Shown piece after piece: positions 1-32,000 of a DNA stretch of 32,000 bases. The notes under the pieces are model-generated. The model saw only the letters and a program-made list of their open reading frames with translations, was not told the origin of the DNA and ran no database searches. The stretch covers positions 540,001-572,000 of the forward strand of contig NC_006624.1 in assembly GCF_000009965.1 (NCBI RefSeq), written 5' to 3'. Each line of letters starts with the position of its first letter. Position 1 is the stretch's first letter. The stretch is from Thermococcus kodakarensis KOD1. GTDB taxonomy: Archaea; Methanobacteriota_B; Thermococci; Thermococcales; Thermococcaceae. The translations under genes were made by a program, and so were the position numbers.

Positions 1-1688
1 AAGGCTTCTCCTGAGGAGATAAAGAAGCTCGTTGGCAGACATCCCGAGATAAAGGACGTTATAGTGACGCTCCTAGAGGAGGGAACACCAAAGCCCGTCA
101 AGACCGAAGAGGGGACTAAGACAGCCGAGGAGCAGCCTTCCGAGGGTGGAGGCATAACTTTGAGGATACTCCTAGAGAAGGACGCTCCTCTGAAAGGAAT
201 TAGGAGCTTTTTAGTTCTCCAGGAGATAGAGAAGAGGGCCAAAGTCCTCTCAACCAATCCATCTAGGCTTGACATACAGAACGGGGACCTTATAGACGGC
301 CACTACTTTGAGGTAACGCTCGCTCCCGATGCTAACTTGGACGAGATAAAGGAAGCCGTTCTAAAGCATCCAGATGTGGCGGGTGTTGAAGTCGTTGAAC
401 CCGGCTCGAAACCACCGGAGAAACCCTCTGAGGCTCAGGGAACACAGGCAGAAGCCAAAAAACCCGAGGTGCAGCCAAAACCAGAAGTTAAAAAGCAGCC
501 TCCCGCCCCCAGGGAAAAGATCAAGATGTCGAAGCTGATCAAAGTAGACGTTTCTCACCTAGACAAGCTGATGAACCTCGTCGGTGAGCTGGTCATCAAC
601 AAGGGAAGACTTGAGCAGATAGCCGAGCGCCTGGGCGACAGGGAGCTCATCGAGACCCTCTCAACGACTTCAAGACTGATGGCGGAGCTCCAGGACGAGA
701 TAATGCAGATGCGCCTCACTCCAGTTGCTGAGGTCTTCAACAAGTTCCCGCGCATGGTCAGGAGTTTGGCCAGAAAGGAGGGCAAGGAAGTCGAGTTCAT
801 CATGGAGGGTACCGAGATAGAGGTTGACAGGACTATCCTGGACAAGCTCGGCGACGTTCTTGTGCACCTCTTAAGAAACGCCATAGACCACGGGATAGAG
901 CCGCCAGAGGAGAGAGAGAGAAGCTTGGAAAACCGCGCAAGGGCAGACTTGAGCTGATAGCAAGGCGTGAGAGGAGCCATGTTGTAATCATAGTGAGGGA
1001 CGACGGCAGGGGCATTGACCCAGAGAAGGTAAAGAGAAAGGCCATTGAGAAGGGGTTAATCTCACCTGAGCAGGCAGCGGAGCTCAGCGACGAGGAGGCA
1101 ATAAACCTGATCTTCCTACCAGGGTTCAGCACGGCTGAGAAAGTTACGGACGTTTCTGGAAGGGGCGTTGGTATGGACGTCGTTCAGGATGTCATAAAGG
1201 CCCTTAACGGCAGTATAAGCGTCAAGACCGAAGTCGGCAAGGGAACGACCTTCATACTCAAGCTCCCGATAAGCATGGCCATCATACAGGCCCTCCTCAT
1301 CAAGGTCATGGACGAAATCTATGCCGTGCCGATAAACAACATCCTCGAGACTATAGAGGTCAAGAGGAGTGACCTGAAGTCCATAGGTGGCAGGGAGGTC
1401 ATAGTCCTGAGGGGGGAGATAATCCCAATAGTCTCGCTCCACGAGCTCTTCGGTCTTCCCGATTCGGAGTCCGAGGAGTTCCCGGCCATTATAGTTGACC
1501 TCGGCGCCCAGAAGCTTGCCATAAAGGTGGACGAGCTCCTCCACAAGAAGGACATAGTCATCAAGTCCCTCGGGAAGGCATTATCTAGTGTTAAGGGATT
1601 TGCTGGAGCTACCATACTTGGTGATGGTAGCGTGATTCTGATTATTGACATAAACAGCCTGCTGGGAGGTATCGGCGGTGGACTATGA
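1..1688 (+). pseudogene. cheA: Chemotaxis histidine kinase CheA. The 5' end lies outside the window and the frame is broken at a (GA)6 tract (910-921). Fragments: 1-957 in frame 1 and 921-1688 in frame 3.
   Basis: Frame 1 is open from nt 1, with no stop upstream of the track's GTG at 64. Motifs read from the translation: dimerisation region KLIKVDVSHLDKLMNLVGELVINKGRL and N-box HLLRNAIDHGIE. In frame 3: G1 box VRDDGRGID, GRGVGMDVV, and a CheW-like C-terminal domain (AVPINNILETIEV...GDGSVILIIDINSL). Confidence 0.85.
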
Positions 1689-2301
1689 GGAGTACATAAA
1701 GAATATGGACGAATTCACCAAGAGCGCTCTCCTTGAGACGTTCAACATAGGAGCATCCAGGGCAGCGGACGCTTTGAGCGAGATGCTGGGGCATCCAGTC
1801 ACGATCGAAGTGCCCCAGCTTGAGATAACGTCGCTGAAGAACCTTCCAGAGAAGGTTGGAGAAGACGTTAAGGTCGCTGTTTACGTCGGACTCGGAAACG
1901 AGTTCAGCGGGCACGCGTTCTTCATAATGGACTTCGACGACGCGACTAGGCTCTTCGACCTCATGATGATGCAGGAGCCCGGAACTACTACCGAGATAGA
2001 CGAGATGGTCCAGTCCGCGATAATGGAGATGGGCAACATCCTGATCTCGGCCTATGCAAATGCCCTCAGCGAGTTCCTTGGCCTCACGATAGAACAGACT
2101 CCCCCAGAGATCGCCATTGACTTCCTCCCCGCGATACTCGACTTCGCCCTGGCCGACATAGGACAGTACTGCGACTACACGATGCTCCTTGGAACGGTGA
2201 TAAAGGTTGAAGGTATTGAGTTTAACGAGCACTTCTTCATTCTTCCGAAGCCCGAAGACATGGTTAAGGTCCTTGAAAAGCTCACGGGGGGAATGTTATG
2301 A
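1678..2301 (+). CDS. cheC: CheC-family CheY-P phosphatase, first of two tandem copies
   Basis: 207 aa. Both CheC active-site motifs (E-x2-N followed about 22 aa later by P) are visible: LETFN...VP and MEMGN...TPP. The GTG start overlaps the cheA stop by 11 nt; ATG 1705 is an alternative start. Confidence 0.8.
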   Translation: MDYEEYIKNMDEFTKSALLETFNIGASRAADALSEMLGHPVTIEVPQLEITSLKNLPEKVGEDVKVAVYVGLGNEFSGHAFFIMDFDDATRLFDLMMMQEPGTTTEIDEMVQSAIMEMGNILISAYANALSEFLGLTIEQTPPEIAIDFLPAILDFALADIGQYCDYTMLLGTVIKVEGIEFNEHFFILPKPEDMVKVLEKLTGGML

Positions 2302-2921
2302 AGATTAGCGAGTGGTACAAGGACATATTCCGAGAGGCCTCTAACATCGCGATGTCCCACGCCCTAACATCGCTCTCCGAGATGGTTGGCGGACCAATAG
2401 AGATGGAGCCTCCTGAGGTTGAGGTGCTCTCCAGGGTGGAGTTCCTGAAGAGACTCACCCAGAACGGCATCTCAAACAGCTTCGTGGTGGCGTTTGATAT
2501 AACCGAGGGACTTGGCGGTCTAACGGTTCTCCAGTTCCCGACGAAGAGTGCAATAAACCTTTCCGCGGCCCTGATGGGAATGGATCCGTCCGGAATGAAA
2601 GAACTGGACGAGATGGGCAAGTCAGCCATAACCGAGGTGGGCAACATTCTGATATCAGTCTACACCGATATTCTCGCTAAGCTGGTTGGGGAACCAGTAT
2701 CGCTGAGTCCACCAAAGCCAATAAATTCCCTCTACGACATCGAGAAAGAACTTAACAGACCGGATTTAAGGAACGTCGACAAGATCATGCTCTTCAAAAC
2801 GCGCTTTTACGAGGAGAACATCGGATTTGAGAGCTTTTTCTATTTGGTGCCTGACGAGGAGTCCTTTGAAAAGCTCGTGAAGAGGTTGGAGGCCCAGGTG
2901 AAGGAGGAAGGTGGTGAGTGA
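2298..2921 (+). CDS. cheC: CheC-family CheY-P phosphatase, second copy
   Basis: 207 aa. ATGA start/stop overlap with the upstream cheC. E-x2-N motifs REASN and TEVGN are each followed by a proline-containing segment. Confidence 0.8.
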
Positions 2922-2922
2922 T

Positions 2923-5166
2923 ATGGAGTTCAAGAAGAAGATCATATCCATCGTTGTTTTGGGTTTTGTTATCGTGGCAGTGCTGACGAGCGGGATGTTG
3001 CTCTATAGCGAAAATAACATGGCAAACGAGATCGAGACCCAGCTAACGCCCCTGATGCAGCAGTGGGCAGAACAGACCGTAAGCGCCAAGTCGGAGGCCT
3101 TAGCAAAGGAGTTCCAGGCCTTCTTTGATGAGGTTGAGGCCCTCGGAACCACTACCGAAAAGTTAGCGGTAATCGGAATCCAGGAACTTGAGAGTGAGGG
3201 CTACAAGTTTGGCGAAGGGGACTATGTAGAGCCCCTCAACGAGATTCTCATGGAGCACTTCGAGACGGTGGCGGCCGCCGACAGCAGGATAAGCTCCGTG
3301 TACTTCGGTGACAAATACGGCAACATGTTCATCTACCCAGAGCAGGAGCTTCCCGAAGGATACGACCCGCGTGTGAGGCCCTGGTACCAGGAGGCAGTTA
3401 AAGCAGGCAAAGGAGTGTGGAGCGACCCCTACCAGGACGCTTCAAGTGGTAAATGGGTGGTAACCTACGCAGTGCCCATCTACCGCAACGGCGAGCTGAT
3501 AGGCGTCATAGGCCTCGACGTGTTCATAGACACTCTCGTTAACGAGATAAAGAGCGTTAAGGTGGGAGAAACCGGCTACGCCTACGTCGTCAACGAGGAT
3601 GGCCTCATAATAGCTCACCCAAACGAGCAGTACGTCATGAAGCTCAACGTCTTTGAGCAGGAGAGTCTCAAGCCAATAGCAGACATAGTCAGGAGCGGAA
3701 AGGACAGTGGGGTTGTGACGTACGAGTGGCAGGGGGTTAAGGCCACCGCTGCCGGTTACAAGATACCCAGTACGGGCTGGTACGTCTTCACTAAGGTCCC
3801 AACCGCAGAAGTTACTGAGGGTGTCATGGCCGTCATCAGAACTGTGCAGGACAATACTCAGAAAACAACGTACATGATGATAGTCCTTCTCCTCGCGATA
3901 TCAACGGTGATAGTTCTGGCTGCCTACAGACTTATCAGCACCTCTCTCATGCCGCTCGTCGCGCTCGGTGCCGCGGCCCAGGCTCTCGCTGAAGGTAAGC
4001 TCAGCGAGGTCAAGGAGAAGCTCAGGGGAATACAGTATCTTGAGGAAGATGAGATTGGAATGCTCATCAAAGCGTTCGAGTCCGTATCCAAGGACATGGT
4101 TGGAACACTGCAGGGAATAGCGGAGAAGCTTGAGCGTCTTGCCGAAGGTGATCTGAGCAACGGCCTCAGCGTCGAGGCAAAAGGTGAGCTGAGGGAGATC
4201 ATAGAGGACGTAAAGGACATGAGCACCAAGATGAGGGAGCTTCTCGGCAACATCGTCGGCCTCACCGAGAAGCTTGAGAAGCACGCAAACATGCTTGCCC
4301 AGGTTGCGAATGATGTTACTGAGGCGATTAATCAGGTGAATGAGGCGGTACAGCAGGTTAGTATTGAGGCGCAGAGGCAGCAGGAGAACATTAACGAGAT
4401 TACTGAGGGCATGCGGCTTGTTGCTGATATGAGTGAGGAGAGCGTTAGGGCCATGGAGGAGTTCGAGGGTGCTGTCAACGAGGTTGTTCACATTGCTGAC
4501 GAAGGCAGGCAGAAGGGTGAGGTTTCGGCACAGCAGATTCAGAGCATTCAGGAGATGATGGGTAACATAGAGGCCGCAGTCAACAGGGTTAATGAGATGA
4601 GCAGGAGTATTGAGGAGATTACGAATGTTATTACTGGTATCGCCGAGCAGACTAATCTCTTAGCCTTGAACGCGGCTATTGAAGCAGCAAGAGCGGGAGA
4701 GGCTGGTAGGGGCTTTGCAGTTGTCGCGCAAGAGATCAGGAATTTGGCCGAGGAGAGCAAGAAGGCTGCGGATAATATTAAGGAGATTATTGGCAGGATG
4801 ACTGATGAGATCAAAGATGCTGTTAACGCCACGCAGAGGGGTGTGAGTGTTGTTAGTGAGTCGTCGGAGACTCTTAGAGAAACCACGGAGTACTTGACGA
4901 ACATTGCCGAGTTGATTAGTGATACTGGTGCTAGGTTGGGTCACGTGAAGGAGCAGATTCTTAGGACGCAGGAAGAGGTTGATAAGGCTCTGAAAGCCTT
5001 GGAGAATTTGGCTGCTTCGGCTGAGGAGACAACTGCTTCGGCAGAAGAAGTCAGCTCCGCCGTCGAAGAACAGACGGCAGCCATTGAGGAGCTTAAGAGG
5101 GCAGCCGACGAACTCAAGAAGATCGTTGACGAGCTCCGTAGGCAGACGAGCAACTTTAGGCTCTGA
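2923..5166 (+). CDS. Methyl-accepting chemotaxis protein with two TM segments, a Cache-like extracellular domain, a HAMP region and an MCP signalling domain
   Basis: ATG 2923 lies just downstream of GGTGGTGA (2911-2918); the track's GTG 2911 lies within that SD. TM segments [21 protein letters not shown] and [19 protein letters not shown]. Conserved signalling hairpin tip [38 protein letters not shown]. Confidence 0.9.
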
Positions 5167-5197
5167 GATCTCCCTTCATCCTTTTATTGTTTGAACG

Positions 5198-5695
5198 GTG
5201 GTGACAAGAGTGGAGGTCAAGGTCGGCATCGGGGACTACGCAGTGGCTAAGAAGACCGGGATAATAAGCACGTACGGGCTAGGTTCCTGCGTGGGCATCA
5301 CCCTATACGACCGTCTGAACAGGGTAGGCGGCCTGCTTCACGCGCTCCTCCCTGAGAGCGCCCGCTACGGTGGCAGAGGAAACCCAGCAAAGTACGTGGA
5401 CACCGGGCTGGAGCTCCTGATAAAGGATATGATGAAGCTGGGTGCATCGCCGAGAAGGCTTGAGGCAAAGCTCTTCGGGGGGGCGCACATGTTCACCAAC
5501 GTCAGCAACGAGAACCTAATGGTAGGGAAGAAGAACGTTGAAGTTGCAAAGAGGGAGCTCAAAAAACGCGGTATAAGGCTGGTCGCTGAAGACACTGGTG
5601 GAAAGGGTGGAAGAACCATATACCTGGACGTCAGCACTGGGAAGGTTAGGATGAGGAAAGTCTCAAACGGTAAGGTTATCGAGGCCGTGTTTTAG
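5198..5695 (+). CDS. cheD: Chemoreceptor glutamine deamidase CheD
   Basis: About 160 aa with CheD-like features: GIGDYAV near the N-terminus, the GLGSCVGITLYD cysteine motif, and GLLHALLP. The likely true start is GTG 5210 (VEVKVGIG...), 5 nt after GGTGGTGA at 5197-5204 and in frame with the track ORF. Confidence 0.85.
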   Translation: MVTRVEVKVGIGDYAVAKKTGIISTYGLGSCVGITLYDRLNRVGGLLHALLPESARYGGRGNPAKYVDTGLELLIKDMMKLGASPRRLEAKLFGGAHMFTNVSNENLMVGKKNVEVAKRELKKRGIRLVAEDTGGKGGRTIYLDVSTGKVRMRKVSNGKVIEAVF

Positions 5696-5706
5696 GGGGT
5701 GGTATC

Positions 5707-6462
5707 TTGGACGTGATAACACTGGTGGTGCTCCTAATAGGCATCGTCGTTGCAGTTGGTATCTCGGCGTTCCTGGTAAGCCGGATGATGCAGTCTTACA
5801 CCAGGGAAATCTACCAGGTTCTTGAGAGCACCATTGCGGAGTCCAGAAGTGTGGCACCAGTTCAAACGGCTCCCGAGGTGACGGAGGGGGCAAACGAGAG
5901 CGAACTTAAACTCAAAACCCCACAGAAGACCAAGGTCACCAAAAATGAGGAAGAACTACTTGAACAGCTTAGGAGCATCATAAACGAGAGGATGGGGAAG
6001 ATACTCGACGAGGCGAAGGAAAAGAAGAAGCGCATACTCACTCTGCTGGACTTTGCGAGGGGTTATGCCCTCGGATACGTCACGGAGGACGACTACAACG
6101 CTTTTCTCGTCAAAGTGCTCAACGAGCTTGAGGAGTTCAAGAGGCTCTGGCTCATGAAGTTTCCGGCCAAGAAGGACAAAGAACAGCTTGAGCTTATGAT
6201 CACATACGTCTCAAAGACAAAGCTTCCGCTGGCTATAAAGACCAAGGACAAGGGTACTATTGTCCTGAAGCACGAAGAAGCGTTGATAAAGATGACTGAG
6301 TACATAAACAGCGCCGTCAGCATCCTCGACGACCTGATCGAAAAGCGCGGCGGAGACCCGGCGGTTACTCCACTGGAGATAAGACTGAGCAACGAGGTAC
6401 GGAAACTTCAGGAGAAAGTTAAAAAACTTGAGGCCCGTCTTGAGGAGTTGAGTGCTATATGA
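5707..6462 (+). CDS. Hypothetical membrane-anchored coiled-coil protein encoded inside the che operon
   Basis: TTG start 4 nt after GGGGTGGT. N-terminal TM segment VITLVVLLIGIVVAVGISAFLV. The rest is charged and helical, with heptad-like stretches (LSNEVRKLQEKVKKLEARLEEL). I recognise no family. Confidence 0.6.
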   Translation: MDVITLVVLLIGIVVAVGISAFLVSRMMQSYTREIYQVLESTIAESRSVAPVQTAPEVTEGANESELKLKTPQKTKVTKNEEELLEQLRSIINERMGKILDEAKEKKKRILTLLDFARGYALGYVTEDDYNAFLVKVLNELEEFKRLWLMKFPAKKDKEQLELMITYVSKTKLPLAIKTKDKGTIVLKHEEALIKMTEYINSAVSILDDLIEKRGGDPAVTPLEIRLSNEVRKLQEKVKKLEARLEELSAI

Positions 6463-6474
6463 AACTGAAAGAGG

Positions 6475-7509
6475 ATGAGAGCTATGACAATCGCCCAGGT
6501 TAGGGTCAAGGCTACCATACAGTCAACTTGGAAGGGATCGACCTCAATAAAGTGGAGGGACGCGATGGCCTACTTGGAAAACGACAGGATTACTCTGAGG
6601 TACCTTAGAATGGGCCAGGTAGTTGGTGAGGACGTGTTTCCATTTTCTTCATTAATAGACATCGGTATTAAAATACCGGATGAGCTTAAGCTCGATCCCC
6701 AGCTCCCGCATTTTGGGATGAAGTTCTACGTTCCTGGCTCCGGGGAGAAGACCCTCGTTCTGACCATCGGGAGTAACCTTCTGATTTATGATGAGAAGGC
6801 CTTTAAGACTTTCATTCACAGAGTGTTTGAGGTTCTGATCAACGGGGTTAAAGTTAAGCTCCTTCTCGCGAGGATGCGCGGCGGTGCGCTCAACATGGAC
6901 GCCAAGTGGGAGGATGGTACACTCCGTATTGTAACCGTGAGATCAGTTAGGAAGAACAGGCGCGAGAGGAACATCATAGTCCTGACTTCCGAAGGGAAGC
7001 CCGTGCCCCTCTTTTCCGATATGGAAGACCTAGACATAGAAGAGATAGAGATGGACAACAAAAAGGTCGAGGCCTGGAAAATAAAGCACTTCTATGAGAA
7101 AGAGAGCGTCGTTTCATACCTCTTTGTTGAGGACAAGAAGGTCCGCCTTTACATTCTGAGGTACCTTCTCACATACAGGAAGGATTACGTTGAGCTTTTA
7201 ATAAAGGCCTCTGAAGAGTTCCCAACGATCAAGGCAGAGTTCCAAGAGGAGCTTGAGAGGGAGCTCAAGGAACTCGGTGGACTCGATGAAATGGAGCAGC
7301 AGGTCCTCATGGCCCTCTACTCTGGAATGGATCCCCTCACCCTCCACGAGATGTTTGGAATAAGTGAGAAAGAGATAGAGGACATCTATGACCGTCTAAT
7401 AGACAAGGGGCTCCTCAAGCTGGTCATGATAAGGAAGGTAGTTGACCTGACCAGAGACGGAAGAAAGCTCGTCAACAAGCTTATGAAGTACAACATGGGT
7501 GTCATGTGA
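6475..7509 (+). CDS. CheF-like (DUF439-type) archaeal chemotaxis-archaellum adaptor candidate with a winged-helix-like C-terminal region
   Basis: 344 aa, located directly downstream of cheD. The N-terminal region (WRDAMAYLENDRITLRY...FPFSSLIDIG...FIHRVFEVLINGVKVKLLLARMRGGAL) resembles CheF sequences as I remember them. The C-terminus (EQQVLMALYSGMDPLTLHEMFGISEKEIEDIYDRLIDKGLL) looks like a wHTH. Family assignment is from memory, not from a search. Confidence 0.5.
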   Translation: MRAMTIAQVRVKATIQSTWKGSTSIKWRDAMAYLENDRITLRYLRMGQVVGEDVFPFSSLIDIGIKIPDELKLDPQLPHFGMKFYVPGSGEKTLVLTIGSNLLIYDEKAFKTFIHRVFEVLINGVKVKLLLARMRGGALNMDAKWEDGTLRIVTVRSVRKNRRERNIIVLTSEGKPVPLFSDMEDLDIEEIEMDNKKVEAWKIKHFYEKESVVSYLFVEDKKVRLYILRYLLTYRKDYVELLIKASEEFPTIKAEFQEELERELKELGGLDEMEQQVLMALYSGMDPLTLHEMFGISEKEIEDIYDRLIDKGLLKLVMIRKVVDLTRDGRKLVNKLMKYNMGVM

Positions 7510-7517
7510 GGGGAGTC

Positions 7518-7766
7518 ATGATGAAGAGCCCAATAGAGGCTGTAATTGAACTGGAGTTCCCCAATGAGGAAGTTGCCAGGGTGGTTTACGAGAGCGTCAG
7601 GATAGAGCACGATACCGTTCCATACAGGAGGACGAAAGGTGAGTTCGTTCTCGACGGAAGGAAGATAAGGCTCAAGTTCATCGCGGAAGACAACTCCGCC
7701 CTGCGGGGGACTCTCAACTCCTACCTGCGGTGGATAAAGGTCGCTATGGACTCCATTGAAGTCTGA
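7518..7766 (+). CDS. pcc1: KEOPS complex subunit Pcc1
   Basis: About 82 aa. The sequence IELEFPNEEVARVVYESV...VPYRR...ALRGTLNSYLRWIKVAMDSIEV closely matches the Pyrococcus Pcc1 sequence pattern as I recall it. ATG 7518 follows GAGGGGAG and lies 9 nt after the upstream stop. Confidence 0.75.
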   Translation: MMKSPIEAVIELEFPNEEVARVVYESVRIEHDTVPYRRTKGEFVLDGRKIRLKFIAEDNSALRGTLNSYLRWIKVAMDSIEV

Positions 7767-7775
7767 GTTTCCCCA

Positions 7776-7791
7776 CCGAAACTATTTAAAG
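7776..7791 (+). promoter_or_regulatory. BRE/TATA promoter of pfdB (CCGAAA-CTATTTAAAG)
   Basis: Purine-rich BRE-like CCGAAA followed by the TATA-like CTATTTAAAG, about 46 nt upstream of ATG 7837. It is nearly identical in form to the element at 9934-9950. Confidence 0.55.
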
Positions 7792-7836
7792 CCCCTCCCT
7801 TATTCTCATAGGGATTACGATTACGGAGGTGTTGGT

Positions 7837-8190
7837 ATGCAGAACATTCCGCCGCAGGTTCAGGCGATGTTGGGCCAGCTTGAGAGCTACCAGCAGCAGC
7901 TCCAGCTCGTCGTTCAGCAGAAGCAGAAGGTACAGCTTGAGCTCACCGAGGCCAAGAAGGCCCTCGATGAGATAGAGAGCCTTCCCGATGATGCCGTCGT
8001 TTACAAGACCGTCGGCACACTCATCGTCAAGACCACCAAGGATAAGGCCGTTGCGGAGCTGAAGGAGAAGATAGAGACCCTTGAGGTTCGCCTGAACGCC
8101 CTTGAGAGGCAGGAGAAGAAGCTCAACGAGAAGCTCAAGGAGCTTACCGCTCAGATACAGTCGGCCCTGAGGCCGCCGACTGCCGGCTGA
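7837..8190 (+). CDS. pfdB: Prefoldin beta subunit
   Basis: 117 aa from ATG 7837, with GGAGGTG 5 nt upstream. Two long coiled-coil arms (QVQAMLGQLESYQQQLQLVVQQKQ..., KEKIETLEVRLNALERQEKKLNEKLKEL) flank a beta-hairpin core (VYKTVGTLIVK). The track's 5' extension from 7756 crosses the promoter. Confidence 0.9.
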   Translation: MQNIPPQVQAMLGQLESYQQQLQLVVQQKQKVQLELTEAKKALDEIESLPDDAVVYKTVGTLIVKTTKDKAVAELKEKIETLEVRLNALERQEKKLNEKLKELTAQIQSALRPPTAG

Positions 8191-8224
8191 TCCTCTTCTT
8201 TCTTACAGATTATTTCCGTCAGCG

Positions 8225-8560
8225 GTGATGACCATGGAAAGCGAGGGAAGGAGAGTAGTCCACATAGGCCTGCCGGAGCTTACCGAGGAGCAGATAATCG
8301 AGGTAGGTGAGCTCGCACAGAGAGTCGTGATAAAGCACGTCTTTGATGCCCTCAACAGGAGCGACGTGAAGGACATAGAGGTAACGACGAGAATAAACAG
8401 GGGCGAAACCCTCGACCTTGAGCTTGAGGTGTACCTTGAGGTTCCGGTTTTCGTGAAAGTTGACGTGGAGAGGCTGATTGACGAGGCGGTTGAGAAGGCC
8501 TACGCGGCCGTTGAGAAAAAGCTGAGGGAGATCGCAAATGAAGGGCAAGATAAAGCTTAG
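8225..8560 (+). CDS. Small conserved acidic protein of unknown function
   Basis: About 108-111 aa. Candidate starts are GTG 8225, ATG 8228 and ATG 8234, with GGTGAT at 8224-8229. Codon usage is protein-like and the gene overlaps the next gene by 23 nt. I recognise no catalytic motif. Confidence 0.6.
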   Translation: MMTMESEGRRVVHIGLPELTEEQIIEVGELAQRVVIKHVFDALNRSDVKDIEVTTRINRGETLDLELEVYLEVPVFVKVDVERLIDEAVEKAYAAVEKKLREIANEGQDKA

Positions 8561-9521
8561 ACGCTTCCTTGAGACAGCTGGGGACAAGTCATTTCTCCTT
8601 CTCTGCCACCATAACGCCGATCCCGATTCCCTCGGCTCTGCAATAGCGTTTGCCCGTTTTCTAAAGGCGAGGGGAGTTGAAAGGGTTAGAATTGGCGTTG
8701 CCCAGAGCGTTTCCTCCTACGCGAAGAGGCTTCTCACGCTTTCTCCCGTCCCGGTTGAGAAAAACCCTTCCGTTGATGAAGACGTCGTTGTGATATTCGA
8801 CACATCTTCCCTCGAACAGCTTGAGCCGATTGATATTCCAAAGGATAAGTTTACAATCCTAATAGACCACCACGTCGAGAAGAAGAACCCGATAACAGCA
8901 GATATTTCTGTCGTTGATTCAACGCGAACATCCACGGCTGAGATCGTGTGGGAGCTCTTTAAGTACCTTGGGTTTGCCGATGGTCCCTCCGTTAAAGCCC
9001 TCCTTGCCGGGATAGTGACCGATACTGCCAACTTCAGGTTCGCGAACTCGAAAACGTTCAAGTCCGTATCCGAGATGCTTGAGGCTTTTCCGGTTCAGAT
9101 GGGAGAGATTTTCCAGCTGGTTGCCCCGGTGAACGACGAGAACATTGACCAGGCGAAGAGGATGGCCGTGCTGAAGGCCTGCCAGAGGATGGAGATAAGG
9201 AAGTTCAGGAAGTACATAATAGCCGTCTCAAAGGTCTCGGCCTACGAATCCCTTGCCTGCAAGGTCTTCCTCCAGCTTGGGGCGGATATAGCCATCGTTG
9301 GGAGCGAGAAGAACGGCGTCAGGATTTCCGCAAGGGCCAGGGAAAGCCTCGTCAGGAAGGGTCTCCACCTCGGGAAGATAATGGAAAAAGTAGGGCCAAT
9401 CATTGACGGCTCGGGTGGGGGGCACGCAGGAGCCGCTGGGGCAAATGGCAAGAAGAACCTTGATGATGCAATCAAGCTGATACTTAAGGAGATTGAGAAG
9501 TTTTTGAGGGAGGTGGGTTGA
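8538..9521 (+). CDS. DHH/DHHA1-family phosphoesterase (NrnA-like)
   Basis: Motifs seen: LLCHHNADPDSLGSA, ILIDHH (the DHH motif), VTDTANFRF and the DHHA1 motif GSGGGHAGAAG. Confidence 0.85.
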   Translation: MKGKIKLRRFLETAGDKSFLLLCHHNADPDSLGSAIAFARFLKARGVERVRIGVAQSVSSYAKRLLTLSPVPVEKNPSVDEDVVVIFDTSSLEQLEPIDIPKDKFTILIDHHVEKKNPITADISVVDSTRTSTAEIVWELFKYLGFADGPSVKALLAGIVTDTANFRFANSKTFKSVSEMLEAFPVQMGEIFQLVAPVNDENIDQAKRMAVLKACQRMEIRKFRKYIIAVSKVSAYESLACKVFLQLGADIAIVGSEKNGVRISARARESLVRKGLHLGKIMEKVGPIIDGSGGGHAGAAGANGKKNLDDAIKLILKEIEKFLREVG

Positions 9522-9857
9522 GTGGCCAGGTGTCCTCTCTGTGGAAAGGCCCTCGACTGGGCCGAGCTGATAAACCAGATGCTCGAAAAGGGTGTTGGTG
9601 AGGACGTTTTCAAAGACAGGGATAAGTTCATGGAGACCTTCAACGACTTCGTTTTCAAATGCCCTCACTGCGGTGAGGAGTTCTACGGAAGAAACCTTCC
9701 AGCTTCGGAAACCGAAAAGGTGTTCGAGCTGTTGAACGACTTCAAAGGCTCAATAGATTGGGACAACAAAAGGGTACGCCTCAGGCTCAACAGCCTTCTG
9801 GCGCTCGATTCAATGCTCGAGAACTGGGACAGGAAGATGTCGCAGAAGAGGTCTTAG
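9522..9857 (+). CDS. Small Zn-ribbon protein, hypothetical
   Basis: GTG start immediately after the upstream TGA, preceded by GGAGGTGGG. Two CxxC pairs (CPLCG ... CPHCG). Confidence 0.6.
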   Translation: MARCPLCGKALDWAELINQMLEKGVGEDVFKDRDKFMETFNDFVFKCPHCGEEFYGRNLPASETEKVFELLNDFKGSIDWDNKRVRLRLNSLLALDSMLENWDRKMSQKRS

Positions 9858-9933
9858 CCGACCTCTGAGTTCTAAATCTTTGGAACTACACGCACATTTC
9901 GAGAGGATGATTACCACTAGACGCTGTGACACA

Positions 9934-9950
9934 CCGAAAACTTAATATAG
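9934..9950 (+). promoter_or_regulatory. BRE/TATA promoter (CCGAAAA-CTTAATATAG) for the gene starting at ATG 9981
   Basis: A consensus-like archaeal promoter ending about 30 nt before ATG 9981, which predicts a very short leader. This supports 9981, not 10087, as the real start of the downstream gene. Confidence 0.55.
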
Positions 9951-9980
9951 AATTCCATGAATATTTTGGTCGGTGGTACC

Positions 9981-11157
9981 ATGAAAAGAGTAATCCCTGC
10001 AATGCTTCTGGTGGGTTTGATTTTTTTCTGGATTTTTCGTAACGGCGAGTGATATACAGCTGCCGTATTTCAGGAACCTGGCAAGTGTGAACATCCAGAA
10101 TGCTGGAGAAGCGCGCGTCTTCGTTTCAGCCCTTTATCCCGAAGGGTTCAGACAGATTGCCGAATACGACATCAAGAACAATAGACAGATTATCCTGAAC
10201 CTCGGCGACCTCAGAAAGGCCTGGGAAGACGAGTACAGGAAAAACAAAAGGCTGTCACAGCCGCTGATTCTTCTCACGATAGTCACAAAAGACGGCAACG
10301 TCTCCATCGAAAGCGTCAGCTTCGATTGGAAGGAACTGCCCCAATCAAGAGGTGTAGTTCCCAAGTTTAGGCCATTAAAGAACGCCGTGAAGACGTCCTC
10401 CGAGCAGACAAACGACGTGCAGCCCCTCTACTATTACAGCCGCACGCTGGTGGACTCCTACGAGTGGACAGCACCAACCGTAGTGGCCCAGGTAATCCCG
10501 GACAGTTCAACTAAGGGGTACATCTCGTACACCTACTCCATCAACAAGAAAGTTGGGTTCAGCATCAACGCGTTTGTGGACAAAGACTGGACCCGGCTGG
10601 CTTCGTACAACATCGTTCAAAAAGACGAAACTGGTTCTCATTACGCCAATTTTCCCCAGGGTAGTCCCTACTACATCTGGATGAACGTCAAATACCGTTA
10701 CGAGAGATGGAGGGTTTACAGTGCAGGCTGGGTGTGGTACGAAGAGTACGTCTACGTTAAGGACTTTTACCCCAGCACAATAACAGGGGGGACGTCAAAA
10801 CCATCGGATGCCCAAGTTCCGCCAATTGATAGGTGGATAGATGAAGGAGTTCATGAGTCCACAGGGGATATAGGGTACTATGCGTTCCATATATGGGACC
10901 TCAACACGAGCGATTTTGCAGTGGATGTTCTAAAGTTCATCGATATTCTCGAGGCCGTGGGGAAGATAAGCGAAACCGCCGCCGAGAAGGCCAGTCTCGT
11001 CGGGCTCTTTATCGACGTGGGTTTTGAATACGACAACATGAAAGCGTTCGACTTTGACCTTTCTTTAGACTCGGATGTGCAAACAAGGCACCACGTCTGG
11101 AGGGGAGAGAGCACGGACATATCCACGGTTCCTGTTCTGTGTTTCAAAGTTGATTAA
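9981..11157 (+). pseudogene. Orphan secreted or membrane-anchored Trp/Tyr-rich protein. The frame is interrupted in a T7 run (10021-10027). The signal-peptide exon-like piece is 9981-10052; the body is 10021-11157 in another frame.
   Basis: ATG 9981 encodes MKRVIPAMLLVGLIFFWIFRNGE-stop. The body frame is open from 10021 and reads FFSGFFVTASDIQLPYFRNLAS, then VNIQNAG... Removing one T gives a continuous MKRVIPAMLLVGLIFSGFFVTASD... protein. Confidence 0.65.
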
Positions 11158-11255
11158 TATCTCCTTTCAAATTTTTCGTTTTCATGTTGGAGAAGGCAGT
11201 ACACGATTGAGCCAGGAGTCCAACCCATAGCCGAAGGGTTAGGCTTTTAGGCTCT

Positions 11256-12467
11256 ATGCATATTTTCTTCTTGGTGGTTTCTGTGGAAGCGGTAAAGAGG
11301 TACCTCTCACGAAAAGATTTCAAAAGCGCCTTTAATTCTGCACTTAAAATTGAGGATAGCTTTGAGCGTCTTCTTGCACTCCTGAGAATCTTTGATGAGT
11401 TCCCGAGAGAGGAGGTTCTCTCCGAGATGCTCCAAGCCCTTGAGGGCATCGAGGACAAGAGGGAAAAAGCGCTCGCCTATTCCATAGTGGGGAGAGCCTT
11501 CTATCAGCTCGGACGCGAGAGCGCAGGGGAGAGGTACATGATACTGGCGGTTTCCCTCGCCAGGGAGTTCTCCTCCCCCAGGATTAGAGGAGAGCTTCTG
11601 GCGGGCATTGCCAGAAACCTTGCCATCTCAGACAGGTATAGAGACGCTTATCTGCTCTTCTGGGAGGCCGTTGAGACCCTCCAGTCTGCGAGGGGCCTGT
11701 CTTCAGCAGTCCTGTCATCCCTTCTCAGCGTCGCCAGGCTGATTGAAAAAACCGCCGATGAGATAAACGCCCCCATCGCCCTCGACTACTATCGCCTGGC
11801 AAAGGAAGTATATGAGTCCCTATTCTTCAACCTCCAGGCAAAAGAGCTTTCCGAGAAAATAGAGCTTATAGAAGAGGTTCTCCGCAGGGGAAAAACCGTT
11901 GTTGATTCCCTCGTGGAGAAGGGAGACGTTGAAAAGGCAGTAGACTTAATCCGATTCTTAGACCTCAGGGAGAGGGCCTCGGAAATGCTGAAGCTCAGCT
12001 ACTGGCTCTTCCTCCACGAGAGGCCGGACCTCGGAAGGAGAGTCTTTGAAGACGCCATGAACCTCATACTCGTTGGAAAGTTCAGACCCTCCGACGAGGA
12101 GCTTTTCAAAATAGCAAAGAGAATGCTCCGCATCGGCCTCGTCGAAGAGCCGCTTGTCCTCGCGGGCATCATTGATGACTCCCACCTAGCCTCTGAGCTT
12201 TTAGGAGAAGTGGCCATCGCCTACAGGCGGATGGGAGAGCTCTCAAAGGCCCGCTCGATAGCGGAGGGAATTCCCGACGAAAGTGTTAAGAACCGCGTTT
12301 TAAAGGCACTGGAAGGTGGTGAAGATGTGGGACACGAGCAAGGATTACCGCTTACTGGTCGCGGAGAAGAGCGTGGAGCTGTTCCTGAAGACGATAGAGG
12401 GAGCGAAGTTCAAGGGGAAGTGGGACAAGAAGAGGACAATCCAGCTGGCGAAGGAGATGATTCCTGA
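11256..12467 (+). CDS. Helical-repeat (TPR-like) protein, hypothetical
   Basis: About 400 aa, all-helical, with repeated A/L/Y-rich hairpin-like units ([59 protein letters not shown]). GTG 11283, 5 nt after GGTGG, is an alternative start. The last roughly 48 codons overlap the next gene out of frame. Confidence 0.55.
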
Positions 12468-13050
12468 GATACAGGCCATGCGCTACAGCTACATTGATCC
12501 AAAAGAGCTAGTCGATACACCTCAGATGAAGGCCCTGAAGGAAAAGGCCCTCGGGATAATCGAAGCTCTTGGCGGGGAGGACTGGCACCACAAGTTTCTC
12601 AGCTTAGCGGACAAGAGCGAGCGCGAGAAGGTAGAGGAAGCCGTTGCGAAAGTTCGCTTCTTCCTGAATACGATCCTTGGCCTTGACAGGAGACTGGCCT
12701 TAGGGAAGATAAACGACCCCGTCATAGCGGTGGACATCAAGGTCGGAGAAGTCATGAGCGTCGCAAAGCACCCGAACGCTGACCGCTTGCTGGTTACGAA
12801 CGTCAACATCGGCGACAGGGCGATAACAGTCGTTACAAACGACCTCACCGTTAAGGAAGGCAACCGCGTTGCCGTTGCGCTGCTACCGCCAGCAAACTTC
12901 CGCGGAATAGTGAGCGAGGGCATGTTCCTCGGTGCAGGAGAGGGCGTTTTGAAGGACGTCAATGGTGAAATCGGCGGCCTTCCGAAGGGAATCCCGCTTG
13001 AAGCCCTCAACGAGACGAGGAACATCGTCGAGGCGTTTTTGAAGGGGTGA
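12325..13050 (+). CDS. tRNA-binding-domain protein (Trbp111/CsaA/MetRS C-terminal-like OB fold) with a helical N-terminal domain
   Basis: ATG 12325 lies 5 nt after GGTGGTGA. The C-terminal half ([63 protein letters not shown]) is the classical tRNA_bind motif set. Confidence 0.8.
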
Positions 13051-13053
13051 AAC

Positions 13054-13070
13054 CTTTTCTTTCTTTTTAT
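13054..13070 (+). terminator. Oligo-T archaeal terminator candidate
   Basis: CTTTTCTTTCTTTTTAT lies immediately after the stop at 13050. Confidence 0.4.
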
Positions 13071-13181
13071 TAGGAGATTTAGTTTTGGTTGTTCTCAGAT
13101 CACTCAAAAAGGAAGGGTTTAAGAGGGTTGAAGTCTATAATGAGATTGAACTACTGCTTGTTGATGGATGGGGTGATAAAT

Positions 13182-13706
13182 ATGGTTCCGCCTGAGCTGG
13201 AAGAGGGGCTTCCCCTCGAAAAGATGAAGGACTTCTCCCTTGAGGAGCTTCTTGGGATGGCCATCAAGGCCGAAATAGGCGCGAGGAAGTTCTACGAGAG
13301 CCTTGCCGAGAGGATTGACATCCAGGAGCTTAAGGAAAAGATAGAGTGGCTCGCCGGAGAGGAGAAGAAGCACGAGGAGCTTTTGAGAAAGATCTACGCC
13401 AATATGTTCCCTGGGAAGGAGGTTGTCTTTCCCAAGGAGCACATAGGACCGGAGCTCCAGCCCGTCGCGAGGAAGCTTAACGGCGTGCAGGACATCATAG
13501 ATCTCATCCGCTGGGCCATGAAGGCCGAGGAGATAGCGGCGCAGTTCTATGCGAAGCTTGAGGAGATGGTTGACACCGAGGAGAAGAAGAGGCTCATGCG
13601 CTACCTCAGCGATATGGAGTGGGGCCACTACTACAACCTGAAGGCCGAGTACGAGCTCCTCCTTGACTGGGAGATGTACGGCCAGATGATGCACGTCGGG
13701 CCTTGA
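13182..13706 (+). CDS. Rubrerythrin/ferritin-like diiron four-helix-bundle protein
   Basis: ATG 13182 lies 4 nt after GGGTGAT. The ligand pattern E ... ExxH ... E ... ExxH is visible (AIKAEIGARKFYE, GEEKKHEELL, AMKAEEIAAQFY, DMEWGHYYNL). The track's 5' extension from 13089 is unsupported. Confidence 0.75.
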   Translation: MVPPELEEGLPLEKMKDFSLEELLGMAIKAEIGARKFYESLAERIDIQELKEKIEWLAGEEKKHEELLRKIYANMFPGKEVVFPKEHIGPELQPVARKLNGVQDIIDLIRWAMKAEEIAAQFYAKLEEMVDTEEKKRLMRYLSDMEWGHYYNLKAEYELLLDWEMYGQMMHVGP

Positions 13707-13751
13707 GCCATTTATATTTTAACTTTCCAGCGGGATATAAAGTCCCTCTAC

Positions 13752-14741
13752 TCATCCAGACCAATCCAGCAGGGATTTAAGGTCTATCCTGTGCCCGTTG
13801 GATTTGACGGCCGCTTCTATGACGGCGAGATCCTTCAGAGCCTCAAGGGGACTTCCGAGGACGTTTTCCCTTTCTCCCATCACCACCCTGTAGAAGTCTT
13901 CAAACTCAAGCTTGTAGCTGTTCTCCGGGTTGACGCCAATTTCCTCCCCGTTGAGGAGTATTCTGTCCCACTCCACGAGCATCCTTCCATCGGTCCCCAC
14001 TATCTCGAACCTGTCCTTACCTTTAATCGAGTACCCAGCTGTGTAGGTTCCAACAACTCCGCTCTCGAACTCGAGGAGAGACGACATGAAGTCGAGCCCC
14101 CCAAGGAGCGGGGAGAGGTCGCGCACGGCAGCGGAAATCCATGCGACATCACCGAAGATGAGCCTCATAGCGGCTACATGGTGCACCCCTCCGTCCGAGA
14201 GAAAGCCCCCAACATGCTTCGGACTCTTCCTCCACCCGGTGTGCACGTAGGGGTTGCCCTCGTCCATGCCGACCCACACGTGCCAGCTCGTGAAGACGGG
14301 CTCCCCTATTTTCCCCGCATCAATCAGCTCCTTTGCCTTCCAGAAAGCGGGAACGTGCCTGAAGTTCTCGGCGATGTAAACAACGACATCCGAGCCGTTG
14401 GCGATTTTTACTATCTCTTTTCCGGTCTTTACATCGGTCGAAATCGGTTTTTCGCATATAACGTGAACCCCGTTTTCGACTGCCTTCTTTATGAACGGAA
14501 GGTTCAGTTCAACGGGAAGCGCCAGGTCAACCGCGTCAACCTCTCCCGACCGGAGAAGCTCTTCATAGCTCTCAAAAACTTCCGCTCCGCCAACGAGCTC
14601 GGCGCACTCCACGGCGTGCTCCTTTGTCCTGCTCGTGACTGCAGCCACCTCAAAAATGTCGGAAAGCTCCTTTAAGGCCGGAATGTGGAGGGTCTTTGCT
14701 GCAATCCCGCAACCAACTATCCCCAGCCTGATTTTCCGCAT
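13752..14741 (-). CDS. Gfo/Idh/MocA-family NAD(P)-dependent oxidoreductase
   Basis: N-terminal Rossmann motif IRLGIVGCGIAA, the family EKP motif (HVICEKP), and a C-terminal alpha/beta domain. Confidence 0.85.
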   Translation of the reverse strand: MRKIRLGIVGCGIAAKTLHIPALKELSDIFEVAAVTSRTKEHAVECAELVGGAEVFESYEELLRSGEVDAVDLALPVELNLPFIKKAVENGVHVICEKPISTDVKTGKEIVKIANGSDVVVYIAENFRHVPAFWKAKELIDAGKIGEPVFTSWHVWVGMDEGNPYVHTGWRKSPKHVGGFLSDGGVHHVAAMRLIFGDVAWISAAVRDLSPLLGGLDFMSSLLEFESGVVGTYTAGYSIKGKDRFEIVGTDGRMLVEWDRILLNGEEIGVNPENSYKLEFEDFYRVVMGERENVLGSPLEALKDLAVIEAAVKSNGHRIDLKSLLDWSG

Positions 14742-14831
14742 GTTTTTGCCCCCCTTAAAGAGTCAATATCCAAAAATTCTCGGCGGCATTGAATATAACA
14801 TTTTTCCGTGATAGCGCGACCGGCCCAAAAG

Positions 14832-14841
14832 CTTTTTAATT
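14832..14841 (+). promoter_or_regulatory. TATA-like element (CTTTTTAATT) upstream of the ZIP transporter gene
   Basis: An A/T box preceded by the purine-rich CCAAAAG, about 33 nt before ATG 14874, in the divergent intergenic region. Confidence 0.4.
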
Positions 14842-14873
14842 CCAAAGCCCAATGTTTTTAGGTGAGCCTAATA

Positions 14874-15683
14874 ATGCTGGAAGGATTCATAGCGAACCTC
14901 TCATCGTGGCTGCTGAGCATCTCAGGCGGCAGCCTGATAATGGTGGCCTTCTACGCGGGCCTGTTCGTTGCCTTAATGACCACCCTCGGCGCCCTTCTTG
15001 CCATCTTCGCCAACAGAATGCCGGGCTGGGGCGTGGATGTGAGCCTCTCTTTCGCCGCTGGAGTCATGATAGTGGCAAGTTTTACAAGCCTGATACTCCC
15101 GGCCATAGAATCAACGGGTACTTTCACACCAGCGGGCGTTGGAATCCTGCTTGGGGTTATACTCATTTACCTTATAGACCGATTCATTCCCCACGAACAC
15201 CTCGTCAAGGGCTACGAGGGGCCGAGAGAGTTCAAGGAGCGCCTCAGGGTTGTGTGGCTCATCGTTTTAGCCGTCATCATCCACAACCTCCCTGAGGGGA
15301 TGGCAGTTGGGACTTCGCTTGTCTACGACCTCGAGAGGGGCCTCATAACGGCGATAGCCATTGGAATCCAGGATTTTCCGGAGGGAACCGTCGTTTCTCT
15401 CCCGCTGGCGACCCTCCAGAAAAAGCGCCTCATGCCCATAGTGATGGGTGCACTTAGCGGCGTGGCAGAGATGGTGATGGTCATCCTCGGTGCGTTCCTC
15501 TTCACTGTCTTCCACTCGCTATTGCCCTACGGACTTGGAATGGCCGGCGGGGCGATGCTCTACGTTACAGTGAAGGAAATGATACCCGAGATATACAAGA
15601 GGGAGGAGAACGAGACGCTGGTCACTCTCGGCTTCTTCCTGGGGTTCTACGTGATGCTGTTCCTCGACTCGATGCTCGGCTGA
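14874..15683 (+). CDS. ZIP-family (ZupT-like) divalent metal transporter
   Basis: Polytopic membrane protein with the signature motifs HNLPEGMAVG and IGIQDFPEG. ATG 14874 lies 8 nt after GGTGA. Confidence 0.85.
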   Translation: MLEGFIANLSSWLLSISGGSLIMVAFYAGLFVALMTTLGALLAIFANRMPGWGVDVSLSFAAGVMIVASFTSLILPAIESTGTFTPAGVGILLGVILIYLIDRFIPHEHLVKGYEGPREFKERLRVVWLIVLAVIIHNLPEGMAVGTSLVYDLERGLITAIAIGIQDFPEGTVVSLPLATLQKKRLMPIVMGALSGVAEMVMVILGAFLFTVFHSLLPYGLGMAGGAMLYVTVKEMIPEIYKREENETLVTLGFFLGFYVMLFLDSMLG

Positions 15684-15789
15684 GTAAGTGCATTTGTTTT
15701 TTTCTCTTCTCCTGAGCCTTACAGCAAAATCTGAGAAGTTGGATGATAGAAAAGAGCGGAATAATTTTCAGGGGCTAAAAGACTAAAAA

Positions 15790-16818
15790 TCAGTCCTCCC
15801 CGAAAATCCTCTCCACGAACCACTTCTCATCAAAGGGTCTGAGGTCTTCGTAGCCCTGTCCAACGCCGACGAAGAGTATGGGCGCGCCGATTGCATGGCT
15901 TATGCTCAAGGCTGCCCCTCCCCTCGCGTCTGCATCGAGCTTGGTGAGTATAACTCCGTCTATCCTCACGGCCTCGTTGAACTGCTTGGCCTGTTCGACA
16001 ACGGCGTTGCCTCCGAGCGAGTCCCCAACGAATATCACCAGATCGGGCTTGGTGACCCTTGCTATCTTCTTCATCTCGTCCATGAGGTTCCTGTTCAGTT
16101 CGTTTCTTCCAGCCGTATCTATCAGGACGACATCAATTCCCCTCGCCTTTGCGTGCTGGATGGCGTCGTAGGCAACCGCGGCAGGGTCTGCGCCGTAGTC
16201 GTGCTTTATGACCTTGACGCCAACCCTCTTCGCGTGCTCTTCAAGCTGTTCTATAGCACCCGCCCTGAAGGTGTCGCTGGCAGCTATTACAACGCTGAAC
16301 CCGTTCTTCTTGAGCCAGTGGGCGAGCTTCGCTATGGTGGTTGTTTTTCCAGAGCCGTTGAAGCCGACGAAGGCTATGACGAAGGGCTTATCCTCTTTCG
16401 ATTTTATCATCTGGAGCAAGTCGATTTTCTTTTCGGGAGTCAAGATTTCGAGAATAGCCTCTTTCAGGGCTTCCTCTATAATCTTGCCCTTGTTGGTGCC
16501 TATCCTGACCTTTCTTCCAACGAGCTTTTCCTTTATCTTCTCGCGGAGGGCTTCGACGGTCTCAAGGGCAACATCGGCCTCAAGGAGTTCAATTTCAAGC
16601 TCGTCGAGGGCATCTTCGATGTCCTTCTCCTTTATCTCCACCTGGAGGAGTCTTCCAAGGAATCCGGGTTTTTCTCCCTCTGTCTCTGTGGACTCCTGAA
16701 CAGCCTTCTGTATTTCTTCCCCAGCCATTGGAGCCTCAACGGCCTTTTCTTCCTCTTCTATTTTCTCCTCAACCTGCTTTGTGAACTTTTTGAGCTTCTC
16801 CCTTAGCTTTCCGAACAT
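15790..16818 (-). CDS. ftsY: Signal recognition particle receptor FtsY
   Basis: SRP-GTPase motifs [15 protein letters not shown] and TKLD, plus an acidic N-terminal region. The true start is ATG 16818 (MFGKLREKL), preceded by GGTGGTGA. The track's extension to 16917 runs through the promoter and the IS end. Confidence 0.92.
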
Positions 16819-16841
16819 CTTCACCACCGGTTGGAAAGGGT

Positions 16842-16858
16842 GTATATCATTATATATG
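16842..16858 (-). promoter_or_regulatory. ftsY core promoter (TATA-like CATATATAATGATATAC on the minus strand)
   Basis: This is the only strongly A/T stretch between the IS end and the ftsY start. It lies 24-40 nt upstream of ATG 16818. Confidence 0.45.
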
Positions 16859-16940
16859 ACTATCGGGGTCTGTCCGTCGTGAGTTTTAGGGAGGAACGTG
16901 AGTGAACCTCCCTCCATTTAAATCAACCCTCACGACGGAC
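16852..16940 (-). ncRNA. Candidate 3' part of a TnpB omega-RNA: a nested stem-loop scaffold (16940-16872) plus a flanking guide-like segment (16871-16852). The 5' extent inside tnpB is unknown.
   Basis: A perfect 12-bp inverted repeat, GTCCGTCGTGAG (16872-16883) with CTCACGACGGAC (16929-16940), encloses a 7-bp stem, AGGGAGG (16888-16894) with CCTCCCT (16907-16913). The structure straddles the tnpB stop codon (16886-16888). Confidence 0.45.
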
Positions 16941-18139
16941 TTGGGCTTCATCACGTTCAGTTCCCCTCTGGGTTCATTGGGGAGCAAATCATCAAGCTCA
17001 GCCCCGCTCAGGGCGACCCCAAGTCCCCGCACGAAAACGTTGAACGAACCAACAAACTGCCTGTCAGCCTCAAAACCACAGTTATGACAAACCACCCGCC
17101 CGTTTCGGGACTCCAACCAACTCCCACACACCGGGCAGGTGGACGAAGTGTAAGCAGGATTAACAAACTCGACAGGAACACGATAGGAAAGCTTTCCAAC
17201 GATTTTCTTCCAAGTAGCACGGGAGAGCTTCCTGTTGAACTTCCTCGAACCGTTCTGGAGCATTTTGAACTTGTTTAAATCCTCGAAGACAAAAACTGCA
17301 TCAGGGAACTCTCTTGAAAGCTGGACTGCAAGCTTGTTCAAATAATCCTCAATCCTGTTCCTTCTCCTCGTCCAGTATTTTTTAAGGAGAACTCCAATCC
17401 TCTTTGGAGCTTTCCGCTGAACGCTCTTCAGCCCGTCAATAATCCTGTCATAAGTCTCGGCAATCCTGTGTAGCTCGCTCAAGTCCACTCTAATCCAGCC
17501 TTTTTCAGGGTGAAAAATATCGAGGCTCGTTAAGTTACTATCAATACCGATTTTGATTCTTCCAGAGAACTCGACTTCTTTTGAGAACGTTAGTAGAACG
17601 TCGTTCTCCCTGATTATTAGTTCACCGACCTTCCAGTCCTTAACCCTTTCATAGAACCACTCCTTTGAGAAGTCCAGCTCGAGGTATTCCTCACGAGGCT
17701 TAACTGTGATTCGTATCCTTGAGCCTTCAACCTTCATTAGAGTTGTTTTCACCCTCACGAACTTTCTCTTAACGACTGGCTTCGCTCTTTTTCTCTTCCC
17801 TTTGAGGTAGTTCCCTCTCCAGCTTTTGAGGATTGAATAAGCGGTCTTTATAGCAGAATCAATGTAGTGCTTGGCGAAAGGCCAGTCCTTGAGGAGTTTG
17901 TTCCTTAATTCTCGCTTAAACTCATTCGACTGTGGAAAATACGGGATTAGGCGGGTCGTCTCATAGTAGTGATAATTCCTGCTTCCAACGGAATACCTGT
18001 GCGTGACTTTCTTCTCTCTCCAAGTCGTGTTCTCCGATATTTCATCAATTGCCCTCTGGAGAAGTCTTTGGTATTCTTTTAGGAACGAATTAACGTTCCA
18101 GTTGTGCGACATTCTGTATGTGAGAACAAGTTTAGTCAT
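16886..18139 (-). CDS. tnpB: TnpB (IS200/IS605/IS607 OrfB-type RuvC-like RNA-guided endonuclease family)
   Basis: 417 aa. Candidate RuvC triad residues lie in IGIDSNL, FVFEDLN and FEADRQ. Zinc finger CPVCGSW...CHNCGFE. The ORF appears intact. Confidence 0.9.
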
Positions 18140-18761
18140 TCTCGACCTCCTCGATTAGTTTTTTCATGCCCTTCTTGAGCTTTTTGTATTTGTGAGAACG
18201 CATTCCGTAGAGCTTTCCAGCGAAGTGCGAGATTATGGTTATCAAGTCTTCAATGAGTTCTTCTCGTGGGGGTTTTTCTTTCTCGTTGATTACGATTATC
18301 TCTGAACCGTTTTCCTTGAAGAAGAATTCGAGAGTTTTGAAGCCAAAGCGGGTGAGCCTATCTGGATGTGTGATGATGACTTTTGAGACTTCTCCTTTTG
18401 CGACGAGTTCGAGGAGCTTGCGATAATTTTTCCTCTTCTCGTTCAATCCTGAACCGATGTCTTTGAGTATTTGGACTTGCCAGCCTCGTTCTTTTGCGTA
18501 TTGCTTGATAGCTTCAACCTGTCTTTCCAAGTCGTCTTTTTGTGTGTGGCTTGAGACTCTCGCATAGCCAATGATTAGGCCTTTTTCTTCGCTTATGCCG
18601 AGAAGTCTTTTTATTTCGCTTTCTGGTATTCTCCTTCGCCCGCCGGGTGTTCTAATGGTTTTGATTTTCCCTTCCTTATCCCATTTTTGGATTGTTTTTG
18701 GATGAACTCCGAGGATTTCGCTCGCCTGCTTAACCGTGTAAAGCTTCTCTTTCACTACCAT
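18132..18761 (-). CDS. tnpA: IS607-type TnpA serine recombinase with an N-terminal MerR-like HTH
   Basis: HTH segment [26 protein letters not shown] and resolvase catalytic motif [22 protein letters not shown] 18761 is preferred over the track's GTG 18779, because the TATA box at 18785-18793 would place the transcription start near 18762 (a leaderless mRNA). Confidence 0.88.
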
Positions 18762-18784
18762 ATACTCACAATTAATCACAAAAA

Positions 18785-18800
18785 CATTTAAAGTTTTTGG
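18785..18800 (-). promoter_or_regulatory. tnpA promoter (CCAAAAA-CTTTAAATG on the minus strand)
   Basis: A BRE-like purine run plus a TATA-like box, about 24 nt upstream of ATG 18761. Confidence 0.5.
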
Positions 18801-18821
18801 TTAAGAGAAACAGTTAAAGAA

Positions 18822-18879
18822 GGCCTCAGCGATAGCTGGTGTCCTCACCGCTCGGACCCGAAGCCACTCATCACGGGCC
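18822..18879 (-). ncRNA. C/D box sRNA candidate (2'-O-methylation guide)
   Basis: Minus strand reads GGCC-C-GTGATGA(C)-GTGGCTTCGGGT(12 nt)-CCGA(D')-GCG-GTGAGGA(C')-CACCAGCTATCG(12 nt)-CTGA(D)-GGCC. Both spacers are exactly 12 nt, and the terminal GGCC/GGCC can pair as a 4-bp stem. The C box contains the stop codon of the upstream ORF. Confidence 0.55.
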
Positions 18880-19329
18880 TCTTCTCCGGATGAACTCCCT
18901 GGACTCAACCACTCTGCCATTTTCAATGCGGTACAGCTTTATAACCTCTGCCCCAAGGGTCTCCCTGCGGTAGGCGAGGAGGTAGTCTATGAAGTTCCGT
19001 ATCTGATAGCGGGTTATTGAGTCCCCGACGTATTTGGGCTCATAGAGAAGAATGAGCTTGTCCCGATTTTCTTCCAGCCAACCGTAAAGCTTTTTCCGTT
19101 CTTCTTTCGAGCGAGAGAGCGGGTTTAATATTAGATACGCATCAAAGCCTGGATTCTCAAGGGGGTCGCCGATGAAGACATCTCCATCAACAACGAACGG
19201 AAGTCCTTCCGCCAGAATTTTGTATCCCTCTCTAGCCCACTCATTGATGAATATCCTCGCTATTCTCCGAGGGCTTCCCGTCATCAGGATTCTCCCCGAT
19301 TTAAGATAAACGAGATCACTCAGCTTCAT
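18871..19329 (-). CDS. Hypothetical protein (152 aa)
   Basis: Protein-like composition and ATG start; I recognise no motif. ILMTGSPRRIARIF faintly resembles a degenerate P-loop context, but no Walker A motif is present. Confidence 0.55.
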   Translation of the reverse strand: MKLSDLVYLKSGRILMTGSPRRIARIFINEWAREGYKILAEGLPFVVDGDVFIGDPLENPGFDAYLILNPLSRSKEERKKLYGWLEENRDKLILLYEPKYVGDSITRYQIRNFIDYLLAYRRETLGAEVIKLYRIENGRVVESREFIRRRGP

Positions 19330-19456
19330 TCCAATCGGGAGTTACTCCTTGAACATAGTTAAAAAGGTTTTCTAGCACATAAAATATATTCTAAAAACGC
19401 TTCAAGTTATTGGAAAATCGTCAAGAATCTTTCAGAATACCTTAACAGACCACAAA

Positions 19457-19467
19457 CTATATATTTC
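19457..19467 (+). promoter_or_regulatory. TATA-like element (ACTATATATTT) of the BMP/ABC operon
   Basis: A/T box about 46 nt upstream of ATG 19513. AGGGGTG SD at about 19500. Confidence 0.45.
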
Positions 19468-19512
19468 CCCCTAGACCCACACCATAATGACAAACCTTTC
19501 AGGGGTGTTCCC

Positions 19513-20805
19513 ATGAAGAAAGCTGTCTTTGCCCTGTTGTTGATAGGGCTTGTGGGATTCAGCGTAGTGGCCAGCGGCTGTATCGGCGGTGGCGGAGGCG
19601 GATCCGAGAAGATAAAGATTCTGTACACGTACACGGGGTCCTTTGGAGACGCGGCCAAGGGTAAGCAAGCGACTCAAGCACAGCTCCAGCAGGGGGCCTG
19701 GGTGATCTACCAGGTTGCTGGAGGAACGGGTCTGGGCGTTTTTGAAGCCATTAACGATTATCTCAAGGCTAACAACAAGAAGATGGGTCCCCCGTTCGCT
19801 ATTGGTGTTGATTCAGCCCAGGATTGGATCAAACCCGGTGCAATAATAGCAAGCATGATGAAGCGCGTTGATGTCGGTGTTTACAACGCCGTCAAACAGG
19901 CAGAAGAAAACAAGTTCGAGGGTGGCGTCGTTGAGCTCGGTCTCAAGGAGGGTGGCGTTAAGCTCTCCACAATAGACGATGTAAAGGCCATGTTCAATGC
20001 CCTCCCCGAAGACACCAAGAAGAAGAAGCTCCAGGAACTTGGCTTCAACAGCGAAGATGAGCTCTTCCAGTTCCTTGAGGAGACGAGAAACCAAGTTCCC
20101 GACTGGATATGGCAGGCCGTTGATGAGCTTCAGAACAAGATAATAAACGGGGAGATAGTTGTCCCCAAGGCCACAAGTAAGGACCAGATAGAGCAGCTCA
20201 GGAACGCCGAGGACTGGGCGGCTATGGAGAACCTCGCCAAGGAATGGGCAAAGAACGAGCCCAAGGCACAGACCTACTTCAACGAGACCCTCAACCAGAG
20301 GGAGAACACCAAGAAGATAGCGATCGTTTATGATGTTGGTGGCAGGGGTGACCTGAGCTTTAACGACATGGCCTACCTGGGCGCCTCAAGGGCCGCAAAG
20401 GACTTCGGACTTCAGATTACTGAGCTCCAGAGCAACAGCGAGAACGACTACCTCCCCAACCTCAGGAGCCTTGCCAAGAGCGGTGAGTACGACATAATCA
20501 TCGCAGTCGGCTTCATGATGACCAACGCCGTAAAGCAGGTCGCTCAGGAGTACCCGAACCAGAGGTTCGTCATTATAGACGGCTACGATCCAGAAATGCC
20601 ACACAACGTCCAGATGGTTCTGTTTAAGGAGAACGAGGGATCTGCCCTTGCGGGGGCTCTGGCTTCGCTCATAGCCCTCAACGACGGCAAAGATACCATC
20701 GGAATAGTCCTCGGCATGGAGATTCCGGTCCTCTACAAGTTCGAGGGAGGCTACCGCTTCGGTGCTTACTGGGGACTTGACTACTACGAGAACCACAAGA
20801 AGTGA
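19513..20805 (+). CDS. BMP/PnrA-family ABC transporter substrate-binding lipoprotein (nucleoside-type) with apparently circularly permuted domain order
   Basis: Signal peptide plus lipobox-like VVASGC, then a Gly6 linker. Family motifs are present but in swapped order: YTGSFGD..KGK, QVAGGTGLGV, IGVDSAQD and SMMKRVD come first. KKIAIVYDVGGRGDLSFND, FVIIDGY, ENEGSALAG and LGMEIP..FEGGYRFG come last. Confidence 0.85.
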   Translation: MKKAVFALLLIGLVGFSVVASGCIGGGGGGSEKIKILYTYTGSFGDAAKGKQATQAQLQQGAWVIYQVAGGTGLGVFEAINDYLKANNKKMGPPFAIGVDSAQDWIKPGAIIASMMKRVDVGVYNAVKQAEENKFEGGVVELGLKEGGVKLSTIDDVKAMFNALPEDTKKKKLQELGFNSEDELFQFLEETRNQVPDWIWQAVDELQNKIINGEIVVPKATSKDQIEQLRNAEDWAAMENLAKEWAKNEPKAQTYFNETLNQRENTKKIAIVYDVGGRGDLSFNDMAYLGASRAAKDFGLQITELQSNSENDYLPNLRSLAKSGEYDIIIAVGFMMTNAVKQVAQEYPNQRFVIIDGYDPEMPHNVQMVLFKENEGSALAGALASLIALNDGKDTIGIVLGMEIPVLYKFEGGYRFGAYWGLDYYENHKK

Positions 20806-20844
20806 ACCCTTTTCTTTTTCTCTTTCCTTGGTGGGGGTGATAGC

Positions 20845-22371
20845 ATGGAAGAAAAAACGCCGATACTTGAGATGAGGGACATCGTCAAGGTTTATCCCGA
20901 CGGCACTAAAGCCCTTCACGGGGTTACCGTTCAGGTTTATGAGGGCGAGATACTTGGTCTCCTCGGTGAGAACGGTGCTGGAAAAACGACTCTTATGAAG
21001 ATCCTCTTTGGAATGCTCAAACCAACAAATGGTAAAATCTTTCTCAGGGGGAAAGAGGTTCGGTTTAAAAGCCCCGCCGACGCCATAGCGAACGGTATCG
21101 GCATGGTTCACCAGCATTTCACGCTCGTTGATGTTTTTACGGCCCTAGAGAACATTATCCTAGGTATGGAGGGTCACGGCTTATTCTCCAAGATAGACCT
21201 AGAAAAAGCGCGTGGAGAGATCAAGGCCCTCATGGACGAGCTGAACTTTCAGGTCCCCCTCGATGTCCCAGTGGAGAACCTCCCCGTCGGCGTTCAGCAG
21301 AGGGTCGAGATACTGAAGATGCTCTACCGAAACGTGGACATACTGATCCTCGACGAGCCCACGGCTGTTCTAACGCCAATAGAGGTCAAGGAGCTCTTCG
21401 CTGTTCTAAGGAAGCTAAAGGCCCAGGGCAAGACTATAATCTTCATCAGCCACAAGCTCAATGAGGTCATGGAGATAACGGACCGCGTCACAGTTATAAG
21501 AAAGGGCAAGGTGATCGGGACTGTTAAGACGAGCGAGGCAACTCCTCAGCTTCTAGCGAGAATGATGGTCGGCAGGGACGTAGTCCTTAGAATACAAAAG
21601 CCTCCAAAGGAGCCTGGAAACACGGTTCTTAAAGTTGAGAACCTGTGGGTCAAGGGCGATCGCGGAGAGGAAGCCGTAAGGGGAGTTTCCTTTGAGGTCA
21701 GAGCGGGGGAGATATTTGGAATAGCGGGTGTTGAAGGCAACGGTCAGAGCGAACTGATAGAGGCCATATCTGGCCTTAGGAGAGTCGAAAAGGGTAGGAT
21801 ATACCTCAATGGAGTCGACATAACCGGCAAAAGTCCCAGGGATCTCTACGACATGGGTTTTGCACACATACCGGAGGATAGAACCCACATGGGGCTCGTA
21901 ATCGAGATGAGCGTAATGGAGAACTCGATTCTCGGAATGCACTGGAGAAAGGAGTTCTCACGTGGCTTTGGGCTTATAGACTGGGGCAGGGTCAAGAAAC
22001 ACGCTAGTGAGCTTATAGAGGAGTTTGAGATAAGTGCCCCTGGTGTGAATGCACCAGCGAAGAGCTTAAGCGGTGGAAACCAGCAGAAACTCATCGTTGC
22101 CAGAGAAGTCAGCAAAAAGCCAGAGTTTATAATCGCGGCACAGCCTACAAGAGGCGTTGATGTGGCTTCAACCGAGTACATCAGGAACTACCTCGTGAAG
22201 CTCAGAAACGAGAACAAGGCGGTTCTCCTCGTCTCGGCTGATCTCGACGAGGTTCTCCAGCTGAGCGACAGGATGGCAATCATGTACGAGGGGCAATTTA
22301 TGGGGGTTGTTAAGCCCGAGGAAGTTACCGAGGAGCAGATCGGCCTTATGATGGGAGGTGTGAAAGCATGA
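20845..22371 (+). CDS. ABC transporter ATP-binding protein with duplicated ATPase domains (CUT2/RbsA-NupO type)
   Basis: Walker A GENGAGKTT and Walker B ILILDEPT. The second cassette has GVEGNGQSE, signature LSGGNQQK and IAAQPTRGVD. Confidence 0.9.
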   Translation: MEEKTPILEMRDIVKVYPDGTKALHGVTVQVYEGEILGLLGENGAGKTTLMKILFGMLKPTNGKIFLRGKEVRFKSPADAIANGIGMVHQHFTLVDVFTALENIILGMEGHGLFSKIDLEKARGEIKALMDELNFQVPLDVPVENLPVGVQQRVEILKMLYRNVDILILDEPTAVLTPIEVKELFAVLRKLKAQGKTIIFISHKLNEVMEITDRVTVIRKGKVIGTVKTSEATPQLLARMMVGRDVVLRIQKPPKEPGNTVLKVENLWVKGDRGEEAVRGVSFEVRAGEIFGIAGVEGNGQSELIEAISGLRRVEKGRIYLNGVDITGKSPRDLYDMGFAHIPEDRTHMGLVIEMSVMENSILGMHWRKEFSRGFGLIDWGRVKKHASELIEEFEISAPGVNAPAKSLSGGNQQKLIVAREVSKKPEFIIAAQPTRGVDVASTEYIRNYLVKLRNENKAVLLVSADLDEVLQLSDRMAIMYEGQFMGVVKPEEVTEEQIGLMMGGVKA

Positions 22372-23402
22372 ACGTCAAAGGGTACTGGAAGCCCCTGGCA
22401 GAGAGTATCCTGGCAATCCTGATAGGGGCAGTGATAGGGGCCATAGTCCTCTGGCTAAGCGGATACAGCGCCAGTTCTGCGTACTACTGGCTTATAGTTG
22501 GCTCCCTCGGTTCTCTCGACGGCATAGCCGAAACCCTGGCAAAGTCCGCCCCGATAATGCTCACGGCCATAACGTTCGCGCTGGGCGCAAGAACGGGTCT
22601 TTTCAACATCGGTGCAGAGGGATCCGTTTACTTTGGGGCAATCGCTGCGATAATAACAACGCAGTACATTCCCAACCCACTCATTGGGCTCCTGGCGGGT
22701 CTGATAGTCGGCGCGCTCTGGCTCCTCCCTGCCGCGATCCTCAAGGTTTATCGGGGGGTCCACGAGGTCATATCGACAATAATGCTCAACTGGATAGCCC
22801 TCTATCTCGTCAGCTGGCTGGCTGTAAGCGTCTACTACAATCCGAGGGATCCGAACAGTACCCTCTCGATTCCCCCGAGCGCTAGGCTCCCGCTCTTAAT
22901 GGAGGGCACGAGCCTTTCCCTCGCCTTCATAATAGCCGTATTCACCGCTATCATTGTGTATGTGATAATGTGGCACATGAAGCTGGGCTACGAACTCAGG
23001 GTAAGCGGACAGAACCCGAGGGCCGCCGAATACGGCGGAATCAGTCCAAAGAAGGCTACGATATGGTCTTTCCTGCTCGGGGGTATGACCGCGGGTCTGG
23101 CAGGGGCCGGGATTGTGATGGGAACACCTCCGAGCTACGCTATAACCCAGGGATTGGCCAACATCCAGAACTACGGCTTTGATGGAATAGGCGTGGCCCT
23201 CGTGGGCAGGAATCATCCACTTGGGATAATATTCTCTGGAATCCTCTTCGGTGCATTGAGCGCCGGAGCGACCGCAATGCAGCAGCATGCCCACGTTCCA
23301 CTCGAGATGATCAAGGTCATTGAGGGAATAATCATCATTGCCGTGGCGGTTCCTGGTCTCTACGACCTGACAACCAGGTGGTTCCGGAGGGAGAGGGCAT
23401 GA
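22368..23402 (+). CDS. ABC transporter permease (first of two)
   Basis: 344 aa polytopic membrane protein. ATGA overlap with the ATPase gene stop. Confidence 0.85.
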   Translation: MNVKGYWKPLAESILAILIGAVIGAIVLWLSGYSASSAYYWLIVGSLGSLDGIAETLAKSAPIMLTAITFALGARTGLFNIGAEGSVYFGAIAAIITTQYIPNPLIGLLAGLIVGALWLLPAAILKVYRGVHEVISTIMLNWIALYLVSWLAVSVYYNPRDPNSTLSIPPSARLPLLMEGTSLSLAFIIAVFTAIIVYVIMWHMKLGYELRVSGQNPRAAEYGGISPKKATIWSFLLGGMTAGLAGAGIVMGTPPSYAITQGLANIQNYGFDGIGVALVGRNHPLGIIFSGILFGALSAGATAMQQHAHVPLEMIKVIEGIIIIAVAVPGLYDLTTRWFRRERA

Positions 23403-24310
23403 ACGAGACGATGATAATAAGCCTCGTCCTTGGTTCCCTCTCAGCAATGGTTCCAATAGCACTGGTCAGCATAGGGGCGACGATAAGCGAGAGGGCTGGC
23501 GTGGTCAACATCGGATACGAGGGAATCCTGATGTTCTCGGCCTTCTTTGGAACGATGATAGCCGAGTGGGCCGGCAATGGATGGGTTGGACTCCTGGGAG
23601 GAGCGCTGGTTGGACTCCTCCTCGGTGCACTACATGGTTTCCTGACGGTCTACCTTAAGGGTGACCATGTCATTCCTGGAATCGGCCTGAACCTCTTAGG
23701 CTACGGTAGCGTGGCCTTCGGAATAATGGCCTATTGGGGAACGGCAGGACAGCATCAAGTTCCCGACACAGTCAAGGTCGAGCCGCTCTGGAGGGACGCA
23801 TTCGGCAACTCACTGAGCCCAATGGTGGTGATAACCATAGCAATAGCCATCGTCTCCTGGTGGGTTCTGTTTAAGACCCCCTTTGGGTTGAGGATCCGCT
23901 CCGTTGGAGAGAATCCCGAAGCCGCCGACGCCCTGGGAATAAACGTTGAGCTGTACAGGTTCACAGCGGTTTTAATAGCCTCCGCCTTAGCGGGAGTGGG
24001 GGGAGCCTACCTCAGCGTGGACTGGCTCGGGACGGTTACCAAGAGCATAGCAGCCGGAAGGGGATTCATAGGACTGGCGAACATGGTGTTCAGCAACTGG
24101 AACCCGCTGGTAGCCCTTGGTGGGGCGTTCCTGTTCGGTTTCTTTGACAACCTGTCATTCTACATCCAGAACAATCCCTGGCTTGCTGGAACGATACCGT
24201 GGCAGTTCATAGCGACACTCCCCTACGTGGTTACTCTCCTGGTGGTCGCGGGAATAATAGGAAAGGCAAAACCGCCGAAGGCGGACGGAAAACCGTACAA
24301 GAGGGAGTGA
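23399..24310 (+). CDS. ABC transporter permease (second of two)
   Basis: Polytopic membrane protein. ATG 23399 forms an ATGA overlap with the upstream stop and follows GGAGGGAGAGGG. The track's GTG 23378 is less likely. Confidence 0.85.
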   Translation: MNETMIISLVLGSLSAMVPIALVSIGATISERAGVVNIGYEGILMFSAFFGTMIAEWAGNGWVGLLGGALVGLLLGALHGFLTVYLKGDHVIPGIGLNLLGYGSVAFGIMAYWGTAGQHQVPDTVKVEPLWRDAFGNSLSPMVVITIAIAIVSWWVLFKTPFGLRIRSVGENPEAADALGINVELYRFTAVLIASALAGVGGAYLSVDWLGTVTKSIAAGRGFIGLANMVFSNWNPLVALGGAFLFGFFDNLSFYIQNNPWLAGTIPWQFIATLPYVVTLLVVAGIIGKAKPPKADGKPYKRE

Positions 24311-24316
24311 TGTCCT

Positions 24317-25318
24317 CTACTTTTTCATTATTACCCCAAGGGCAGTTCCGAGCACTATCCCCGTGAGCAGCGAAAGCAGGATGTACCGTTCGGTGTTTGT
24401 TCCCGTTTCTTTTCTGGTTTCCTGGGGTGTTTCTCTGAGGCTTTCACCTTTGAGTGCCTCTATGATGGCAGCTGTATTCTTCACCAGCCACTCCGTGTAG
24501 TTGCCCGAGCTCCAGAAGACCGTTATTCCTGCAAGCGGTTTCTCGCTCTTCTCGGCCAGCTCCATCATGGCCTTCTTCATTTGATCCGGACTGTCGAGGC
24601 CGTACACGAGAATGTCCGCTTCCTTGGCTTTCTCAACGAGCGTGTCAACGCCCTTGGCCGGGACTTCCTCCTCAGGCTTCAGGGCCTCAACAGCCTTAAT
24701 TCCAAGCCACTCAAGGGCGTACTGGTCGGGCGGCATCTGAATGACTGCGGTGGCGTTTGAGTTGATGAGGGCCCTGTACGCCTCAACTATCCCCAGGACT
24801 CTTGCTTTAAACGCCTCAAACTGGAGCCTGTACTCGTTTTCCCTTGCAGGGTCGCTTTGAATCAGCGCTTCCTCTGTTGCCTCCGCTATCGCGATGGCGT
24901 TGTATGGGTCGAGCCAGACGCCGTGTGGGTTGTCCTTCTCGTTGTACCAGTGCTCCTTGAGGTATCTGAAGCCGTATTTTTTGTAGTCGTCCACGAGGAG
25001 TATCTTTCCGGCAATCTCGCCGTTCTCCTTGAGTTCCACCATCCGCTTCTCGACCGGAAGGTGGCCACCGGTGGTCACTATCACACTGGCCCTCTGGACG
25101 AGTTCAACCTGCTCCGCTGTCATCTGGTAGTCGTGGGGGTCGACGCCGGGGGGTATTAGGACCACTACGTCAACCCCAGGGAAGGCCTCCCTGACTATCG
25201 AGCCAAGCGGCCCTATCGTGGCCACTACCAGTGGCTTCTCTCCGCTGGCCGTTGCTGGGGGAAAGAAGAGCCCGCTTAGAGCGATTACAACGGCTACAAT
25301 TAACAGTGCCCTGCGCAT
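24317..25318 (-). CDS. TroA/ZnuA-like (cluster 9) metal-binding protein with a signal peptide and a C-terminal TM anchor
   Basis: N-terminal signal ALLIVAVVIALSGLFFPPATASG. Metal-ligand contexts GVDPHDYQ and NPHGVWLDP. C-terminal hydrophobic helix YILLSLLTGIVLGTALGVIMKK. Confidence 0.75.
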   Translation of the reverse strand: MRRALLIVAVVIALSGLFFPPATASGEKPLVVATIGPLGSIVREAFPGVDVVVLIPPGVDPHDYQMTAEQVELVQRASVIVTTGGHLPVEKRMVELKENGEIAGKILLVDDYKKYGFRYLKEHWYNEKDNPHGVWLDPYNAIAIAEATEEALIQSDPARENEYRLQFEAFKARVLGIVEAYRALINSNATAVIQMPPDQYALEWLGIKAVEALKPEEEVPAKGVDTLVEKAKEADILVYGLDSPDQMKKAMMELAEKSEKPLAGITVFWSSGNYTEWLVKNTAAIIEALKGESLRETPQETRKETGTNTERYILLSLLTGIVLGTALGVIMKK

Positions 25319-25415
25319 GTTAGATCACCCTAATCCACCATAGCGCCCCCCCCTTTAAAAGCCTTCCACAAAAAACATAAAAACTTCAGTTTTTCAATTT
25401 ATACTCGGTGATAAC

Positions 25416-27548
25416 ATGAAGAAAGTATTTGCCGCAATAATAATTCTGGCAATACTGGGAATTAATGCAACCCTTGCCGCGCCCGTTGAGAACGGCACTG
25501 TGTACATAAGCGAGAACGTAAAGGTCCAGATACACCCGAACGAGGAACTTCTTGGAATAGTCTACTACCTGGCCTTCGGCAACGACACCTTTGTTATAGA
25601 CAGGGGGGACTATATAGACGAAGTGGAAGCCCATTTCGGGAAATACAGGAACTCAACGGCTGTGATTCTCCTTAGGGACTACCTCTCACGTTCTAATAGA
25701 TTTACATGGAAGGACACGTACTTAGCCCGAATTGAGATGCTGCTCGTACGCTGTTCAGAGCCCCCGGAGCTTAAGATACCCGAATATTTAGAAGAGTATT
25801 ATTCTGAAGAGGGTGTACCAGAGTATTACCGCGAGTATTTCAACTGGTTTAAGAACGAATTCCTGCCGGCCCTGAGAGAGTTTGCCAACGAAACCGACTT
25901 CATGGAGTTTTACAGGACTCATCAGGATTACTACATGGAAGACCTAAGGCTCTACGGAGGAGCTCTTTCACTCATTCCGCCCGACGAGTTTATGGAGGAG
26001 CACGCCGGTGTCTCCAACGTCACGTACGTCTTCTTCCACCCGTATCTGGTTGCCATCCATGGCCACAGCCTGACAACCACGGAAAACAACAGGACGGCAT
26101 GGGGGGCTGCGGGATTCCTTCCGCTCGTGAGGAGGGACCCTCAGAGGACGGTGTGGAGCTACAAAACCGCCCGCGACACCATGATGGGACTCCCCCTCAA
26201 CAGGGACCTCATAAACAGCACCGGCCTCGACGAACTGCTCTATCTGAACTTCATCTACCACGAGCTGGGACACGACGTCACTATTCCTGTACTGAACACC
26301 CTGGACCTGTATACCTACTCTTACGTGATAGACGCCGCGAGGGACGATATGCCTTACCTCACCACCTACGACGGTCACTATGTCGGCCTTACTATGATCT
26401 ACGAGGGCTTTGCGGATGCTTGGGCAGATTACGCCATAAGCCACGTCAACCACAACTACACCCTCCTTGCGATGCAGATGCAGAAGGCGTGGGGAGAGTT
26501 CTGGGTCGAATGGCTTTACAACGAGATTCAGAGCTGTGCTCTCGACGTTAAAAGCGGGGAGCTCAAAAACATCTCCCTCTGCGTTCCCCGCGCGCTGGAG
26601 TCCCTTGAGAAGTTCGCGTCCCCCGAAAACGTCACCAAGGTATACAACCTTGAGGTGCCGGTTACCCCCGTAAGGGCCCTCGATAAAGGATGGTTTGGTA
26701 ACAGAGTCGTTGTAATCTATGGAACGGCCAACCTAAGCCCAACTGAAAGTAGAAACATCAAAAGCTTCGCCGATGAGGTTGCAGAAATCCTGAGGAAATT
26801 CTACAGAAGAAACGGCGGAATAGACGACGTTGTAGTCAAAGCCGACGTGAACGTTACCCCTTCGGATTTAAGTTCCCACCTTGTACTAATCGGAACCCCC
26901 TCGACCAACAGGATCGTTGACATCTTCGACGACTACTTCCCGATTCGGCTTGAGAGGGCCGGCGAGGGATGGAGAGTAATCCGCGAGAACAACGTCACCA
27001 GTTTCCTCCTCCTTGACGAGGAAAGCCCCCTCAGGGCAGTCTACGGCAATACCTCCGTCGCGGCTGGTGGGTTCCAGACGGTCGACAAAGCGGCCCTTTT
27101 GATGGCGTCCGTAAACCCATACAACACGTACTATTACGTGGTCTGGATCGCGGGAACGGACGAAAACATGACTAAGTTGTTCAAAAACCCCACCTACTAC
27201 CTGAGCAGCTACGAGATATGGACGCCCGGGGCCATTGAGGTCGGGTTCTACAACAAACCCCTCGCGGAGAGGCTCAGCGAGTCGTTCAACGCAACCCTTC
27301 TATTAAGCCCGCAGACGACCACAACGACCACAACAACCGTCAGGACTGACACTACCACAGTGCCCGAAACAACCACTACGTCCGTCGATTCCTCAACCAC
27401 AACAACTCCCACGACCTCGCCATCTAAAAGTCAAACAACGAGCCCGGTAGAGACTTCAAGAACTACCGCGACGGACAAAAACATGTGCGGACCAGCGGCT
27501 CTCGTTGGCCTAGCAATAATACCGCTTCTCATCAGAAGGAGAAGGTAA
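25416..27548 (+). CDS. Large secreted glycoprotein with an HExxH zinc-metalloprotease motif, a Thr/Ser/Pro-rich stalk and a CGP-CTERM-type membrane anchor
   Basis: Signal peptide MKKVFAAIIILAILGINATLA. HELGH at nt 26259-26273. More than a dozen N-x-S/T sequons. Thr-rich linker at nt 27306-27485. C-terminus CGPAALVGLAIIPLLIRRRR, with CGP at 27486-27494. Confidence 0.8.
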   Translation: MKKVFAAIIILAILGINATLAAPVENGTVYISENVKVQIHPNEELLGIVYYLAFGNDTFVIDRGDYIDEVEAHFGKYRNSTAVILLRDYLSRSNRFTWKDTYLARIEMLLVRCSEPPELKIPEYLEEYYSEEGVPEYYREYFNWFKNEFLPALREFANETDFMEFYRTHQDYYMEDLRLYGGALSLIPPDEFMEEHAGVSNVTYVFFHPYLVAIHGHSLTTTENNRTAWGAAGFLPLVRRDPQRTVWSYKTARDTMMGLPLNRDLINSTGLDELLYLNFIYHELGHDVTIPVLNTLDLYTYSYVIDAARDDMPYLTTYDGHYVGLTMIYEGFADAWADYAISHVNHNYTLLAMQMQKAWGEFWVEWLYNEIQSCALDVKSGELKNISLCVPRALESLEKFASPENVTKVYNLEVPVTPVRALDKGWFGNRVVVIYGTANLSPTESRNIKSFADEVAEILRKFYRRNGGIDDVVVKADVNVTPSDLSSHLVLIGTPSTNRIVDIFDDYFPIRLERAGEGWRVIRENNVTSFLLLDEESPLRAVYGNTSVAAGGFQTVDKAALLMASVNPYNTYYYVVWIAGTDENMTKLFKNPTYYLSSYEIWTPGAIEVGFYNKPLAERLSESFNATLLLSPQTTTTTTTTVRTDTTTVPETTTTSVDSSTTTTPTTSPSKSQTTSPVETSRTTATDKNMCGPAALVGLAIIPLLIRRRR

Positions 27549-27562
27549 AGAAGTGGAAAAGT

Positions 27563-27859
27563 TCATTCCTTCTCTTTTTTTCCGTTTCCGTTGCTCTTGA
27601 TGTGCGGCTTGCCGATGGCTATCGTGAATCCCTTGAAGCTGTCGTCCTTCCTGTGGAACTCTATCGCCAGGGGAAGGTCGTTGTCCTCGTTGAAGACTAT
27701 CCTCACGATCCTAGCGCGGGAGTGGTCGTTGAGGTAGGTCTCCTTGAGCTCCTCGTAGTTCTCTATTACCTCGTCGATGCTCTCGCTGTGCATTTCGTAT
27801 ATCTCGCGGGAGTAGACGCTGTGGTTCTTGATCTCCTCAACCTTCTTCTCCCTGTCCAA
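27563..27859 (-). CDS. Small hypothetical protein (98 aa), apparently co-transcribed with the phosphoribosyltransferase gene
   Basis: Its ATG lies 12 nt downstream of the PRTase stop on the same strand. Composition is charged and protein-like; I recognise no motif. Confidence 0.55.
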   Translation of the reverse strand: MDREKKVEEIKNHSVYSREIYEMHSESIDEVIENYEELKETYLNDHSRARIVRIVFNEDNDLPLAIEFHRKDDSFKGFTIAIGKPHIKSNGNGKKEKE

Positions 27860-27871
27860 GCTACCACTCCC

Positions 27872-28519
27872 TCAGGCTTTGAGCCACTTCCCTTCCCTGA
27901 ACTTAAAAACCTTCCTCATTTCAGCCATCCTGAGGGCCTCTTCGAGCTTGCCCTTCGGGACTTCGAGACCGTGGAGCTCCTTGAAGAGCTCGATTATCTC
28001 GTCGGTGCTTACCGCTTCCTTTTCCTCAAGAATGTTGCTCACGAGGTTTATCATATCCTCGACGAAGTTCCACGGGAAGACTATCCAGGCCCAGTCTATC
28101 TCCTCTCCGTAGTACTCGGGCTTGAAGCGGGAGCCTCTGATCGTCAGGAGTGTTGCAGTCCTGACTTCCGCAGGGCTCTTGCTCTCGACGTAGTTTTTGG
28201 CCAGCGTCAGGCTCTCACCAGTATCGCTGATGTCGTCGACGATGAGAACCTTTTTCCCGCTGAGGTCGTAGTTCGTGCCGTACTTGAGCTTGGCCTTGCC
28301 GTCCGGAGTAGCGGTTACTCCCCAGTGCTCCACCTTGAGGCTTACAAGGTCTTTGATTCCCAGGTAGTCGCAGTAGAGTCTCGCCGCGACCCAGCCGCCC
28401 CTGGCGAGACCAACCACCACATCTGGCTTCCAGCCTTCTTCCAGAATCTTCCAGGCGCCTTCCTTCGCCCACCTTTCAATGTCTTCCCAAGAAGCGAGCC
28501 TTGCAGGAAACTTCTTCAT
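27872..28519 (-). CDS. Purine (hypoxanthine/xanthine-guanine-type) phosphoribosyltransferase with a C-terminal extension
   Basis: PRPP-binding motif KKVLIVDDISDTGESL and the type I PRTase core (VVGLARGGWVAARL). About 60 extra C-terminal residues. Confidence 0.8.
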   Translation of the reverse strand: MKKFPARLASWEDIERWAKEGAWKILEEGWKPDVVVGLARGGWVAARLYCDYLGIKDLVSLKVEHWGVTATPDGKAKLKYGTNYDLSGKKVLIVDDISDTGESLTLAKNYVESKSPAEVRTATLLTIRGSRFKPEYYGEEIDWAWIVFPWNFVEDMINLVSNILEEKEAVSTDEIIELFKELHGLEVPKGKLEEALRMAEMRKVFKFREGKWLKA

Positions 28520-28738
28520 TGGATTTCCCTTAACGGGGCGAGGTGAATGTTATATTTAAGGTTTTTGGATAACGTGAATTGCCATGGATGTGACTATTGT
28601 GTTCTGGGGCTCTAATGGAGGGTGTTGTTTGGCTGGGTTTTGAACAGTCGCCGATTTTCCTATCGTCAAAACGAGAAGAGAAACGTTTTAACTGCTTTTA
28701 CAGACGTAAAACTGTGAATGTCATCAGAGGTGATAAAA

Positions 28739-30136
28739 ATGGCTGACCCCAAGATAGAGGCACTGTTCAGGCCCAAGAGCGTAGCAGTTATAGGCGCTTC
28801 TGGAAAGCCTGGGAAGATAGGATACGCAATTATGAAGAACCTCGTCGATTACGGATACGAAGGAAAGATATACGCCGTCAACGTTAAGGGCGGCGAAATT
28901 GAGATCAGCGGAAGGAAGTTCCCGGTCTACAAGAGCATTCTCGATGTTCCCGACGAGGTTGATATGGCCGTCATCGTTGTCCCTGCCAAGTTCGTTCCGC
29001 AGGTCGTTGAGGAGTGCGGCCAGAAGGGCGTTAAAGTTCTCCCGATCATAAGTTCGGGCTTCGGTGAGCTCGGTGAGGAGGGCAAGAAGGTTGAGCAGCA
29101 GCTCGTCGAAACTGCCCACAAGTACGGCATGAGAATTCTCGGCCCGAACATCTTCGGTGTCGTTTACACCCCCGAGAAGCTCAACGCAACCTTCGGTCCG
29201 ACCGACGTTCTCCCAGGCCCGCTTGCCCTCATCAGCCAGAGCGGTGCCCTTGGAATAGCCCTTATGGGCTGGACAATCCTTGAGAAAGTCGGTCTCTCCG
29301 CTGTAGTTAGCGTTGGAAACAAGAGCGACATCGACGACGCTGACCTCCTCGAGTACTTCAAGGAGGATGAGAACACAAGGGCAATCCTCATCTACATGGA
29401 GGGCGTTAAGGACGGAAGGCGCTTCATGGAAGTGGCCAAGGACGTCAGCATGGTCAAGCCAATAGTCGTCATCAAGGCAGGAAGGAGCGAGCGCGGTGCT
29501 AAAGCAGCCGCTTCCCACACTGGTTCACTCGCCGGTAGCGATAAGGTCTTTGACGCCGCCTTCAAGCAGAGCGGAGTCATAAGAGCCTACACCATCGGCG
29601 AGGCCTTCGACTACGCGAGAACCCTCAGCAACCTGCCCGAGCCCGAGGGAGAGAACCTCGTCATCCTCACCAACGGCGGTGGAATAGGCGTTATGGCTAC
29701 CGACGCGGCAGAGGAAGCCGGTCTGCACCTCTACGACAACCTCGAGGACCTCAAGGTCTTCGCCAACCACATGCCGCCGTTCGGCTCCTACAAGAACCCG
29801 GTTGACCTCACAGGTATGGCCGGTGCCGAGAGCTACGAAGGTGCTATAAGGGACGCCCTCGCCAACCCGAACATGCACAGCATAGCGGTTCTCTACTGCC
29901 AGACCGCCGTCCTCGACCCGAGGGATCTGGCTGACATAGTCATCCGCGAGTACAACGAGAGCGGCAGGAAGAAGCCGCTCGTGGTTGCCATCGTCGGCGG
30001 TATAGAGGCCAAGGAAGCCATCGACAGGCTCAACGAGGAAGGAATACCGGCCTACCCAGAGCCGGAGAGGGCAATAAAGGCCCTCGCAGCGCTCTACCGC
30101 TGGAGCAGGTGGAAGAAGAAGCAGAAGAAGGAGTGA
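28739..30136 (+). CDS. acdA: ADP-forming acetyl-CoA synthetase (NDP-forming acyl-CoA synthetase) alpha subunit
   Basis: ATG 28739 lies 4 nt after GAGGTGAT. CoA-binding motif KSVAVIGASGKPGKIG, SQSGALG, and the phosphohistidine loop AASHTGSLAGS. Confidence 0.88.
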   Translation: MADPKIEALFRPKSVAVIGASGKPGKIGYAIMKNLVDYGYEGKIYAVNVKGGEIEISGRKFPVYKSILDVPDEVDMAVIVVPAKFVPQVVEECGQKGVKVLPIISSGFGELGEEGKKVEQQLVETAHKYGMRILGPNIFGVVYTPEKLNATFGPTDVLPGPLALISQSGALGIALMGWTILEKVGLSAVVSVGNKSDIDDADLLEYFKEDENTRAILIYMEGVKDGRRFMEVAKDVSMVKPIVVIKAGRSERGAKAAASHTGSLAGSDKVFDAAFKQSGVIRAYTIGEAFDYARTLSNLPEPEGENLVILTNGGGIGVMATDAAEEAGLHLYDNLEDLKVFANHMPPFGSYKNPVDLTGMAGAESYEGAIRDALANPNMHSIAVLYCQTAVLDPRDLADIVIREYNESGRKKPLVVAIVGGIEAKEAIDRLNEEGIPAYPEPERAIKALAALYRWSRWKKKQKKE

Positions 30137-30140
30137 TCTC

Positions 30141-30158
30141 CTTCCCATTCATTTTTTG
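30141..30158 (+). terminator. Oligo-T terminator candidate after acdA
   Basis: CTTCCCATTCATTTTTTG lies directly after the stop codon, in a convergent gene pair. Confidence 0.4.
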
Positions 30159-30178
30159 GTCTTGAGACACCACACGTA

Positions 30179-30736
30179 TCACTCGTAGACGAGTTTTAGA
30201 TTTTTGGTTGTGTTCAGTAACTCATCAGCAAGTTCCTCCGGGATATCTCGCGGATCACCGTATTTCCCAATCTTTCTTGCTATGCGAGAAATCTCCCTAA
30301 AGGTTTCAATATTCGTCCGGATAGTCTCGGTCCTATTGACTCCCCTCTTGGAGCGTATGTCAATAAAGAATCTTTCAAGGTTCCCGAAGGCCCTTCCAAT
30401 CTTGTAATACTTGAAATACCCCTCGTATAACTCATAGCTTAAGAAGATGAAAACCCTCTCAACATGCCTAGCCATAAGGTAATAAGCACCCGCGTATTCG
30501 ACTATCTCATCTTCCGAAGCATTTTTCTCAAGGAGATCCTCAAAGGCTCTATCCATGTAACCAAACTCAAAGATATCCTCGGCTACTGTCAAGTACACCC
30601 TACCCCAGCTCTCCTCACGAACCGTTCTGGAGAGTTTCAGGTCTTCCTCAGCTTTGTGCCACGAGTACGTGGTGAAGAGGGCAACCAAAACCAACGCACC
30701 AATTGCCAGAGCACATAGTCTCTTCAATGAACTCAC
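30179..30736 (-). CDS. Hypothetical protein with an N-terminal membrane anchor (185 aa)
   Basis: TM/signal-anchor segment LCALAIGALVLVALFTTY. The rest is helical and Tyr/Glu-rich. The region is visibly more A/T-rich than its neighbours. Confidence 0.55.
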   Translation of the reverse strand: MSSLKRLCALAIGALVLVALFTTYSWHKAEEDLKLSRTVREESWGRVYLTVAEDIFEFGYMDRAFEDLLEKNASEDEIVEYAGAYYLMARHVERVFIFLSYELYEGYFKYYKIGRAFGNLERFFIDIRSKRGVNRTETIRTNIETFREISRIARKIGKYGDPRDIPEELADELLNTTKNLKLVYE

Positions 30737-31037
30737 CTAATAACATATAGGCTCAAATGCTTATTAATGTTTCAGACATTGTGGTATGGTCATGTTCCCA
30801 GATCCCCAAAGATTTCAGAGGCTTCAAAATTCATACAACTATGGCTATACACGGAGGAAACGAAACCTATGAACCATACGGGAAACATTCGACGGGAAGA
30901 GCTTGTGTTCAGCATAATCCCGCTCTGGATGTTCGTTTACGGCCTCATCAATGCACCACTCTAGTTGTAATAGCTCCACTTCCATGGTCTCGAGATAACA
31001 TATAAATTCCAATAGCATCACTTAAAACGGTGATACC

Positions 31038-31745
31038 ATGCTCATCGCCCTAATCTCAGACATCCACTCCAACTGGGAGGCCCTTCAGGCGGTGTGGAAA
31101 GAGGTAAAGCACGCTGATACGATACTCTGTATGGGGGATCTCGTCGGCTATGGGGCGAGTCCAAACGAGGTCGTTGAGTTCGTCAGAAAGCAGATGGGGA
31201 AGAGGACTTTTCTCTGCGTCCGGGGCAACCACGACAACGCGGTGGCATTTGGGGCGGACTGGGGGTTCAATCCCTACGCGAGGGAAGCGGTTAGATGGCA
31301 CCAGTGGGTTATGAAGAGCGAGAACATAGAGTTCCTCAGAAGACTTCCAGTGAGGCAGCTTTTTACCGACGATGCTGGCAGGACTTATCTACTCATTCAC
31401 GGCTCCCCGAGGGCACCTCTGGATGAGTACCTCTTCCCATGGCTTCCAGAGAGCGAGTTCAGGGCTGTTCTTACCTACATCAGGCAGGACGACCTTCTGG
31501 TGGGTCACACTCACATTCCGATGCTCAAAGTCATAGAAGGACGAAGAATAATTAACCCAGGCTCCGTAGGCCAGCCGAGGGACGGGGACTGGCGGGCAAG
31601 CTACGCCATCATAGACACAAGCGAAGAACCCCCAGAGAACGTGGAGTTCCACAGGGTGGAATACGATGTGGAAGAAGCGGCAAGAAAAATAATCGAAGAG
31701 GGCCTTCCAAGGTTCCTGGCAAATAGGCTGTTTGAGGGCCTTTAA
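31038..31745 (+). CDS. Calcineurin-like metallophosphoesterase (YfcE/MJ0936 type)
   Basis: Motifs DIHSN, GDLVGYG, GNHD, HGSP and GHTH in canonical order. GGTGAT SD 3 nt upstream. Confidence 0.88.
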   Translation: MLIALISDIHSNWEALQAVWKEVKHADTILCMGDLVGYGASPNEVVEFVRKQMGKRTFLCVRGNHDNAVAFGADWGFNPYAREAVRWHQWVMKSENIEFLRRLPVRQLFTDDAGRTYLLIHGSPRAPLDEYLFPWLPESEFRAVLTYIRQDDLLVGHTHIPMLKVIEGRRIINPGSVGQPRDGDWRASYAIIDTSEEPPENVEFHRVEYDVEEAARKIIEEGLPRFLANRLFEGL

Positions 31746-32000
31746 CCCTTTCTTTGAAGGCCGCCGCCAAGCCTCTTCTCCCGTGCAGTTGCAGTCACGC
31801 TTGGAAGGTGCTTGAGCTTTGACTTAACGGCCAGTTTGCTGGAGTCTATTATTATGACTTCACCAATGCTCTTCACTGCACTGATTGGGATCAGAAGGAG
31901 TCCTTCCTGGTCCGTGACAAACTCGCTGACGTCGAGATCCTCGTCGGGCTCTGCAACGATGACGAGTATTTCCCCTGTCTCCTCATCGAAGCTCAGGTCG
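31742..32000 (-). CDS. C-terminal part of a gene continuing beyond the window, possibly a PRC-barrel-like protein
   Basis: The minus-strand frame is open to the window edge and reads ...DLSFDEETGEILVIVAEPD...LLLIPISAVKSIGEVIIIDSSKL...GGGLQRKG-stop. The stop overlaps the convergent stop in TTAA (31742-31745). It is absent from the ORF track because no start lies inside the window. Confidence 0.45.
   Translation of the reverse strand, partial: DLSFDEETGEILVIVAEPDEDLDVSEFVTDQEGLLLIPISAVKSIGEVIIIDSSKLAVKSKLKHLPSVTATAREKRLGGGLQRKG

Follow-up and report, generated by a model that had tools for sequence, protein, structure and literature searches.

Evidence for a circularly permuted BMP/PnrA-family nucleoside-binding lipoprotein, TK0657 (NupD), in an operon that behaves as an exchangeable cassette in Thermococcus

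Does TK0657 (NupD) of Thermococcus kodakarensis KOD1 carry the two halves of a BMP/PnrA-family binding protein in swapped order, and if so, how could such a protein have arisen and come to share a chromosomal site with canonical relatives? The gene occupies positions 19513-20805 on the plus strand of the window (the whole stretch of DNA that was analyzed, 32 kb), and its translation is 430 aa long. A preliminary description of this DNA had proposed a BMP/PnrA lipoprotein in which the C-terminal half of the family (block B) precedes the N-terminal half (block A). The rearrangement in NupD itself was reported in 2025 as a "flipped domain arrangement", together with genetic evidence of nucleoside uptake (PMC12628685, Appl Environ Microbiol 2025), so the permutation is less new than that description had assumed; circular permutation is not the term used there, and no word built on 'permut' occurs in the available text of the paper. 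The chain divides into the following segments.

19513-19581, plus strand: signal peptide, ending in the lipobox-like VVASGC with Cys23 and N-terminal despite the permutation
19582-19608, plus strand: Gly-rich tether IGGGGGGSE, spanning from the lipid-anchor Cys to the first strand
19609-20256, plus strand: block B, corresponding to the C-terminal half in canonical BMP proteins (Pfam Bmp 154-286)
20257-20310, plus strand: fusion linker NEPKAQTYFNETLNQREN, ~18 aa, leading from the old C-terminus to the old N-terminus, with no canonical counterpart
20311-20802, plus strand: block A, corresponding to the N-terminal half in canonical BMP proteins (Pfam Bmp 4-149)

The lipoprotein signal and lipobox read MKKAVFALLLIGLVGFSVVASGC in translation, and lipid modification is predicted. 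The aligned permuted homologs all have A20, S21, G22, and C23, and the SGC lipobox is present in nearly all canonical homologs compared; the signal peptide is homologous to those of the canonical orthologs and shares 22 of its 23 aa with T. profundus. The tether varies in composition and in length (8 to ~50 aa) among permuted homologs and has pLDDT <50 in the TK0657 model. Block B also includes two features typical of Thermococcales homologs, the helical insert and the C-terminal helices, and contributes F44, D100, and K117 to the predicted binding pocket, K117 being located in the pocket by PMC12628685, in the text available. The fusion linker is conserved in permuted proteins (N261, R263, N265, and T266 are invariant) and forms a short strand and a short helix with pLDDT ~90 in the AF2 model. 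Block A runs to a new C-terminus at ...DYYENHKK.

Searched whole against Pfam Bmp (PF02608), TK0657 scores 171 bits in two stretches (cut-off 24.1). When the halves were scanned separately, aa 24-262 matched Bmp 154-286 of 301 and aa 263-430 matched Bmp 4-149 of 301, giving the two partial matches with swapped model coordinates that the preliminary description had anticipated. The protein thus covers the complete domain, though not in collinear N-to-C order; it is a BMP/PnrA family member with a variant topology, and the swapped order is no ground for excluding it. The same picture emerges against the canonical crystal structure 4pev_A, where query residues 264-419 align to 50-210 and residues 33-231 to 219-413, each stretch with an independent E-value of ~2e-30, and a sequence search of the PDB returned an identical swap against PnrA (2fqw), Lbp (7x0r), and pneumococcal PnrA structures including 6y9u.

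The canonical proteins of T. peptonophilus and T. barophilus, searched by tblastn against the whole 32 kb window, matched in three pieces only: the signal peptide at 19513-19584, canonical residues ~203-411/433 at 19612-20238/20256 (T. barophilus residues 219-433 at 19612-20256), and canonical residues 38/54-196/212 at 20317-20796. The window contains no leftover copy of either half, in line with the preliminary description, and its coordinates, the ORF, and the connecting segment of ~45 aa that it quoted are all correct. Comparison of the junctions agrees with its further claims that the chain is cut where A and B are normally contiguous and that the old termini are fused: the canonical proteins run ...YRFGVKWAEDYYKQK|TGKDVNIDVLYQYTG across the loop that joins A and B, and the permuted protein ends at ...DYYENHKK* and starts past the lipobox at ...SEKIKILYTYTG.

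The AF2 model of TK0657 has pLDDT 84 and pTM 0.84, and that of its canonical sister from T. peptonophilus has pLDDT 88.5; the secondary-structure elements of the two match after rotation (block B, the short strand and helix of the new linker, block A). With Foldseek, whose alignments follow chain order, the permuted model aligned to 4pev, 2fqw, and 7x0r over 154-161 columns only, compared with 353-392 columns (target-normalized TM 0.79-0.86) for the canonical model in the same search. Taken together, the alignments support the view that this BMP/PnrA lipoprotein is circularly permuted. Its chain would keep the pocket residues and the bilobed fold of type I binding proteins; for the fold, this prediction rests on the AF2 confidence, the secondary-structure order, and a published superposition of a NupD AF3 model on PnrA (RMSD 0.73 Å; PMC12628685, available text).

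We compared TK0657 with canonical members of known structure, namely T. pallidum PnrA (2FQW), S. pneumoniae PnrA (6Y9U), B. burgdorferi BmpD (6SHU), C. thermocellum Lbp (7X0R), and A. pernix 4PEV. Like these, it matches over both blocks (28-40% identity in Foldseek, sequence E-values to 3e-63) and has a lipoprotein signal, the pocket motifs, a tandem-ABC ATPase, and two BPD_transp_2 permeases; unlike these, its chain runs B-A, its tether enters the C-lobe, it has an extra linker of ~18 aa, and a sequential structure aligner covers one half only. A precedent is TpMglB-2 (Tp0684) of Treponema pallidum, a circularly permuted ligand-binding protein of 'Type Ic / Cluster Bc' that has retained ligand binding and for which a link between permutation and membrane tethering was raised as a possibility (PMC4990184). 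Both proteins are natural circular permutations of type I tethered ABC binding proteins. However, TpMglB-2 belongs to the glucose/galactose MglB family and TK0657 to BMP, and the PDB sequence search gave TK0657 no match to the MglB family or to Tp0684. The permutation of TpMglB-2 placed the first three N-lobe strands at the C-terminus and introduced a further, fourth hinge crossing, whereas TK0657 is cut mid-chain in the C-lobe, after Bmp model position ~150, and so is not of the Type Ic / Cluster Bc kind. The TpMglB-2 permutation is old and its permuted part poorly similar, whereas permuted and canonical forms of TK0657 are ~72% identical and occupy the same locus in sister species. The two cases share the principle and differ in family and cut site. 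A literature search for formal descriptions of circular permutation in the BMP family returned, apart from the TpMglB-2 precedent, nothing but the 2025 paper on NupD.

Permuted order was found in 29 of the 120 closest database homologs, all from Thermococcus, and canonical order in the other 91, which include proteins from Thermococcus, Palaeococcus, and Pyrobaculum. The identical TK0657 protein is present on 59 contigs, the genomes behind the 29 permuted homologs are independent of one another, and complete genomes of at least six named species, as well as many MAGs, carry the swapped order. To the question whether the permutation is lineage-wide or strain-specific, which the preliminary description had left to a comparison of orthologs, the answer is neither: the permuted genes form a monophyletic set in a patchy subset of Thermococcus species. 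All trees were neighbor-joining trees of 15-115 sequences. Among 115 homologs, 28 of 28 permuted sequences were monophyletic, and with 42 taxa, block A alone and block B alone each recovered the permuted clade in 40/40 bootstraps, at similar distances to the canonical clades. Since the permuted proteins form one clade, the trees argue that the permutation arose once, from a Thermococcaceae gene, with halves of shared ancestry. Whereas the available text of PMC12628685 treats the NupD arrangement as an archaeal variant, most archaeal homologs here are canonical, including those of sister species, Pyrobaculum, and the Aeropyrum structure 4PEV.

One pair of loci proved uninformative. A permuted (L007) and a canonical (L011) locus are binned in one MAG, which would place both types in a single genome; their swapped blocks and operon genes are ~70-74% identical, and beyond these the two resemble each other solely in a 61 nt patch of 87% that we took as the signal-peptide region. 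Their upstream regions differ, so the shared MAG may reflect mixed binning.

Downstream of a 39 nt spacer, TK0657 is followed by an intact ABC operon, as the preliminary description had stated. The genes of the locus are listed here.

18871-19329, minus strand: left flanking gene of 152 aa (p152), no Pfam family, tracks the genome background
20845-22371, plus strand: ABC ATPase TK0658 (NupA), two ABC_tran domains (Pfam), part of the permuted-type cassette
22368-23402, plus strand: permease 1 (TK0659), BPD_transp_2 (Pfam), part of the permuted-type cassette
23378-24310, plus strand: permease 2 (TK0660), BPD_transp_2 (Pfam), its 3' end marking the right cassette boundary
24317-25318, minus strand: right flanking gene, ZnuA-family binding protein (Pfam ZnuA), tracks the genome background

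The order p152, binding protein, ATPase, permease, permease, ZnuA holds at all loci examined, permuted and canonical, and the TK0657 operon and all related loci encode the tandem-ABC ATPase and two BPD_transp_2 permeases of a NupABC-type importer. The operon genes diverge by type. Mean identity of the TK0658-type ATPase is 89.7% within the permuted type and 79.4% between permuted and canonical types, that of permease 1 is 81.5% and 60.5%, and that of permease 2 is 87.8% and 67.0%, respectively. Monophyly of the permuted type received 100% of bootstraps for the binding protein, the ATPase, and each permease, and 0% for the flanking genes. The flanks instead pair KOD1 with T. peptonophilus, AM4 with L014 (a member of the 90% cluster that contains T. 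gammatolerans), and 21S7 with MAR1, each at 100%. In KOD1, p152 is 91% identical to that of the canonical T. peptonophilus and 50-69% to those of permuted-type genomes, and the ZnuA gene is 92% and 57-67% identical, respectively. The transitions are sharp at both ends. On the left, the signal-peptide segment tracks the flank and not the gene body in the AM4/L014 and 21S7/MAR1 pairs; on the right, nucleotide identity rises from ~60-70% to 82-96% at the 3' end of permease 2 in three sister pairs. Because the body of the binding-protein gene, the ATPase, and the permeases split 100% by type and the flanks group otherwise, the ~4.7 kb operon behaves as an exchangeable cassette.

Several alternative accounts of these observations were weighed. 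That the swapped order stems from faulty assembly or annotation, or from a rearrangement peculiar to one strain that left the gene inactive, is so improbable that it can be set aside. The adjoining IS607-family element (16886-18779), the sole hint of local instability that we found, is missing from the other permuted loci examined and was rejected on that ground as the cause of the rearrangement. The order recurs independently in the complete genomes and MAGs described above, the ORF is intact, its motifs are invariant in 23 sequences, and the published knockout and point-mutant phenotypes use the numbering of this ORF (PMC12628685, available text); the swapped order is no assembly error. We also consider it highly improbable that TK0657 is a chimera with halves drawn from different BMP paralogs, as was once suggested for part of TpMglB-2. 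Block A is indeed somewhat better conserved than block B (0.90 and 0.85 identity among permuted proteins, 0.66 and 0.54 to the outgroup), but canonical proteins show an equal asymmetry, and each block alone places the permuted clade inside Thermococcaceae at equal depth (identity to the main and barophilus-type clades 0.74/0.75 for block A and 0.72/0.69 for block B), with the bootstrap support per block given above. How a single ancestral gene was reordered is a separate matter. The most likely route leads from a tandem duplication through in-frame fusion to deletion of both outer halves, as inferred from the existence of possible intermediates: among the other closest 50%-identity cluster representatives (n=148), there are 12 ABAB, 2 ABABAB, and 0 BA proteins. 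Excision of the mature-coding segment as a circle and its reinsertion, or fission, reordering, and refusion of two ORFs, is a possibility that we would rate well behind. It would suit a signal peptide that stayed put, as cut-and-paste of the mature region needs fewer steps, and neither a remnant in the window (tblastn) nor a close ABAB relative among the top matches was found near Thermococcus. Against it, tandem BMP-BMP fusions are common (14 of those 148 representatives) and supply the required intermediate, and duplication followed by deletion is the generally favored route for natural permutations. The ABAB and ABABAB fusions come from uncultured archaea (for example, Candidatus Kariarchaeaceae and Promethearchaeota), some of them Asgard archaea, and contain a collinear B-linker-A segment to which the permuted query aligns in one piece (for example, query 43-419 to P0205 273-644). 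They differ from TK0657 in having complete flanking A and B halves, are 31-41% identical to it, and include none from Thermococcales; they exemplify a possible intermediate state and not the actual ancestor. The duplication and truncation put forward in the preliminary description is thus plausible and unproven. The +1 frame of the fusion-linker DNA encodes a T/S/P/R-rich peptide like the Ser/Thr-rich tethers of canonical proteins, and could be read as a frameshifted relic of a second copy's tether; we rejected it as evidence because AAC/GAG/ACC/CCC-rich codon usage alone yields such a pattern.

A different objection concerns what moved. The permuted operon could have been inherited vertically in one species clade, with the flanks (FtsY, p152, and ZnuA) exchanged instead, an account that we regard as unlikely. 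The region is mosaic, since the DUF4932 gene of KOD1 is 82% identical to that of T. profundus and 54% to that of T. peptonophilus, and the KOD1 signal peptide resembles that of T. profundus. However, AM4 and L014 are 87% identical over 7 kb upstream (eight syntenic genes) and again beyond ZnuA, and identity falls to 60-80% from the body of the binding-protein gene to permease 2 alone. The tree of permuted-type operons also conflicts with the flanks: the flank sister of T. henrietii is L001, and its operon groups with L005. The species background was inferred from three flanking genes and at most 7 kb of upstream synteny. AM4 is a close relative of T. gammatolerans, and T. kodakarensis one of T. 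peptonophilus and T. stetteri, which likewise counts against flank exchange.

With regard to function, the motifs DVGGRGDLSFND and IIDG in block A, GSF, GVDSAQD, and MMKRVD, and the motif residues of block B, are invariant in 23 permuted sequences. TK0657 is not a member of the NCBIfam equivalog NF047927 (ABC_BMP_B6, putative vitamin B6 binding), against which it scores 82.4 bits in three stretches (cut-off 400). The available text of PMC12628685 links TK0657-TK0660 to nucleoside uptake by genetics, with a phenotype on nucleosides upon nupD deletion and the gain-of-function mutations T39M and K117E; these phenotypes were observed mostly in an evolved strain bearing a mutated allele, and the paper describes the NupD pocket as conserved and the growth phenotypes as nucleoside-dependent.

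Our joint reading, which we hold to be very probable, is that TK0657 is a permuted nucleoside-binding BMP/PnrA protein whose permutation had a single origin and whose gene belongs to a recombining cassette of ~4.7 kb. NupD would be a functional membrane-tethered protein that still works with the downstream importer (the tandem-ABC ATPase and two permeases). The cut would lie within a C-lobe surface loop that leads from a helix (FEGGYRFGAYWGLDYY) to the following strand (IKILYTY), and ~18 new residues would connect the original C-terminal helices to the original first strand (KIAIVYD). As the signal peptide and lipobox Cys appear to have remained at the front of the permuted chain, the lipid tether would enter the C-lobe and not the N-lobe. 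The permuted gene, most likely a product of the duplication, fusion, and truncation route described above, would have moved with its own diverged ATPase and permeases, and in several Thermococcus lineages the permuted and canonical cassettes would have displaced one another, in one direction or the other, at one locus. The exchange would be by homologous recombination, with probable crossovers at the signal-peptide end or start codon on the left and at the 3' end of permease 2 on the right.

More tentatively, and with the balance against it, one could view the permuted and canonical importers as ancient, structurally incompatible allelic cassettes, a trans-species polymorphism repeatedly swapped and with both forms kept by selection. 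Each cassette may pair a binding protein with co-adapted permeases; selection may act through tether geometry and permease docking, or through viruses or vesicles pressing on a surface-exposed protein. The sharp edges at the signal peptide and permease 2 end may then be the footprint of long-term flank recombination around a non-recombining core.

Mapping of the cut site and linker was not found in the available text of PMC12628685, nor was any mention there of a single origin, a shared locus, or whole-operon cassette exchange. The permuted clade and its single origin, the locus shared by permuted and canonical forms, and the split between operon genes by type and flanks appear to be new, and the published impression of the flipped arrangement as a general archaeal trait, as conveyed by the available text, is corrected. 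The tolerance of the BMP scaffold in nature for a cut at this site is useful for sensor design. Natural circular permutations are mostly old, and it is difficult to set the permuted form against the original one. In this case, the permuted and canonical binding proteins, ~72% identical and encoded at one chromosomal site in sister species, make a ready-made matched pair, and T. kodakarensis, a host of the permuted form, is genetically tractable and naturally competent. With it, one may ask how moved chain ends and a moved lipid tether affect Venus-flytrap folding, stability at 85 °C, and permease docking. The interspecies exchange of the whole operon would be a clean case of cassette-type allelic replacement in hyperthermophilic archaea.

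The product of the forward-strand ORF at 19513-20805 (430 aa) matches exactly the protein quoted in the preliminary description, is 100% identical to P0001, a KOD1 database protein annotated 'ABC-type transport system, probable periplasmic component', and is TK0657, named NupD in PMC12628685. The locus of this substrate-binding protein (SBP) contains the following features.

Features at the permuted SBP locus of KOD1 (window coordinates)
16886-18779, minus strand: IS607-family element, upstream of the SBP, between FtsY and p152
16886-18139, minus strand: TnpB-like protein of this element (OrfB_IS605 / Cas12f1-like TNB)
18132-18779, minus strand: serine recombinase of this element (Resolvase + HTH_17/MerR)
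18871-19329, minus strand: p152 gene, 152 aa, without Pfam family, upstream of the SBP
19513-20805, plus strand: permuted SBP, 430 aa
20845-22371, downstream of the SBP: tandem-ABC ATPase (Pfam)
22368-23402, downstream of the SBP: BPD_transp_2 permease 1 (Pfam)
23378-24310, downstream of the SBP: BPD_transp_2 permease 2 (Pfam)
Beyond permease 2, opposite strand to the operon: ZnuA-family gene (Pfam)
25416-27548, plus strand: DUF4932 protein gene, with Thr-rich C-terminal tail and hydrophobic anchor

FtsY and p152 are adjacent in every other Thermococcus locus showing both, and the IS607-family insertion is therefore KOD1-specific.

Pfam Bmp (PF02608) scores 171 bits on TK0657, split over two stretches; when the halves were scanned separately, aa 24-262 aligned to model positions 154-286 of 301 and aa 263-430 to positions 4-149, the two partial matches with swapped coordinates anticipated in the preliminary description. 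Sequence alignment with the canonical crystal structure 4PEV paired its residues 50-210 with TK0657 264-419 and 219-413 with TK0657 33-231 (E-value ~2e-30 for both), and 7X0R, 6Y9U/6YAB and 2FQW are swapped relative to TK0657 in the same way. These alignments support circular permutation of a BMP/PnrA-family protein both as observation and as interpretation. Apart from the signal peptide, a window-wide tblastn search with canonical Thermococcus proteins matched the two swapped blocks and nothing else; a remnant of a duplicated half was detected nowhere in the window, in agreement with the earlier statement about the flanks.

The AF2 model of TK0657 (pLDDT 84.1, pTM 0.84) runs from block B (E H E H E E H E E and six helices) through a new linker to block A (E H E H E H E E H E H), and the canonical T. 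peptonophilus protein, modeled at pLDDT 88.5, contains the same elements, A then B, with one additional short helix in B. In these models the new chain ends would lie in the C-lobe between a helix and a strand, and the lipid tether would now enter the C-lobe. In Foldseek, which aligns in chain order, the permuted model covered 154-161 columns of 4PEV, 2FQW and 7X0R; the canonical model covered 353-392 columns at target-normalised TM 0.79-0.86.

The A-B boundary of canonical Thermococcales proteins reads ...YRFGVKWAEDYYKQKTGKDVNIDVLYQYTG, the permuted proteins terminate in ...YRFGAYWALDYYKNHKQ* and, past the lipobox and a variable tether, begin ...KINILYTYTG, which places the cut in the 'KTGKD' loop. 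Long-tailed canonical proteins end in ...AIRNAKTWQEMEELAKKWEKSS*, and at the junction of old C- and N-termini the permuted proteins run on as ...LAKEWAKNEPKPETYFNKTLNERQNTKK-IAIVYDVGG. This junction carries ~18 new residues, conserved among permuted proteins and modeled confidently by AF2 as a short strand plus helix. Cys23 and the signal peptide have kept their N-terminal place. In the alignment, most permuted proteins have an N-x-S/T sequon (NET, NKT or NES) in the linker (NET in KOD1, aa 257-259, window 20281-20289), some having DEK in its place, and the motif is a possible N-glycosylation site on this surface protein. In P0028, a metagenomic permuted homologue, residues 16-54 hold a tandem duplication of lipobox and tether (VVASGCISGGTSSSSQSGT then VVASGGISGGTSSSSQSGT), the second copy without Cys, and small tandem duplications thus do happen in this gene region.

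Of the top 120 homologues in the database, 91 are A-B and 29 share the B-A order, the latter coming from T. kodakarensis, AM4, 21S7, T. eurythermalis, T. nautili, T. henrietii and many MAGs; this recurrence rules out an artefact. Members of the clusters extend the B-A order to T. celericrescens, T. aciditolerans and T. prieurii. In a tree of un-permuted A+B alignments from 115 homologues, the 28 permuted proteins grouped together within Thermococcaceae as a single long-stemmed clade. Their monophyly was recovered in 40/40 bootstraps from block A alone and likewise from block B alone, and both blocks lie at similar distances from canonical clades; both halves therefore derive from one Thermococcaceae gene, and the protein is a genuine permutation of single origin and not a chimera. 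In the top 150 representatives of clusters at 50% identity, from 1.84 billion proteins, B-A occurred only in the Thermococcus cluster, the other 148 including 128 A-B, 12 ABAB and 2 ABABAB. P0122, P0146 and the twelve ABAB proteins (P0129, P0130, P0145, P0152, P0153, P0162, P0178, P0202, P0205, P0218, P0229 and P0252) carry two or three complete BMP domains in chains of 668-1459 aa; some come from Asgard archaea, named sources being Candidatus Kariarchaeaceae and Promethearchaeota MAGs, and we found no description of this architecture in the literature searched. A model in which tandem duplication, fusion and truncation would give a B-A protein needs fusions of this kind as its intermediate. 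None close to Thermococcus was present among these 150 representatives, and this route is plausible but unproven.

FtsY, p152, SBP, ATPase, two permeases and ZnuA are common to all loci examined, and operon and flanks differ in their affinities.

Identity of KOD1 proteins to those of other Thermococcus loci
Canonical T. peptonophilus, FtsY / p152 / ZnuA: 94 / 91 / 92%
Canonical T. peptonophilus, SBP / ATPase / permease 1 / permease 2: 76 / 81 / 62 / 68%
Permuted-type AM4, 21S7 and T. eurythermalis: p152 58-69%, ZnuA 57-62%, operon genes 80-90%

In bootstrapped trees, support for monophyly of the permuted type was 100% for all four operon genes individually and 0% for the flanking genes. The flanks join genomes that differ in type, namely KOD1 with T. 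peptonophilus, AM4 with L014 (whose protein cluster includes T. gammatolerans), 21S7 with MAR1 (100% each) and L005 with L011 (85%). These trees indicate that the operon is an exchangeable cassette. Permuted and canonical types have diverged roughly to the depth of the deepest canonical split sampled (L009 versus the rest), and the permuted type has shallow internal diversity and a tree in conflict with the flanks. These data are read most simply as an old cassette, evolving on its own, whose spread among species via homologous replacement came later; the alternative is a long-maintained polymorphism of the two types. The Thermococcus MAG JALSNG01 holds a permuted-type (L007) and a canonical-type operon (L011) on separate contigs with unrelated upstream sequence, and could represent mixed strains in the bin or one genome with two loci.

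In three sister pairs, sliding-window identity put the left limit of the divergent segment at the signal-peptide end (AM4/L014, 21S7/MAR1) or the start codon (KOD1/T. peptonophilus), which accounts for permuted proteins having nearly the same signal peptides as canonical ones in related genomes. The right edge is the permease 2 3' end, where identity rises from ~60-70% to 82-96%. In KOD1, the signal-peptide region (19489-19602, including ~24 nt upstream) has 87.7% nucleotide identity to canonical T. profundus, exceeding any neighbouring segment, with 22/23 signal-peptide residues identical; the region differs from that of T. peptonophilus and resembles a small recombination patch of its own. 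The DUF4932 protein is 82% identical to T. profundus and only 54% to T. peptonophilus, whereas the adjoining ZnuA gene is 92% identical to the latter, which marks a second mosaic junction near 25320-25415, just right of the transporter locus.

Several findings speak for a functional protein. Pocket motifs are invariant across 23 permuted sequences. In PMC12628685, the NupD AF3 model superposes on PnrA (RMSD 0.73 A), deletion of the evolved nupD allele abolishes growth on guanosine, inosine and cytidine, T39M and K117E are gain-of-function substitutions, and NupD is regarded as an archaeal variant. The core of the permutation finding is therein already published; 'permut' is absent from that paper and the term circular permutation is not used. 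TpMglB-2, the glucose/galactose-binding protein of Treponema pallidum (PMC4990184), is an earlier example of a naturally permuted type I binding protein, of another family and with a different cut. We found no account of the operon as an exchangeable cassette in the literature searched. What the present analysis adds is the single origin and patchy distribution of the permuted form, its status as a positional allele of the canonical form in sister species, and its co-transfer with diverged permeases.
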